DNA of 64,000 bases, from the NCBI GenBank assembly GCA_963695545.1, contig OY968796.1:1472001-1536000 (forward strand). The letters are read 5' to 3'. A model generated the notes under the pieces. The model saw nothing but the letters and a program-made list of their open reading frames with translations. It had not been told where the DNA came from and searched no databases. Below, in pieces: positions 1 through 64,000 of the stretch. How positions within the stretch are numbered: position 1 is the stretch's first letter; every line of letters begins with the position of its first letter. The position numbers and the translations under genes are program-made. The stretch comes from Terriglobia bacterium (GTDB taxonomy: Bacteria > Acidobacteriota > Terriglobia > Acidiferrales > UBA7541).

Positions 1-65
1 ACCAGTGCGGCCTGGCTCTTCGGCGCATTCCAGGCACCTTCTTGGCAAATGGGGGGAACGTTCTA

Positions 66-473
66 GTGAAGAAACTCTATATCGGGAATCTTCCGTTTCA
101 GGCCACTGAAGAAGAAATCACTGAATGGTTCACGCAAACCGGAGTAACTCCTTCCAGCGTCATGCTGATCCGCGACCGCTTCACGGGCCAACCTCGTGGC
201 TTCGGCTTCGTAGAAATTCAAAACGATGAAGAGGCCCTGCGCGCCGTCCAGGCGCTGAACGGGCAGCAGCTCAAGGGAAGAAGCATCGTGGTTAACGAAG
301 CGCGTCCGCCGCGAGATGGCGGTGGAGGCGGCGGGCGCCCCGGGGGCGGCGGTGGTGGGCGCGGCGGATTTGGCGGAGGCGGAGGTGGTGGCCGCGGTGG
401 CGGAGGCGGCGGGCGCGGCGGCGGTGGTGGCCGAGGCGGCGGGGGCGACCGAGGCGGCGGGCGCGACTGGTAA
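66..473 (+). CDS. RNA recognition motif (RRM) RNA-binding protein with Gly/Arg-rich tail
   Basis: RNP2 KKLYIGNL, RNP1 RGFGFVEI, VVNEARP end of domain, RGG tail; GTG start at 66 preferred over TTG 42. Confidence 0.93.
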   Translation: MKKLYIGNLPFQATEEEITEWFTQTGVTPSSVMLIRDRFTGQPRGFGFVEIQNDEEALRAVQALNGQQLKGRSIVVNEARPPRDGGGGGGRPGGGGGGRGGFGGGGGGGRGGGGGGRGGGGGRGGGGDRGGGRDW

Positions 474-603
474 GAATAGTCTTCTCATCGGATCGGCGCC
501 GACCTGCTCGGGGCGCATTGCTTCAATCAGCTGCGTGTAACGCACTGCTTTAATCAACCACGCGGAGCGCACGCCTTCAACCAACCGCGCGGAGCACATT
601 GCT

Positions 604-1881
604 CTAATGGGCCGAGGCGCGGTGAGCTTCGGCCCGCTCCGCGGCGTTTCCGGATCGCACCTCTTCGATCTGCTCAACGCGCCCGCCCGAATAGCGGTAG
701 CGTTCGCGTGTCGCCGACTCGACGCCGCGCGCCACCAGTGCAGGCACATCCAGGCGCGCTTCGGCCTGATCGAGTTCTTCCGCGAGCGCGTGCAGCGCCG
801 GAGTGCGCGGCAGAAACAGCGGACAGCAATCGTGAAATGGCTCCGCGGAAATTTCGTAGGTTCCGATCTTCCGCGCGATCGCCAGAATCTCCTGCTTGTC
901 GTCTCCCGCCAAAGGACGAAACACCGGCATGCGCACCGCGTCGCCCACGGCCACCATGTTGTGCAGCGTTTGCGAGGCCACTTGTCCCAGGCTATCTCCC
1001 GCGACGATGCCTTGCGCGCGATCCGCGAGCGCCAGACGTTCCGCGATGCGCAGCATCATCCGGCGATAGAGCAGCACGCGATACGTTTCCGGCGCCTGAC
1101 CCACGATTTCGCGCTGGATCGCCTCAAACGGCACCAGATGCAGTTTCGCCGTAAATTGATACGGCACCAGGCGCCGCACCAGTTCGCGCGCCACGTGCAC
1201 CGAGCTTTCTCCCGCCCGCGCGCCGCCGCCCCAGAAATGCACGAAGCTCAAGTGCGCCCCGCGCTTCATCATTTTGTACGCGGCCACCGCGGAATCGAAA
1301 CCGCCCGAAAGCAGGCACGCCATGCGCCCCGCCGTGTTCGCCGGCAGACCGCCCGGCCCCGGAATTTTTCGCGCGTAAACCAGCGCCGGTCCCGGCGGAA
1401 TCTCGATGCGGCAGGTCAGCTCCGGATCGCGCAACTGCACGCGAACTTCATGCCCCGCTGCCCGCAGCCGGTCGAGCAAATATCGACCCACGATCGTTTC
1501 GATTTCGGTCACGCTGTGCGGGAACGATTTGTCGCTGCGCTTGGCGCGCACGGCGAAAGTCGAAAATCGCTCGGACGCAATTTCCTCCCACGCCGCGCGG
1601 CAAATATCTTCCATCGGTCGCTCGCCGCCCCGATCCACCGGCCGCGCCACGGCGTAATAAGCCACGCCGAAAACGCGCTCGAGACGCGCCCGCGCCTCAT
1701 CGAGCGATGGCCCTTCCCCCAATTCGATCACCAGCCGGTCCGCGGGCCGCGTCACGCGCACAAGCTCCAGCCCCTCGAGCGTCGAGCGCACCGCCGCAAC
1801 CAGCTTCGAGAGGAAAAATTGGCGATTTCCCCCCTTCAGCCACAGTTCGTGATAATGCGCGACGATCACTCGTTTCGTCAT
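604..1881 (-). CDS. thiI: tRNA 4-thiouridine(8) synthase ThiI (THUMP + PP-loop)
   Basis: HYHELWLKGGNR N-terminus, GPGGLP, LLSGGFDS PP-loop, GDSLGQVASQTL, DCC; ATG 1881 (upstream ORF extension crosses a repeat element). Confidence 0.93.
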   Translation of the reverse strand: MTKRVIVAHYHELWLKGGNRQFFLSKLVAAVRSTLEGLELVRVTRPADRLVIELGEGPSLDEARARLERVFGVAYYAVARPVDRGGERPMEDICRAAWEEIASERFSTFAVRAKRSDKSFPHSVTEIETIVGRYLLDRLRAAGHEVRVQLRDPELTCRIEIPPGPALVYARKIPGPGGLPANTAGRMACLLSGGFDSAVAAYKMMKRGAHLSFVHFWGGGARAGESSVHVARELVRRLVPYQFTAKLHLVPFEAIQREIVGQAPETYRVLLYRRMMLRIAERLALADRAQGIVAGDSLGQVASQTLHNMVAVGDAVRMPVFRPLAGDDKQEILAIARKIGTYEISAEPFHDCCPLFLPRTPALHALAEELDQAEARLDVPALVARGVESATRERYRYSGGRVEQIEEVRSGNAAERAEAHRASAH

Positions 1882-1988
1882 AGGAGCAATTCCAGGAAGG
1901 TTCGTTGCCCGTAAAGTATAACAGCAGACGCCGCCGCGGGCTGAGATGAGCTCGTGATGCGTATTGCGAGAGCGAGATCGCGGCGGGA

Positions 1989-2152
1989 GGGGGGTACACC
2001 CCCGGGTATGTTTCGCGTAAGCGCGGCAAGCACAGGGCTTGCAGGAAAAGAGTGAGAAAGAGTGCGCAAGAGATTGAGCGCAATGGGTTTGCGAGCGTTT
2101 ATTTTCAATAAGATGCGCACTCCTTTGCATTTGGTTTGGAATCATTCGTTTA
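1989..2152 (-). repeat. Dispersed AT-rich element, copy 1 core
   Basis: 1992-2055 aligns to revcomp of 21983-22044 (6 mismatches, 2 gaps); 2100-2129 matches 57351-57380 at 27/30. Confidence 0.85.
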
Positions 2153-2354
2153 CGGCGACACAATTGTGCGGGTAAGCGCGGTTCGGTCGCGATCAATCGA
2201 TGATATTTTGTAGACCAGGCCGGGCGGGCGACAGGGAGGCTCCGCCGTGCGTGCGCGGACTTGACCGCCAAGATTCGCACGGTTGAGCTGGGCTCGAACG
2301 GAAAAATCTTGAGCGGGCGAGCGGTTGGGAGGTGTGGTTCGAGGCTCATGCGTG

Positions 2355-2384
2355 ATGGTAGCACGAAGGGCAACGCAATGTCAA
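2355..2384 (-). promoter_or_regulatory. Sigma70-type promoter upstream of element copy 1 / thiI
   Basis: TTGACA-N18-TACCAT with extended -10 TG; ATG 5 nt after the -10 (2349). Confidence 0.6.
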
Positions 2385-2525
2385 TATTATCTATGAGTTA
2401 TAATTCGAATGCGATGGGTGTGAGGGCATAGCGGAATGATTTTGCGTGAGATTTCCAGAGTCTTGGTCCTCCGTCTTGTAACGATTGCGATACGGGCGAG
2501 ACGACCCGCGACGGGCGAAACATTG

Positions 2526-2893
2526 AGAAAACGTCCCGTCTGTCCCCGATGATCCTGCCAGACATGTCCGCTGGACTTGTGAGACGCGTTCCAATACGAA
2601 GCATAGCGCCCATGGGTTTGTTTCAAGGCCAACGCGAGGGCTTGGGTCTTGCGCGGAACGACCACTAAATGCATGTGGTTGGACATCAGGCAGTAGCCCA
2701 GCAGCGATAAGTCGTGGAGTTGAACGTACTGGCGTAACAGCTCCAGGTAAACCGAGCGTTCGCCATCGGAAGCGAGAAGGAGTTGCCGCGCGTTACCGCG
2801 CTGCGTTACATGGTGCGGGACATTGGCGACTACGATACGAGCCAAGCGAGCCATCACCCGATAAAATACCAGAAAACGTCCCGTCTGTCCCCG
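2526..2893. repeat. 23-bp direct repeat (2526-2548, 2871-2893) bracketing a truncated RAYT
   Basis: AGAAAACGTCCCGTCTGTCCCCG occurs twice exactly. Confidence 0.85.
2550..2854 (-). pseudogene. Truncated REP-associated tyrosine (Y1/HUH) transposase
   Basis: MARLARIVV..PHHVTQRGN..YCLMSNHMHL..GHVWQ then broken by the repeat; catalytic Tyr region absent. Confidence 0.85.
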
Positions 2894-2940
2894 GGTTCCG
2901 TCCCCGGTTTTCGCGGCCTTCCATTCGCGGTCGAGAGGAT

Positions 2941-3351
2941 TCAATCCTTTTGATTCAAGAAGCGGCCGAGATATGCATTCAGTAGTGCATTCTCGATCAG
3001 GGTGGCGAAGAAAAACTCGATTAGCCCGACCTGTCTCAACCGCAGTAGGACCACGAATCCCAGGCCGAAGTGGAGAATCGAAAACAGCACCAACGGGCCC
3101 CAGAATCTGCGCGATCTCCAAAAGGGTTCGGAGTGGCGTATCGCATTGCCGAAAACCAGGGCGCTCATGATCCCGAACCCGAGCCACTTGAGCGGCAGTC
3201 CGGACGTTCGACCCAGCCTGCCTTGGTGGACTGCGTAAACCCCGCCAACGACGACTAGTAGAATACCAATCAGGCAGTAGAGCAGCAGGTCCCGAAGCCT
3301 CCGACGGACAGTGCCTGGATGCGGATTGTTCGCAGGTGCGTTCAATGGCAC
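2941..3351 (-). CDS. Small 4-TM membrane protein, candidate immunity partner
   Basis: Hydrophobic segments; start overlaps the stop of the upstream toxin-like remnant. Confidence 0.55.
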   Translation of the reverse strand: MPLNAPANNPHPGTVRRRLRDLLLYCLIGILLVVVGGVYAVHQGRLGRTSGLPLKWLGFGIMSALVFGNAIRHSEPFWRSRRFWGPLVLFSILHFGLGFVVLLRLRQVGLIEFFFATLIENALLNAYLGRFLNQKD

Positions 3352-3558
3352 CCTCCGCTGGTTGCCGTCTCCCCTTCCTGGATGTCTGCCTGAAACAGGG
3401 CACCGTCGATATATCCGGCGGCCGTCTCGGCCGCGCTCTCCACAGCACTTCCGTTCTTGATATTGTTGAACGGTCTAGAATTGTTAGGGGCGATGAGTCC
3501 TGTCCCCCCTTCAACGTTGGGCCTTGACGCGGCGTACTTCATCGCGTTACCAGCCCTG
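3342..3558 (-). pseudogene. C-terminal remnant of an ORF cut by the RAYT arm, possibly an RHS toxin tip
   Basis: Open frame runs from the arm boundary to TGA overlapping the next gene; assignment from context only. Confidence 0.35.
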
Positions 3559-4465
3559 ACGGGCGGGTGGCGCGCCCTTCCGTGAGCATGTGCATTTTCG
3601 ATCTCCACGCGCGAATGATACCATTAGCGACCTTCACCTTCGAGTAACATCGCGTGTCAGTCGGGATGCGGTTTGCGCAGCCCGGGGTGGCCCATTCTTT
3701 GTCCGCCGCGGCGGACAAAGGGTGGGGATTTCGATTTCGGGGTCGCTTCTACGGGCCCTCGTCGATCCGGACGAGTCCTTCCACGCCCTTCGCGTAATAC
3801 GACCAGCTGCTCCACGGCCAATCCTTTGGATGACCCACCAGCTTGTTCTTCACCGGATTCATGTGCATGTATTCGAGCTTCTCGATTTTTTTCTTGTGAC
3901 TCCACACGTTGAAGTCGTGAAATCTGCGCTGCCAGAATTGGCGCGGCACGAGTTCGCCTTCGACGAATGCGAACGGCAGCTGCGTTTCCGGCGCGCGCTT
4001 CTTCCTCGCGCGCAGGCGGCGCGAAACTCTTTGCTTCAGCACTTGCATCACGGTGGAAGGCGTTCCTTTCGCCGGTTCGCTGATTAGCAGGTGAACGTGG
4101 TTGGGCATCACGACGTATCCGACGAGGAGAAATCCGTAGCGGTCGCGCACTTCCCCGAGAATTTTTATGAACACGTTTCTGGCACGCGCGGAGGCAAGCA
4201 ACGGCAACCGCCGGTAGCACGTGTAGGTGAGGAAATGCAGGTCTTGATTGCCGTAGTAGCGTTTGAGATTCCAGGGCATGAAGGCGAACCCACGGACCCA
4301 CCCTTTGTCCGCCGCGGCGGACAAAGGATGGGCCACCCCGGGCTGCGCAGACCGCAGCCCGATGGACGCGCGATGTTACTCCAAGGTGAAGATCGCTAGT
4401 GGTGTCATCCTCGCGTGAGGACTAAAAAACTACAGAAGCAAACAGAGGGTGCGCCACCCGCCCGT
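3559..4465. mobile_element. RAYT element 1 with ~165-bp inverted arms (3559-3727, 4297-4465)
   Basis: Arms are imperfect reverse complements, each with perfect palindrome CTTTGTCCGCCGCGGCGGACAAAG and terminal GGG(T/C)GCGCCACCCGC. Confidence 0.88.
3749..4279 (-). CDS. REP-associated tyrosine transposase (RAYT, Y1 HUH), copy 1
   Basis: LHFLTYTCYRR, YVVMPNHVHLL (HUH), FWQRRFHDFNV, KLEYMHMNPVK (catalytic Tyr), WPWSS. Confidence 0.92.
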   Translation of the reverse strand: MPWNLKRYYGNQDLHFLTYTCYRRLPLLASARARNVFIKILGEVRDRYGFLLVGYVVMPNHVHLLISEPAKGTPSTVMQVLKQRVSRRLRARKKRAPETQLPFAFVEGELVPRQFWQRRFHDFNVWSHKKKIEKLEYMHMNPVKNKLVGHPKDWPWSSWSYYAKGVEGLVRIDEGP

Positions 4466-4515
4466 GCGCCGAAGTTGTCCAGATTGGATTCTGTGTCCCG
4501 TTCTTTGCCGGTATA
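4462..4515 (-). pseudogene. RHS-associated core fragment cut by the RAYT arm
   Basis: YTGKERDTESNLDNFGAR then directly REP arm sequence. Confidence 0.8.
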
Positions 4516-4850
4516 ACGTGATCCGCCACGATTTTCCAGCAACGCTCCGTCTATCCCTAGTGCGCTCGCGGAGTTAGACCACGCACTGCCCTGATGTGGT
4601 GCTACATTTTTCCTCGCGAACCCCAGACGCGAGTTTTCGCCTACACCCTCGAAAGCATCTAAAGGAAAAAACACACACGGATCGCTGCATGACCCACGGA
4701 ACACGTGTTCTTGAGCTGCTTCCATTGGCGGGTACCCGACTCCCTCCGCACGCTCCTGGGTCAAGCAAGACGCCGCCAGCACGGTTTCACGCGGCGGTCT
4801 AACCCTCCCCTACTGTTTGTCAGGCTCCGGCTTTGGGAGCTTTCGGGCCT

Positions 4851-5381
4851 TTACGTTGGCAACGGAAAAATCACGAGCCGATATCCGGCGAAGGGAAGGG
4901 GATGGCCCCATCCTCCCCATTTGCCGACGACCTTGCCCGACACATCATGGAGAAGGCCTAACGAGTCTTCGGTGGTTCCAGCCGGGACTGTGGCAACCTC
5001 CAGTTTTCCGGTTAGGGCTGCCTGAACCTGGTACATAGGGCATGCCTCGCAAGGGCGCTCTTTCGTTCCTTTGTAGACTGCGCTTGTGTACTTTTGAAAA
5101 CGCTTGAGATTCGCGTCGGGATGCTCCTTAAAATTCGGAGATTCCTCGCCAGCTTCTCCGTACACGAGCACAACTGCATCCCGACATCCCGGAATGTTGA
5201 GCAGCATGTCGTGCGGACCATCCACAACGCTTCCTTGGAGCGTGACAGTCTGGCCATTCGTGTATGACGAAAGCGCGCAAGCAGTCTGATTACCCTGTTG
5301 TGCGACGGCGGTTGCTGAACAGAACAAGAGAAAAAATATCGGGCACGCTAGTGCAGACACGGCAGCGCGCGCAGGCTTCAC
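4851..5381 (-). CDS. Secreted Cys-containing protein in the RHS cassette; 3' end possibly frameshifted
   Basis: Signal peptide; GTGA overlap with the upstream gene; one more T in the run at ~4866-4870 would extend it to TAG near 4810. Confidence 0.65.
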   Translation of the reverse strand: MKPARAAVSALACPIFFLLFCSATAVAQQGNQTACALSSYTNGQTVTLQGSVVDGPHDMLLNIPGCRDAVVLVYGEAGEESPNFKEHPDANLKRFQKYTSAVYKGTKERPCEACPMYQVQAALTGKLEVATVPAGTTEDSLGLLHDVSGKVVGKWGGWGHPLPFAGYRLVIFPLPT

Positions 5382-5842
5382 TTCTTTCCTGCTGGCATAT
5401 CCACTGTACCGGGCCAGCGTAGGGCTTCCACTTCAACTGCCGAGGGGAGGTTGAGTATCACGCGCGGATTATTTTGGGATGGTTCTAGGTCCGTCACAAG
5501 TTTGTAGGTGTAGGTCACGGTGAACGTGGTTGGCGTGTGGGGCGAGAACTGCCACGTTCGGAGGTTCTCCTCAGCAAAATCAGCTAAGAGCTTATGGCCG
5601 TCCTCAACTTGTATGGAGACTACGTGGTGGCCATCCGTCGTGGCCTTAAGGTGCACTACCCCTTCAACATTTGCGAGGCGTGCTGTCGGAGGGTACAGAG
5701 GCACTTGGGCCGAAGTAACCATAGGTAGGGCCACGCGCACTTGCTGTGCGCCTATCGCCAAGCTTTCCAAAAGTAGAAGACTCGCCGCCCCGACTGCTCG
5801 CCAAAGAAAATTGCCTTTCATCAGATTTGCTCCTATGCCCAT
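5378..5842 (-). CDS. Secreted TonB C-terminal domain-like protein
   Basis: Signal peptide; PLYPPTARLANVEGVVHL..GHKLL..WQF TonB_C pattern; TGATG coupling with the toxin ORF. Confidence 0.75.
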   Translation of the reverse strand: MGIGANLMKGNFLWRAVGAASLLLLESLAIGAQQVRVALPMVTSAQVPLYPPTARLANVEGVVHLKATTDGHHVVSIQVEDGHKLLADFAEENLRTWQFSPHTPTTFTVTYTYKLVTDLEPSQNNPRVILNLPSAVEVEALRWPGTVDMPAGKK

Positions 5843-6582
5843 CAGTTCGGCCAGGGATTGTGTGGCGTCGTCTCTGGATGAGTCGGTTGTCCGTTTTGGT
5901 CATGGAATCTCGTAACGAAATTGGTGATGTTCTTATCCACTTGCGCCCAACTTCCGTTCCAAAGAACGTAGTTCGTTCCGTCGTAACTCCGAGAAAACGA
6001 GGTCGCTCCAAGCGCGGACGCAGCGAAGATTGAAGTCTGGTATCCGCGATATTCGGTGGAGAAAGGGCTAAGGCTTGGCAAGGATCCGAGAGTGATGTAG
6101 TCGTTGACAGCCTGTGTTAGGAAATCCTCGACGTGCGTACCCTCGTGAGCCGCGTCTATCGCATACTCGCCCTGGCTGCTTATCTTGCTCGGATCGAAAG
6201 TGATAGTAGCTCCAAGCATGCCACTTTGACTGGCGCTGAAATCGGTTTGGGCGGCTGCATCCCCGCTCAGTGCGCCAAACGTGACGTTCACTCCGTTGTT
6301 GTCGCCTTGGGTTCCTAGCGCCGTCAGTGATGCTTCGAGCCTATCTTTTGCAGCGCCGTTCTTCATCTTGTCCACTTGCTTCTGTAAGTTGGACAGCCCA
6401 TTCTTCAAGTCCTTCGCGTGCTGATTGAACTGCTTGTTGCATTTCTTGTCGTCTGAGGCGCAGTTGTTCACCAGGTCGTAGAGTCCTGTTGGATCGATGA
6501 TGTTGAGCGGATTGTTTAGCGCATAGGCGTACCGATTCCACGTTTGAGGATTGCTAGGTCGTCCGCTGTTCAGCAACGGATC
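5842..6582 (-). CDS. Orphan RHS C-terminal toxin cassette with HExxH motif (5'-truncated)
   Basis: DPLLNSGRPSNPQTWNRYAYALNNPLNIIDPTG (PxxxxDPxG core end) then variable tip containing AAHEGTH. Confidence 0.88.
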   Translation of the reverse strand, partial: DPLLNSGRPSNPQTWNRYAYALNNPLNIIDPTGLYDLVNNCASDDKKCNKQFNQHAKDLKNGLSNLQKQVDKMKNGAAKDRLEASLTALGTQGDNNGVNVTFGALSGDAAAQTDFSASQSGMLGATITFDPSKISSQGEYAIDAAHEGTHVEDFLTQAVNDYITLGSLPSLSPFSTEYRGYQTSIFAASALGATSFSRSYDGTNYVLWNGSWAQVDKNITNFVTRFHDQNGQPTHPETTPHNPWPN

Positions 6583-7481
6583 GCGGGTGGCGCACCCTTT
6601 GTCTGCGTCTGTAGTTTTCAGCCGTCACGCGCGGATGATACCACTAGCGACCTTCACTGTGGAGTAACGTCGGACGTCCGTCGGGCCGCGGTGTGTGCAG
6701 CCCGGGGTGGCCCATTCCTTGTCCGCCGCGGCGGACAAAGGGTGGGGCTTTCGATTTCCGGGGTCGCTTCTACGGACTCTCGTCGATCCGGACGAGTCCT
6801 TCCACGCCCTTCGCGTAATACGACCAGCTGCTCCACGGCCAATCCTTTGGATGACCCACCAGCTTGTTCTTCACCGGATTCATGTGCATGTATTCGAGCT
6901 TCTCGATTTTTTTCTTGTGACTCCACACGTTGAAGTCGTGAAATCTGCGCTGCCAGAATTGCCGCGGCGCGAGTTCGCCTTCGACGAATGCGAGCTGGAG
7001 TTGCGTTTGCGGCGCGCGCCTGTTCCTCGCGCGCAGGCGGCGCGAGACTCTTTGCTTCAGCACTTGCATCACGGTGGAAGGCGTCCCTTTCGCCGGTTCG
7101 CTGATTAGCAGATGAACGTGGTTGGGCATCACGACGTATCCGACGAGGAGAAACCCGTAACGGTCGCGCACTTCTTCAAGAATCTCAACGAACACGTTTC
7201 TGGCGCGCGCCGAGGCAAGCAGCGGCAAGCGCCGGTAGCAGGTGTAGGTGAGGAAATGCAGGTCTTGGTTGCCGTAGTGGCGCTTGAGATTCCAGGGCAT
7301 GACGGCAAACCCACGGACCCACCCTTTGTCCGCCGCGGCGGACAAAGGATGGGCCACCCCGGGCTGCGCAGACCGCAGCCCGACGGACGCGCGATGTTAC
7401 TCCGAGCTGAAGGTTGCCAGTGAATCCATTCCCGCGTGGAGATCGAAAATGCGCACCCTCACGGAAGGGTGTGCCACCCGT
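6583..7481. mobile_element. RAYT element 2 with inverted arms (6583-6748, 7318-7481)
   Basis: Same arm architecture and palindromes as element 1. Confidence 0.88.
6770..7300 (-). CDS. REP-associated tyrosine transposase (RAYT), copy 2
   Basis: Near-identical to copy 1; HUH and Tyr motifs intact. Confidence 0.92.
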   Translation of the reverse strand: MPWNLKRHYGNQDLHFLTYTCYRRLPLLASARARNVFVEILEEVRDRYGFLLVGYVVMPNHVHLLISEPAKGTPSTVMQVLKQRVSRRLRARNRRAPQTQLQLAFVEGELAPRQFWQRRFHDFNVWSHKKKIEKLEYMHMNPVKNKLVGHPKDWPWSSWSYYAKGVEGLVRIDESP

Positions 7482-7808
7482 CCTAGGATTCACATATGCG
7501 CATTGGCGGCAAAAATGGATCGAGGGCGGAATGGTATGGAAACGCGTGAGCCTAAAGCCTCCGCCAAATTGGCACCCTGGAGACCAACTGCGGCATGTGC
7601 TGCCCGCATGATTCACCCTTCGGAGCCGGGCGGTGACGATTTTGAAACAGGATCGAAACAACGGCGAGTTCACCGTAGACGCCCACCACCTTTGGGCGTA
7701 TACGACAATCTCTGACGTGGACCGTGGCTTTGTGTGACCTTTCGAGGGGCTAGAGCATCTGAGATACTTCAGGCGCTCCGGTCAAGCGAGCAGACGGGAG
7801 TTGTTGAT

Positions 7809-8075
7809 GTGGATAAGCGGGATTGGGAAGCATATTTCGAGATTGCCCGGACTCCCGGGCGGCGCCGCCGTCCGCCCCGGCCGATCTGCCCGAGTGAGGC
7901 CAACCACATTCTTCCGGCCATCGGCTTCAGTCTATCTGAGCTTGACGACGCCGGGATTGACGTCGAACTCGCCGAACGTCTCGGCCTGCCCGTAGATGCC
8001 GGACGCATTGGAGCTTATGGTCCCAATGTCTCGAGCCTGCGCGAGTTTGCCAGGATGGCCCGCCGTCCCGGTTAA
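7809..8075 (+). CDS. Small protein resembling ribosomal protein eL13 (L13e)
   Basis: GFSLSELDDAGI..AERLGLPVD.GR....NVSSLREF pattern; GGGAG RBS 8 nt before GTG 7809. Confidence 0.6.
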   Translation: MDKRDWEAYFEIARTPGRRRRPPRPICPSEANHILPAIGFSLSELDDAGIDVELAERLGLPVDAGRIGAYGPNVSSLREFARMARRPG

Positions 8076-8160
8076 CGCTCGGTAGTTCTATTACTGGGTG
8101 CAGCCGCCGCGCCTGCAATTCGCTTGACGGCCCGGAAACTTTCGGTAAACTGCCAACTTC

Positions 8161-8454
8161 ATGCTGACGATGATGACGCCCGCGACCGTGATCCTTTCCG
8201 AAGAGGCGGATTTCGCCTTTCCGCAGCGCGAAGCGGCCTTCTTCTACGGTCTATTCCTGCGCGGCCACTCCGCCGACGAGTTGCGCCGCGATATCGAGGT
8301 CCCGCCAACCATCCTGGCAAAATGGCATCGCGAGGCCGAGCGCGAGCCGGACCTGCGCGACGTCTTCGACCGCATGATCACCTACCGGCGCCACGTGCTG
8401 GCCATCTTCGAGTCGCTGGTTGGCAACGAGAACCAGATCCAACGCGTGCAGTAG
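8161..8454 (+). CDS. Hypothetical protein
   Basis: Clean ORF with host-like codon usage; TTGACG and TAAACT-like boxes upstream. Confidence 0.7.
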   Translation: MLTMMTPATVILSEEADFAFPQREAAFFYGLFLRGHSADELRRDIEVPPTILAKWHREAEREPDLRDVFDRMITYRRHVLAIFESLVGNENQIQRVQ

Positions 8455-8563
8455 CCCGTCCCGGCTGCGCGCCCGCTCGCCGGCCGTCTTTACTTCCGGT
8501 TTTTCGTCCGCTACACTCCGCGCTTGAGTCGCCGAAAACCCTTCTTTCGCGGATCCCCAGGAT

Positions 8564-8638
8564 TCCCCGGTAGCTCAATGGTAGAGCATTCGGCTGTTAA
8601 CCGAAGGGTTGCTAGTTCGAATCTAGCCCGGGGAGCCA
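8564..8638 (+). tRNA. tRNA-Asn (GTT)
   Basis: TCCCCGG/CCGGGGA acceptor stem, GTT anticodon in TTCGG-CTGTTAA-CCGAA, TTCGAAT T-loop, CCA end. Confidence 0.97.
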
Positions 8639-8670
8639 AACTCCGATTCCTCAAGCAGTTCGATGAAGCA

Positions 8671-8699
8671 GGAGCGTTCGATCGTCTATTGAATGCTCC
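8671..8699. terminator. Hairpin between convergent tRNA-Asn and DinB-family gene
   Basis: GGAGCGTTCGAT..ATTGAATGCTCC stem with G-U pairs. Confidence 0.4.
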
Positions 8700-8724
8700 C
8701 CGCAATCGCTCGATTGTGGCGAAA

Positions 8725-9222
8725 TTAGCCGAACGGTTTCTCGTCCGCGCTGGGGCCGTAAATCGAAGGCACCGGAACGTCCAGCATCCGCAGATAGACC
8801 GAAAGCTGCCCGCGATGGTGGTAGTTATGATTCATCAGGATTGAGCGCACGAATCCGATGCGCGGGATGGTCATCAACACTTTTCCGTTTTTCGTCAAGC
8901 TCCACATGGACATCAGGCGAGCGTCGTCCATCTTGTTCAGCGTTTCCTTCGCGCTCGCCAGGCTTTTCGCGAAAGCGTCCAGGATTTCCTGCCGGCTCTT
9001 CGGCTCCGCCTGCGAGAAGCTCGGAGCTTCAAACGTGTCCTGCGCGGCCGCCGCTGCCACGCGGCCCTGCAGAGACGCAATGTGCAGGCCCAATTGTCCC
9101 AGCGAGTACGATTTCGGGTGCGGCTTCCACGTGAGGTTGTCCTCGGGGATTCGATCCAGCACCCGTTTCGTCGTCTGTGCTTCCTGATCAATCTCCATCA
9201 AGAGAGAATCGACAATTCTCAT
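8725..9222 (-). CDS. DinB/DUF664 family protein
   Basis: WKPHPKS..LGQLGLHI; NHNYHHRGQLSVYLR..VPSIYGPSAD. Confidence 0.9.
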   Translation of the reverse strand: MRIVDSLLMEIDQEAQTTKRVLDRIPEDNLTWKPHPKSYSLGQLGLHIASLQGRVAAAAAQDTFEAPSFSQAEPKSRQEILDAFAKSLASAKETLNKMDDARLMSMWSLTKNGKVLMTIPRIGFVRSILMNHNYHHRGQLSVYLRMLDVPVPSIYGPSADEKPFG

Positions 9223-9292
9223 GCGTGTTCCTTTCCGTGCGGAGAAGTTTTGCCGTTCAAATTCCTAATTCCTGGCTACAGCGCGCCGAGAT

Positions 9293-9763
9293 TCACCGTG
9301 CGCGCGCCGCCTCGGCCCGCTTACGAGTCTCCTCATTGAAATGCGTCCATCCCTTGCCCAGCCCCGTTCGATGCTCGTCTTGAATCAGCCCGAACGCCGT
9401 GTGACGAAATGTAATCAGCGTCCCGCCATTCTCCTCGCTCAGCCGATACTGCACATTCGAGATCACCGGAGACGACATGAACAGCGGCCCGCTGAATTCA
9501 AGCAGCGTCGGCCGCTTGATCGCCTGCACGTTGGCCCAGAAGTGGCCGTCCTCGCCGCCAAGATCGCGATACCACCGTCCGCCGGGCCGCGCCTCCAGCT
9601 TGAACGGCAACGCCTTCCCCTCGGGAGTGCTGTTTTCGGGGCCGAGCTGCTCGAGCAGCGCCGCGAAAGTCACATCCAGCGGCGCCTTCACGTGGATTTC
9701 CTGCGTGATGTTCAAGGTCATATCTTCGATCGTTCTCTCTAGCTTCGGTGCTGTCGAATTCAT
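9293..9763 (-). CDS. SRPBCC/AHSA1-like domain protein
   Basis: LEARPGGRWYRD, GTLITFRH, GW C-terminal helix; follows ArsR gene. Confidence 0.85.
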   Translation of the reverse strand: MNSTAPKLERTIEDMTLNITQEIHVKAPLDVTFAALLEQLGPENSTPEGKALPFKLEARPGGRWYRDLGGEDGHFWANVQAIKRPTLLEFSGPLFMSSPVISNVQYRLSEENGGTLITFRHTAFGLIQDEHRTGLGKGWTHFNEETRKRAEAARAR

Positions 9764-9826
9764 CGTTCCTCCTAGAATTAAGAATTTGTCGTGCAGCTCG
9801 GATCAAATCCGGTCCTGCTCGTCGCA

Positions 9827-10162
9827 CTACTCTCGCTCGCCGCGTTTCCCTTCCGCCCGCTCCTTCACACGATTCAACTGATGCCGCCAGTACCGCTCGA
9901 ACGTGCTGGTCCATTCGTGCAACGGTTGGATCGCCTCGGCGTTCACTCGATACATCCTTTTGCGGCCGTCCCGGCGCACGTTCACCAGGCCAACGTCGAG
10001 CAGCACCCGCAGGTGTTTTGACACCGAGGGCTGCTCCATCCCCAGCGCCGCCACAATTTCCCCGACCGGCCGCTCCCGCAGCACGAGATAGTTCAATATC
10101 TCCCGCCGGCGAGGCTCGGCGACCGCGTTGAACGCATCGGAGGTAGTTGCTGCGCGAGCCAT
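9827..10162 (-). CDS. ArsR/SmtB family regulator
   Basis: DAFNAVAEPRRREIL..QPSVSKHLRVL winged HTH. Confidence 0.92.
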   Translation of the reverse strand: MARAATTSDAFNAVAEPRRREILNYLVLRERPVGEIVAALGMEQPSVSKHLRVLLDVGLVNVRRDGRKRMYRVNAEAIQPLHEWTSTFERYWRHQLNRVKERAEGKRGERE

Positions 10163-10169
10163 GTGCGTC

Positions 10170-10197
10170 ATTATATGTCCATATGAGAATATGTCAA
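10170..10197 (-). promoter_or_regulatory. Consensus promoter with overlapping imperfect palindrome (likely ArsR operator); leaderless start
   Basis: TTGACA-N16-TATAAT, ATG 7 nt downstream; dyad centred on CATATG. Confidence 0.75.
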
Positions 10198-10275
10198 GCG
10201 CTTTTTTTCTGCCGTTCCAGCAGGGTTCGGCGCTGCTTGACAATCCCGGCAGCTTCTTCCAAAATCTGCCAAGGC

Positions 10276-10290
10276 GAACAAAAAGCGAAA
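10276..10290. promoter_or_regulatory. Candidate LexA box
   Basis: GAAC-N7-GAAA, one mismatch to the GTTC-N7-GTTC direct repeat described for Acidobacterium/alphaproteobacterial LexA; 40 bp before imuA. Confidence 0.6.
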
Positions 10291-10330
10291 ATTATAGACA
10301 CTCCGCTTTCTCCGCGCCGCCGCTATTTCC

Positions 10331-11230
10331 GTGCCTCAAAACCTTTCCGCCTTGCGATCGAAACTCGAAGCGGCTCTGGCCGGTCGCGTCGCTGCGCCTT
10401 TTGCGGTTCGCGATCGCCAGCTTTTTCAGACGGTTTCCGCGGGCATCGCCGAAATCGACTTTCTGACCAGCGGTTTGCCGCGCGGAGGGCTCACGGAAAT
10501 TTATGGCCCGTTCTGCTCCGGCCGCACGAGTTTGCTGCTTTCGGCCTTGGCGTCCCGGACAAATACCGGCGAGGTCTGCGCTCTTGTGGATGGATGCGAT
10601 GCCTTCGATCCGCATTCGGCGCAAGCCGCCGGCGTGGAATTGAAAAAGCTGTTGTGGGTGCGTTGCCGGAATCTGGACCACGCCCTGCGCGCCACGGATT
10701 TGCTTTTGCAGGGCGGCGGCTTCAGCCTGATCGCCCTCGATCTGAGCGATATTTTTTGGAAAACCATCCGCAATGTGCCGCTGCATGTCTGGTTTCGTCT
10801 GCGGCGCGCGGTGGAAAACACGCCCACGATTCTGATTCTTCTGAATCGGGAGTCCCAGGCAAAAACGTGCGCCTCGCTGGTTCTGCGTCTCGAAGCCGAG
10901 CCAACCTGCCGGATCACCGTGCCGGAAATTTGCGATCCCCGTTTTTTTCAGCATTCGTGGACATGTTTGTTTGATGGATTTGAAATCCACGCGGAACGAA
11001 TCCGTTCTCGCGTGCAATCCGTCACGGACGCATATGGCGGCAATGTCGCCGCCCCGGTAATCGCGGACAGCAAGGCGTCAACGTTTAAAACCCGGGCCCT
11101 CTGGAGTTACTTCAGCCGCGATGCGCTCCGCGGCCCATTGAAGCAATGTGCTCCGCACAGCCCGGTGAAGCAATGCGCTCCGCACAGTCCATTGAAGCAA
11201 TGCGTTCCGCGCAGTCCGGTCGTGAGGTGA
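10331..11230 (+). CDS. imuA: ImuA / RecA-like protein
   Basis: GLPRGGLTEIYGPFCSGRTSL degenerate P-loop, ALVD..DAFDP; first gene of the mutagenesis cassette. Confidence 0.85.
   Translation: MPQNLSALRSKLEAALAGRVAAPFAVRDRQLFQTVSAGIAEIDFLTSGLPRGGLTEIYGPFCSGRTSLLLSALASRTNTGEVCALVDGCDAFDPHSAQAAGVELKKLLWVRCRNLDHALRATDLLLQGGGFSLIALDLSDIFWKTIRNVPLHVWFRLRRAVENTPTILILLNRESQAKTCASLVLRLEAEPTCRITVPEICDPRFFQHSWTCLFDGFEIHAERIRSRVQSVTDAYGGNVAAPVIADSKASTFKTRALWSYFSRDALRGPLKQCAPHSPVKQCAPHSPLKQCVPRSPVVR
11140..11220 (+). repeat. 3 x 27-bp tandem repeat in the imuA 3' end
   Basis: GAAGCAATGYGYTCCGCRCAGYCCRKT units at 11140, 11167, 11194. Confidence 0.85.
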
Positions 11231-11264
11231 GGATTGGGCAGGTTTCTTTCCCGATCGCGTTTTT

Positions 11265-12884
11265 ATGGCTTTTGCCGCCATTCACGTTCCCGACTTCATG
11301 CTGCAAGCCGTGGTGCGCGCCGAGCCGCATCTTCACGGCCGCGCCCTGGTTCTCATCGAAGGCGCTGCTCCCCTCGAGATCGTTGTGGCCGCCAGCGAAG
11401 CCGCCTTGCGCGCGGGAATTGAGCTCGGCATGGCGAAGTCTCAAGTGGAGCAGTTCTCCGTCATGGAAATTCGTCATCGTTCCTGCGCGCAATCGCGCGC
11501 GCAGGAAAAATCCGCGCACGCGGCCTTGCTCGATCTCGGATGGTCCTTTTCGCCGCGCCTTGAAGACGTTGCGCCGGATACCATCGTTCTCGATCTCGCG
11601 GGTCTGCAAGTTCTTTACAGTTCCAAGGAAAATATCGCGGAGCAATTGGCCGTGCGCGCCCGCGGTCTGGGTCTTGCGGCGAACGTCGCGATCGCGTCCG
11701 AGATTGAATCTTCCATCATCGCCGCGCGCAGTTTTTCGGGAATTACATTGATTCCCGCGAGCCAGGAAGCGAAGCGCTTGGGCTGTTTGCCGGTCGCGGC
11801 GCTTTCGCCGTCCGCGGAACTTCGCGAAATATTGGAACGCTGGGGAGTGCGCACCTGCGCGGCGCTGGCTGCGTTGCCCGTTCTCGATTTGTCGGAACGA
11901 TTGGGGCAGGAAGGTGTGCGCCTCCATGCGTTGGCTCGAGGTGAAAATGCGCGCGCGTTGATCCTTGCCGAGCCGGCCGCAACTTTCGAGGAGGAAATGG
12001 AACTCGATGACGCCGTGGAGGAACTCGAGCCGCTGGCGTTTATTCTCGGCCGGCTACTCGATCAACTTTGCGCCCGCTTGAATGCGCGTTCGCTCGCCGT
12101 GCAAGTGATTCGCCTGCGATTCGATCTCGAACGCTCCCCCGAAAAAAACATCCGGTCCCTGGAAGAAGACTCGCGCCAAAAACCAAACGCGGCCATTTAC
12201 GAAAAAACCGTGACGCTGCCAGTGCCAATGCGCGATTCCAAAATGCTTTTGCGATTGCTGCGCTTGAAGCTGCAAGCGGATCCGCCGCCGGCCGCGATTT
12301 GCAAAGCCGTGATTGCCGTCGATCCCGCCGGGCCGCGCTCGACACAAGGCGGATTATTTCTTGCCGGTTTTCCCGATCCCGAAAAGTGGGAGTTGATGAT
12401 CGCGCGTCTCGCAAATCTGGTGGGCGAAGCCAATGTCGGCTCGCCCGAGCTGATGGATACGCATCTTCAAGGTGAATTCCGGATGGACCGGTTCGCAACT
12501 TTTGCAAAAGAAGCGGGCCTTGCTCGAAACAGAAAAAGTGTCCCGGCGCAAGACCCCGTGACGGCGTTTCGTGTTTTTCGGCCGCCCTTCGCGGCCAAGG
12601 TCGAATTGCGCGAGGAGTGTCCCGTGCGCATTGTGTTTTGCGGCGTGCGCGCCGAAGTGATCGCCGCCTCCGGTCCGTGGCGCACATCGGGAAATTGGTG
12701 GGCGGAAAATGTTTGGCAGCACGACGAATGGGACATCGAGATTCGCTGTGATTGTGTTTCTGCTGACGATGTGCGCGGACGAAATTCAGCCGCGCGCTCC
12801 GAAACGCCTCCGCGCAATGGAATGTACCGCATTTATTTCGACGGCCTGCGCCGAAGCTGGTTTGTGCGCGGAGTCTACGATTGA
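11265..12884 (+). CDS. imuB: ImuB, inactive Y-family polymerase
   Basis: FSPRLE..LDLAGL; C-terminal GPWRTSGNWW..WD..GVYD; between imuA and dnaE2. Confidence 0.88.
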   Translation: MAFAAIHVPDFMLQAVVRAEPHLHGRALVLIEGAAPLEIVVAASEAALRAGIELGMAKSQVEQFSVMEIRHRSCAQSRAQEKSAHAALLDLGWSFSPRLEDVAPDTIVLDLAGLQVLYSSKENIAEQLAVRARGLGLAANVAIASEIESSIIAARSFSGITLIPASQEAKRLGCLPVAALSPSAELREILERWGVRTCAALAALPVLDLSERLGQEGVRLHALARGENARALILAEPAATFEEEMELDDAVEELEPLAFILGRLLDQLCARLNARSLAVQVIRLRFDLERSPEKNIRSLEEDSRQKPNAAIYEKTVTLPVPMRDSKMLLRLLRLKLQADPPPAAICKAVIAVDPAGPRSTQGGLFLAGFPDPEKWELMIARLANLVGEANVGSPELMDTHLQGEFRMDRFATFAKEAGLARNRKSVPAQDPVTAFRVFRPPFAAKVELREECPVRIVFCGVRAEVIAASGPWRTSGNWWAENVWQHDEWDIEIRCDCVSADDVRGRNSAARSETPPRNGMYRIYFDGLRRSWFVRGVYD

Positions 12885-15800
12885 AGTACGTCGAATTGCA
12901 CGCGCGTTCCGCCTTCAGTTTTCTCGAAGGGGCCTCGCTGCCCGAAGCGCTGGCCGCGGAATGCGCCAAGCATGAAATGGGAGCCATGGCGCTGCTCGAT
13001 CGCGACGGCATGTATGGCGCGCCCCGATTTTATCTGGCCGCGACAAAACTTTCTCTGCGGGCGCATATCGGCGCGGAGGTCTCTGCGGCAAGCGGCTGGC
13101 GTTATCCGCTGCTGGTGGCTTCGCGCGCGGGATACCAAAACATTTGCCGCCTGATTACGCGCATGAAACTGCGCGCGCGAAAAAACGAAGGCCACGTAGA
13201 TGAAGAAGAGTTTCTCGAAAATTCCTCCGGCCTGATTTGCCTCACAGGCGGCGAAGAAGGGCCGCTGGCGCACGCGCTTAAACAAGAAGGAATCGCGGGC
13301 GGACTCGCCTGCGTGGCGCGACTCGCGGAACTTTTCGGCCGCGAAAATGTCTATGTCGAATTGCAGCGCCACTTTTCCCGCGAAGAAGAGGCGCGCAACC
13401 AGGCGGCTATCGAAATCGCGCAAACCGCGCGTCTGCCTCTTCTGGCCACGAACGGCGTTTGCCACGCGCTGCCGCACGAAAGAGAAGTGCTGGACGTTTT
13501 CACCTCTCTGCGTCATCACCGCACTCTCGCCGCCGCCGGACGCCTTCTTTCCCGCAACGCCGAGCGCCATTTGAAAGCGCCCGCGGAGATGGCCCGATTG
13601 TTTCGAGACATTCCCCAAGCCATCGCCAATACCGAAACTCTTTCCTCTCGCCTCGAATTCACTTTGAAAGACCTGGGATATCAATTCCCAAAATATCCGG
13701 TTCCGGATGGCGCGTCGGAAATGCAGTTTCTTCGCGAACGCACACGCGACGGATTGCTGCTGCGCTATGGTCCTGACGACGAAAAAGCGCGGCGGCAGAT
13801 GGAACGCGAGCTGGCTTTGATCGAAAAACTCGAGCTCGCCGGTTATTTCCTGATCGTTTGGGACATCGTTCGTTTTTGCCGCGAGAAAAACATTCTGGTG
13901 CAGGGGCGCGGCTCGGCCGCCAATAGCGCGGTCTGCTACGCGCTGGGGATCACCGCCGTCGATCCCGTCAAAATGGATTTGCTCTTCGAGCGATTTCTCT
14001 CCGAAGAGCGCGGCGAATGGCCCGATATCGATCTCGATCTTCCCAGTGGAGATCAGCGCGAGCGCGTCATTCAATACGTCTACGAGCGCTACGGAAAATT
14101 GGGCGCGGCGATGACCGCCAACGTCATCACCTACCGCAGCCGCTCGGCGGCGCGCGAAATCGGCAAAGTTCTCTCGTTCGAGTCCGACACGCTGGAGCGC
14201 CTGACGAAAGTGGTGGGAGCCTGGGGATATAAAGATGCCGACGAAACCCCCGATCGGCAGTTTCGCGAGGCGGGTTTTGATCTTCGGCATCCGCAAGTTC
14301 GCAAATTTTTCGATCTCTGGCGAATGATTCAGGATCTGCCGCGTCATCTCGGGCAGCACTCCGGCGGAATGGTGGTCTGCCAGGGCCAGCTCGATTCGGT
14401 CGTGCCGCTCGAACCGGCCACGATGCCCGGGCGCGTCGTGGTGCAATGGGACAAAGAAGATTGCGCCGACATGGGCATCGTGAAAGTGGACCTGCTCGGC
14501 TTGGGCATGATGTCCGTGCTGGAAGATTCCATAAAAATAATTCGCAACGATTACGGCGAGGAAGTGGATTTGGCGCACCTGCCGGCCGACGATCCCGCGG
14601 TTTACGACACGCTGCAAAAGGCGGACACCGTCGGCATGTTTCAGATCGAAAGCCGCGCGCAGATGTCTTGTTTGCCGCGCCTGCGCCCGAAATGTTTTTA
14701 CGACATCGTCGTGCAGGTGGCCATCATCCGCCCCGGTCCGATCGTCGGCAAGATGGTGAATCCATATTTGAAGCGCCGGCAGGGCCGCGAGCCGCCGGAT
14801 TGCCTACATCCATCGCTGGAAGCTGTGCTCGCTCGCACGCTGGGAGTGCCTCTGTTTCAAGAGCAGTTGTTGCGCATGGCCATGATCGCCGCCGGATTCA
14901 CGGGCGGCGAAGCCGAAGAATTGCGCCGCGCCATGGGCTTCAAGCGCTCGGAGCTGCGCATGAAATCCATCGAGGAAAAGTTGCGCGCGGGAATGACGCG
15001 CAATGGAATCTCGAGCGAAACACAGGACGCCATCGTGCAATCCATCGTGTCCTTCGCGCTCTATGGCTTTCCCGAATCGCACGCCGCGAGTTTCGCGTTG
15101 CTCGCCTACGCCAGCGCTTATTTGAAGTGTCATTATCTCGCGGCATTTACGGCCGCGCTGCTCAATAACCAGCCGATGGGCTTTTACAGTCCCGCGGTTC
15201 TTGTAAAAGATGCGCAGCGCCACGGCCTGCGCGTCAAACCGGTCGATGTGACTTGCTCGGATTGGAACTGCACACTCGAGTGCGATCGAGAGAATTTTGC
15301 CGTGCGCCTCGGCCTGCGATACGTTAAAGGCTTGTCTGCCGCCGTGGGCGCCGAAATCGCCTGCCAGCGCGTGATTCGCGCATTCACAACCATCGACGAT
15401 TTGAAGCTGCGCGTCCCTGCGATATCGAAATCCGAACTCACGGCGCTGGCGGAAGTCGGCGCTCTGAATTTCATCGCCGGCCACACAGCGTTTCATCGCC
15501 GCGACGCCTTGTGGCAAGTCGAACGCGCCGCGCGCCGTGCCGGCCCGTTGCTCGAAACGTTGGAAGAAACGCGAGAGCCGGAAAAAGAAAGTGATTCGAT
15601 TGTTTTCCCCTCGATTTCTCCCGCAATTTCTCCGGCAATTTCCTCCGCTGCGGCAGCCTCGCCCTTATCGCCCATGACTTCGGATGAAAGATTGATCGCC
15701 GATTATCGTGGCACGGGCCTCACCGTCGGCCCTCATCCCATGGCCTACCGCCGCGCGCAAATCAAAGCGCAGGGCATTCGCGCGGCGTGCGAGCTTCGCG

Positions 15801-16090
15801 ATCTTGCCGATGGCGTCCGAGTGCGCATCGCCGGAGCTGTGATCGCGCGTCAACGCCCCGGCACGGCGAAAGGCTTTGTGTTTTTGAGCCTCGAAGACGA
15901 AACCGGCATCGCCAACGCCATCCTCACGCCGCAAGTCTTCCGTGAAAATCGCTTAGTGGTCGTCGAGCAGCAATTTCTGGTCATCGAAGGCCAGTTGCAA
16001 AATCAAGAGGGCGCGATTTCGGTGAAGGCCGAATCGGTCTGGCCGCTCTCCATCACGCGCGTGGACGCCCAGTCGCACGATTTTCATTGA
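12881..16090 (+). CDS. dnaE2: Error-prone DNA polymerase DnaE2
   Basis: YVELHARSAFSFLEGAS, GRGSAANS, PDIDLD, C-terminal SHDFH. Confidence 0.96.
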   Translation: MKYVELHARSAFSFLEGASLPEALAAECAKHEMGAMALLDRDGMYGAPRFYLAATKLSLRAHIGAEVSAASGWRYPLLVASRAGYQNICRLITRMKLRARKNEGHVDEEEFLENSSGLICLTGGEEGPLAHALKQEGIAGGLACVARLAELFGRENVYVELQRHFSREEEARNQAAIEIAQTARLPLLATNGVCHALPHEREVLDVFTSLRHHRTLAAAGRLLSRNAERHLKAPAEMARLFRDIPQAIANTETLSSRLEFTLKDLGYQFPKYPVPDGASEMQFLRERTRDGLLLRYGPDDEKARRQMERELALIEKLELAGYFLIVWDIVRFCREKNILVQGRGSAANSAVCYALGITAVDPVKMDLLFERFLSEERGEWPDIDLDLPSGDQRERVIQYVYERYGKLGAAMTANVITYRSRSAAREIGKVLSFESDTLERLTKVVGAWGYKDADETPDRQFREAGFDLRHPQVRKFFDLWRMIQDLPRHLGQHSGGMVVCQGQLDSVVPLEPATMPGRVVVQWDKEDCADMGIVKVDLLGLGMMSVLEDSIKIIRNDYGEEVDLAHLPADDPAVYDTLQKADTVGMFQIESRAQMSCLPRLRPKCFYDIVVQVAIIRPGPIVGKMVNPYLKRRQGREPPDCLHPSLEAVLARTLGVPLFQEQLLRMAMIAAGFTGGEAEELRRAMGFKRSELRMKSIEEKLRAGMTRNGISSETQDAIVQSIVSFALYGFPESHAASFALLAYASAYLKCHYLAAFTAALLNNQPMGFYSPAVLVKDAQRHGLRVKPVDVTCSDWNCTLECDRENFAVRLGLRYVKGLSAAVGAEIACQRVIRAFTTIDDLKLRVPAISKSELTALAEVGALNFIAGHTAFHRRDALWQVERAARRAGPLLETLEETREPEKESDSIVFPSISPAISPAISSAAAASPLSPMTSDERLIADYRGTGLTVGPHPMAYRRAQIKAQGIRAACELRDLADGVRVRIAGAVIARQRPGTAKGFVFLSLEDETGIANAILTPQVFRENRLVVVEQQFLVIEGQLQNQEGAISVKAESVWPLSITRVDAQSHDFH

Positions 16091-17217
16091 TCGCTGGAAT
16101 TCCACCGCGGCAATTCGCGGCGCCCTAATAAGACTTCCGCCGCCCACGCGCCGAGATACGTGGAAAGCGCCACGCCGTGTCCGCAGTAACCGCCCAACAC
16201 GATCGCGCGCTCGCTGAGCGGATGCCGCTCGAAAATCGGCTGCCAATTTTCGGTCAGCAGAATCGGTCCGCCCCAGCGATGAGCGATCGCCACGTCGCGA
16301 AGCGCCGGATGCAAATTCCGAACGCGCGTTTCCAAACGATCGAGAAGCGTTTTCGTTTTCCCCTTCTCGACCGACAAGCCATACAAGCCCTGCCAATCAT
16401 CCACTTCCACCAATCCGCATCCAAAGATCGCGGCGTTGTTGCGCAGCATGCGCCCCCACAGATAAGGGAAATCGACAGTATAAAAAGGTTTTCGCGCGCC
16501 GAGCCCGATCGCTTCGATTTGCTGTTCGGAAAGCGGCTCGGTCGCAAGCGCCAGCGTGAGCTTCGGCGTCGTGCTATCCGCGAGAGCGCTCAGTTCGAGT
16601 GACATCGCGTTCGTCGCAATCAAAATCCGCCCGGCGCGAATCTCGCGCCCCGCGACCGTCAGCCGCACCGGATTTTCAAACGCGATCTCATCCACTCGCG
16701 CGTTCTCAAATATCATCGCGCCCGCGTCCTGAGCCGCGCGCGCCACGCCGCTGACAAGCTTGCCCGGATCGATCGTGCCGCCGGCGACTTCGCCCACCAC
16801 GCGCAGCTTCCCCGAATCCGACCACGCGATCGGTGAATCCCCCGAGCCGCCCGAACGCCCAATTTCCCATGCGCCGCGGAGATCAAGATCGCAATCAATT
16901 CCGAGCGCCCGCAAAATCTCGCTGAATCCCGCAAGCACGTCGCCGAGTCCCGGCAAATCGCCCGACGCTGCTTCCGAAAGCGCCATGCCGCCGGTTCGCC
17001 CGCTCGCTCCCGCGCCAATGGATTCCGCTTCGAGCAGCACTACAGTGTGCTCAGGCGCGATACGCGGCAACCACGCGGCCGCCGCAAGCCCGGTGAAGCC
17101 ACCGCCCACAATCGCGACATCGATTTCTGAAGGAATCGCCGACGGAATCGAATCCTCCGCCGCGCGAAAATCAATCGTCCACGGCGGATCGCCCCACGGA
17201 TGCGTGCCCCGCGCCAT
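16084..17217 (-). CDS. FAD-dependent oxidoreductase (DAO/PuuB-like)
   Basis: DVAIVGGGFTGL, GASGRTGG, GYCGHGV. Confidence 0.88.
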   Translation of the reverse strand: MARGTHPWGDPPWTIDFRAAEDSIPSAIPSEIDVAIVGGGFTGLAAAAWLPRIAPEHTVVLLEAESIGAGASGRTGGMALSEAASGDLPGLGDVLAGFSEILRALGIDCDLDLRGAWEIGRSGGSGDSPIAWSDSGKLRVVGEVAGGTIDPGKLVSGVARAAQDAGAMIFENARVDEIAFENPVRLTVAGREIRAGRILIATNAMSLELSALADSTTPKLTLALATEPLSEQQIEAIGLGARKPFYTVDFPYLWGRMLRNNAAIFGCGLVEVDDWQGLYGLSVEKGKTKTLLDRLETRVRNLHPALRDVAIAHRWGGPILLTENWQPIFERHPLSERAIVLGGYCGHGVALSTYLGAWAAEVLLGRRELPRWNSSDQ

Positions 17218-17496
17218 AATTTACGCTTGCGTGCCCGCGCGCTGACAACCGTCGGCGCCGGCGCGGCATCGAAACAATCGATTACGCGGAGTGTCTCGAT
17301 TCGAACCATCGGGTAAACGTTGTATAGACGCGTACGCCGCCGCAAAGGACAATAGGTGGGAATCAGATCTCATCTCATTCTGATTTGTGAGCGAAGGCTC
17401 ATGATTTCCGCGCGTCAGTTTTCCCCGGTCTCGACCGAACGAAACTAACACACTCCGCGCGAACTATGCAGCACGTGCATTCTCAGGTAGACTTCC

Positions 17497-18261
17497 ATGG
17501 TTTCTGCCGAAAAAACGCTTCCTATGCTGACCCCGCCGTCAAACGAGACGCCATGCCCGAGCGTCATCGAATTGGTGAACGTCTCGAAAGTCTACGGCAA
17601 CGGCGCGGCCGTGCACGCGCTTCGCAATCTCGATCTCTCCGTCGCGCCGGGCGAGCGCGTCGCGGTGATGGGCCCCTCCGGATCCGGTAAATCGAGCCTG
17701 CTGAATTTAATTTGTGGGCTTGACGCGCCCACTTCTGGCTCTGTGAAAGTGGCCGGCGTCGAACTATCCGACCTCAGTGACGACGCCCGCACGCGCCTGC
17801 GCCGCGAAAAAATCGGCATGATCTTCCAGACGTTCAATCTCCTGCTCACGCTCACCGCGCTTGAAAATGTCGCCCTGCCGCTTCGTCTGCAAGGTGTGCG
17901 CAAGCGCGAAACCGACTCCCGCGCCCTCGCCATGCTCGAACGCGTCGGCCTCAAAGATCGGATCGATCATCGTCCCGACGAACTCTCCGGCGGCGAGCGC
18001 CAGCGAGTCGCCATCGCCCGCGCGCTGATCTTTCATCCCCCGCTTCTGCTCGGCGACGAGCCCACCGGCAATCTCGATTCCGCCACCGGCGAAGAAATCC
18101 TCTGCCTGCTCGATGAATTGCATCGCGAATACAACAGCACTCTTCTGCTGGTCACGCACAATGACGAGGCCGCCAGCTACTGCGATCGCATTCTCACTCT
18201 GCGCGACGGCCAAATCGTCAAATCCGAACGCTCCACTCGCCGCGGCTCCGGGGCCGCCTAA
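17497..18261 (+). CDS. ABC ATPase, LolD/MacB family
   Basis: GPSGSGKS, LSGGERQRVAIARAL, DEPTGNLD. Confidence 0.93.
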   Translation: MVSAEKTLPMLTPPSNETPCPSVIELVNVSKVYGNGAAVHALRNLDLSVAPGERVAVMGPSGSGKSSLLNLICGLDAPTSGSVKVAGVELSDLSDDARTRLRREKIGMIFQTFNLLLTLTALENVALPLRLQGVRKRETDSRALAMLERVGLKDRIDHRPDELSGGERQRVAIARALIFHPPLLLGDEPTGNLDSATGEEILCLLDELHREYNSTLLLVTHNDEAASYCDRILTLRDGQIVKSERSTRRGSGAA

Positions 18262-20822
18262 TGCTCCTCGCGCTGTGGCTGATCACCCGGCGCCAGTGGC
18301 GCGCGCATCGCATTCGCGTAATTCTCACCACGCTGGGCATCGCTCTCGGCGTCTCGGTCTTTTTCGCCATCCGCACCGCCAACACTGCTCTGCTCGAATC
18401 GCTGTCGCAGACCGTCGAAAAAGTCGCCGGCAAATCCACCTTGCAAGTCACCGCCGGTGAATCCGGTTTCCCCGAGCAAGTTCTCGATACCGTCCGCGCC
18501 ACGCCCGGCGTCCAGATCGCCGAGCCCGTGATCGAAGTCGATACCCGCACGTTATTTCCCGGCGAAGGCAACCTCCTCGTGCTCGGTGTGGACACCACCG
18601 GCGATTCGCAGTTGCGCGACTACGAATTCGATCGCTCCGCCACCGAAATCGTCGACCCGCTCACCTATCTCGCGCAGCCCGCCTCCATCTTGCTCTCCCG
18701 CACCTTCGCCGAGCGCCACGCCCTCAAAATCGGAGACACTCTTCCTCTGCTCACCGCCGACGGCCGGAAAGATTTCACGGTAGAAGGAATTTTCAAGCCC
18801 ATCGGCGTCGGCGCGATCTTCGGCGGAAATATCGCCGTGATGGACGTCTACTCCGCGCAAGTCGTGTTCGGCCGCGGCCACAAATTCGATCGCATCGACC
18901 TGATGAATTCCCCCGATGTTCCCGTCGCCACCGTGCAGCAGCGCCTGCGCGCGCAATTGCCCGATGGATTTCAAGTCGACCGGCCGGAAGCGCGCAGCGC
19001 GGATCTGGATAACGCCGTGGGCGCCTTGCGCATCGGCATGCAGATCACCAGTTTCATCGCCCTGCTCGTCGGCGTGTACATCATCTTCAATTCCTTCACC
19101 ATCGCCGTGAATCAGCGCTGGAAAGAGATCGGCGTCCTGCGCGCCATCGGCGTCGAAGGCCACAACGTCAACCGCATGTTTCTCTACGAAGCGTTCCTGA
19201 TGGGCGTGCTCGGTTCCGCCGTCGGAATCGCCGGCGGCTACGCCTTGGCTGCCGGAGCCGCGAAAATCATGGGCGACGTCACTGGTGCAATCTACGGCGT
19301 CGTTTCCTCGCCCGCGCGCGTGCATTGGGACACCCGCGCGGCGCTTGTCGCCATGGCCCTCGGCGTAGTGGTTTCACTCCTCGGAGCGTGGTTTCCCGCT
19401 CGCGCCGCCTCGCATCTCGATCCCATTCTCGCGTTGCACAATGTAGAGACGCGCGGTCAAGAGCATGTGCTCGGATGGGTGCGCATCGCCGTGGGCTTGA
19501 CCCTCGCCGCCAGCAGCCTGCTTCTGATTCGATTGTTTCCGCCGCACGTCGGCATGACCTTGCCGTTCTTCTACGCCGCGCTGATGCTCTTGGGTCTCAC
19601 GGCCCTCTTGCCCATCATGGTTCGCGGTCTCGCGCGCGCCTTGCGCCCGCTGATGGATTGGGCCGGAGGCTCCGAAGGCGCGCTCGCCGTCGACTCTCTG
19701 ATCCATGCGCCGCGCCGCAGCTCGGCGACCGTCGGCGCCCTGATGGTCGGCCTCATGTTTGTCTTCGCCACCACCGCCTATATCCAAAGCATTCGCCACG
19801 TCATGGATCGCTGGATGAATCAGATGATCAACGCGGATCTGTTCGTCACCACGTCCGCGACCCTGCGCACATCCACTTACCATTTCACCGAGGATCTCGG
19901 CCTGCACATCGCCCAAATCCCCGGAGTCAAGCGCGCGGAAGACGTGCGCTTCACGTCCATACCGTTTCGCGGCGATTCCGCTGCGCTGGTCGCGATCGGA
20001 ATGAACGATTTCCTCATTCGCGCGCACGGCGCTATTGACGGCGCCAATCAGAAAACCGTCGGCGCTGCGCTAACCAGCGGCCGAGGCGTGCTCACTTCTC
20101 GCAATTTCAATACCCGCTGGGGCCTCGCCGTGGGCGACCGCCTGGGCCTCAGCACTCCCACCGGCCCGCTCGTCTTGCCCATTGTCGGAGTCGTCGACGA
20201 TTACCGCTCCGAAAAGGGCACGATTTTCATGGACCGCGATCTCTACAAGAAACATTGGAACGACTCCGCCGTCGATTTCATTGATGTCGATCTCAAGCCC
20301 GGCGCCGATCCCGCCGCCGTGAAGCAGTCCATCGAGCAGCTCACCTCGGGAAACATGCAGGCATTCGTTTACACCAATGTCGAATTTAAGCATTGGGTCT
20401 CCGGACTCGTCGATCAATTCTTCTCCCTCGACTATATGCAACTCGTCGTCGCCGTTCTCGTGGCCATGATCGGCATCGTGAACACGCTGATCATTTCCGT
20501 GGCCGAGCGCCGCCGCGAAATCGGAATCGTTCGCGCCATCGGCGCGCTCCGTTCGCAGGTCCGCAAAATCGTTCTGCTCGAAGCCGTCGCGATTTCGATT
20601 ATCGGAGTGATCGTCGGCACTCTCGCCGGCGTGCTTGACACGCTCTTCATGGCCCACACCCAGTCCGTCATCCTGGTCGGCTACGCGATTCCGTTTTATT
20701 TTCCTTGGAGTCTCATCTTGTTGACATTGCCCGTGGTCATCGTCGCGTCTCTCATCGCTGGATGGTGGCCCGCGCGCAACGCTGTTCGCATGCAAGTGAT
20801 TGAGGCCATCGGCGGTGAATAA
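18261..20822 (+). CDS. ABC permease with two MacB/FtsX repeats
   Basis: LGIALGV; two EIG(V/I)xRAIG motifs; multiple TMs. Confidence 0.9.
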   Translation: MLLALWLITRRQWRAHRIRVILTTLGIALGVSVFFAIRTANTALLESLSQTVEKVAGKSTLQVTAGESGFPEQVLDTVRATPGVQIAEPVIEVDTRTLFPGEGNLLVLGVDTTGDSQLRDYEFDRSATEIVDPLTYLAQPASILLSRTFAERHALKIGDTLPLLTADGRKDFTVEGIFKPIGVGAIFGGNIAVMDVYSAQVVFGRGHKFDRIDLMNSPDVPVATVQQRLRAQLPDGFQVDRPEARSADLDNAVGALRIGMQITSFIALLVGVYIIFNSFTIAVNQRWKEIGVLRAIGVEGHNVNRMFLYEAFLMGVLGSAVGIAGGYALAAGAAKIMGDVTGAIYGVVSSPARVHWDTRAALVAMALGVVVSLLGAWFPARAASHLDPILALHNVETRGQEHVLGWVRIAVGLTLAASSLLLIRLFPPHVGMTLPFFYAALMLLGLTALLPIMVRGLARALRPLMDWAGGSEGALAVDSLIHAPRRSSATVGALMVGLMFVFATTAYIQSIRHVMDRWMNQMINADLFVTTSATLRTSTYHFTEDLGLHIAQIPGVKRAEDVRFTSIPFRGDSAALVAIGMNDFLIRAHGAIDGANQKTVGAALTSGRGVLTSRNFNTRWGLAVGDRLGLSTPTGPLVLPIVGVVDDYRSEKGTIFMDRDLYKKHWNDSAVDFIDVDLKPGADPAAVKQSIEQLTSGNMQAFVYTNVEFKHWVSGLVDQFFSLDYMQLVVAVLVAMIGIVNTLIISVAERRREIGIVRAIGALRSQVRKIVLLEAVAISIIGVIVGTLAGVLDTLFMAHTQSVILVGYAIPFYFPWSLILLTLPVVIVASLIAGWWPARNAVRMQVIEAIGGE

Positions 20823-21687
20823 ATCCGCAGCAATTTCGTGCACGCGAAGAAAGTCTGATCCGCGACGCTTGATCTTGTTGTCCGCGGGCGTCTTCGCTGC
20901 GCTTTTCTTCGCGCCTCCCGCCGCTCCCAATCCGCCCGATGCACTCGACGCCGCGAAGATCATGAAAAGCGTCTATCAGCAGAACACCAGCCGCGATATG
21001 ACGCTCAAAGCCTCGCTCGACGTTTACGACAAGCAGGGGCAAATGCTGCGCAAGCGATTTGTCCTCCTGCGCATCGGCTCCCTCGGCGATAGCAAGACTC
21101 TTGTTCGCTTCACCGATCCCAAAGAAATTCGCGGCGTCGTGCTGCTCTCCGTGAATCAGCGCGGCGCGAACGACCAGCAATGGATGTACATACCCGCAAC
21201 CGATCGCGTGCGCAGCGTCGCCCCGCAAGAACGCTCCGAGCGGTTCGTTGGCAGCGACTTCACCTACGAAGACATCGCCGAAGACCCGCTGGAGAATTTC
21301 ACCTATCGGCTGCTCAGCGACAACGAGCTCATCGACGGCCGCAAAACTTTCAAGATCGAAGCCACTCCCGTCTCCCCGGACCGCTCGCAATATAAATTCA
21401 TTTATTACTGGGTTCTCCAGGATGTCCCCTGCATCGTCAACGCCGAAATGTACGATCAGGACGGCCGCGAAGTCCGCACTCTGCACGCCACTCAGTTGAA
21501 AAAAGAGTCCGGCATCTCCGGTTTCCGCCGCATCGAAGTCACTTCCGTCGCCGATGGCACCCACACCGTCCTCACCGTCGACGAAGCCCACTTCAACACC
21601 GGCCTAAGCACCGACCTCTTCACGCCCGACGCTCTCGGCAAGCCGTCCCCCGCCATCCCCGGCTCCGATTCCCCCTCCGATCATTAG
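20815..21687 (+). CDS. Outer-membrane lipoprotein-sorting (LolA-like) protein
   Basis: Signal peptide; F..P..RG..LL, QWMYIPA..RVR, FVGSDFTYED. Confidence 0.85.
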   Translation: MNKSAAISCTRRKSDPRRLILLSAGVFAALFFAPPAAPNPPDALDAAKIMKSVYQQNTSRDMTLKASLDVYDKQGQMLRKRFVLLRIGSLGDSKTLVRFTDPKEIRGVVLLSVNQRGANDQQWMYIPATDRVRSVAPQERSERFVGSDFTYEDIAEDPLENFTYRLLSDNELIDGRKTFKIEATPVSPDRSQYKFIYYWVLQDVPCIVNAEMYDQDGREVRTLHATQLKKESGISGFRRIEVTSVADGTHTVLTVDEAHFNTGLSTDLFTPDALGKPSPAIPGSDSPSDH

Positions 21688-21784
21688 GTTGATTCGAATC
21701 CCGAGCATCGGTGCTCTTGCAAGCCACACATAAGCGCGAACTTCTCGCGTGCTGTAAATATTGTTTCGAATACTCAGTTAGTAC

Positions 21785-21813
21785 TTAACGTTATATTTAT
21801 TTTGTGCTATCCT
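21785..21813 (+). promoter_or_regulatory. Promoter upstream of element copy 2
   Basis: TTAACG-N17-TATCCT with extended -10 TG; ATG 5 nt later (21819). Confidence 0.55.
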
Positions 21814-21929
21814 ACTAAATGTTCGCGCCGGCCCATTCGAATAATCGCCCTCGCCGACTTTCGGTTCACGTAGGCTCGAAGCTCGCCTCCGCCCACTTTT
21901 TCGCGCCGCTGCACGAGTCAATCTCATCG

Positions 21930-22050
21930 CTTCCAAGTCTGTCAACAAATCGTTATTCTTCAGGCGATTCCACACTCCTCGGTCACTCTTTTCCTGGAAG
22001 TCCTGTGTTTGCCACTCTTACGCAAAACATACCGGGGTGTACCCGCCCAC
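21930..22050 (+). repeat. Dispersed AT-rich element, copy 2 core
   Basis: Reverse-complement match to 1992-2055. Confidence 0.8.
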
Positions 22051-22203
22051 CGGTCACCCGACATTTTGTTTTCATTACGTTACGGCAACCTCGCGGCCGC
22101 GCATCGCCGTCGAATTACGCCTCCTCCGCCACGATTCGGAGTTATGCTGTCCGTTCGCCCGGACCGCTCTGGGCAGATCATCCGCAGTCGAAAGGCCTCA
22201 AGA

Positions 22204-24768
22204 ATGAAATCCATCCGCGGGCAATTCTGGATCATCGTTGCAATCTTTACCGTCGCGGTTGCCGCCCTCGCGCAGAACGTAGCGCGCACGCCGGCGGATA
22301 TCGAATCGCGCGTCGATTCGATCCTCTCCAAAATGACGCTCGATGAAAAAATAGATCTCATCAGCGGCGTCGACGGCTTTTTCATTCGCGGCGTTCCTCG
22401 TCTCGGCGTGCCGCGCCTCAAAATGGCCGATGGCCCGATCGGCGTCCGCAACTACGGGCCTGCCACGACTATGGCCGGCGGCGTCGCGCTCGCCGCCACC
22501 TGGGATCCCGATCTCGCCGTGCGCGTCGGCACTCAGATCGGCCGCGACGCTCGCGCCAAGGGCGTCCACTTTGTGCTCGGCCCGGGCGTAAATATTTATC
22601 GCGCCCCGATGAACGGCCGGAACTTCGAGTATCTCGGCGAAGATCCCTTCCTCGCCTCCCGCATCGCCGTCGGTTATATCGACGGCATGCAGAGCCAGGG
22701 CGTCAGCTCCACCATCAAACATTTCATGGGCAATAATTCCGAATTCGATCGCCACAACACAAATGATCTGATCGACGAACGCACTCTCCGCGAGCTGTAT
22801 TTGCCGGTCTTTGAAGCTGCCGTGAAGGAAGCGCACGTTGGCGCCGTGATGGCTTCCTACAATCTCACCAACGGCCAGCACATGACGCAGAACTCGATCC
22901 TCGATACCGACATCCTGAAAAAAGAGTGGGGATTCCAGGGCGTGCTCATGTCCGATTGGGATGCCACCTACGACGGTGTGGCCGCGGCCAATGCCGGTCT
23001 CGATCTGGAAATGCCCTCCGGAAAATTCATGAATCGCCAGACGCTCGAGCCTGCCATTCAACAAGGCCTCGTCTCCCAAGCCACCATCGACGACAAAGTG
23101 CGCCGCATCTTGCGCGATGCCGTGCGTTTTGGCTGGCTCGATCGCGACCAACTCGATCTTTCGATCCCGCGCTACAACCAGCAGGGTCGCGAAGTCGCCC
23201 TGCAGGGCGCGCGCGAGTCCATGGTGCTTCTGAAAAACGATGGCGCCGTTCTGCCGCTCAACAAATCGGCCATCCACTCCGTCGCCGTCATCGGCCCCGA
23301 TTACTATCCGGCCGTTCCGGTCGGCGGAGGCAGCGCACGCGTCGAACCATTCCACGCCATCAGCTTCCTTGAAGGCATCGGCAATTATCTCGGCCCCAAC
23401 GTAAAAGTATTTTCCGCGCGCGGCGTCCCAACCGTCTCCGAATTGGCCGCCGCCACTCAGTTCTCGACCGCTGCGGACGGCGCCCAGTCTGGCCTGAACG
23501 CCGAATATTTCGCGAGCAGCGATCTGACGGGCGCCGCCGTCGTCACGCGCGTCGATGCGCACGTCAATTTCGGCATGGGATCGAACATGCAGCCCGCCGA
23601 GCACACACTCTCCGCGCGCTGGTCCGGTTATTTCACGCCCGTCGCTGCCGGCGCTCACGATGTTGTCGTCCAATCGACTGGCGAAGGTGGGGGTTTCTAC
23701 CGACTTTTCGTCGACGACACGCTCGTGCTCGATCACTGGAAACTCTCAACCGCCAGACTCAATTACGCCACGCTCGACCTAACCGCCGCGCCGCACAAAA
23801 TCGTCCTCGAGCAGCGCGGCCGCTCCGGCTGGCTCGGCGGCGAGTTCCGCATGGGCATCGTGGCGCACGATAGTTACGTCGACCCCGCCGCCAAGCAACT
23901 TGCGGCCAGCGCCGATGTGGTCGTCGTCGCCGCGGGTTTCGATCCCGAAAGTGAAAGCGAAGGCTCCGATCGCACCTTTGGTCTGCCGCCCGGGCAAGAC
24001 GAGCTGATCCAAGCCATGGCCGCGGCCAATAAGAACACGATCGTCGTCCTCACCTCCGGCGGAGGCGTCGATATGCGCGCGTGGCTCGATCGTGTTCCCG
24101 CGCTCATTGAAGCCTGGTATCCCGGCCAGGAAGGCGGCACGGCGCTGGCCGAAATCCTCTTTGGCGACGTCGATCCCTCCGGCCGCTTGCCGGTCACCTT
24201 CGATCGCAGCTGGGATGAAAGCCCCGTACATGACAGCTACTATCCCGCCGAGGGCACAACCAGCGTCGCTTACAGCGAAGGAGTTTTCTCCGGCTATCGC
24301 GGTTACGATCACGCCGGCCGGAAGCCGCTTTTCCCCTTCGGCTTCGGTCTTTCCTACACCACTTTTTCCTTCTCGCATCTTGTCATCACGCCATCGAGCT
24401 CAACCGACGGCCATTGCGACGTTTCCTTTGACGTCACCAATACCGGCACACGCGAAGGCGCCGAAGTCGCGGAAGTTTACGTCGGCGATAAGCACGCCAG
24501 CGTCCCGCGCCCGCCGAAGCAGCTAGAAGGATTCGCAAAAGTCGATTTGCAACCGAAGGAAACGCGCCGCGTCACCGTGAGCCTCACGAAGCGCTCGCTT
24601 TCCTATTACGACGTCGCCGGGAAATCCTGGCGCGCCGATCCCGGCGAATTCCAAGTGCTCGTAGGAAGTTCGGATGAACAGATCGAACTGCGGGGCGCCT
24701 TCACGCTCGAAGCCGGCCAAGCGAGCGCCGCAAGTTCAGCGCACACAAAGTCAGGGAACGATCGTTAG
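22204..24768 (+). CDS. GH3 beta-glucosidase with PA14 and Fn3-like domains
   Basis: DGPIGVR, GRNFEYLGEDP, VLMSDW nucleophile, AWYPGQEGG, FPFGFGLSYT; signal peptide. Confidence 0.94.
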   Translation: MKSIRGQFWIIVAIFTVAVAALAQNVARTPADIESRVDSILSKMTLDEKIDLISGVDGFFIRGVPRLGVPRLKMADGPIGVRNYGPATTMAGGVALAATWDPDLAVRVGTQIGRDARAKGVHFVLGPGVNIYRAPMNGRNFEYLGEDPFLASRIAVGYIDGMQSQGVSSTIKHFMGNNSEFDRHNTNDLIDERTLRELYLPVFEAAVKEAHVGAVMASYNLTNGQHMTQNSILDTDILKKEWGFQGVLMSDWDATYDGVAAANAGLDLEMPSGKFMNRQTLEPAIQQGLVSQATIDDKVRRILRDAVRFGWLDRDQLDLSIPRYNQQGREVALQGARESMVLLKNDGAVLPLNKSAIHSVAVIGPDYYPAVPVGGGSARVEPFHAISFLEGIGNYLGPNVKVFSARGVPTVSELAAATQFSTAADGAQSGLNAEYFASSDLTGAAVVTRVDAHVNFGMGSNMQPAEHTLSARWSGYFTPVAAGAHDVVVQSTGEGGGFYRLFVDDTLVLDHWKLSTARLNYATLDLTAAPHKIVLEQRGRSGWLGGEFRMGIVAHDSYVDPAAKQLAASADVVVVAAGFDPESESEGSDRTFGLPPGQDELIQAMAAANKNTIVVLTSGGGVDMRAWLDRVPALIEAWYPGQEGGTALAEILFGDVDPSGRLPVTFDRSWDESPVHDSYYPAEGTTSVAYSEGVFSGYRGYDHAGRKPLFPFGFGLSYTTFSFSHLVITPSSSTDGHCDVSFDVTNTGTREGAEVAEVYVGDKHASVPRPPKQLEGFAKVDLQPKETRRVTVSLTKRSLSYYDVAGKSWRADPGEFQVLVGSSDEQIELRGAFTLEAGQASAASSAHTKSGNDR

Positions 24769-27700
24769 CAGCAGGTCTTTCGCCTCGACCTGTGATCCGG
24801 TCGAGACCAAAATTTTCGCGATGCGCCCCGCGATCGGCGCATAAATGTTGGATTGCATTTTCATCGCTTCGAGCGTCATCAATTTCGCGCCGCGCGCCAC
24901 CAGTTGATTGGCCTGCACCGCGATACCGGATATCAATCCCGCGGTCGGCGCCGCCACCTGCCCCGTGTCCGCCGGATCGGCTTTGGGATGCGTGCGCGCC
25001 TCCACGCGCAACGCGCGATCGCGCACCGTCACTTCGCGCGGCTGCCCGTTCAGCTCAAAAAAGAGCAGCCGCGTCCCGTCGGGCCGCGAATCGCCCACGG
25101 CCAGAAATTTGATGATCAGCGACTTGCCGGATTCGATTTCCGCGGTGATTTCGTCGCCCGGCTTTAGGCCGTAAAAAAATGCCGGCGTCGGCAGCACGCT
25201 CACATCGGAATAAGTTCGCCGGAATTTGTCGTACTGCGCAAACACTTCGGGGTAGAGCAACGATGTCAGCAGCTCGTCGAGGTGCACGCTGCGCTCTTCG
25301 CGTTTTTCAAGCGCGCTCTGCGTCGCCGCAAGATCAACCGGCGGCGAGCTTGCTCCCGGGCGCCCCTTATGCGGCTCTTCGCCGCGCAGGATGATGCGCT
25401 GAATTTTTTTCGGCCAGCCTCCCGGCGGCGTTCCCAGGCTTCCGGCGAACATCTCGACCACGGAATTCGGCAGCGCCAGATTGTGCTTCGCGTCCAATCG
25501 CAGAATGTCCGCCGGTTGCATTTCGTTGGCCACCAAAAACATTGCCATGTCGCCCACCACTTTGCTCGACGGCGTGACCTTCACGATGTCGCCGAACAGT
25601 TGATTCACTTCGGCGTACGCGCGCTCCACTTCGTGCCAGCGATGCCCCAGCCCCATCGACTCAGCCTGTTCGCGCAAATTGGTGTATTGCCCGCCGGGAA
25701 TCTCGTGCTGATAAATGCGCGCCGATCCTGTCGTCGGCCCCGTGTCGAACGGCGCGTAGTAGCGTCGCACCACTTCCCAATAATCCGAGCACTCGTTCAG
25801 CGCCTCGATGTCCAATCCGGCTTCGCGCGGGGTGTGCCGCAGCGATTCCACCAGCGAATTCAGATTAGGCTGGCTCGTGCCGCCGCTCATCGCCGCGACC
25901 GCGGCGTCCGCCACGTCCACGCCCGCGTCTGCAGCCATCAGAACCGAAGCGCCTGCCAGGCCGCTCGAATCGTGCGTGTGAAAATGGACCGGAATGCCGA
26001 TTTCTTCGCGCAGCGCCTTCACGAGCTGGAAGGCCGCGTAGGGTTTGCACAGACCGGCCATATCCTTGATCGCCAAAAAATGCGCGCCGAGTTTTTCCAG
26101 CTCCTTCGCCATCTTCACGTAGTAGCTGAGCGAATATTTCGGCCGGCTCGCATCGAGAATATCGCCGGTGTAGCAGATCGCCGGCTCGCACACCGCGCCG
26201 ATCTCGAGCGCCGCGTCCATGGCCACGCGCATGTTCTCGATCGAGTTCAGCGAATCGAAGATGCGAAAAATGTCGATCCCTTGCCGGTGCGCTTCGTGCA
26301 CGAACGCGGCGACCACGTTGTCTGGATACGACGTGTACCCGACGGCGTTTGCGCCGCGCAGAAGCATCTGCAAGCAAATATTCGGAACGCTCGCGCGCAG
26401 TTCGCGCAGTCGTTGCCAGGGATCTTCGTGCAGAAATCGCAGCGCCGTATCGAACGTCGCGCCGCCCCACATCTCGAGACTGAACAAGTTCGAGAGCCTG
26501 TGCGCGACCGCCGGCGCCGTGGCCAGAAGATCGCGCGTGCGAACACGCGTCGCGAGAAGCGATTGGTGCGCGTCGCGGAACGTTGTGTCCGTGAATAGCA
26601 AACGTTTTTCGTTGCGCGCCCATTCCGCGAAGCGTTTCGGGCCGAGCGAAAGCAAAAGCTGCCGCGAGCCCGGCGGTGGCGCTGCCGCAGGGAAATGCGG
26701 AATCGGCGCTATCTCAAAAACGCCCGGAGCGGTTTTGCCCTTTACTTCCGGATTGCCGTTCAGGATCACGTCGCCGAGATACGCGAGCAGTTTCGTCGCG
26801 CGATCCGCGCGGCGCGGCATGCGAAACAATTCCGGCGACTCGTCGAGAAACCGCGTGGTGACGCCGCCGGACTGAAACGTCGGATGGTGAACCACGTTTT
26901 CAAGGAACGGGATATTCGTCTTCACGCCGCGAATGCGAAATTCACGCAGCGCGCGATCCATGCGCTGGCACGCCTCGGGCAGCGTGATGCCCCACGCGGT
27001 GACCTTCACCAGCAGCGAATCGTAATAAGGCGAAAGCGCCGCACCGGCATAAGCCGTGCCGCCGTCCAGACGAATGCCGAAGCCTGCGGGAGAGCGATAC
27101 GTCGTGAGCTTGCCGTAATCCGGCGCGAAATTGTTTTCGGGATCTTCGGTCGTAACGCGGCACTGCAATGCCGAACCGTACAGCGGAACAGCGTCCTGCT
27201 GCGGCAATCCGAGCGGCGCCTGGTGCAGATGATGCCCCTGCGCCACCAGAATCTGCGAGCGCACAATATCGATTCCCGTCACAACCTCGGTCACGGTGTG
27301 CTCAACCTGAATGCGCGGATTCACCTCGATGAAATACCAGCGCCCCGAATCCGCATCGAGCAAGAATTCGACCGTGCCCGCGTTGCGGTAACCCGCGCCT
27401 TTCATCAGACGCACGGCCGCGGCACACAATTCGCGGCGAATGGATGGATCGAGATTCGCCGCCGGCGCCACCTCGATCACTTTCTGATGCCGGCGCTGCA
27501 CCGAACAATCGCGCTCCCAGAGATGCAGCACCTTGCCGTGATCGTCGCCGAGGATTTGCACTTCGATGTGCCGCGCGCGCGCCAAATATTTCTCGATGAA
27601 GACGGACGCGTCGCCGAACGCGCCGAGGGCCTCGCCTTGCGCTTCTTCGAGAAGCGCGTCGAGTTCGCCGGCCTCGCGCACGATGCGCATGCCGCGTCCG

Positions 27701-28191
27701 CCCCCGCCCATGGCGGCCTTGAGCATCACGGGATAGCCGAGTTTCGCCGCGGTGCGCCGCGCTTCTTCCGGCGAATTGACGGGCGCCTCGCTCCCCGGCA
27801 GCACCGGCACGCCGACAGACTCGGCCAGACGGCGCGCCGAGGTTTTGTCGCCGAGCATTTCGAGAAGTTCCGGCGTCGGTCCGATGAAAGTGATGCCGGC
27901 TTTCTGGCAAGCGCGCGCGAACGCGGGATTTTCGGAGAGAAACCCGTAACCGGGATGAATCGCGTCCACGTTTTTTTCAAGCGCGAGCGCAACGATGCCG
28001 TCGATATCGAGATACGCTTCGACCGGACCTTTTCCCTCGCCGATCAGATACGCTTCATCGGCCTTGAACCGATGCAAGCTCAGCCGATCTTCCTGGGAAT
28101 AAATCGCAACCGTGCGCAGACCGAGTTCATCGGCGGCGCGCAGGATGCGAATCGCGATTTCGCTGCGGTTGGCTGCCAGGATTTTTTTCAT
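24751..28191 (-). CDS. pyc: Pyruvate carboxylase
   Basis: ANRSEIAIR biotin carboxylase, RDAHQSLLATR, EAMKM biotinyl site; 1146 aa. Confidence 0.97.
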   Translation of the reverse strand: MKKILAANRSEIAIRILRAADELGLRTVAIYSQEDRLSLHRFKADEAYLIGEGKGPVEAYLDIDGIVALALEKNVDAIHPGYGFLSENPAFARACQKAGITFIGPTPELLEMLGDKTSARRLAESVGVPVLPGSEAPVNSPEEARRTAAKLGYPVMLKAAMGGGGRGMRIVREAGELDALLEEAQGEALGAFGDASVFIEKYLARARHIEVQILGDDHGKVLHLWERDCSVQRRHQKVIEVAPAANLDPSIRRELCAAAVRLMKGAGYRNAGTVEFLLDADSGRWYFIEVNPRIQVEHTVTEVVTGIDIVRSQILVAQGHHLHQAPLGLPQQDAVPLYGSALQCRVTTEDPENNFAPDYGKLTTYRSPAGFGIRLDGGTAYAGAALSPYYDSLLVKVTAWGITLPEACQRMDRALREFRIRGVKTNIPFLENVVHHPTFQSGGVTTRFLDESPELFRMPRRADRATKLLAYLGDVILNGNPEVKGKTAPGVFEIAPIPHFPAAAPPPGSRQLLLSLGPKRFAEWARNEKRLLFTDTTFRDAHQSLLATRVRTRDLLATAPAVAHRLSNLFSLEMWGGATFDTALRFLHEDPWQRLRELRASVPNICLQMLLRGANAVGYTSYPDNVVAAFVHEAHRQGIDIFRIFDSLNSIENMRVAMDAALEIGAVCEPAICYTGDILDASRPKYSLSYYVKMAKELEKLGAHFLAIKDMAGLCKPYAAFQLVKALREEIGIPVHFHTHDSSGLAGASVLMAADAGVDVADAAVAAMSGGTSQPNLNSLVESLRHTPREAGLDIEALNECSDYWEVVRRYYAPFDTGPTTGSARIYQHEIPGGQYTNLREQAESMGLGHRWHEVERAYAEVNQLFGDIVKVTPSSKVVGDMAMFLVANEMQPADILRLDAKHNLALPNSVVEMFAGSLGTPPGGWPKKIQRIILRGEEPHKGRPGASSPPVDLAATQSALEKREERSVHLDELLTSLLYPEVFAQYDKFRRTYSDVSVLPTPAFFYGLKPGDEITAEIESGKSLIIKFLAVGDSRPDGTRLLFFELNGQPREVTVRDRALRVEARTHPKADPADTGQVAAPTAGLISGIAVQANQLVARGAKLMTLEAMKMQSNIYAPIAGRIAKILVSTGSQVEAKDLLLTIVP

Positions 28192-28260
28192 GTGCCGGTT
28201 CCGAATCTTAGCCGAAGTTGGCGGGCCAAGGAATGCCTAAGCGGGCGCCGCCGCATTGAC

Positions 28261-29400
28261 TCAAACTTTCGCGGCGGGGACAGCGTCGAGAACTTTTTGG
28301 TAGTAGGCTTCGTAAATCGGAATGATGTCGTTCGAGCAATATTTTTTCTGTGCGTTGATACGCGCGAGCTGGCCCATCGCGCGGCCGCGGTCGGGGCTGG
28401 TCAAAATTTGCAGCGCAAATTTGGCCGCGGCCGCGACGTCGCGCGGCGCCACCAGATAACCGTCCACGCCATTTTCGACGACTTCCGGCAGGCCGCCGAC
28501 ATTCGTCGCGATCACGGGCACTTCGCACGCCATGGCTTCAAGCGCCGCCAGACCAAACGATTCCAGATCCGACGGCAGCAGAAATAAATCCGCGAGCCCC
28601 AATTTTTCCTGCACGCGATCCTGCTTGCCGAGAAACAGAACGTCGCGCCCCAAACACTTTTGCCGCACCAGCCATTCCGCCGAGGCGCGCTCCGGCCCAT
28701 CGCCGATGAGCACGAGCTTGGCGGGAATTTTCTCGCGCACCAGCGCGAAAATGTCCACAGCGTCCGTCACGCGCTTCACCGGCCGGAAATTCGACAAGTG
28801 CATCAGGATCGGTTCGCCATCGGGCGCCCACGTGGCGCGCAGTTCCATGTCGTCCGAGCGCTGATAAAGATCGCAATTCACGAAATTCGGAATCACATCG
28901 ATGGGGCGCTTGATGTTGAATTCGAGAAGCGTCTGCGCTTTCAGATAATTCGAGATCGCGGTCACGCCGTCGCTTTGCTCGATCGAAAATTTCGTGATCG
29001 GCAAATAGCTGCGGTCGTTGCCGACGAGAGTGATGTCCGTGCCATGCAGCGTGGTGATAAACGGCAAGCGCCGCGCGCCGGCCATCGACCGCGCAAGCAG
29101 CGCGCTCACCGAATGCGGAATGGCGTAGTGCACGTGAAGCAGATCGAGTTCCGCGGATTCCGCCACTTCCAGCATCTTCACCGCGAGCGCCAAAGTGTAC
29201 GGCGGATGTTGGAAGAGCGGATAATTCGTGGCCTCAACCTCATGGAAGTAAACCTGCCCGCCCGCCGGACCCATGCGGATGGGCGGCGCGTAGCTGATGA
29301 AATGTATTTCGTGGCCGCGCGCGGCGAGCTCAAGGCCCAATTCCGTGGCTACAACGCCCGATCCACCGTACGTGGGATAGCATGTGATGCCAATCTTCAT
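28261..29400 (-). CDS. bshA: N-acetyl-alpha-D-glucosaminyl L-malate synthase (GT4)
   Basis: MKIGITCYPTYGGSGVVATELG, HVHYAIPH, TTLHGTDITLVG, ESFGLAALEAM. Confidence 0.93.
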   Translation of the reverse strand: MKIGITCYPTYGGSGVVATELGLELAARGHEIHFISYAPPIRMGPAGGQVYFHEVEATNYPLFQHPPYTLALAVKMLEVAESAELDLLHVHYAIPHSVSALLARSMAGARRLPFITTLHGTDITLVGNDRSYLPITKFSIEQSDGVTAISNYLKAQTLLEFNIKRPIDVIPNFVNCDLYQRSDDMELRATWAPDGEPILMHLSNFRPVKRVTDAVDIFALVREKIPAKLVLIGDGPERASAEWLVRQKCLGRDVLFLGKQDRVQEKLGLADLFLLPSDLESFGLAALEAMACEVPVIATNVGGLPEVVENGVDGYLVAPRDVAAAAKFALQILTSPDRGRAMGQLARINAQKKYCSNDIIPIYEAYYQKVLDAVPAAKV

Positions 29401-29579
29401 CTCTACTTCACTGTACCAGCGCGCCGCAGCTTCGGGCAATCCGCGGCGCGATGATTGCCGGCATGTGCCGCAAGCAACCTCTCAATCCCGCTCGCGGCTG
29501 CCCTGGGCGGGGTTGTGGTATATCTGTCTTGGCCACATCGCACCGCAAAAATCGCTCCCACGCATCGAGGACACGCTTC

Positions 29580-32519
29580 ATGACGGCATCGAGGCCCCGA
29601 AAAGAAACTGAATTTCTGCGCGCGCTGTTTCGCCCAATTTTCCCCGCGTTGCTGGCCATCGCACTCGCGCTCGTGGGGTTGCGCGTCGTTGCGCAGACGC
29701 CGTCCCCCGCGCAAGTTGCGATCGTTCCCGAACCCGATGCACAGGCCCTGCAAATCGACCGCGGTGCCGCTGGCCTCTGGCAGATGCTACTTAAACTGCA
29801 CACGCGCGCGAGCCTGATTCAAATCGTGGCGCACCCGGACGACGAAGACGGCGGCATGCTGACGTACGAATCGCGCGGTCAGGGCGCGCGCGTCATCTTA
29901 ATGACGCTGAATCGCGGCGAAGGCGGCCAGAACGTGATGAACGATGAATATTGGGACGCGCTGGGCCTCGACCGCACGATGGAACTGCTCGCGGCGGATC
30001 GCTACTACGGCGCGAATCAGTATTGGGGCACGGTGATCGACTACGGCTTCTCAAAAACGAAAGAAGAAGCGCTTGAGAAGTGGACGCACGAGCGTGTGCT
30101 AAGCGATGCGGTGCGCGTGGTGCGCATGACGCGTCCTCTCGTGGTGACTTCGGTCTTCGTCGGCGGACCGACGGATGGTCACGGGCATCATCAAGTCTCA
30201 GGCGAAGTGGCGCAAGAAGTTTTCAAAGCCGCGGCCGATCCGAATGCATTTCCCGAGCAGATCAAAGAAGGTCTCCGGCCATGGGCCCCGCTCAAGGTTT
30301 ACGCGCGCGTCCCCGCCAACGCCATTCGTCCGCAAGGGATTTTCGATTCCGCGAACGGGCAGTGGGCGCCCGCGCGATTTCAGGATTACGTGAATAACAC
30401 GTGGATCGAAGGCCTGCCCGCAATCAATCTTCGCGTGCCCGAAGGCACGTACGATCCGCTGCTTGGCGCGTCGTACTCCCAAATCTCGCGCGAAGGATGG
30501 GGCTTGCAGAAATCGCAGTACGGCGGACCGATCATCCAGGAAGCCGGCCCGGTTTCAACGCCGTATCACCGTTTCGGCTCGAGCGTGCAGAGCGCTGACC
30601 AGGAGCAAAACTTTTTCGACGGCATCGACGTTTCGCTCGCGGGCATCGCGGATCTCGTGAAGGATGGCGACGCGACATTCCTGCGGCAGGCGCTCGTCGC
30701 GATCAACGCGCAGGTCGAGCTGGCCATGAGCCAGTTTTCGGCCGATCACCCGGAAAAAATCGCGCCAACGCTGGCCGAAGGCTTGAAAGCCACAACGGCG
30801 CTGATCGATCAAGTGAACGCGAGCAATCTTTCCGGCGAATCGAAATACGACGTGCTGCACGAACTGCAAATCAAACAGGCGCAGTTCAACGACGCACTCG
30901 CACTCGCGCTCGGATTCGCGTTCGATGCCACCGTCGCTCCGCCGCCCGCGGGTTCCGGAGGCGGGCCCGGCGGGCCGTTTGGCGAAGGCGGAGGATTCGG
31001 ACCCGCAGCGTCATTTCAATTCGCGATCCCCGGCCAGAATTTTTATGTTCGCGTGCACGCCGCAAATCAAGGCTCGGAATCGATCGAACTCAAGCGCGTG
31101 TGGCTCGAAAACCCGCAAAGTGAAGACTGGAAATTCGAGGTTGATGGCAAAACGCAGGGCGGGCCGCTCGCCGGCGCAACGGTCGTGGACCAGCGATTCA
31201 GCGTGAGCGTTCCGGCCGACGCCGCGCCGACGGTTCCTTACTTCACGCGGCCGATCATCGAGCAGCCCTACTACGATCTGATCGACCCGCGCTATCGGAA
31301 TTTGCCGTTCGCGCCGTATCCACTTGCGGCGTGGGCCGAGTTTACTTACGACGGCGCAACGGTGCGCGTTGGGCAGCTCGTCGATACAACTTCGCGGCAA
31401 ACAGGTCTCGGCGCCGTGAAAAACCCGCTGATGGTCACGCCGGCGATTTCCATTGCGATCTCGCCGAGCGCGGGCATCGTGCCACTGGGACAAAAACAAT
31501 TCACGCTGACCGCGACGCTGAAGAGTGAGGTGAAAGGCGCGGCGCAAGGCACAGTGAAGCTCGAATTGCCCGAGGGTTGGCGCGCCACGCCCGCCAGCGC
31601 TCCGTTTGCGACGACTATTGAGGGCGAAACGCAAAGCGTGGAATTTCGCATCGTGCCGGCCGGCCTCGCGGAGAAGCAATACACGGTGACGGCCGTGGCG
31701 AACTACGACGGCAAGGATTACAAAGCCGGATTTGTGACCACGGGATATCCGGGATTGCGGCCGTACAACCTCTACTCGCCGGCGGAGTACCGTACGACCG
31801 GTGTGAACGTGAAGATGGCGAGCGGCGTCAACGTCGGATACATCGAAGGCACGGGAGACGATGTGCCGGGCGCACTCGAAGACCTGGGAGTGCACGCGCA
31901 CTTTTTGAGCGCCGAAGATATCGCGACGTCCGATCTGAAGAAATATGACGTCATCGTGATCGGAGAGCGAGCGTACTCGGTACGGCCGGAATTGGCCACG
32001 AACAGCGCTCGACTGCTCGACTACGTGAAAAACGGCGGCGTGATCGTGGTGCAGTATCAAGCCGGCGGCCAGTATCGAGCGAGCTTCGGCCCGTATCCAT
32101 TCACGCTGGGCTCGCAGATCGTGGTGGACGAAGAAAGCGCGGTGCAGATTCTGAGTCCGAAGGATCCGGCGCTTTCGTGGCCGAATCAAATCACCGCCGA
32201 CGATTTCAAGGGCTGGTATGAAGAGCGCGGCCACGGCTTCATGGACGAATGGGACGCGCATTACGACGCGCCTTTCGAGATGCACGACGCCGGCCAAGCG
32301 CCGCAGAAAGGCGGATTCCTGTTTGCGCGGTACGGCCGCGGCGCCTACGTTTATCTGGCCTTTGCGCTCTATCGGCAAGTGCCGGAAGGTGTGCCGGGCA
32401 GCTACCGATTGATGGCCAACTTGCTCAGCCTGCCGAAGAATCCGCAATTGATCGTGAAAGCCAAGCCAGCATCGCCGAAGCCCGCGTCGCAAGCCGCCGG
32501 AGCCGCATCACAGCGTTGA
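29580..32519 (+). CDS. Large secreted PIG-L/LmbE-family deacetylase with C-terminal Ig-like domains
   Basis: AHPDDE, RGEGGQN, HGHH; signal-like N-terminus; start approximate. Confidence 0.85.
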   Translation: MTASRPRKETEFLRALFRPIFPALLAIALALVGLRVVAQTPSPAQVAIVPEPDAQALQIDRGAAGLWQMLLKLHTRASLIQIVAHPDDEDGGMLTYESRGQGARVILMTLNRGEGGQNVMNDEYWDALGLDRTMELLAADRYYGANQYWGTVIDYGFSKTKEEALEKWTHERVLSDAVRVVRMTRPLVVTSVFVGGPTDGHGHHQVSGEVAQEVFKAAADPNAFPEQIKEGLRPWAPLKVYARVPANAIRPQGIFDSANGQWAPARFQDYVNNTWIEGLPAINLRVPEGTYDPLLGASYSQISREGWGLQKSQYGGPIIQEAGPVSTPYHRFGSSVQSADQEQNFFDGIDVSLAGIADLVKDGDATFLRQALVAINAQVELAMSQFSADHPEKIAPTLAEGLKATTALIDQVNASNLSGESKYDVLHELQIKQAQFNDALALALGFAFDATVAPPPAGSGGGPGGPFGEGGGFGPAASFQFAIPGQNFYVRVHAANQGSESIELKRVWLENPQSEDWKFEVDGKTQGGPLAGATVVDQRFSVSVPADAAPTVPYFTRPIIEQPYYDLIDPRYRNLPFAPYPLAAWAEFTYDGATVRVGQLVDTTSRQTGLGAVKNPLMVTPAISIAISPSAGIVPLGQKQFTLTATLKSEVKGAAQGTVKLELPEGWRATPASAPFATTIEGETQSVEFRIVPAGLAEKQYTVTAVANYDGKDYKAGFVTTGYPGLRPYNLYSPAEYRTTGVNVKMASGVNVGYIEGTGDDVPGALEDLGVHAHFLSAEDIATSDLKKYDVIVIGERAYSVRPELATNSARLLDYVKNGGVIVVQYQAGGQYRASFGPYPFTLGSQIVVDEESAVQILSPKDPALSWPNQITADDFKGWYEERGHGFMDEWDAHYDAPFEMHDAGQAPQKGGFLFARYGRGAYVYLAFALYRQVPEGVPGSYRLMANLLSLPKNPQLIVKAKPASPKPASQAAGAASQR

Positions 32520-32571
32520 AATTCTGAGTTGTGTAGGCGGCGGCGCCGCGCGCCGGTATAATGCGCGCTCG

Positions 32572-34230
32572 ATGCCGGCCATATACGAAATTCCCCGCTG
32601 GCTCTTCGCTTCAGACCCGGAGTGGAAGCCGGGCTTCTTGAAGGCACGTTGGCTTTTTCTGCGCGCCCTCGGACTGATTTTCTTCTCCGCATTTTTCTCG
32701 CTGCTCTTTCAGATTCGCGGCCTGATCGGGCCCGACGGCATTTTGCCCGCGAGCGACTATTTGCCGAACGTCGCGCAGTATTTCGGCGGATTGCGCTTCT
32801 GGTTTGCACCAACGTTGTATTGGATTTCTTCAAGCGATCGCGCGCTGATGGCCGTGTGCTGGATAGGAATCGCCGCGTCGGTGCTGCTTACGCTGAATCT
32901 GTGGCCGCGCATGACGACGTTCGTGTGCCTCGTCGCGTTCATTTCCTTCATCAGCGCGGCGCAGGATTTTTCGAGCTATCAATCCGACGGCATGCTGATG
33001 GAAGCCGGTTTCTTGTGCTTGTTTTTTGCGCCGCCGGGTTTGCGGCCGGGCCTGGGGCGGCTGCATACGCCATCCCGCGCGAGTTGGTTTCTTTTGGTCT
33101 GGTTGAATTTCCGGATTTATTTTGAATCCGGGATCGCGAAAATCCTGAGCCACGATCCGCAATGGCGCGGCCTTACGGCGATGGATCAGTATTATCAAAA
33201 TGGTCCGCTGCCGACCTGGATCGGCTGGTACGTGCAGCATCTCCCCCATTGGTTCCACGCCGCGACGGTGGTCTACATCCTTGCGGTCGAATTGGTGCTG
33301 TGCTTCCTGATGTTCATTCCCGGGACACTTCTGAAGTTGCTACCCAGTCGAATCCGCGTCGAGCCCAGGACACTGCGCATCGTTTTGTTTTTCATAATCA
33401 CACCGATGCAGATTTCGATCATCCTGACGGCGAATTACGCTTTCCTGAATTACATCGTGCTCTCTCTTGGAATTTTGCTGCTGGATGATCGCTTCCTCGA
33501 TCGCTTTTGGCCGGCTCGATACGCCGCCGCTTCGCCGCTTGAATCCGGTCCCGCAGCTCCGGTTTCTCCCGCCTTCGTCGCGCCAAAACGCGAGTCCGAG
33601 TGGCAATCGGCGCTCAATGGATTGCGACTGTCGGTGAGTGGAATTTTCCTGACGTGGGATTTTTACGTCACGGCCACGCTGCTAATCATCATGGTGTGGC
33701 CCGGAGTGCCAATTCCGCTGGTACCGGCGCGATGGCTCGAACCATTTCGCATAGCCAACCAGTTCGGTTTATTCGCAGTGATGACGCCCGATCGTTACGA
33801 GATCGAGTTTCAAGGCTCTCTCGACGGCAAGACGTGGATCCCCTACGATTTTCGTCACAAGCCGCAGGACGTTACGCGCGCGCCAGGAATTTACGCGCCC
33901 TATCAGCCGCGTTTCGATTGGAATTTGTGGTTCGCGTCGCTGGGAGTTTGGCGCCAGTATCCGTTCGTGTTGAACACCGAGGAGCGCCTTCTCGCCGGCT
34001 CGCCCGATGTGCTGGCCCTTTTCGCGAACAACCCGTTTCCGAACCAGCAACCGCTTCAGGTCCGCGCCGTGTTGTGGCAATACTGGTTTACAGACATGGC
34101 GACGAAGCGCGCGACCGGCGCGTGGTGGCGGCGGGAGCTCGTGGGCCTCTACGCGCCGACGCTCGAACGCGAGCCTGACGGGAAATATCTGATCGTTGAT
34201 TGGCCCGGCGAGGCGCCTGCGGGGCCTTAG
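32572..34230 (+). CDS. Lipase maturation factor family membrane protein
   Basis: WLFLRALGLI, ESGIAK, PLPTWIGW, APYQPRFDWNLWF. Confidence 0.9.
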   Translation: MPAIYEIPRWLFASDPEWKPGFLKARWLFLRALGLIFFSAFFSLLFQIRGLIGPDGILPASDYLPNVAQYFGGLRFWFAPTLYWISSSDRALMAVCWIGIAASVLLTLNLWPRMTTFVCLVAFISFISAAQDFSSYQSDGMLMEAGFLCLFFAPPGLRPGLGRLHTPSRASWFLLVWLNFRIYFESGIAKILSHDPQWRGLTAMDQYYQNGPLPTWIGWYVQHLPHWFHAATVVYILAVELVLCFLMFIPGTLLKLLPSRIRVEPRTLRIVLFFIITPMQISIILTANYAFLNYIVLSLGILLLDDRFLDRFWPARYAAASPLESGPAAPVSPAFVAPKRESEWQSALNGLRLSVSGIFLTWDFYVTATLLIIMVWPGVPIPLVPARWLEPFRIANQFGLFAVMTPDRYEIEFQGSLDGKTWIPYDFRHKPQDVTRAPGIYAPYQPRFDWNLWFASLGVWRQYPFVLNTEERLLAGSPDVLALFANNPFPNQQPLQVRAVLWQYWFTDMATKRATGAWWRRELVGLYAPTLEREPDGKYLIVDWPGEAPAGP

Positions 34231-34427
34231 GCTGGCATTTCGGCCAGTTCAACGCCCCGGATTGCCATCCATAAGTCTCTAATCCTAAATAACTTAACTA
34301 AAGTTCCAGGACCATCGGGTGGGTTCAATGGGACCGGATGCCCATTGGTACAGCTCGGTATGGCCGCTACATTCGATTCACGCAGCCGGGATTCCGCAAA
34401 GCAAGATTGATCCCGGGCCGTACTGAG

Positions 34428-35132
34428 GTGTTCGCCATGTGGTTGGCCCTAGCGGTACTGGTTCTTCACCCACAAATTCATCCGGCACTTTCGATCGATG
34501 TTTCGCAGATCGAAGAGCCCGCAAGCATATCGAGTACGGTCGCGCCTGGCGATTCCAATTCTCTTGCCAACGAGCCGGTGAGCGCGAAGGCGGATTCTTC
34601 GAGCGCCGCTGCTTCGCCGGCACCCGCGCCGGAGACTCCCGCGGCTGCGCCTGCCGAAAGCTCCTCCGCGCTGCCGGCTGCTCCTGTTCCGAACGAGCCC
34701 GGCATCGTGTCGCAGGTCCCTGCGGCGGCGACACTGCCAGTCGCGCCAGGCGGAATCCACAGGGTGAATGCCATGCTGTGGAGCGTGGTCAACCCCAGAT
34801 TTGAAACGCGGCGCGACAAGCGTTTGTGGTTGGGACTTTCGATCGTGCAAAGCACAGCGGCCAGCTTCGATGCGTGGACCACGCGTCGTGAGATTTCATC
34901 CGGTCAAGGCCAGGAATTGAATCCGTTCCTGAAACCGTTTGCGGGCAACTCATCGCTGTACGTTGTCACGCAGATCACGCCGGTGGCGTTCGACTATCTC
35001 GGACACTACATGATGTACAGCCGGCATTCCTGGGAGCGGCACGTGTGGTGGCTGCCGCAGGTTCTGGGCACGGCGAGTTCGCTCGCGGCCGGCGGGCACA
35101 ATCTGACGGTGCGCGCCACGCCTGCACAGTAA
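34428..35132 (+). CDS. Hypothetical exported/membrane protein
   Basis: Signal-like start, Pro/Ala linker, FDAWTT..ELNP C-terminal domain; start uncertain. Confidence 0.65.
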   Translation: MFAMWLALAVLVLHPQIHPALSIDVSQIEEPASISSTVAPGDSNSLANEPVSAKADSSSAAASPAPAPETPAAAPAESSSALPAAPVPNEPGIVSQVPAAATLPVAPGGIHRVNAMLWSVVNPRFETRRDKRLWLGLSIVQSTAASFDAWTTRREISSGQGQELNPFLKPFAGNSSLYVVTQITPVAFDYLGHYMMYSRHSWERHVWWLPQVLGTASSLAAGGHNLTVRATPAQ

Positions 35133-35258
35133 AATTAATTTCTTCCCTCTCTCCGCTCTCCGCCAACGTGGAGATGTGACGGCTCCCCTGCAAGCAATTG
35201 CAGCGGGAGCCGTCTCGCTGTAGCATCACCCCAAGAAAATTTCCAAGCGGAGGCGGCC

Positions 35259-36476
35259 ATGGCGGCTGTGGAAGCGGCTGCATCTCCCGCATTGCATTCT
35301 GCGAATGCCGGCGCGGGAGCGGGCGGCGGGCGACTCGTTTCGCTCGATGTGCTCCGCGGCGCGACCATCGCGGCCATGATTCTGGTAAACAATCCAGGTT
35401 CCTGGGCGCACATCTACTGGCCGCTCGAACACGCTGAATGGAATGGCTGGACTCCCACCGATTTGATTTTTCCGTTTTTTCTTTTCATCGTCGGCGTGGC
35501 CATGACGTTTTCCTTCGCCGCGCGCCTCAATCGCGGCTGTGGTCGCGGCCGATTGGCCTGGCACGTTTTCACGCGCAGCGTGATTTTGTTCGCGATCGGG
35601 CTTTTTCTGAACGCGTTCCCCGAATTTTCCTGGCACACGCTGCGCATCATGGGTGTGCTTCAGCGCATCGGCGTTTGCTACCTCGCCGCGGGGTTCGTGT
35701 ATCTAGCCACTTGGCGCGTGGAAGCGCAGCCGGACGGCTCGAAGCGCGCGACCAGCAATTGGATACTGATCGCGGGCTGCGCTGTCGCGCTGCTCGTCGG
35801 ATATTGGGCTGCGCTGAAATTCGTGCCCGTGCCCGGCTACGGAATCGGGCGACTCGATCCGGAAGGAAATCTGGGCGCGTATCTCGATCGAAAAATTATG
35901 GGGGGCCATCTGTGGGACCAATCGGTCACGTGGGATCCTGAGGGGCTGCTCAGCACGCTGCCCGCGATTGCCACCACGCTGCTCGGCATTCTCACGGGCG
36001 AATGGATGCGTTCGTCGCGCAGCGGTGCGCGGAAGGCCGCGTGGTTGGCGATGGTGGGCGCCGTGTTGCTCATTGTCGGTCGCTTAATGCATCCCTTTTT
36101 CCCCATCAACAAAAATTTATGGACGAGTACGTTTGTGATTTTTACCGGCGGATTCGCGATGCTGCTTTTGGCGGCCTGCTATTGGTTCGTGGATCTGAAA
36201 GGCTATCGCCGCTGGGCGGCGCCTTTTCTGGTCTTCGGCAGAAACGCCATCGCCGTTTATTTCCTCTCGATGCTTTTGGTCGAGGTGGCCATCACGTGGG
36301 GATTTCACGATTCCGACGGCGATTTTCAAACCTGGTACAACTGGTTTTACGAAAGGCTGTTCGCCCCGCACGCCAGCCCGAAGAACGCCTCGCTGGCCTT
36401 CGCGATTTTCTACGTTCTGCTGTGGCTCGTGCTGATGTGGCCGCTCGACCGCAAGCGCATATACCTCCGCATCTGA
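35259..36476 (+). CDS. Membrane acyltransferase (HGSNAT/NagX-like)
   Basis: RLVSLDVLRG, MILVNNPG, DLIFPFFLFIVG, DPEGLLST, PINKNLWT. Confidence 0.9.
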   Translation: MAAVEAAASPALHSANAGAGAGGGRLVSLDVLRGATIAAMILVNNPGSWAHIYWPLEHAEWNGWTPTDLIFPFFLFIVGVAMTFSFAARLNRGCGRGRLAWHVFTRSVILFAIGLFLNAFPEFSWHTLRIMGVLQRIGVCYLAAGFVYLATWRVEAQPDGSKRATSNWILIAGCAVALLVGYWAALKFVPVPGYGIGRLDPEGNLGAYLDRKIMGGHLWDQSVTWDPEGLLSTLPAIATTLLGILTGEWMRSSRSGARKAAWLAMVGAVLLIVGRLMHPFFPINKNLWTSTFVIFTGGFAMLLLAACYWFVDLKGYRRWAAPFLVFGRNAIAVYFLSMLLVEVAITWGFHDSDGDFQTWYNWFYERLFAPHASPKNASLAFAIFYVLLWLVLMWPLDRKRIYLRI

Positions 36477-36524
36477 AGCTACGAAGATGTATTCGGCGCA
36501 ACGGAGTTCCGTCATAATGCGCGT

Positions 36525-37904
36525 GTGCCCGAGCCGATCGTAAATCCCGCCGCGCCGGCCGCCGAATCCGCCGGCGCGCGTCCCGACGACGCGCCCATCA
36601 TTTGCGCACGTGGCATCGAAAAATTTTATCCGCAGCCCGACGGCGGCCGCGTCGAAATCATTGCCCCCTCCAATCTCGACATCTTTCCCGGCCAGATTGT
36701 GGCCCTTCTCGGACCGTCCGGCTCCGGCAAATCGACGCTGCTGCGCATGCTCGCAGGTCTGTGCGCTCCGTCGGCTGGCGGAGTCCTGTGGCACGGCCGC
36801 CCGCTCGATAGCCAGGTGCCGAATGTCGGCATCGTGTTCCAGAGTTTCGCGCTGTTCCCGTGGCTGACGGTGCTCGACAACGTTGAAGCGCCGCTTGAAG
36901 CGCGCGGCGTCGCCGCGGCAGAGCGCCGCGAGCGCGCCGTGCGGATTTTGGACGCGGTGGGCCTCGACGGTTTCGAGACAGCCTACCCCAAGGAATTATC
37001 CGGTGGAATGAAACAGCGCGTGGGATTCGCGCGCGCGCTGGTGATCCAGCCGGAAGTGCTTTTCATGGACGAGCCGTTCTCCTCGCTCGACGTGCTCACC
37101 GCCGAAACGCTGCGCGGCGAATTGCTTGAGCTGTGGCTCGAACGCAAGATACCCACACGTTCGATTTTTCTGGTGACGCACAACATCGAAGAAGCCGTGG
37201 TCCTGGCCGACCGCATCCTCGTTCTGGGCAATCATCCGGCGCACATTCGCGCGGATTTCGAGGTCGCGCTGCCTCAGCCGCGAAAGCGCAAGGATGCGGC
37301 GTTTCTCGATCTGGTCGATCGCATCTATCAGGTTCTCACGCAGCCCACCGCCGATTTCGCGCCGCCGCCGGCATCCGCCGTGCCTGCTGCGCCTCGGGCT
37401 GTTGCGCGCTACCCCTTGCTGCCGCACACGCGGCCGGGTGGAATGGGCGCGCTTCTCGAACTCCTGGCCGATCGCGGCGGCCGCGAGGATTTGCATGCGC
37501 TCGCCTCGGCGCTCTCGCTCGACGTGGATGAGCTGCTGCCCATCGTAGAGACCGCCGAGCTGTTCGGATTCCTCACCGTCGATCAGGGTGACGGCCAGAT
37601 CACGCAGACGGGCAAAGCCTTCGCCGCGGGCAGCATTCTGCAAAGGAAAGAATTGTTTCGCGATGCGGCGCTCGAGCGCGTGCTGCTGCTGCGCCAAATC
37701 GAAGAAGCTCTTCGCGCCAAGGCCGATCACACGCTGCCCGACGATTTTTTCCGCGACCTCCTCGAAGAGCAATTCACGCCCGAAGTGGCCAACAGCCAAT
37801 TTGAAACGGCAATTCAGTGGGGACGCTACGCGGAAATCTTCGACTACGACGCCGACCGCGGCCGCCTGGTTCTCACTGAGCCCTCAGCACTGGATCAGGA
37901 ATGA
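36525..37904 (+). CDS. Nitrate/sulfonate-type ABC ATPase with C-terminal associated domain
   Basis: GPSGSGKST, YPKELSGGMKQRVGFARAL, WGRYAEIF. Confidence 0.9.
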   Translation: MPEPIVNPAAPAAESAGARPDDAPIICARGIEKFYPQPDGGRVEIIAPSNLDIFPGQIVALLGPSGSGKSTLLRMLAGLCAPSAGGVLWHGRPLDSQVPNVGIVFQSFALFPWLTVLDNVEAPLEARGVAAAERRERAVRILDAVGLDGFETAYPKELSGGMKQRVGFARALVIQPEVLFMDEPFSSLDVLTAETLRGELLELWLERKIPTRSIFLVTHNIEEAVVLADRILVLGNHPAHIRADFEVALPQPRKRKDAAFLDLVDRIYQVLTQPTADFAPPPASAVPAAPRAVARYPLLPHTRPGGMGALLELLADRGGREDLHALASALSLDVDELLPIVETAELFGFLTVDQGDGQITQTGKAFAAGSILQRKELFRDAALERVLLLRQIEEALRAKADHTLPDDFFRDLLEEQFTPEVANSQFETAIQWGRYAEIFDYDADRGRLVLTEPSALDQE

Positions 37905-37928
37905 CCAGGAATCGCGAGGAATAGTCGC

Positions 37929-39707
37929 GTGTCCATCTCGGCTCCCACAAGCGCGCAGCCCGAGCCCCGCATCTTCCGCCGTTTTTTCGCAGAGGGCCGC
38001 GTGGAATCGCGCCTCGTGGACGCAGTCGTTTTCGCCGCGATGGGCCTGGCCATTTATGGTCTTTGGCGCACCGGCCACGCGTGGACACAGCCCGCGGCTT
38101 CCGAAGCGCGCATTTCCATGCGGCCTTCGGCACTGCCGGGTTACGCGTTCGATTCGCTGTTGCGGATCGCGATCGCGTACGTGCTCAGCCTGATCTTCGC
38201 CATCGCCTATGGATACGCGGCGGCGCGCTCGGCCGCGGCCGAGCGGATTCTGATTCCGCTGCTCGATGTTCTGCAATCCATCCCGGTGCTCAGTTTTCTG
38301 CCGGCGGTGATGCTGGCGATGGTCGCGCTGTTTCCGTCGCGCCAAGCAGGGCTCGAGTTAGGCTCGATCCTGCTGATTTTTACCGGGCAAGTCTGGAACA
38401 TTGCATTCAGCATGTACGCCTCGCTGCGGGCCATCCCCACCGAGCTCAAGGAAGCCGCACGCGTCTATCGTTTCAGCCCGTGGCAGCGGTTCATCGAACT
38501 TGAACTTCCATATTCGGCCATCGGCCTGGTTTGGAATTCGATGATGTCGGTGGCCGGTGGCTGGTTTTTCCTGATGGCTTGCGAGATGTTCCAATTGAAC
38601 AATCGCGATTTTCGCCTGCCCGGTTTGGGTTCGTATCTTCAGCGCGCTTCGAGCGCTGGAGATACAAAGGCCATTGCCTGGGGTCTTGCAGCGATGATCG
38701 GAGTGATTGTCCTGCTCGATCAGCTCGTTTGGCGGCCGGTAATCGCTTGGGCCGATAAATTTAAAATGGAATCTGTGGGCGCAGCCAACGTCTCGCGTTC
38801 GGCCGTGCTCACGCTGCTGCGCCGATCGGAGCTTGTCGCCGCGCTATATCGCCGGGCCGTGGCGCCTGCGGGAGAGCGGCTGATGTTGTCGCTCGCGCGG
38901 CCTGCGGGGGAATCGCTCGACGCCGCGTCGGCGCAGTTATCTGCGCGTCGCGGTTTGTGGCAACGCGGGCGTGGCGCAGTGGTCTACGCGGCGGCCTTCG
39001 CCGTAACCGCGTGGCTCGCTCTGCATGGCTACAAGCTCATCGTGCAATTGGGCTCGTCGGAAATCCGCCTGCTGCTTCGCGGCGCGGCGTACACGTTCCT
39101 GCGTGTGCAAGGATCACTGCTACTGGGCGCGCTCTGGACGGTTCCACTGGGCGTGGCGATTGGTCTTAGCCCGCGCCTCGCGCGCATCGCGCAGCCGCTG
39201 GTGCAGATTGCCGCCTCAGTGCCGGCCACCGCGCTGTTTCCCGTAATCCTGCTGGCGCTGCTGCGTTTCGGTGGAGGCATGGGCGTCGCGGCGATCGTTC
39301 TGATGCTTCTCGGCACGCAGTGGTACATCCTCTTCAACGTGATCGCCGGCGCCATCGCCATCCCCTCTGATTTGCGCGAGGTTGCCCGAGTTTTCCGCTT
39401 CGGATCATGGAACCGCTGGCGCCTTCTGATTCTACCGGCCATTTTCCCGTATCTTGTGACCGGCTTGATCACGGCCTCCGGCGGCGCATGGAACGCCAGC
39501 ATCATCGCGGAATATTTCCACTTTCGCGGCGCAACGCTTGAAACCACGGGCCTCGGCTCGATCATCAGCAGCGCCACGGATGCGGGGCGGATGGACGTGT
39601 TGCTTGCGGCGACCATGCTGATGGCCTTGATCGTCGTGTCGATGAATCGCCTGGTTTGGCGGCGTCTCTATCGGCTGGGCGAAAACCGCTTCAAGCTCGA
39701 CGCCTGA
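37929..39707 (+). CDS. ABC permease with duplicated inner-membrane domains
   Basis: LDVLQSIPVLSFL, VWNSMMSVAGGWFFL, GGAWNASIIAE. Confidence 0.9.
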   Translation: MSISAPTSAQPEPRIFRRFFAEGRVESRLVDAVVFAAMGLAIYGLWRTGHAWTQPAASEARISMRPSALPGYAFDSLLRIAIAYVLSLIFAIAYGYAAARSAAAERILIPLLDVLQSIPVLSFLPAVMLAMVALFPSRQAGLELGSILLIFTGQVWNIAFSMYASLRAIPTELKEAARVYRFSPWQRFIELELPYSAIGLVWNSMMSVAGGWFFLMACEMFQLNNRDFRLPGLGSYLQRASSAGDTKAIAWGLAAMIGVIVLLDQLVWRPVIAWADKFKMESVGAANVSRSAVLTLLRRSELVAALYRRAVAPAGERLMLSLARPAGESLDAASAQLSARRGLWQRGRGAVVYAAAFAVTAWLALHGYKLIVQLGSSEIRLLLRGAAYTFLRVQGSLLLGALWTVPLGVAIGLSPRLARIAQPLVQIAASVPATALFPVILLALLRFGGGMGVAAIVLMLLGTQWYILFNVIAGAIAIPSDLREVARVFRFGSWNRWRLLILPAIFPYLVTGLITASGGAWNASIIAEYFHFRGATLETTGLGSIISSATDAGRMDVLLAATMLMALIVVSMNRLVWRRLYRLGENRFKLDA

Positions 39708-39894
39708 GACGCGAGCGAAACTCGCATCCCGCCATCCCTCGACACACGCGGCGAGCCTGTACGGACGGACAGGCTCTCGAAATTTGCACAGCGTGTACAA
39801 ATCGGGTGCGGCTTGGCCGCATCTGACTCCCTAAGGGCGCTCGACTTGGTGTACATTACAAAGTCAGTCTTGAGTCCGCGGAAGAAGGCTAGAC

Positions 39895-41241
39895 ATGAAC
39901 CCGACCCAACCGGCGGTGCGCGTGACCCCGAAAGGCAAGGAGCAGACCGACGCCCGCCGCGATACGCTCAGCGTCACGGATAATCGCACCGGCAAGACGT
40001 TCGAGCTGCCCATTTCCTCCGAGACGATTCGGGCGCTTGATCTGCGCCCCATGAAGGTCGAACCGGACGATTTCGGATTGATGAGCTACGACCCGGCTTT
40101 CACCAACACCGCGCTGTGCAAGAGCCGCATCACCTTCATCGACGGCGACAAGGGCATCCTGCGTTACCGCGGCTACCCGATTGAAGAATTAGCCGAAAAG
40201 AGCAGCTATCTCGAAACCGCCTATCTGATTCTCTATGGCGAGCTGCCCAATCGCGCGCAACTGGACGAGTGGTCCTACCACATCAACCACCACACGTTCA
40301 TTCACGAGAGCATCAAGAAATTCCTGGAAGGCTTCCATTACGACGCCCACCCAATGGGCATGTTGATCTCGACCATCGCGGCGCTGTCCACCTTTTATCC
40401 GGACGCGCGCGACATTTTTAATCAGGAATCGCGCCGCAAGCAGACTTGGCGCTTGATCGGCAAGATGCCCACGCTCGCGGCTTTTTCCTACCGGCACAGT
40501 TTGGGCATGCCCTACGCCTATCCGGACAGCGATTTGAGTTACGCCGGAAATTTCCTGAACATGCTTTTCAAGACCACCGAACAAAAATATCGCCCGAATC
40601 CAACGCTCGAACATGCCCTCGACGTTCTCTTTATCCTGCACGCCGATCACGAACAGAATTGTTCGGCCAACGCCATGCGCTGCGTCGGCAGTTCGCACGT
40701 CGATCCGTTTTCGGCCGCCGCCGCGGCCACTGCGGCGCTCTACGGCCCGCTGCATGGCGGCGCCAACGAAGAAGTGCTGCACATGCTTCTGGAAATCGGC
40801 TCGATCCGCAACGTTCCCGATTACATCAAGCGCGTGAAGTCCGGCGAAAAGAAACTCATGGGCTTCGGCCATCGCATCTACAAGAATTACGATCCGCGCG
40901 CCCGCATCATCAAAGGCATCGCCGACCAGGTCTTCGAGGTGATGGGCCGCAACGCCCTGCTGGACATCGCGCTCGAATGCGAGCGCATCGCGCTGGAGGA
41001 CGATTACTTCATCACCCGGCGTCTCTATCCCAACGTGGATTTCTACACCGGGCTAATTTATCAGTCCATGGGATTCCCCTCTTCGATGTTCCCGGTGCTG
41101 TTCGCGATCCCGCGCACCAGCGGCTGGCTCGCGCAGTGGGAGGAAATGCTGCTCGATCCCGAGCAGAAGATCGCGCGCCCCCGCCAGATTTACATGGGCC
41201 ACGATCAACGCCCCTACGTTCCGATGGATCACCGCGACTAA
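39895..41241 (+). CDS. gltA: Citrate synthase
   Basis: HADHEQN, GPLHGGANE, MGFGHRIYKNYDPR, YPNVDFY. Confidence 0.96.
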   Translation: MNPTQPAVRVTPKGKEQTDARRDTLSVTDNRTGKTFELPISSETIRALDLRPMKVEPDDFGLMSYDPAFTNTALCKSRITFIDGDKGILRYRGYPIEELAEKSSYLETAYLILYGELPNRAQLDEWSYHINHHTFIHESIKKFLEGFHYDAHPMGMLISTIAALSTFYPDARDIFNQESRRKQTWRLIGKMPTLAAFSYRHSLGMPYAYPDSDLSYAGNFLNMLFKTTEQKYRPNPTLEHALDVLFILHADHEQNCSANAMRCVGSSHVDPFSAAAAATAALYGPLHGGANEEVLHMLLEIGSIRNVPDYIKRVKSGEKKLMGFGHRIYKNYDPRARIIKGIADQVFEVMGRNALLDIALECERIALEDDYFITRRLYPNVDFYTGLIYQSMGFPSSMFPVLFAIPRTSGWLAQWEEMLLDPEQKIARPRQIYMGHDQRPYVPMDHRD

Positions 41242-41523
41242 ATCGCCGGACGTGCGGTGCCGCGCTCGGCGTGCCAAATTGAACCTGATCCCAATCGAAA
41301 CGCTGTGTTGGCAAAACTGAACCGCGCCGATCCGCATCCATTGACTTTCTTCCGACCGGCGTCACAATGGATTCAGAAATCCCCCTTCCAGGAAGCGAAA
41401 CCCGTCACGTCGCGTGACATGGGAATTGTGTCTGTGCCCGTGCTCGCCACGCAGTCCGCGATTTTCATAATGTCGCAGCTCATCCAATCGCCGCCGCCGC
41501 TTCTTTCTCCCACGCAATGGGAC

Positions 41524-43431
41524 ATGAGCCAGAAGCTGCGCGTGCTCATCATCGAGCACGACCGTATCGACGCGGACCGCAGCGTCCGCGAGCTGCGCAA
41601 GGCGGGCTTCCGCGCCGAAGCGGACATTGTGGCCACACGCGAAGAATTGATCTCTCGACTGGCGAACAAGCATAAGGAATATGCCGTCATTCTGGCCGAT
41701 TACCGCATGCCGAATTGGACCGGCCTCGAGGCGCTGGCCGTCGTCCAACAAATGAATCTCGACATTCCGTTCGTTCTGGTCGCGGGCGCGCTTCGCGAAG
41801 ATCTGGCCGTAGAGTGCATCAGTCGCGGCGTCACCGACTACGTCTCGAAGGACCACCTGGGGCGCTTGCCCATGGCCATCGCGCGGGCGCTCGAAGAGAA
41901 GGCCTTGCGCAACACGCGATCTTTCATGATCGCCGCGCAGCAATCCAGCGAATCGAATTTCCGTTTTCTGTTCGAGAGCAATCCTCTTCCCATGTGGGTG
42001 TTCGATCGGCAGACGCTGCGGTTCCTTCAGGTCAACAACGCAGCCGTCGCGCATTACGGCTACACGCGCCACGAGTTGCTGTCCATGTGCGTCACCGACA
42101 TTCGCTCCGAACAGGAAATCCCGGGCCCGGAAGCGCAGCCGGACCAGGATTTTTTCTCCGGCGCCCGCCGGCATCGCCTGAAAAACGGCCAGGTCATCGA
42201 CGTCGAGGTGCACAGCCACCGCATCGAGATGGCGGGTCGCAGCGCGTTTCTGGTCGTGGCGCAGGACATCACCGAGCGCCAGACCGCCGCCGAAGAGCTA
42301 CACGTTTCAGAAGCGCGTTTTCGCGACTTTATTGAAAACGCGAGCTACGGAATCTTCCATTCCACCCTGGAAGGCCAGCTGCTCTACGCCAATCCGACGC
42401 TGATTCGCATGCTCGGCTACTCCTCGTTCGAGGATTTGAGCGCGAGAAATCTGGCCGACTCGCTTTACAAGAACCCCCAGGACCGCGCGCACCTCATCGA
42501 ACAATTCTTGCGTGAAGGGCACGTTTCCGGCGCCGAGCTGGAGTGGAAACGCAAGGACGGGTCGCTCGTCCGCGTGCGCGTCAGCGGACGCAGCGCCGGC
42601 GGCGACGCCGGACGCAACGGCATCGAGGTGATCGTCGAGGACGTCACCGAGTGGCGCGCGCTCGAGCAGCGCGTCCAGCAGATCCAGAAATTCGAGGCCA
42701 TCGGCCGACTGGCCGGTGGCATCGCCCACGATTTCAACAACGTAATCAGCGCTGTGCAGGGCTGGGCCGAACTCGGCCAGGAGCTGGCCGACGGTCAGCT
42801 GGTCGGCTACTTCGAGAAAATTCGCGCGCAGTGCGGTCGCGCCACGGGGCTCACGCGCCAGTTGATGGCCTTCGCGCGCAGCCAGATTCTCGAGCCGCGC
42901 AATATGAACCTCAATCAGGCCGCGGCGGAGACGCTCAGCTTGCTCGAGAAGGTGATGCGCAAGAATATCGAGCTGGAAACGGATTTCGATCCCGCACTTT
43001 CCAACATCCGCGCCGACGCCACACAGATCGCGCAGGTGCTGATGAATCTATTCCTCAATGCGCGCGATGCCATGCCTCGCGGCGGCCGTTTGCGGATCCA
43101 GACGCGCAACGTCTCTTTTTCCGACGACGATTGCCGTCTCGATCCGTCGCTCGCGTCCGGCCGCTTCGCTGAACTGGTGGTCTCCGACAGCGGAATCGGC
43201 ATGGACGCCGCCACTCGCGAGCGCATCTTCGAGCCGTTTTTCACCACCAAAGAGCGCGGCAAAGGCACCGGTCTAGGACTCGCCACGGTCTACGGCATCG
43301 TCAAGCAGCATGGCGGCACGCTCCAGGTGCACAGCGAGCCGGGCCACGGCAGCACGTTTCGCATTTTTTTGCCCGCCGTCGCCGGCCAAGCCGAACGCGA
43401 AGACCAGCCTTCCCTGGTTGCCGGTCCATAG
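41524..43431 (+). CDS. REC-PAS-PAS histidine kinase
   Basis: N-terminal receiver (DYRMP), PAS domains, [25 protein letters not shown]; start could be 41470. Confidence 0.9.
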
Positions 43432-43502
43432 CGTGGCATTTCTGAATCACTATGTCGTGTTGCGACACTCGCCGTGTCGCAGCAGTTAGGTGGGGAATCG
43501 AT

Positions 43503-44351
43503 TTAGGCTACCGTGGAGATTTCGGGAGCGGGCAACTTGCTGCTGCGCTTATCGACGTAGAGCGTTCTGTCGGCGCGATCCAGGAACTGTTCGATCGACT
43601 CTCCGGTTTCGTAGACCACCCAGCCAGAGGAAAAGTTTACGGGAATCTTCTTTCCTTCGTACTCGATTTCGAGCGGCCGCAGCCGCTTCAAGATTGCCTC
43701 GATTTGGTGGGCCTGGCACTCCGGCAGAATGGCCAGGAATTCATCGCCGCCCATGCGCGCGGCAACATCGGAAATGCGCACTGCGCCGTTCAATCGCTCG
43801 GCGAATTGGCGGAGCACCAGGTCGCCGGCGCCATGGCCGTGTGTGTCGTTGATCTGCTTGAAATCGTTCAGGTCCAGCGCCAGCACCAGCAGCGGGTGAC
43901 CGTAGCGCCGCGAGCGCGCCGTCTCCGCCGCCAGACGCTGCTCCGCGTAGCGGCGATTGTAAAGTCCCGTCAGCCCGTCGACCGTGGCCAGGCGATGCAG
44001 CTCCGCGGCGCTGTCTTCCAAACGGCCCATCTTGCTGAGTTGCGTTGAGAATTGCCGCCGCAAGCGCTTGATCGTCCATTGCTGATAGATCGTGTAGCCA
44101 TTGAAGATCAGCACCAGGCCCACCAGGCCCCTCACGGCGCGGGCCAGGCTGTAGCGGAAAAACGGATCATCCACCTTGATCAGCGCGGGGAAGCTCATCG
44201 ATACCACAGCCATCGTCAGCAGCAGCATCACGACCACCGCCAGGCTCCACAACCACCAGTCGCGGCGCTCGAGGCTCTCAAGTTCATTCTGAATTTTCCC
44301 CAAGTGCAAGTCTCGGGGCACTTCCGGCAAAATTGGTGACGGCGATTCCAT
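43503..44351 (-). CDS. Membrane diguanylate cyclase
   Basis: 2 TMs, DGLTGLYNRR, FKQINDTHGH..GD, GGDEF. Confidence 0.92.
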   Translation of the reverse strand: MESPSPILPEVPRDLHLGKIQNELESLERRDWWLWSLAVVVMLLLTMAVVSMSFPALIKVDDPFFRYSLARAVRGLVGLVLIFNGYTIYQQWTIKRLRRQFSTQLSKMGRLEDSAAELHRLATVDGLTGLYNRRYAEQRLAAETARSRRYGHPLLVLALDLNDFKQINDTHGHGAGDLVLRQFAERLNGAVRISDVAARMGGDEFLAILPECQAHQIEAILKRLRPLEIEYEGKKIPVNFSSGWVVYETGESIEQFLDRADRTLYVDKRSSKLPAPEISTVA

Positions 44352-44539
44352 GAACGGTTTTGCTCTTTAGTTGGCGGTTCGGCAGCCTTTTATCTAAAAA
44401 CCCGGCATGCCCGACGCGTGCGTTAAATTCGATTATACGGCTGGCAATATATTGCAAACGAAAATTTCGAAGCGAGGTTTCGATCCCGAAAACACTTCTA
44501 TAAATGTGTTTCAATGTGGCCCAGCGCCGCTCCGGCAAT

Positions 44540-44679
44540 TCAAGGGCGACGTCGGTTCCGGCCGCTTCGCGAACTCGCGGAAGCCGGTCTTCCAGCACCT
44601 CGCGCGCCCGCAATTTCAGCTGCAGCACGCGCGCTTCGGCCGGTGTCAAGTTCCATCTGTGACGCACTTGGAGCCACAT
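44540..44679 (-). pseudogene. nfi: N-terminal fragment of endonuclease V
   Basis: HRWNLTPAEARVLQLKLRAREVLEDRL..AGTDV matches the EndoV start incl. first catalytic Asp; remainder absent. Confidence 0.6.
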
Positions 44680-44726
44680 TCGCACCAGCACTCAGAGGGG
44701 ATGCCCGCAGGAAATCGAGAGGATTT

Positions 44727-45314
44727 TCAGGCGCTATTTTTCAGGTCAGTCAGCACCAGCTTGGCCACTTCGCGCAGCGTCTCGAACACGCCTTGCCCCG
44801 TAACCGCCACGCCTTCCACGACCGGCTCGCCCTTGGTCTGCAGTTGTTTCGTCAATTCCTCGACGGGCATTGCGCCCGGAAGGTCGCGCTTGTTCAATTG
44901 CAGCACGTACGGGATCTTATCGAATTCGAGCTTGTGTTCCTTCAAATGCTCGCGCAAATTTTCCAGAGTCTCCAGATTCGCATCCAGCCGTTCTTCCTGC
45001 GAATCGGCCACGAACACCACGCCGTCGGCGCCCTTCAGGATCAGTTTCCGGCTAGCCTCGTAAAAAACCTGTCCGGGAACGGTGTACAGATGCAGCCGCG
45101 CCTTGAATCCGCGGATCGTGCCCAGATCGAGCGGCAGAAAATCGAAGAACAGCGTGCGGTCCGTCTCCGTCGCAAGCGAAATCATCTTTCCTTTTTGCCC
45201 CGTTCCGGTGTGATCGTAGATCCATTGCAAATTGGCGGTCTTGCCGCCTAGGCCTGGGCCGTAGTAGACGAGCTTGCAGTTGATCTCGCGCGCAGGAAAA
45301 TTGATGAAAGGCAC
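44727..45314 (-). CDS. mglA: MglA-family small GTPase
   Basis: [49 protein letters not shown]. Confidence 0.93.
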
Positions 45315-45533
45315 AGGTTTTCCGGGCTGGGCCGGCCTTCCACTTATAGCATAGCGGTTCGGGCAGTCCAATCTCGAAGCGGACGGCGCGTGCCGAGAAA
45401 GCCGATGGCGTCCAGGTAGACTTCGGCCACAATTTCTGCGCAGCTATTCGAAACATCGTATTCAGTGTCATAACTATTAGCGATAAGCCAGGCAGTTGCT
45501 TCTATTCCTGGCCTTTGCTAATATCCGCGCGTT

Positions 45534-46169
45534 ATGCCGAAAGCGAGCAAGACGGGCCGCCGACGCGGCTCGCGCTCTCGACCCGGTTCCGCTGGCAGAG
45601 CTAAGTCCCAGAAAACGAAGGCGGTACAGCCAATCGCAGCCCATGCGGAGGCCTATCGCGCCATCGTGGATCCGCGCGTCGAAGCACAACTGAAAACTTA
45701 CGAAGAGGCTGTAGGCGCCTTGCAGCAGCAGAAATTTCTAAAGGCCAAGCAGCTTCTCGATAAGGTTATTGCCGGTCCCAGCAAGGAATTGGCCGATCGC
45801 GCGCAAATGCACTTGCGCATCGCCGACCAACGCCTCAGCCGCGTTCCGGCCACCGCGCCACGCACACCCGAGGAACATTATCAAGGCGGCGTGGCTATGA
45901 TGAACCTGGGCCGTTGGGACGAAGCGCGCGAGCACTTGCTGCGCGCCAAGAAACTCGCTCCTAAAGCCGACTACGTTTTCTACGCCATGGCCGCGCTCGA
46001 TTGCCTCACGGGCGAAGCGGAATCCGCTATGGAAAATCTCAAAGTCGCGATTCAACTGCGCCCTGAAAATCGCTATCACGCGCGCAACGACGAAGATTTC
46101 GCTTTCCTTCAAGAAGACCCGCGCTTCACCGAGCTGCTCTATCCCGAACGAGATGGCTCCGGCAGTTAG
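45534..46169 (+). CDS. TPR protein
   Basis: TPR helices, C-terminal ARNDEDF..L..DPRF. Confidence 0.8.
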   Translation: MPKASKTGRRRGSRSRPGSAGRAKSQKTKAVQPIAAHAEAYRAIVDPRVEAQLKTYEEAVGALQQQKFLKAKQLLDKVIAGPSKELADRAQMHLRIADQRLSRVPATAPRTPEEHYQGGVAMMNLGRWDEAREHLLRAKKLAPKADYVFYAMAALDCLTGEAESAMENLKVAIQLRPENRYHARNDEDFAFLQEDPRFTELLYPERDGSGS

Positions 46170-46232
46170 TCGCACCCGCGTTTCTCTGTCGCTCGTTTTC
46201 CCCAACGCCCTTCCTGCGCGGAGCGCATTGCT

Positions 46233-47261
46233 TTGACGCCGGACGAAAAACATCGCCGCAAATTTGGTGTGCGCGTGGTGGCCATCGGCGGCGGCACCGG
46301 CCTTTCGATGTTGCTGCGCGGCTTGAAGCGCCACGTGGCCCGGCGCCCGCAGGAGATCGCTCGCTTTCCCATCGCCCATCTCACCGCCGTCGTCACCGTC
46401 ACCGACGATGGCGGCAGCTCGGGCCGCTTGCGCCGCGAATATCGCATTCTTCCGCCGGGCGATATCCGCAACTGTCTGGTAGCGTTGTCGGAAGACGAAG
46501 CGCTCCTCGCCCGCCTGTTTCAATATCGCTTTCGTGCGGGGCGCGGCCTGCGCGGCCACAGCTTTGGCAATCTTTTCCTTACCGCGCTCAGTGACGTCAC
46601 CGGCGATTTCGCCGAGGCCGTGCGCGTGAGCGGTGAAGTCCTTGCCACACGCGGCCGGATTTTCCCGGCCACCATCGAAAATGTTTCGCTGCGCGCCGTA
46701 ATGGCCGATGGCTCGATCGTCTCCGGAGAAACGCGTATCGTTCACAGCCGCAAGAAAATCCGCAGACTCGAGCTTTCTCCCCGCCGCGTGCGTCCTCTTC
46801 CCGAAGTGCTCGCTGCGATCGCTCAGGCCGATCTGATCTTGCTGGGCCCAGGCTCGCTCTATTCAAGTGTTTTGCCGAATCTTCTGGTCGAGGGCGTCGC
46901 CGAGGCCATCGAGAATTCCGGCGCCACGCGCGTCTACATCGCAAATCTGATGACCCAGCCAGGCGAGACCCCTGATTTCTCTCTCGCCGATCATCTTCGC
47001 GTCCTGCAACGCCAAACGCGCCGAAAGTTGATCGACTGGGTGGTGGTCAACAACACACCAATTTCCAGTACGATCTCCCGCCGCTACCGCTCGGAAAATG
47101 CCGAGCCTGTGCGCGTGGACCTTCCTCAGTTGCAGCGCTTGGGTGTCCGCTGCGTCGTCGCCGACCTGCTCGAAGAGCACGCCGTCGTGCGCCACAGTTC
47201 GGACCGCCTCGCGCGCTTGCTGATCGAAGAGTTCGTTCGCCGCGTTCCCGCGCGCAACTAG
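46233..47261 (+). CDS. yvcK: YvcK/GlmR (UPF0052) family protein
   Basis: IGGGTGLS, DDGGSSGRLR, PPGDIRN, GPGSLYSS, NLMTQPGET. Confidence 0.92.
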   Translation: MTPDEKHRRKFGVRVVAIGGGTGLSMLLRGLKRHVARRPQEIARFPIAHLTAVVTVTDDGGSSGRLRREYRILPPGDIRNCLVALSEDEALLARLFQYRFRAGRGLRGHSFGNLFLTALSDVTGDFAEAVRVSGEVLATRGRIFPATIENVSLRAVMADGSIVSGETRIVHSRKKIRRLELSPRRVRPLPEVLAAIAQADLILLGPGSLYSSVLPNLLVEGVAEAIENSGATRVYIANLMTQPGETPDFSLADHLRVLQRQTRRKLIDWVVVNNTPISSTISRRYRSENAEPVRVDLPQLQRLGVRCVVADLLEEHAVVRHSSDRLARLLIEEFVRRVPARN

Positions 47262-47367
47262 CCTCTCGGTGCCGCTTTCGGTACAGCGAATTCCTTGTGT
47301 CCAGGGCGCAGGACGCATACCATGCGCAGAAGCGTGGTTAATATCAGTGCCGCAAGGGGGAAGTTAC

Positions 47368-48147
47368 ATGCGGCGGCGCAGATCAATTCCGCTCGGCGTC
47401 TTCGTACTTGTCATCTTCCTGTTTGCTCCTTCGGTTTTCGCCAACACGGACGACGCTCGAAAACCGAGATCGCCTGCAGGTGCATCTCGCGCGCGAGTGG
47501 TCAGCCTGAGTTTGGTCGAGGGCACGGTGATCACGCGAGCTCCAGGATCGACGAAGTGGACTCTCGCCACTCTGGACACGCCGATCGAGGAAGGCGTTTC
47601 CCTGGCGACGGCGAAGCACAGTTTTGTCGAGGTACAGTTTGAAGACGGTTCCACGATCCGCCTCGGCGAAATCTCCTGCATTGAGTTCGCGCAACTGGAG
47701 CTTGCCCCGCGCGGTGCCTACATCAACCATTTCAAGCTGGATGTGGGCACCGCCACGATTCACGTGGTCTCGCGGCGGCACGAGCAGTACGCGCTGAATG
47801 TATCCGGCGTCAGCCTGGCGACACGCGGAAAAAGCGAGTTCCGAACGGACTTAACACGTGGCCACCTGCGCGTAGAAGTGTTTCAAGGCCAAATTCAAGC
47901 GGCGGATTCCGATCATTCCGAAAAATTGCGAAAGAACGATGTGGTGTTTTGCGACCGCGGCGGCAGCGGCGCCTTCCAGGAAACGAGCAGCAGGATCCAA
48001 CCCGATGAATGGGACAACTGGGTGCACGCGAGGGATGTGCAGTCAAGCTTGGCGTGGTTCACGAATCAGCGCGATCCGATCTACAGCCTCGATGGCTTGG
48101 TACCGTACGGCGGCGCAGGACAGCCTCCTGCGTGGGCCGGCTACTAA
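47368..48147 (+). CDS. Secreted FecR-domain protein
   Basis: Signal peptide; LSLVEGTV, EVQFEDGSTIRLG, DEWDNW. Confidence 0.75.
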   Translation: MRRRRSIPLGVFVLVIFLFAPSVFANTDDARKPRSPAGASRARVVSLSLVEGTVITRAPGSTKWTLATLDTPIEEGVSLATAKHSFVEVQFEDGSTIRLGEISCIEFAQLELAPRGAYINHFKLDVGTATIHVVSRRHEQYALNVSGVSLATRGKSEFRTDLTRGHLRVEVFQGQIQAADSDHSEKLRKNDVVFCDRGGSGAFQETSSRIQPDEWDNWVHARDVQSSLAWFTNQRDPIYSLDGLVPYGGAGQPPAWAGY

Positions 48148-48480
48148 TTAAATCGACCACACATAAGGCGGACCTCTCGGCATGCTCTCCGCAATCGCGC
48201 GAGCCTACGTGGCCGATCGAGCGAACGTCTCACGCCGGGTGTCTCCGGCGCCCCCAGTCTCGTTCGTGGAGGCGGGTATTGCGCACCTCGTTTTGTGGCT
48301 TAGGACACGGCCGTGAATCGGGTCGCCTTGCGCCTCCAGAAATGAGTTGTATACTGGGTCGGCCCGCACCTCACTTCCCCGCCCAACGAACCTGTGCCCC
48401 GCCCGGCCGATTCGTCGGGGGCTGCGGAGCATGCGATTGCCACCGGGATCGAAAGGCACAGTTTCTCCCCGGAAAACGTC

Positions 48481-49752
48481 ATGGCCACACTGATCGCGCA
48501 CAACGAATTCAACGTCTACGAATCGGCCGAAGCGCGATTTGAAATCGCTGCGCGGCGCTTGAATCTCGCCGAAGGCCTGTATCGCTACATGCGCTATCCC
48601 AACAAGGAAATCACCGTGTACATCCCGGTGATGCTCGATAGCGGCCACCTCGAGGTTTTCACCGGCTTCCGCGTGCATCATTCGATCGTGCGCGGACCGT
48701 GCAAGGGCGGCATACGTTTCGCGCCCGACGTCACGCTCGATGAAGTGCGCGCTCTCGCCAGTTGGATGACCTGGAAATGCGCGGTCGTGAACATTCCTTT
48801 TGGCGGCGCCAAGGGCGGCGTGATTTGCGATCCCAACAAGCTCTCGCAGGGCGAAATGGAACGCATCACGCGGCGCTACACCGCCGAACTTGCCGATTGG
48901 ATCGGCCCCGAGCGCGACGTTCCCGCGCCCGACTTAGGCACAAACGAGCAGACCATGGCCTGGGTCATGGACACCTACTCGATGCACTCGCGTCACACCG
49001 TTACTGGCGTAGTCACCGGCAAGCCCATCGAGCTCGGAGGCTCGCTCGGCCGGCATGAAGCCACCGGACGCGGCATTCGCATCGTGTGCGATGCGGCCAT
49101 AAAAAAATTAGGCATTCCGCGCGATGGCGCGCGCGTGATCGTGCAGGGCTTCGGCAACGTGGGATCCTCCGCGGCGCTGCTTTTGCATCAAGCCGGATAC
49201 AAAATCGTCGGCGTGGCCGATGTGCACGGCGGCCTGTACAACGAAAACGGATTCGATCTTCCCGGCGTGATCGATTGGGTCAGTGTGCAGGGCCGGCCCT
49301 TGCCGGATTTCCCGCAGGGTGGCACGCGCGTTTCCGCGCAGCAGATTCTGTTTCAGCCGTGCGAAATTCTCGTTCCCGCCGCGGTGGAAAATCAAATCAC
49401 CAGCGAGAACGCGCATCGCCTGCAAACGCGCATTCTCTGCGAAGGTGCCAACGGCCCGTGCACGGCCATGGCCGACGAAGTGGTGGACAGCAAGGGAATT
49501 TTCGTAATTCCAGACATTCTCGCCAACGCCGGCGGTGTCACCGTCAGTTATTTCGAGTGGGTGCAGGACCGCCAGGGATATTTCTGGCGCGAACGCGAGG
49601 TCAACGAGCGTTTGCAGGACGTCATGGAGCACAGTTTTGACGCTGTGGTGCGCTACGCCGAACTCCACAGCACGAGCAATCGTATCGCCGCGTACATTTT
49701 GGCGATCGATCGGGTGGCCTCGGCCCTCAAACTTCGCGGGATTTACGCTTGA
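48481..49752 (+). CDS. Glu/Leu/Phe/Val dehydrogenase (probably glutamate)
   Basis: [38 protein letters not shown]. Confidence 0.94.
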
Positions 49753-50021
49753 TAGTCCGCGCGCAGATCGTAGGAATTCGCCTCGCGCGGCGGTTATGCG
49801 CGATTGGCTCGCGCGCATGGCATCTGGTTGAACGCAAACCAGTTGCAATCGCGCAAATCCCGCCCAAACCTGAAAATCCCATTCCCACAGCCCGGCCCGC
49901 AATTCGTGCTGGATTTTTTCGTCTAACTCGTTTAAACACATTGCTTCCGCAGTGGTTTGGATACGCGGGGAGGCCGGTTTCGCGTCCGCGCAGGCGGCGC
50001 GCACCGTGCGTGATTTGACCG

Positions 50022-50807
50022 ATGAACTGTGACCTCATTTCACCGGGCCACAAAAAAAGTCTGGCGCGCCATCGCCGCGAGATTTGTGTGGTCGGCCATT
50101 GGCTTCTCGAGCACGGCTACATCGTCTCGACCGAAGGCAATATCTCCGTGCGTCTGAGCGGTGACCGCGTCCTCACTTCGCCCGCCGGATGCTCGAAGGG
50201 CTGGATGTCGCCAACGCATCTGGTCGTAACCGATCTGGATGGCCGCAAGATCTCCGGAAGCCACTCGCCCTCGTCCGAACTCGCCATGCACTTGCTGATT
50301 TACCGCTTGCGCCCCGAAGTTAACGCCGTGGTGCACGCTCATCCGGTTGTGGCCACGGGTTTCGCCGCGGCTGCCGAACCGCTGAATAAAGCGATCTTGT
50401 GCGAAATGGTGGTCGCGCTCGGCACCGTGCCTCTCGCACGCTACGGTACGCCGGGCACGCCTGAACTTGCGGCGGCGCTTGAACCGTTGGTGCCGCACTA
50501 CGACGCGATCTTGATGTCCAATCACGGCGTGGTCACCTACGGCACCGATCTTCTCAGCGCGTTTCATCGCATGGAACTCGTCGAGCACTACGCGCACGTT
50601 TCGCTGGTGGCCGCGCTGCTCGGCAAACAATCCTTGCTTTCTAGCGGCGATGTGGAAAAATTGCTCGCGGCGCGGCCTCGCTACGGCGTCACCGTGCCGG
50701 AGCCGGACGATTCAGATGTTCTCGTCGTTGCCGACGAACCTGAGCCCGCGCTTTTCCGCCAAGGTTCGCTTTTGCGCGGCGGCGATCGCGAAGATCCGAA
50801 GCGCTGA
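50022..50807 (+). CDS. Class II aldolase/adducin family protein, BMC-associated
   Basis: EGNISVR, SSELAMH, VVHAHP, NHG. Confidence 0.92.
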   Translation: MNCDLISPGHKKSLARHRREICVVGHWLLEHGYIVSTEGNISVRLSGDRVLTSPAGCSKGWMSPTHLVVTDLDGRKISGSHSPSSELAMHLLIYRLRPEVNAVVHAHPVVATGFAAAAEPLNKAILCEMVVALGTVPLARYGTPGTPELAAALEPLVPHYDAILMSNHGVVTYGTDLLSAFHRMELVEHYAHVSLVAALLGKQSLLSSGDVEKLLAARPRYGVTVPEPDDSDVLVVADEPEPALFRQGSLLRGGDREDPKR

Positions 50808-50855
50808 AGGACGAGCGTGCGCAGTTGGGCGCGTGTTGTCCTCGGAGGAAATCGA

Positions 50856-51155
50856 ATGGGCGAAGCACTTGGCATGATCGAAACGCGCGGCTTCGTGGCG
50901 ATGATCGAAGCGTCTGACGCCATGGTGAAAGCGGCCAAGGTGACGCTGGTGGGCTGGGAAAAAATCGGCTCTGGTTATGTCACGGCGCTGGTGCGCGGCG
51001 ACGTCGCCGCCGTCAAGGCTGCCACCGATGCTGGCGCTGCCGCGGCTCGCCGCGTGGGCGAATTGATCGCGGTTCACGTAATCCCGCGGCCCCATCAATC
51101 GCTTGAGGACGTGCTGCCCATCGGCAAATCGGCCGTCGCCGCTTCGGCTCGCTAA
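50856..51155 (+). CDS. BMC hexamer shell protein (BMC-H, EutM/PduA-like)
   Basis: [42 protein letters not shown]. Confidence 0.95.
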
Positions 51156-51230
51156 CCGGCTGCGCTTCGCGGCGCTGTAAACGTCAATGGCCGCAAGTGT
51201 TTCGCGTCTTGCTTCTCGTGATCTTCAAGA

Positions 51231-51536
51231 ATGATTCTTGGGCGCATCGTCGGCACCGTAGTATCCACCCGCAAAGATCCGCGCCTTGAAGGCAAAACAC
51301 TCCTGGTAGTGAAACCGATCTCGCCCGATGGCGCCGATGAATCCGGCTACATCGTTGCCGTCGACACCGTCGATGCAGGATTCCGCGAAACCGTGCTGAT
51401 CGTTACCGGCAGCTCCGCGCGCAATGCCGCCGAATGCAAAGATCGCCCGGTAGACGCCGCTGTGGTCGGCATTGTCGACACTGTCGATCTCGACGCACAC
51501 CACGAAGCCGGCGTCGCCGCCGCGCGAAGAAAGTGA
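51231..51536 (+). CDS. BMC pentamer (EutN/CcmL)
   Basis: GRIVGTVVSTRK..VAVDTVDAG..DAAVVGIVD. Confidence 0.93.
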   Translation: MILGRIVGTVVSTRKDPRLEGKTLLVVKPISPDGADESGYIVAVDTVDAGFRETVLIVTGSSARNAAECKDRPVDAAVVGIVDTVDLDAHHEAGVAAARRK

Positions 51537-51540
51537 CGCC

Positions 51541-51828
51541 ATGATTTTAGGGCGCGTCGTGGGCACGGTCGTCGCGACGATGAAGAACGCGTCACTCGAC
51601 GGCAAGAAACTCCTCGTCGTGCAGCCCATCGATCGCGAGGGCGGCGACACGGGCAAAGCGATCGTTGCGCTCGATGCGGTTGGCGCCGGAACCGGCGAAC
51701 GTGTTTACTGGTGTCGCGGCAAAGAGGCCAGCTTTCCTTTTCTTCCCGAAGAAGTCCCCACCGAAGCCACCATCGTCGCCATCGTCGATGAAGTGAATAT
51801 TCCCGCGCGGTCCGCGCGAGCGAGCTGA
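51541..51828 (+). CDS. BMC pentamer (EutN/CcmL)
   Basis: GRVVGTVVATMK..ALDAVGAG.GE..IVAIVD. Confidence 0.93.
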   Translation: MILGRVVGTVVATMKNASLDGKKLLVVQPIDREGGDTGKAIVALDAVGAGTGERVYWCRGKEASFPFLPEEVPTEATIVAIVDEVNIPARSARAS

Positions 51829-51831
51829 ATC

Positions 51832-52110
51832 ATGTTGATCGCGTGCGTCATTGGCGACGTCGTTGCCTCGCAGAAAGTTCCTTCGCACGAGGGCCGAAAA
51901 ATACTCGTCGTCCAGCCGCTCAATCTCGATGGCAGCGATCGTGGCGAGCCCGTGTTGGCGCTCGACGCCGTCGGCGCCGGAGTAGGCGAGCGCGTCCTGC
52001 TTTCGACCGAAGGTTTCTCCGCGATGACGGCCGTGGGCCGCCCGAATTCCCCGATCGATGCCGCCGTCATCGGCGTGATCGACGCCGTAGATCTCATTTC
52101 GGGCGTCTGA
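51832..52110 (+). CDS. BMC pentamer (EutN/CcmL)
   Basis: VIGDVVASQK..ALDAVGAGVGE..DAAVIGVID. Confidence 0.93.
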   Translation: MLIACVIGDVVASQKVPSHEGRKILVVQPLNLDGSDRGEPVLALDAVGAGVGERVLLSTEGFSAMTAVGRPNSPIDAAVIGVIDAVDLISGV

Positions 52111-52432
52111 CGAATCCAGTTGAGACGCGGAACGTTCTGGGAAAATTCGCGCCTAGCCACTTCATGGCAAGGTTTTTCCCTCCGCTCGAGTGAAAGCTTT
52201 TTCTTCTTTTCTGCCCGCGCACAGGACCACTAGTACGCCTCCGAGGGCGTCGCCTCCGTTTCTTAAGTTGTTGTTAAAAAAGAACATAATTAAATCAACC
52301 ACGCAAGCAGCATAGCCCGTCTCGGAGGTCTCAAAATTGCTCTCTACCCATAGGGATGGCATGCACGATTCCTGGCCTAATGGCGCTGTTTCCAGTCCCA
52401 ACACTGAGGGGACCAAAAACCGGAGATCTGAA

Positions 52433-52730
52433 ATGAATCGAACAGCTAATACATTTCGCGCTGCGGCCCTCGCGCTAAAGTCGCTTCTCGGCAAGTTTGC
52501 GATTCCGACGCTTATCCTGGGCGCCAGCTTGTTGTTTTCAAGCCCACTGGTGCGGGCGCAGTCTTGCGGCTATAAGACCGACCACAGCTGCAGCGACAGC
52601 GGCAGATATAAGGACGGGTCGAACGACCCCCGCCCCAGTTCCCGAGCCAAGCAGCTTGCTCCAGCTCGGCGCAGGCATGTCGGCGCTCGTGATTGTGGGC
52701 CGCAAGCGTCTTCTTGCCAGGAAGGCATAA
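52433..52730 (+). pseudogene. Tiny PEP-CTERM protein split by a +1 frameshift in a C5 run
   Basis: Signal peptide in one frame, VPEPSSLLQLGAG..RKR in another; joined if C5 at 52627-52631 were C4. Confidence 0.75.
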
Positions 52731-52843
52731 GGCGCAGACCGCACCCGGGGCGGGCGGACTCTTCGCTCGTTTGGTAGAAACAAGGAAGGCCGAACCGCAG
52801 CAGGGCTTTCTTGTTCCGTGGTACATTCGCTTGAAAGCTCTCC

Positions 52844-53776
52844 ATGGGTGTCTCGAATCAACGTATCGAGATCTCGGCAGCCCCCGCCTCGAGCGCGAAG
52901 GTGTCGAGTTTCGTCGTGCTCGGTTTCCTGTTGGTGTGCGCCCTGCCGTTTGCGCTCGCGTGGAGTGCGCTCGGTCCGCTGTTTCACCTGGTGCTCGACA
53001 ACGACACGTTTTCACAAATCCCGCTGATTCCGCTGGTAACCGTGTATTTAATTTTCGAGCAGCGAAAAGCGATTTTTGCGGAAGTTTCCTTCGATTGGAT
53101 TTTGGGCGCTGCTTTCCTCGTTCCAGGTATTCTCCTGGTCGGAGCGGCGCGTCTCGATGTGTGGCATCTCAGTTCGACGAATCCGCTCTCGCTTCTGGTC
53201 TTCGCAATCGTGCTCGTTTGGATCGGGGCCTTCGCGCTATTCTTCGGCTCGCGCGCATTTTTGACCGCGTCGTTCTCGCTTTTCTTTCTTCTCTTCATGG
53301 TTCCGATTCCCGAACCGCTTCTCTCGAAAATAATCTACCTCCTCCAGGTCGGCAGCTCGGACATGGCGGCGATGTTTTTCACGATCGCGGGCGTTCCCTA
53401 TCATCGCCTCCCGGGATTTATTTTCGAGCTGCCCGGAATCGCGATCCGCGTGGCCGAGGAGTGCAGCGGCATACGCTCCACGCTCGCGCTTATGATTACC
53501 ACCGTGGTCGCGAGTTATCTGTTCCTGAAGAGTTCCTGGCGGCGAGTGATCCTGTGCCTCGCCGTAATCCCGCTTGCGGTATTCAAGAACGGCTTGCGCA
53601 TTGCGACGCTCTCGGTGCTCGCGATTTATGTAAATCCCGGTTTCCTCACCGGAAATCTTCACCACCGTGGCGGATTCGTGTTCTTCCTGATTGCGCTTGT
53701 TCCCATCGCGCTGCTTCTTTTCTGGTTCCAGAGACGCGAGAACCGCAGCGCTCGCGCCGCCGCTCGTTCTTTGTAA
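52844..53776 (+). CDS. Exosortase
   Basis: LFMVPIP, VAEECSGIRS, NGLRI, LHH; multi-TM; next to PEP-CTERM gene. Confidence 0.92.
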   Translation: MGVSNQRIEISAAPASSAKVSSFVVLGFLLVCALPFALAWSALGPLFHLVLDNDTFSQIPLIPLVTVYLIFEQRKAIFAEVSFDWILGAAFLVPGILLVGAARLDVWHLSSTNPLSLLVFAIVLVWIGAFALFFGSRAFLTASFSLFFLLFMVPIPEPLLSKIIYLLQVGSSDMAAMFFTIAGVPYHRLPGFIFELPGIAIRVAEECSGIRSTLALMITTVVASYLFLKSSWRRVILCLAVIPLAVFKNGLRIATLSVLAIYVNPGFLTGNLHHRGGFVFFLIALVPIALLLFWFQRRENRSARAAARSL

Positions 53777-53801
53777 ACTCGCTTGCTAAACTTGTGGCAC
53801 G

Positions 53802-54674
53802 ATGAGTTCCGGCGTCCCGCGTCTCGCGCGCATCGATCTTCACCCCATCAAATCGCTCGACCCTGTCTCGGTTTCCGAAGCGCGCATCGGCCCGTCCGGC
53901 GGCCTTGAGCACGACCGCGCTTGGGCGCTCTATTCCGCCGAGGGCCGCTGGGTGAACGGCAAGCGCACGGCTGCGATCCATCTGATCCGCGCATCGTACG
54001 CGCCGGACCTTAGCAGCGTTACGCTCAATGTGCCGGCGCAGCGCGGAGCAGTTCCCGCCGCGAGTTCGAGCGCGAGTTCCGTCGCAAATCCGGGAGTGGG
54101 TTTCGACGCGCCGCGTATCGCGATGCCCAGCGCGACGTTTCCCTTTCCTGACGGCCACGATGCGGCGGCCGAGTGGTTTAGCGAATATTTCCAGCAGCGA
54201 ATTCTGGTTCGTTATTCGCTGGGCGGCTACCCGGACGATACCGAAGCCAACGGTCCTACGATCGTCTCCACCGCATCTCTCGCCGCGGTATGCGAATGGT
54301 TTCCTGGGATCGCGCTGGCGGAAGCGCGCCGGCGTTTTCGCACCACGCTTGAACTCGATGGCGTTCCCGCATTCTGGGAAGACCAACTCTTCGGCCCGGA
54401 AAAAACCAGCATCGTGCGATTCCGCATCGGCGAAGTCGAATTCGAGGGCAGCAATCCGTGCGCCCGCTGCCCCGTTCCGCCGCGCAATCCGCTCACGGGC
54501 GAGGATCTCGTCGGCTTTCAGCAGCGTTTCGTTGCGCAGCGCCGCGCAAATCTGCCGGCGTGGTCGCACGCCGGGCGCTTCGACCACTTTTATCGCTTCA
54601 CGACGAACACGCGCGTCGCCGTAGCGGAGTGCGGCAAGACGCTGCGCGTCGGCGACGCGCTGGAATTCTTCTAA
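53802..54674 (+). CDS. MOSC domain protein
   Basis: HPIKSL, DRAWAL, RRFR, FWED, PCARC, LRVGD. Confidence 0.88.
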   Translation: MSSGVPRLARIDLHPIKSLDPVSVSEARIGPSGGLEHDRAWALYSAEGRWVNGKRTAAIHLIRASYAPDLSSVTLNVPAQRGAVPAASSSASSVANPGVGFDAPRIAMPSATFPFPDGHDAAAEWFSEYFQQRILVRYSLGGYPDDTEANGPTIVSTASLAAVCEWFPGIALAEARRRFRTTLELDGVPAFWEDQLFGPEKTSIVRFRIGEVEFEGSNPCARCPVPPRNPLTGEDLVGFQQRFVAQRRANLPAWSHAGRFDHFYRFTTNTRVAVAECGKTLRVGDALEFF

Positions 54675-54695
54675 CTTCAACGGCGCCGCAGCGCG

Positions 54696-55520
54696 TCAAT
54701 TTTTCAGCGGAGCAGCGGGCGCGTCGGCAGCGATGCGGCAGGCATGATCCAAAAGTTCCTCGCCGTTCGCGATGTCGTGACCTGCGCGATCCACTTGATC
54801 TTCGAGAATCACGAATCCCGCGGCTCCATTGGCGCGCGACGATCCGATCACAACCAGCGTACGATCGCCCATGTCGGCTGCGGCGCCGGGCACTCCCTGA
54901 GCCAGCAAGCGAAACGGATTGTTCGCGCCGAGTTCGTCCCCGGGCAGCCACATGGCCCAATAGTGATGTCCATAGGGCCCGACAACGAGCGGCGCCCAAG
55001 TGTTGCCAATTGCGGCGGCATCGTTCCGCAGAGTCTGCTGCACATCGGGGCGGACGCAATCGACGTGGATGTGCAGTTGGTCCTGCGAGCGGCCGGCGAC
55101 GGAATTAATCGCGAGAGCGATGTCGTCGCGCGGCACGGTGCGGCCCAGCGCCTGGTAGAGATAGGGGCGCGCATCCCAAGCGTCGGCAAAATAATTCGGC
55201 GCATCGGGCGCGAGAATTTCGGGGCTTTCGATTCCGGCGATGCGCGCGGTGGGAATCAGGAGAAATTGTTCGCCGCCGCGAATGTCTTTCAAGATCGCGA
55301 ATCCTTTTTCGACTCCGCTATCGAGATCGACGCGCGCGCACGGTGTGGGATCGTGCCGCTGCAACTGGCCGGGAACGCAGTCATCATGCACGACGATCCA
55401 AAGCGCGTCTCGCGAGGCGAATTCTTGCGGCGCTGCTGCGGCCAGGCATACGAGAAGCGCGCAAGACGCAATGACGCCCGCGAGAACTCGAGACGATGTG
55501 TGCGTGAACACGCTTGCCAT
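54696..55520 (-). CDS. cdh: CDP-diacylglycerol diphosphatase
   Basis: ALWIVVH..C, LLIPT.RI.GIESP, NS..GRSQDQLHIHVDC. Confidence 0.9.
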   Translation of the reverse strand: MASVFTHTSSRVLAGVIASCALLVCLAAAAPQEFASRDALWIVVHDDCVPGQLQRHDPTPCARVDLDSGVEKGFAILKDIRGGEQFLLIPTARIAGIESPEILAPDAPNYFADAWDARPYLYQALGRTVPRDDIALAINSVAGRSQDQLHIHVDCVRPDVQQTLRNDAAAIGNTWAPLVVGPYGHHYWAMWLPGDELGANNPFRLLAQGVPGAAADMGDRTLVVIGSSRANGAAGFVILEDQVDRAGHDIANGEELLDHACRIAADAPAAPLKN

Positions 55521-55591
55521 ATTGAAATCGTACCCTGTGCGGTGTGCTTATGTATAATCGCGGTGTCGAATCGCATTCCGTCAAGCTCGCC

Positions 55592-56482
55592 ATGAATCCT
55601 AAGGTTGCGAAATTCACTGTTGCTCCCGGCATTCTCGCGCTTTCTCTGCTGATCGCGATTCCACTGCGCGCGCAGGACGCGGCGCCGCCCGCTGCAGCCG
55701 ATACGCCATCGACGAACGGCGCTGCAGCGTCGCAAACCGGGCAAACCGAAGCGCCGACGGTTGAAGCAACGCCCTCCGGGCGGACCGGCGCGCCGGCTGA
55801 CGCCGCATCGCCAGATCGGCCGGTTTCCTGGCTCAAACTCACGCCGAATTTCCTGCACGACCAGAAGGACATTTGGACGTTCCCAGTGTCCGTGGCGCAC
55901 GGGCACCACCTGGTGCCGCTGCTGATCTTTACCGGGATCACGGCGGGGCTGGTGGCGGGAGCGGACAATCCGAGCGGGCGATATTTCCAGCGCACGCAAT
56001 CTTTCGGCGAATTCGATTCGATCTTCAGGGATTCGCACACGGCCTCGGCCATGTTCGCTTTTCCCGTGGCGTTTTACGGCATCGGCCTTTTGCGGCGCGA
56101 TTCGTACGCCCAGCATACGGTGCTGCTGGCGGGCGAAGCGGCGCTCGATTCCACGATTCTGACGGTGGTGATGAAAGACATCACGCGGCGCGTGCAACCC
56201 GATCAGGTGGCCATGGGCGGAAATTTCGCGGATACCTGGTTTCAAGAACACGGGCATCCCTTCGGGGGCATCGGCAGCTTTCCGTGCGGGCATTGCATTG
56301 ACGCTTTCTCGATCGCCACGGTTTTCGCCAACCGCTACCCGAAATATAAGTGGGTGGCGTACGGCTTGGCGGGGTTGGTGAGTTTCACGCGGTTGCCGAT
56401 TCAGGCCCACAATCCCTCCGACGTTTTTGCCGGCGCGTTTCTCGGTTTCGATATCGCTCACTTCACAGTCCAACAATATTAG
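55592..56482 (+). CDS. PAP2 superfamily membrane protein
   Basis: SFPCGH, TR.....H.PSDV..G; signal peptide. Confidence 0.82.
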   Translation: MNPKVAKFTVAPGILALSLLIAIPLRAQDAAPPAAADTPSTNGAAASQTGQTEAPTVEATPSGRTGAPADAASPDRPVSWLKLTPNFLHDQKDIWTFPVSVAHGHHLVPLLIFTGITAGLVAGADNPSGRYFQRTQSFGEFDSIFRDSHTASAMFAFPVAFYGIGLLRRDSYAQHTVLLAGEAALDSTILTVVMKDITRRVQPDQVAMGGNFADTWFQEHGHPFGGIGSFPCGHCIDAFSIATVFANRYPKYKWVAYGLAGLVSFTRLPIQAHNPSDVFAGAFLGFDIAHFTVQQY

Positions 56483-57152
56483 CCGCGCCGCCTTCCGCCG
56501 CGGGAACCGGCACAGCCGCCGAAATGCGCCTGGGCATAAGATTCACTCGGAAATCGGAAAAATCCTCGTCGAGGATGTTGGAATAAATCACGAAGAGGCC
56601 GACCGCGCCTTCGATGATGCTCCCTGCCAAGAAGCTGAAGGTCGGCGCGAGCCGCGGAAAAATGCCGGCGAGCGTGCCGATGAGCAATCCCAGCGGAAGG
56701 CTGGCGACGAATCCGAGAATCAGGCGATAGATAACCGTGCGCCAACTGTAGGTCCACCAGATGCGCAGCGTGCGGGGGAGCGTTGGCGCGAGCACTTGTG
56801 CGGAAGGGGCGCCGCCGGGAACCACCAATGCGATGCGGAAATCCCGAAATCTTTTTCTGAGAATGAAATGAAAAACCGGAATGGCCACGGCGTAGGTGAT
56901 GATCCACTGACCGAATAGGATCAGAGAATTGAACCCGGCCCGAGTGATCGCGCCGCTTGCGAGGAGCGGTTTTGCCGCCAAGATGAGCGCGGCAACCAAA
57001 ATCGCGGAGATAACGGTGTTGCGCCAATAGAAGGCCCACCAAATACGCAGACCGTGTCCCAAGGTCGGCTGAATGTAATCGCTCACAGTCGTCGCGGTCT
57101 CGGCCGAATGGCTATCACCAAACATGGAGGGTGCGGCGCTCATATCAATCAC
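56463..57152 (-). CDS. Membrane protein with internal duplication
   Basis: PTL...LRIWW...WR..F.DFR repeated twice. Confidence 0.7.
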   Translation of the reverse strand: MIDMSAAPSMFGDSHSAETATTVSDYIQPTLGHGLRIWWAFYWRNTVISAILVAALILAAKPLLASGAITRAGFNSLILFGQWIITYAVAIPVFHFILRKRFRDFRIALVVPGGAPSAQVLAPTLPRTLRIWWTYSWRTVIYRLILGFVASLPLGLLIGTLAGIFPRLAPTFSFLAGSIIEGAVGLFVIYSNILDEDFSDFRVNLMPRRISAAVPVPAAEGGAANIVGL

Positions 57153-57239
57153 CTCGTCGCGAAAGTTGGGATTTCCGAGGGGATGTCGGAAGCGCGCATG
57201 CTACGCCCGTCCCTGGCTCGGACGCAACGAATTTGGCGG

Positions 57240-57435
57240 GAGGGGCACCCCTCCATCCACACCCGGCACCAAAAGTGTAAAATGATGTAACCAAAGGGTT
57301 TGCAGGGAAAGAGTGCGGATGAGTGTGAAAACAGGCATTTTGATATAACGTATTTTCAACGAGATGCGCACTCATTTGCAATCGATTGAAAATGAATGGG
57401 TTGGAGGGGCACTTTTGTGCTGAAGAGTGTGATTT
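57240..57435 (-). repeat. Dispersed AT-rich element, copy 3 core
   Basis: GGGTTTGCAGGGAAAGAGTG and a 27/30 block shared with copy 1. Confidence 0.8.
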
Positions 57436-57465
57436 GTGGGGAGGGGAAAGGCGGGCGGAGGCAAG

Positions 57466-57485
57466 CCTGCCTGTCGGCAGACAGG
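57466..57485. repeat. Short REP-like palindrome
   Basis: CCTGCCTGTCGGCAGACAGG. Confidence 0.55.
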
Positions 57486-57569
57486 CTCCGCTCCCTGCTG
57501 GGCGGTGCGGGCTGCGGAGGCGAGGCTTTGCGCTCGACGGCGAGGGTGTGCGTTTGCAATTCACGCCCT

Positions 57570-57614
57570 ACGATAGCACGTACAATACTACTGCGTCAAC
57601 ATATATCTGTTGAC
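57570..57614 (-). promoter_or_regulatory. Promoter of element copy 3 with dyad over the -35
   Basis: TTGACG-N18-TATCGT, extended -10 TG, GTG 5 nt later (57564); GTCAACA-N6-TGTTGAC at 57595-57614. Confidence 0.6.
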
Positions 57615-57728
57615 CATTCGAATAGAATGGGTAGAAAATACCCATGCCTTTCCGGCGGCGGTAAAAGAATGGCGGACCGATAGTTTGAGGGCGCGGTCGA
57701 CCGCCGAACGAAATCCTTCAGCGAGAGG

Positions 57729-58590
57729 TTATTGCGGAGCCACTACCCGCGCGGCCCACGTCGCGATTGCGGTAGCGTTGCCGGCCGCGATCGAGGCCGC
57801 CACTCCGTTCTTCACGATCACGCTCATTATCGACGCGGGTGCGCCGTCCTTTACACCCTGATTATAGGCTCGGTCCAGAAGTGGGAGAGCGTCCGCGGGG
57901 CGCTGCTCGCGAAAATACACGACGGCCAACAGATTCAGAGCCTGGTCCTCTGACATGCGAAGGTGGTTGGCCTGCATTGTGCGCATGAAATCGGACTCGG
58001 AATGAAGCGCGCTGTCGATCTGCTGGTCGAAAATCGCAACGGCCTTCTCCAAAGATTCCGCGGCACCGCTCCAATTCTGTTGGCCCATCCGTGCCTCGCC
58101 GATGGACACAAAGTCGATGGGATAATCGGAATCATCGGTGCCGGGCCATACGGGTATGTACGCCAATATCTTTTGAAATTTCTCTTCGGCTTCTGCAAAG
58201 CGGCCTGCGGTTAAGTCACAGTCCCCAATTCCTCTGTATGAGAGATAGAGAAACTTATTTCGCGGAACGTCAAACTTGGCCTGCTCCGCCAGCAGGATCA
58301 TAGACTGATACTTGTCGATGGCCGCGGTGCAGTCGTGCTGTTCTTCCATTGCGTATATAGGTTGATACGCATCGTTAAGCTTCCCTTCCTCCGACTCCTC
58401 TGGAGTCTCCTTCACAGATACAACGACCGATTGATCGGTGTGCGGGCGACTCTGGGGATTTGCTTGGGGCGATTGCGAAGGCGAGCTCGAGGTGCCGGGC
58501 GCGGGACTCTGCCCGAAGGCCTGCGCGCCCGCCAGAAGCGATAAGGCGAGCAGTGCTCCGGAAATCTTCTTGCCGCTATCCAAGGTATTT
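57729..58590 (-). CDS. Secreted TPR protein (start uncertain)
   Basis: Signal peptide LLALSLLAGAQAFG, TPR helices. Confidence 0.7.
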
Positions 58591-58890
58591 GTACTCAGTG
58601 AGCCTTTTCGTGCAGGTGGCCAGCTCTTCTGGCGTAAACAAGGGATGCCACCTTGGGTTGTCATGTATGACCGCTTCTACGGTCAAGTCTAACCGGTGGC
58701 GTTGCCACAGGGCGGTGTAACCCTCTGACACGTACGGCGAATGTAGCAATATTCTTGCCGTTTCCAACCCGCGATGCTCAGTCAGCATCTGCAAAAAACG
58801 ATTTGCCTTGTAGTTCGCCTCCGAGAGCGCCCTTTGATAGATGCGCAGCATCTCCTCATCGAATTCGCTTGTGAGCGAGGTGTCGGTCAT
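58576..58890 (-). CDS. Small all-helical hypothetical protein
   Basis: GGAGG RBS; FLQML.EH.G..TAR.LL..S.GYTALW..RLDLTVEA..LFT.EEL. Confidence 0.75.
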   Translation of the reverse strand: MTDTSLTSEFDEEMLRIYQRALSEANYKANRFLQMLTEHRGLETARILLHSPYVSEGYTALWQRHRLDLTVEAVIHDNPRWHPLFTPEELATCTKRLTEYKYLG

Positions 58891-59058
58891 AGGGCCTCCT
58901 GCGATGATCGGGCTCGTTCGGCCGCCAAACACGAATACAAAAACCTAACAGGCAAAACCGGGCGGAGCAAGCGAAACGCGGTCGTCCCGTCGTTGACTCG
59001 CACCCACTGGCGTTCAATAATCGCTCGCGTTGATTGTCTCGCGCTCGCAAACACAAAT

Positions 59059-59661
59059 ATGATCGCGCAACTACGCGGAATGCTGGTGGACAAGAGGCCT
59101 AACCAACTGATCGTGGAGGTTGGGGGCGTGGGATATCTTGTGAACATTCCGTTATCGACGTTTTACGCGGTGGGCGGGTTGAGGGAAGAAATTGTGCTGC
59201 TGGTGCACACGCATGTGCGGGAGGACTCGCTGGCGCTGTATGGATTTCTGACGGCGCGGGAGAAGCATTTGTTCGAGATGCTGCTTTCGGCGTCGGGAGT
59301 GGGGCCGACGCTGGCGTTGAAAATTCTTTCGGGGATGAGCGCGGACGAATTGGGGCCGGCGATTCGCGAGGGGGACATTGCGCGGTTGACGCGGATTCCG
59401 GGCGTGGGGAAAAAGACGGCGGAGCGCATGGTGGTCGAGCTGAGGGATAAGCTGGGGTCGGCGGAGAAGGATGCGCAGCCGGCGGCGGGGCGCGGCGGGA
59501 TTTCGGGCGACGTGGTTTCGGCGCTGCTGAACCTCGGATATGATTCTCGCGCGGCCGAGGCGGCGGTGGAACGCGCGGGTCGTGATGGAGGCGCGGGGAA
59601 TTTTGAGGCGTTGCTGAGGGGGGCGTTGCAGGTGTTGAGCGCGCCGGGGAGGAAGGGATAG
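59059..59661 (+). CDS. ruvA: Holliday junction helicase subunit RuvA
   Basis: MIAQLRG, GGVGY, HVRED..LYGF, SGVGP, PGVGKKTAERM. Confidence 0.96.
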   Translation: MIAQLRGMLVDKRPNQLIVEVGGVGYLVNIPLSTFYAVGGLREEIVLLVHTHVREDSLALYGFLTAREKHLFEMLLSASGVGPTLALKILSGMSADELGPAIREGDIARLTRIPGVGKKTAERMVVELRDKLGSAEKDAQPAAGRGGISGDVVSALLNLGYDSRAAEAAVERAGRDGGAGNFEALLRGALQVLSAPGRKG

Positions 59662-59679
59662 GGGCGCGACGGAGCGGGA

Positions 59680-60019
59680 GGATAACGCAGAGGCGCAGAG
59701 AACGCGGAGGGTCGCAGAGGAGATAGTGGCGAGTGGCGAGTGGGGAAAAGCAAAGGCGACGGAGAGGTCCCTCGGCTGCGCTCGGGATGACCGCGAAAGG
59801 CTGCGGTCAGCGACGGCGCGGGGGGGCGGGATGACAACATTAAAGGCAAAGGCGACGGAGAAAGACAAAAGCGACGGAGAGGTCCCTCGTCGCTGCGCTC
59901 GCTCGGGATGACCAACAGGTAGTGGCGAGTTGCGAGTGGCGAGGAAAGGCACACAGCCAGGAGTGGCTGTGCTACTTAGAAGGCGCCGGAGAAGATGGAG
60001 ACCTAAAGGTCTCCGCTAC
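59680..60019. repeat. Mosaic cluster of REP-like repeats between ruvA and ruvB
   Basis: Two GACGGAGAGGTCCCTCG..CTCGGGATGAC units, two GTAG-tagged hairpins (59949-59975, 59997-60019), AGTGGCG repeats. Confidence 0.75.
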
Positions 60020-60045
60020 ATGAGGAACGGATCGTAGAAGAGAAA

Positions 60046-61071
60046 ATGGAAAAGCCGGGACAGAGGATTCTTTCGGGGCAGGCGTTTGACGAGGACGCGC
60101 GGGTTGAGGCGAGCGTGCGGCCGCAGAAGTTTGCGGATTTCATCGGGCAGACGCGGCTGAAGGAAAATCTGGCGATTGCGGTGGAGGCGGCGAGGTCGCG
60201 GAACGAGGCGCTGGATCACGTGCTGCTGTTCGGGCCGCCGGGACTGGGCAAAACCACGCTGGCGCAAATTCTGGCGAATGAATTGGGCGTGGGGATGCAG
60301 ACGAGCTCGGGTCCGATGCTCGAGCGCAAGGGCGATTTGACGGCGATACTGACGTCGCTCGATCAGCGCGAGGTTTTCTTTCTGGACGAAATTCACCGGC
60401 TGATGCCCGCGGTGGAAGAAATTCTGTATCCCGCGATGGAGGATTACCGGATCGATTTGATTATCGGCGCGGGCGCGGGGGCGCGGATTCATCCGTTTCA
60501 ATTGAACCGCTTCACGCTGATCGGAGCGACGACGCGCGCGGGGCTGGTGACGGCGCCGCTGCGCTCGCGATTCGGGATCGTGCATCGCCTGGATTTTTAC
60601 ACGCCGGCGGATTTGCTGGAGATCGTGCGGCGCTCGGCGAAGATTTTGAATATCGCGGTGGACGACGACGGCGCGGAGGAGATCGCGCGGCGCAGCCGCG
60701 GCACGCCGCGCGTGGCGAATCGGTTGCTGCGGCGGGCGCGCGATTTTGCGCAAGTGCGCGCGGGGGGTCGCGTGACGGGCGACGCGGCGCGCGAGGCGCT
60801 GCATATGCTGGGCGTGGACGAGCATGGTCTCGATGAAACGGATCGCAATCTGATGCTTACGATCATTCAGAAATATGCGGGGGGGCCGGTGGGGTTGAAC
60901 ACGATCGCGGCTTCGCTGAGCGAAGAAGAAGATGCGATCGAGGAAATTTACGAGCCGTATCTGATGCAGCTTGGGCTGCTCGATCGGACGCAGCGCGGGC
61001 GCGTGGCTACGGCGCTGGCGTATAAGCATTTTGGATTGCCTGCGCCGCGCGATCAGCAGCATTTGTTCTGA
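60046..61071 (+). CDS. ruvB: Holliday junction helicase subunit RuvB
   Basis: GPPGLGKTTLA, DEIHRL, FTLIGATTRAG, SRGTPRVANRLL. Confidence 0.97.
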   Translation: MEKPGQRILSGQAFDEDARVEASVRPQKFADFIGQTRLKENLAIAVEAARSRNEALDHVLLFGPPGLGKTTLAQILANELGVGMQTSSGPMLERKGDLTAILTSLDQREVFFLDEIHRLMPAVEEILYPAMEDYRIDLIIGAGAGARIHPFQLNRFTLIGATTRAGLVTAPLRSRFGIVHRLDFYTPADLLEIVRRSAKILNIAVDDDGAEEIARRSRGTPRVANRLLRRARDFAQVRAGGRVTGDAAREALHMLGVDEHGLDETDRNLMLTIIQKYAGGPVGLNTIAASLSEEEDAIEEIYEPYLMQLGLLDRTQRGRVATALAYKHFGLPAPRDQQHLF

Positions 61072-61078
61072 TTTTGAT

Positions 61079-61173
61079 GGGCACGAAACCCGCACCCTTA
61101 GAAGCGAAGGGTGCGGCACCCGAATCAACGGAAACAGAGAGATTCCTCGGCACGAGGCGTGCCTCGGAATGAC
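61079..61173. repeat. Two REP-like hairpins
   Basis: CCGCACCCTT-N6-AAGGGTGCGG-CACCC and ATTCC..CGAGGCGTGCCTCG-GAATGAC. Confidence 0.65.
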
Positions 61174-61195
61174 CAGGTCAGGTAACTTTCCGGAA

Positions 61196-61690
61196 ATGTC
61201 CGCGGCACAAATAATCTATCTTTCTTTGGGATCGAATCTTGGCGATCGCGCGGGCTTTATCGAGCGCGCCATTGACGCGCTGGGCGCGGCGGGGATTCGC
61301 GTGCTGCGGCGCTCGGCGATTTATGAGACCGAGCCGGTGGATTCGCCGGGATCGGGCGATTTCCTGAACATGGTAGTGGAAGCGGAAACGGCGCTCGCGC
61401 CCCAGGCTCTGCTTGCGGCGCTGCTGGGGATCGAGCGGTCGCTTGGGCGCGAGCGCACGGTGCCGCGCGGGCCGCGCACGATCGATATCGATATCTTGTT
61501 GTATGGCTCGAGCGTGGTGCGCGAGGCTGGCCTGGCGATTCCGCATCCGGGGATGGCGGCTCGGCGATTTGTGTTGGTGCCGCTGGCGGAGATTGCGGGC
61601 GGAGTGCGGCATCCGTTGCTCGATCGCACGATCGGCGAGCTGCTTGCGGAGTGTGCGGACGAGAGTCACGTGGCGGCGTGGCGCGCGTAA
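61196..61690 (+). CDS. folK: HPPK, dihydropteridine pyrophosphokinase
   Basis: YLSLGSNLGDR, YETEP, GPRTIDIDILLY, IPHP..R.FVLVPL. Confidence 0.95.
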   Translation: MSAAQIIYLSLGSNLGDRAGFIERAIDALGAAGIRVLRRSAIYETEPVDSPGSGDFLNMVVEAETALAPQALLAALLGIERSLGRERTVPRGPRTIDIDILLYGSSVVREAGLAIPHPGMAARRFVLVPLAEIAGGVRHPLLDRTIGELLAECADESHVAAWRA

Positions 61691-61768
61691 CGCGCAAGGC
61701 TGCGGGCGAGAGTTTTTTGCTTACCAAGTGGCGCGGCGTTTGTCAGAATTAGGGGAACGACTGCGTCC

Positions 61769-63118
61769 ATGACGACGACCAGGCACGGGGGATTGGACTG
61801 GAAGACGCTGGCGGGCTTGCCGGGCTTTCGCTGGCTGTTCGCGGGCATGTTCATCTCGCTGTTCGGCACGGGGATGAACTATGCCGGCGTGACTTGGTAC
61901 ATCCTGAGCCGCACACATTCCACAGTAAGCGTGAGTTGGATGGTGATCCTGGTGACGCTGCCGGGATTGTTTGTGCCGCCGTTCGGCGGAGTGCTGATCG
62001 ATCGCGTGGACCGGCGATATCTGGCGATCACGCTGGACGTGGCGCGGTCGGTGATCGTGCTGGGCGTGGCGGCGCTGGCGATTTCGGGAAGGCTCGAGCT
62101 TTCGGGCATCTACTTGATGGAACTGCTGCTGGGGATAGGCTTCGCGATTTATTGGTCGACGACGAATTCATTGCTGCAGGAGCTGATTCCGGCGGCGCAA
62201 CTGGTGGGCGCGAACTCGGCGATATTGATCGCGGTGCAGGGCGGGATGATCGCGTCGGGGGCGGTGGTGGGATTTGTTTACGAGCGCGCGGGATTGGGCG
62301 GAATCCTGGCGATCGACGGCTTCACTTATTTCACGGCGGCGATGTGTCTGGTGGCGGTGCGGAGCGGGCGGTTCTTGCCGCACCACATTTTTTCGCCGGC
62401 GGTGCCAACGGGCGCGACGCCGGTGGAATCGGTGTTGGAGGCGACGGGGCGCGAGACGTTGCCGGGGGCGGGGTCGATGTTTTCGCGGCGGAGATTCGCG
62501 CGCGAGATCGGCGAAGGGCTGCGATATCTCGGGGAGCAGCCGCGCGTGCTGGCGCTGGGGCTGACGTACGCGTGCATGATGGCGGGCGTGATCAGCGCGA
62601 ACGTGCTGGTGGTGGCGCTGGCGCGGGACGTTTTGTCGGCGGGGCCGCGCGGATACGGATACATCGAGGCGGGCTGGGCCGTCGGAGCTGTGGCTGGGGG
62701 CCTCGCGGCGGCGTGGTTGGCGCGGCGGCGTCCCGTGCGAGTGCTGGTTGGGGCGCTCGCGATATTGGCGATCGGGCACCCACTGTTTCCGTTCGTGCGC
62801 TGGCTCGCGCTGGCTGTGGCGATGAACGCGCTGTTCGGAGCGTGTCGCGCGCTCGGCGGAGTGTTGACGCAATCCTCGCTGATGGGGATTGTGCCGCAGC
62901 GCTTGATGGGGCGAACGCTTTCGGCGTTTTCTGTGATCGCCACGATGTTGCAAATGATCATGAGTTTCCTGCTGGGTTGGTTTGCCGAGCACAGGAGCCT
63001 TGCGGATGCGTTTGTGCTACTGGGATTGTTGTACGGCGTGGCGGTGATCGCGGCGCTGCGCACGGGCTCGGTGGAATCCGCGGTGCGTTCGGTTCCTGTG
63101 CCGCCGCCGGCGGACTGA
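61769..63118 (+). CDS. MFS transporter
   Basis: About 12 TMs, GVLIDRVDRR motif A, EGLRYL. Confidence 0.9.
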   Translation: MTTTRHGGLDWKTLAGLPGFRWLFAGMFISLFGTGMNYAGVTWYILSRTHSTVSVSWMVILVTLPGLFVPPFGGVLIDRVDRRYLAITLDVARSVIVLGVAALAISGRLELSGIYLMELLLGIGFAIYWSTTNSLLQELIPAAQLVGANSAILIAVQGGMIASGAVVGFVYERAGLGGILAIDGFTYFTAAMCLVAVRSGRFLPHHIFSPAVPTGATPVESVLEATGRETLPGAGSMFSRRRFAREIGEGLRYLGEQPRVLALGLTYACMMAGVISANVLVVALARDVLSAGPRGYGYIEAGWAVGAVAGGLAAAWLARRRPVRVLVGALAILAIGHPLFPFVRWLALAVAMNALFGACRALGGVLTQSSLMGIVPQRLMGRTLSAFSVIATMLQMIMSFLLGWFAEHRSLADAFVLLGLLYGVAVIAALRTGSVESAVRSVPVPPPAD

Positions 63119-63204
63119 TCGCAGCGCGCTACAAAATTTGCTCCCGCGCCCATTGGGAAGCGAGAATGGCGCCGTCGGACTAGGGCGTCTTCGCGGAGGG
63201 GTTC

Positions 63205-63669
63205 ATGCGCGATTTGTTTCCCGGGCTTCATTCGATGTTGAATCTCCATCCGGTGTTCGTGCATTTCCCGATTGCGTTGTGGGTTGGCGCGCTGGTGTTT
63301 GAAATTGTGGCCGTGGCGCGCGCGAGCGAGGATTGGCATCGCACCGCGGCGCGGACGCTTTATCTCGGAACGCTGGCGGCGGTGCTCGCGGTGCTGACGG
63401 GCTGGCGGGCGGAGATGTCGGTTCCTCCATTCGGCAGAGCGCGCGGCGTGATGAGCGTTCACGAGACGCTGATGTTGTTTGCGACGACGATCGCGGGCTG
63501 GCTTTGCATCGTGGCGCTGCTCAAGCCGCGAATTTCTGGCGCGGCGCAGAAATGGTTTCTGGCGGGTTTGGTGGTGCTCGTGATTCTGGTGGCGATCGGG
63601 GCGGACCGCGGCGCGGAGATGGTCTACCGGTATGCGACGTCGGTGAATTTGCCGGCAGCGGCGCCTTGA
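63205..63669 (+). CDS. DUF2231-like membrane protein
   Basis: LHPVFVHFPIAL, H in TM3, GA.RGAEMVY. Confidence 0.82.
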   Translation: MRDLFPGLHSMLNLHPVFVHFPIALWVGALVFEIVAVARASEDWHRTAARTLYLGTLAAVLAVLTGWRAEMSVPPFGRARGVMSVHETLMLFATTIAGWLCIVALLKPRISGAAQKWFLAGLVVLVILVAIGADRGAEMVYRYATSVNLPAAAP

Positions 63670-63733
63670 AAAATTCCTGCCGGAAAAAGAGCCGCGTCCT
63701 TGGACAACTCTGCCATCATTCGGCGGGAGCGAT

Positions 63734-64000
63734 ATGCTCGTCATTTTCTTCACGGCCCTGATCTCGCTGCAGTTTCTAGTGGTGGCGTTGCACGATTGGG
63801 TGAATATTCCCGGCTGGTCGCATGGACGCCAAGTTCAGGCGGCGCTGGGAAGAAACAAGATGCTGATCGGGACGGTCATCAACTGTCTTTTTCCCGGTCT
63901 GGCGGTTGGATTCGCTCTCTACTAGTTGGAACAGACCGAAGCCGGCATTCGTTTTGGACTACTGGGTGATCTATTGCGCGGTGACCGTGATCAGCGCAAT
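63734..64000 (+). pseudogene. Membrane protein gene with apparent 1-nt insertion, running off the window
   Basis: TAC TAG T TGG; removing one base continues WNRPKPAFVLDYWVIYCAVTVISA. Confidence 0.55.

Follow-up and report, generated by a model that had tools for sequence, protein, structure and literature searches.

Several described systems resemble the element analyzed here. The closest in kind are the TIRtrons (TIRYTs) and REPtrons described by Di Nocera (2013; PMC3733652) and Quentin (2018; PMC6006769), in which a class 2 Y1 HUH gene lies between long, partly self-complementary inverted repeats, as in our case. An Acidobacteria TIRYT group is described in the same papers, and we liken the present element to it by that description only. 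The accessible parts of these descriptions include no cargo, toxin link or outward promoter, whereas the present element occurs as three close copies per genome and in element-cassette arrays.

An excision-integration model has been put forward for E. coli TnpA-REP and BIMEs (Ton-Hoang 2012; PMC3333891). As outlined there, cleavage at inverse REP and distant sites with strand exchange would generate circles; these would insert in the vicinity of other REPs and are able to sequester gene fragments, in likeness to what we describe; the present system differs in its frequent capture, fixed end and cargo biased to toxin-immunity loci. TnpA-REP is also found beside the prochlorosin procA genes (Laurenceau; 10.1101/2020.03.09.984088), where again the link of a RAYT to a diversified gene family recurs and its polarity is fixed. 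That RAYT belongs to another subclass, the genes facing it are intact and there are no arm-gene fusions, and a note added by the authors says that causality is unsupported.

The rAID-1 arrays of Bacteroidales (Ross; 10.1101/471110) are, in the part of that account available, arrays of low-GC orphan immunity genes, with repeats between the genes and an associated recombinase. There the enzyme is an integron-like tyrosine recombinase of the XerD family, whereas the present system has an HUH nuclease, an arm and predicted promoter for each cassette, and junctions that run through coding DNA. ISCR elements are rolling-circle elements with ori and ter ends. ISCR/IS91 capture of adjacent genes (PMC6218425, PMC3333891) involves, in the excerpts seen, an element of the HUH family that has outward promoters and whose captured genes are co-oriented. 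The present enzyme is instead of the Y1 type, the ends are symmetric and derived from REPs, and the cargo consists of immunity genes, so called by homology and position, and not resistance genes. Finally, orphan RHS and effector-immunity arrays are shuffled by homologous recombination (PMC3967940, PMC5361080). As far as those accounts extend, such arrays are the source of the cargo and likewise retain old immunity genes, but they remain at the toxin locus and rely on core homology, whereas the present cassettes lie at unrelated sites with too little core left for recombination. The kind of element is therefore known already; its link to this cargo was not found in print, a literature search outside subscription journals and supplements having returned no paper on a RAYT with RHS or immunity capture.

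Two intact RAYT elements bracket an RHS cassette

The DNA analyzed (the window) is a 64,000-nt stretch of a Terriglobia bacterium (Acidobacteriota; Acidiferrales; UBA7541), positions 1,472,001-1,536,000 of the forward strand of contig OY968796.1, assembly GCA_963695545.1. All coordinates are positions within it. The focal unit (3559..7481) lies in an insert, delimited by comparison with relatives and without assigned strand, that extends from thiI to a conserved block beside tRNA-Asn (1932..7628). Read on the minus strand the order is element 2, an RHS core-tip piece, partner gene 1, partner gene 2, the start of a second RHS core and element 1. This confirms the first-pass annotation of an RHS cassette bracketed by two RAYT elements whose arms cut the RHS core. 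An Rfam search of positions 1-12000 gave nothing except tRNA.

Both RAYT (TnpA-REP) elements are intact with sharp ends. Element 2 (6582..7482, minus strand) and element 1 (3562..4462, minus strand) each run from one end motif to the other and are 91% identical. RAYT gene 2 (6770..7300, minus strand), with motifs NHVH, FWQ and YMHMNP, and RAYT gene 1 (3749..4279, minus strand), which also matches PF01797, both encode 176 aa. Their frames are open, as first annotated, have NHVH and YMHMNP in both cases, and score 112 and 109 bits, respectively, against the NCBIfam REP_Tyr_transpos model NF047646 (cut-off 80); scores with the IS200 model fall below cut-off. The two proteins are 94% identical, and RAYT 1 matches the E. 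coli TnpA-REP structure 4ER8 (E 1.9e-5); a single-sequence fold (pLDDT 42) was left unused. The genome has three close RAYT copies, 90-94% identical to RAYT 2. Misassembly of repeats is hardly credible as a source of this arrangement, because the insert lies within a single 4.16-Mb contig with zero N, the two elements differ at 9% of sites, and this layout is seen again in other, independent genomes and in metagenomes.

The HUH motif NHVH and the Y---NP motif YMHMNP agree with class-2 TnpA-Y1 as far as that class is set out in the accessible part of PMC6006769, and inverted palindromes flank the gene as a 36-nt hairpin in both arms. Folding of the inner arm segment gave z values of -6.0 and -3.2 for the two segments tested. 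The ~165-nt arms are 79-87% complementary and so form long terminal inverted repeats around a Y1 gene, as in TIRtrons/TIRYTs. A GTAG-type REPtron was rejected, since the hairpin foot reads GGTG/GTGG; the portion of PMC6006769 available assigns GT[AG]G feet to subclasses 2.7 and 2.8. REPIN-RAYT systems (groups 2 and 3) are non-duplicating and typically single-copy with a large REPIN population, unlike the three close copies here; the genome-wide REP population is small (15 strict end calls, about a dozen clear REPs). IS200/IS605 elements have Y---Q, tnpB, same-strand left and right ends and precise insertion. The present element has Y---NP, symmetric ends and no tnpB-sized ORF within its ~900 nt, and where both flanks are RHS they do not rejoin, which counts against precise insertion. 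Nor is this a tyrosine-recombinase system of the rAID-1 or integron type, the sole enzyme in the unit being the HUH protein. We conclude that the focal unit is one copy of a RAYT element widespread in Acidobacteriota. No RAYT relatives were found in viral contigs. The insert also contains a truncated RAYT of another subfamily (2398..2893, minus strand), which scores 30.9 bits with NF047646, below cut-off, and has repeat ends of its own (repeat D6).

Arms, end motif and a predicted promoter

The inverted arms carry a 24-bp palindrome, of which the copy at 6711-6746 has one mismatch. The downstream arm of element 2 (6582..6746, minus strand) comprises a REP palindrome, a second hairpin, an outward promoter-like site with an extended -10 (6663-6635, a predicted promoter) and a terminal half-REP. 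In the upstream arm of element 2 (7318..7482, plus strand) the -10 motif is degenerate. The upstream arm of element 1 (4297..4462, plus strand) lies antisense into RHS and has a mutated -10 motif; the downstream arm (3562..3726, minus strand) retains its -10 motif intact and contains a GTG that is in frame with the ORF that follows. In their outer parts the two inner arms (6582..6746 and 4297..4462) share one subtype, A, and the two outer arms another, B. The genome's third RAYT element also has a subtype-A arm.

Across related loci there is a sharp end motif, AAAGGGTGGGCCACCCGCC, conserved in about 100 ends per side. Beyond it the flank is approximately random except for C at +1 (60/113 upstream, 54/101 downstream). 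Ends were called 338 times in real loci and 0 times in shuffled loci, whereas a loose REP regex was unreliable, giving many chance matches (19 in shuffles). The -10 motif is found in 44/103 upstream arms and 0/86 downstream arms. Two motif-bearing arms point antisense into RHS, and in both the -10 hexamer is changed. The outer arm halves in most cases fold no better than shuffled sequence, and the cleavage register could not be fixed from the natural junction positions. Most solo arms in the genome adjoin ordinary genes.

The RHS pieces and coupled genes

Fused to the arm end of element 2 is the 3' third of an RHS core, followed by a toxin tip (5842..6581, minus strand). It reads DPLLNSGRP..NNP..DPTG followed by a 213-aa tip, that is, a core ending in DPxG with a variable tip and a coupled small gene, as expected of RHS cargo. 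The truncated core scores 27 bits, below cut-off; the piece has 44 longer relatives, the best 74% identical and mostly annotated as RHS. HEGTH within the tip corresponds to HExxH, suggestive of a metallopeptidase-like activity, and the family leads (M91/Tox-MPTase4) are weak, below 0.9. The stop of the tip overlaps the start of partner 1, whose stop overlaps the start of partner 2.

Partner gene 1 (5378..5842, minus strand) encodes a secreted TonB-C-like protein (weak TonB_C, below cut-off) and is likely to be the cognate immunity gene. One homologue was found downstream of a native RHS core, and six are on contigs equally long as those bearing RHS proteins with the same tip. Partner gene 2 (4851..5381, minus strand), secreted or lipoprotein-like and with no convincing family in our searches, is possibly a second immunity gene. 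Beyond it lies the 5' piece of a second RHS core (YTGKERD..FGAR; 4463..4518, minus strand), cut by the arm of element 1; here YTGKERDTESNLDNFGAR is joined to that element, whose arm ends are at 4462 and 3562. FGAR and DP are 12 residues apart in 38 of the 44 longer relatives carrying the tip, and the two junctions of the window are therefore near-complementary, as the first-pass annotation had proposed. Pairing junction positions from other loci gave an equally small gap in only 6/228 pairs.

Fused to the outer arm of element 1 is a 72-codon remnant (3342..3561, minus strand) identified by ORF reading, which is tip-like by position only; a search with it found no longer homologue. Overlapping it is a small, immunity-like membrane gene (2941..3351, minus strand) that is 38% identical to the cargo of another arm-bracketed cassette (L189).

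Empty and filled sites

The insert is absent in four relatives (G003, G001, G002 and G005), and a fifth (G004) holds different cargo. Relatives in which the site is empty are found both for thiI and for the third element of the genome, and neither site holds an RHS body. This comparison of alleles, called for at the outset, bears out the suggestion that the arms are the sharp ends of composite units bearing tip and immunity cassettes, and indicates that the units carry these to sites without a resident RHS. In another genome an independent RAYT array (L034) occupies the same thiI site, with a tip, an immunity gene and SUKH as cargo. Among wider thiI alleles 8/9 carry unrelated cargo, and the site thus accepts any insert.

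Association with RHS loci

An RHS core lies within 6 kb of 22/75 related RAYT loci, and 53/75 have none nearby. For this RAYT clade the count is 14/40 against 0.8 expected, and for other RAYT clades in the same genomes 1/42. IS3-type elements cluster at RHS too (12/56), and the clade compared with pooled IS gives Fisher p=0.08. IS110 was rejected as an independent control; 5/6 of its near-RHS copies have an arm end within about 450 nt, making IS3 the fairer comparison. RHS coding DNA is abutted by 4 of the 12 near-RHS IS3 elements and at 8/40 loci of the RAYT clade. A 400-bp comparison (p=0.03) was set aside as biased by domain position within the elements.

Fusions of arm ends to RHS coding DNA occur at about 30 distinct points (36 junctions listed, a few weakly supported). 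The most distant lies ~1190 aa ahead of the core end, others fall within the core itself, and the junctions have no base in common; on a quick tree of 88 RAYTs RHS junctions show 13 gains or losses. Thus the earlier proposal that the arms target RHS cores holds for enrichment, but not for a fixed spot or for specificity, and the predicted reuse of one junction base is rejected, all positions being different. In-frame fusion with the arm start codon is likewise not the rule (14/40 versus 42/80).

The first-pass annotation had further proposed that RAYT and arms recognize the RHS core and swap tips into new working toxins. Junctions do crowd near the core, with 10/19 outward joints within the last 110 aa and 10/12 inward joints within the last 150 aa, but this is expected because orphan modules are short. 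The near-complementary pair in the window, the enrichment of this RAYT clade only, and captures of RHS body alone, which suggest a bias to RHS DNA beyond that given by selection for immunity, would all suit such swapping. The only target motif is a single C, however, tips are often reduced to stubs, and no rebuilt toxin was seen among the loci examined. Compared with the single full RHS of the genome, the core pieces of the cassette are 63-75% identical and share no exact run longer than 9 nt, which lends no support to swapping onto full RHS genes. We therefore consider tip swapping improbable.

Cassettes bracketed by arms

We found 53 cassettes lying between two arm ends, most with a truncated tip and/or one intact small gene; 53/80 upstream arms have no bracketed cassette. 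Among the 51 cassettes not chosen for RHS, direct homology to RHS or immunity genes was found in 16, 6 are plainly unrelated, and the remainder, read by eye, are mostly small membrane or secreted ORFs without family. The label 'immunity' rests on size, topology and position, because most cargo ORFs have no family. Homologues directly downstream of native RHS cores were found for 8/61 cargo ORFs compared with 3/665 control ORFs, although the control set includes spurious ORFs and cassette ORFs were chosen by length.

Of 29 cassettes that have a -10 motif, 27 are read in the direction leading away from the motif. Replication-strand bias as the cause received no support (GC skew 33 versus 30, a weak proxy). 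A codon model of the flanks, which has little power as most were scored non-coding, gave 12 sense and 2 antisense upstream, and 4 and 11 downstream. The stop of the last gene is inside the cassette in 33/35, and within 30 nt of the end in 13/32. Many cassettes hold a tip stub or no tip. It is likely that cassettes keep an intact immunity gene and not the toxin.

In the window the whole tip lies behind the promoter-like site and in frame with a TTG, so that the arm might express a delivery-less tip along with its immunity protein, the two forming a type II toxin-antitoxin pair that stabilizes the element; orphan rhs pairs behave in this manner in Salmonella, according to the part of PMC7043789 available. 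The many cassettes lacking a complete tip and the lack of in-frame bias with the arm start codon argue against addiction of this kind, and many partners look secreted or membrane-bound and would be ill-suited to a cytoplasmic toxin-antitoxin. We regard it as very unlikely.

A neutral origin has more in its favor. The TIRtron could land like any IS in tolerant sites such as RHS arrays and permissive intergenic positions and cause adjacent deletions, leaving cassettes that are remains of decaying RHS arrays with no adaptive role. IS3 is equally common near RHS within error, cassettes of RHS body alone (151 and 308 nt) and of unrelated genes occur, solo arms mostly adjoin ordinary genes, and the thiI site collects other cargo. 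Yet under neutrality one would not expect a 27/29 polarity, an altered -10 in the arms that lie antisense to RHS, last genes left whole and trimmed to just beyond the stop, or cassettes where relatives have no RHS, and the scarcity of other RAYT clades near RHS also speaks against it. We think it unlikely.

A model for capture

We favor a different explanation, to which we give a probability of roughly one half: that the RAYT element works as a gene-capture system, and that selection retains those cassettes in which the predicted outward promoter of the arm precedes an intact immunity gene. Cleavage by the HUH enzyme at the arm end would be followed by joining of that end to neighboring DNA, a chemistry for which there is precedent in the accessible text of PMC3333891. 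The element would land in an RHS array, a common IS sink, and two independent cut-and-join events by RAYT on single-stranded DNA would then bracket a fragment of any length. The resulting unit, probably circular, would enter a resident element or a REP at another site, either through strand exchange by RAYT or through homologous recombination, and element-cassette-element arrays would result. Further end-joining would trim the toxin part while the immunity gene survives, and the cassettes would stock the cell with antidotes against rivals' toxins.

The layout of the window would fit entry of a circle, carrying a single element within a single RHS core, into a resident element, because the subtype common to the inner arms differs from that of the outer arms. 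This argument is weakened by the subtype-A arm of the third element. A stronger form of capture, which we advance tentatively as a possibility, is a dedicated single-strand counterpart of the integron, kept for sampling RHS loci, trimming them to immunity genes and building promoter-driven mobile arrays that may move between REP sites and strains.

Implications

The contribution of RAYTs to host fitness is described as unclear in the part of 10.1101/2021.07.10.451892 available. Capture of immunity genes, if true, would be the first concrete host benefit for a RAYT. As an HUH-based process it would be the counterpart of both ISCR capture and rAID immunity arrays; in a major soil phylum it would add to homologous recombination and tyrosine recombinases a third way of assembling orphan-immunity arrays. 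Cleavage, capture and protection are each testable, because the ends of the clade have a constant sequence, its natural junctions number in the dozens, its alleles occur both empty and filled, and the candidate benefit is a specific one. The element would be a small natural capture-and-express module, and its arm ends would act as tags to find unannotated immunity genes.

Architecture of the RHS cassette and its RAYT elements

The contig carrying the window is single, 4.16 Mb long and without N, and misassembly of the bracketed region is scarcely credible. Reading along the minus strand, element 2 (7482-6582) comes first, followed by a piece of RHS core beginning at DP that leads into a tip with HEGTH, then two overlapping partner genes and a spacer. 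A second piece of RHS core, with FGAR as its last motif, precedes element 1 (4462-3562), beyond which lie a remnant of 72 codons and a small gene for a membrane protein. Both RAYT genes are intact class-2 Y1 HUH genes when their motifs are compared with Table 1 of PMC6006769 (a paper whose text lacks the word Rhs), bearing out the first-pass annotation. Each element has inverted arms of ~165 nt, comprising a REP palindrome, a second hairpin, an outward-facing -10-like motif and a terminal half-REP. RAYT relatives are almost all from Acidobacteriota.

That the tip genuinely belongs to RHS is shown by 44 longer relatives, with identity up to 74%. In 38 of these FGAR and DP are separated by 12 residues, so that the two junctions are near-complementary, as originally proposed. 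Such a pair is uncommon, occurring in 6 of 228 junction pairs with the window rows and weak rows left out. The inner arms match each other at 38/50 positions and the outer arms at 44/50, compared with 27-32 across. This fits a circle that carried one element in one RHS core and entered a resident element. A third close copy elsewhere in the genome also has an inner-type arm (42/50), and the circle reading is therefore only suggestive.

The insert also contains a RAYT of another subfamily that is truncated and has GGGACAG-type ends (2398-2893). An end and N-terminus of this type are fused to RHS bodies at two related loci, L223 (~8400-8670) and L268 (2477-3682), and this second family may thus behave similarly. 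Both RHS bodies have a short in-frame repeat insertion, PERSRG/PEPSRG. Elsewhere in the window, two small conserved genes adjoin tRNA-Asn (7734-8075 and 8161-8454), the latter with a match in 141 of the family's 151 genomes, and 27-nt tandem and inverted repeats (499-621 and 11124-11220) flank an RNA-binding gene and an imuA-imuB-dnaE2-like cassette.

Arm ends and their joints

The sequence of the end motif is conserved and breaks off abruptly; past it C is favored at +1, and nothing else. Real loci gave 338 calls of the motif, and shuffled loci gave none. Of 382 distinct end flanks, some of them from loci picked for RHS, 36 are joined to RHS body or core, a few with weak support. These joints lie anywhere between ~1190 aa ahead of the core end and core position 48, and no position is common to two, contrary to the expected reuse of one junction base. 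Where elements or cassettes have RHS on both sides the sides do not rejoin: they are tens to hundreds of codons apart or, in one case (L049), overlap, indicating two independent joints. A quick tree was built from 88 RAYTs, with metagenome rows admitted only when fused, and on it the RHS-fused state requires 13 changes. Dedicated swapping of tips, as another reading of such joints, is improbable.

Empty and filled sites

The first-pass annotation proposed comparing empty and filled alleles. At the thiI site the insert (1932-7628) is absent from four relatives (G003, G001, G002 and G005), while G004 has other cargo. The third copy (C1:1198716-1199647 on the genome's contig) reads directly into a toxin-like tip, which is followed by a small gene; 3 nt past the stop, a second arm end bounds this cassette. 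In three relatives the site of the third copy is a 10-nt gap. Neither site has an RHS body, and the cassettes therefore came from elsewhere. Nine wider thiI alleles were fetched following a family survey. Eight hold unrelated cargo, so the site is permissive and not dedicated. The ninth, L034, has two clade elements, one leading into a tip and a gene that have homologues in the pair at the third copy (31% and 39%) and the other into a SUKH gene.

Genome-wide, most solo arms among the matches listed adjoin ordinary genes; of the 15 strict end calls, 5 are in contact with toxin or immunity-like DNA. Two RAYTs belonging to other clades lie away from RHS. Solo arms also occur in arrays of three that point the same way, 0.7-2.2 kb apart, at C1 1710467-1713532 and 2958867-2962640, the first three supplying GTG in frame with non-toxin ORFs. 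A second dispersed repeat (window 1932-2400; C1 ~1007200, ~1200800, ~1709400 and ~2026400) adjoins many arms and both element sites of the genome, and may mark permissive landing sites.

Cargo and polarity

Defining a cassette as two inward-pointing ends 120-3200 nt apart, we found 53. Where arms had enough flank, 27/80 upstream and 15/76 downstream arms lead into one. Leaving aside two picked for RHS, and classing cargo by the analyst's reading, 16 of 51 have cargo that includes RHS sequence, belongs to an immunity family (SUKH) or has a homologue lying immediately after a native RHS core, and six hold plainly unrelated cargo. The remainder consist largely of small ORFs, membrane or secreted, that have no family and often lie behind a tip-like stub. 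Cargo ORFs match DNA downstream of 118 native RHS cores in 8/61 cases, against 3/665 for low-GC control ORFs that include spurious frames. Other upstream arms have WapI and colicin-E5-like domains on their outward side. At L048 (5388-5849) an arm end is fused to an RHS tip that has a serum amyloid A domain (PF00277, scoring above cut-off). Neutral decay is an unlikely account of this cargo; addiction is decidedly improbable.

The -10 motif is present in 44/103 upstream arms and 0/86 downstream arms, and 27 of 29 cassettes with the motif read away from it. The arms in this genome are symmetric, and those facing tips have the intact motif, explaining the reversed orientation here. Two motif-bearing arms point antisense into RHS, and each has a changed -10 hexamer. 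The last gene ends inside the cassette in 33 of 35 hand-picked examples, its stop lying within 30 nt of the cassette end in 13/32. No in-frame bias of cargo was seen.

Proximity to RHS

Among 75 loci picked by RAYT similarity alone, 22 have an RHS core inside the fetched flanks (≤6 kb), antiparallel to the RAYT in 19. In 16 kin genomes selected for having RHS, 14/40 clade RAYTs have an RHS core within 6 kb, against 0.8 expected; these genomes are not independent, so enrichment p-values overstate. The corresponding counts are 1/42 for other RAYTs, 6/33 for IS110 and 12/56 for IS3-type elements (clade RAYT versus pooled IS, p = 0.08), and 4 of 12 RHS-near IS3 directly abut RHS coding DNA compared with 8 of 40 clade RAYTs. 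The suggested enrichment of arms is thus upheld against expectation, but RHS proximity alone is largely what any IS shows. Five of the six RHS-near IS110 sit in or beside clade arms. The REP head of clade arms has IS110-family insertions at L034 (4830-5900 and 6689-7759), L222, L223 and L258, twice within one element, and an IS110 end remnant adjoins a solo arm at C1:1200627.

Discussion

Elements of the clade have fixed ends and arbitrary flanks, bracket cargo with polarity, and have moved to new sites. Capture by the RAYT plus selection for immunity is our preferred reading, with a probability of about 0.5. The RAYT would cleave and transfer a strand at the arm end, and circles might form and integrate at resident arms; the arm's predicted promoter would be active and the cargo would confer immunity. 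E. coli TnpA-REP cuts both at inverse REPs and at distant sites, and it was proposed to sequester gene fragments (PMC3333891). One group-3 enzyme is guided by GTGG to cleave at CC (PMC8266576), echoed by CC at the clade end, with a strand fit that is not obvious.

The clade element is a TIRtron/REPtron-type unit of a kind already described in Acidobacteria (PMC3733652); it resembles ISCR capture in its working without belonging to the ISCRs (PMC6218425), and its outcome resembles rAID arrays without being one (10.1101/471110). Our literature search, covering sources outside closed journals and supplements, found no publication linking RAYTs with RHS or immunity capture, the nearest reported association being TnpA-REP with procA.

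The pattern is real and general. In this genome the sole other RHS core belongs to its only full-length RHS gene (C1 1206356-1211328), 7 kb from the third copy and split by an IS3-type element; the strain may therefore have lost its own RHS weapon and kept the immunity cassettes.
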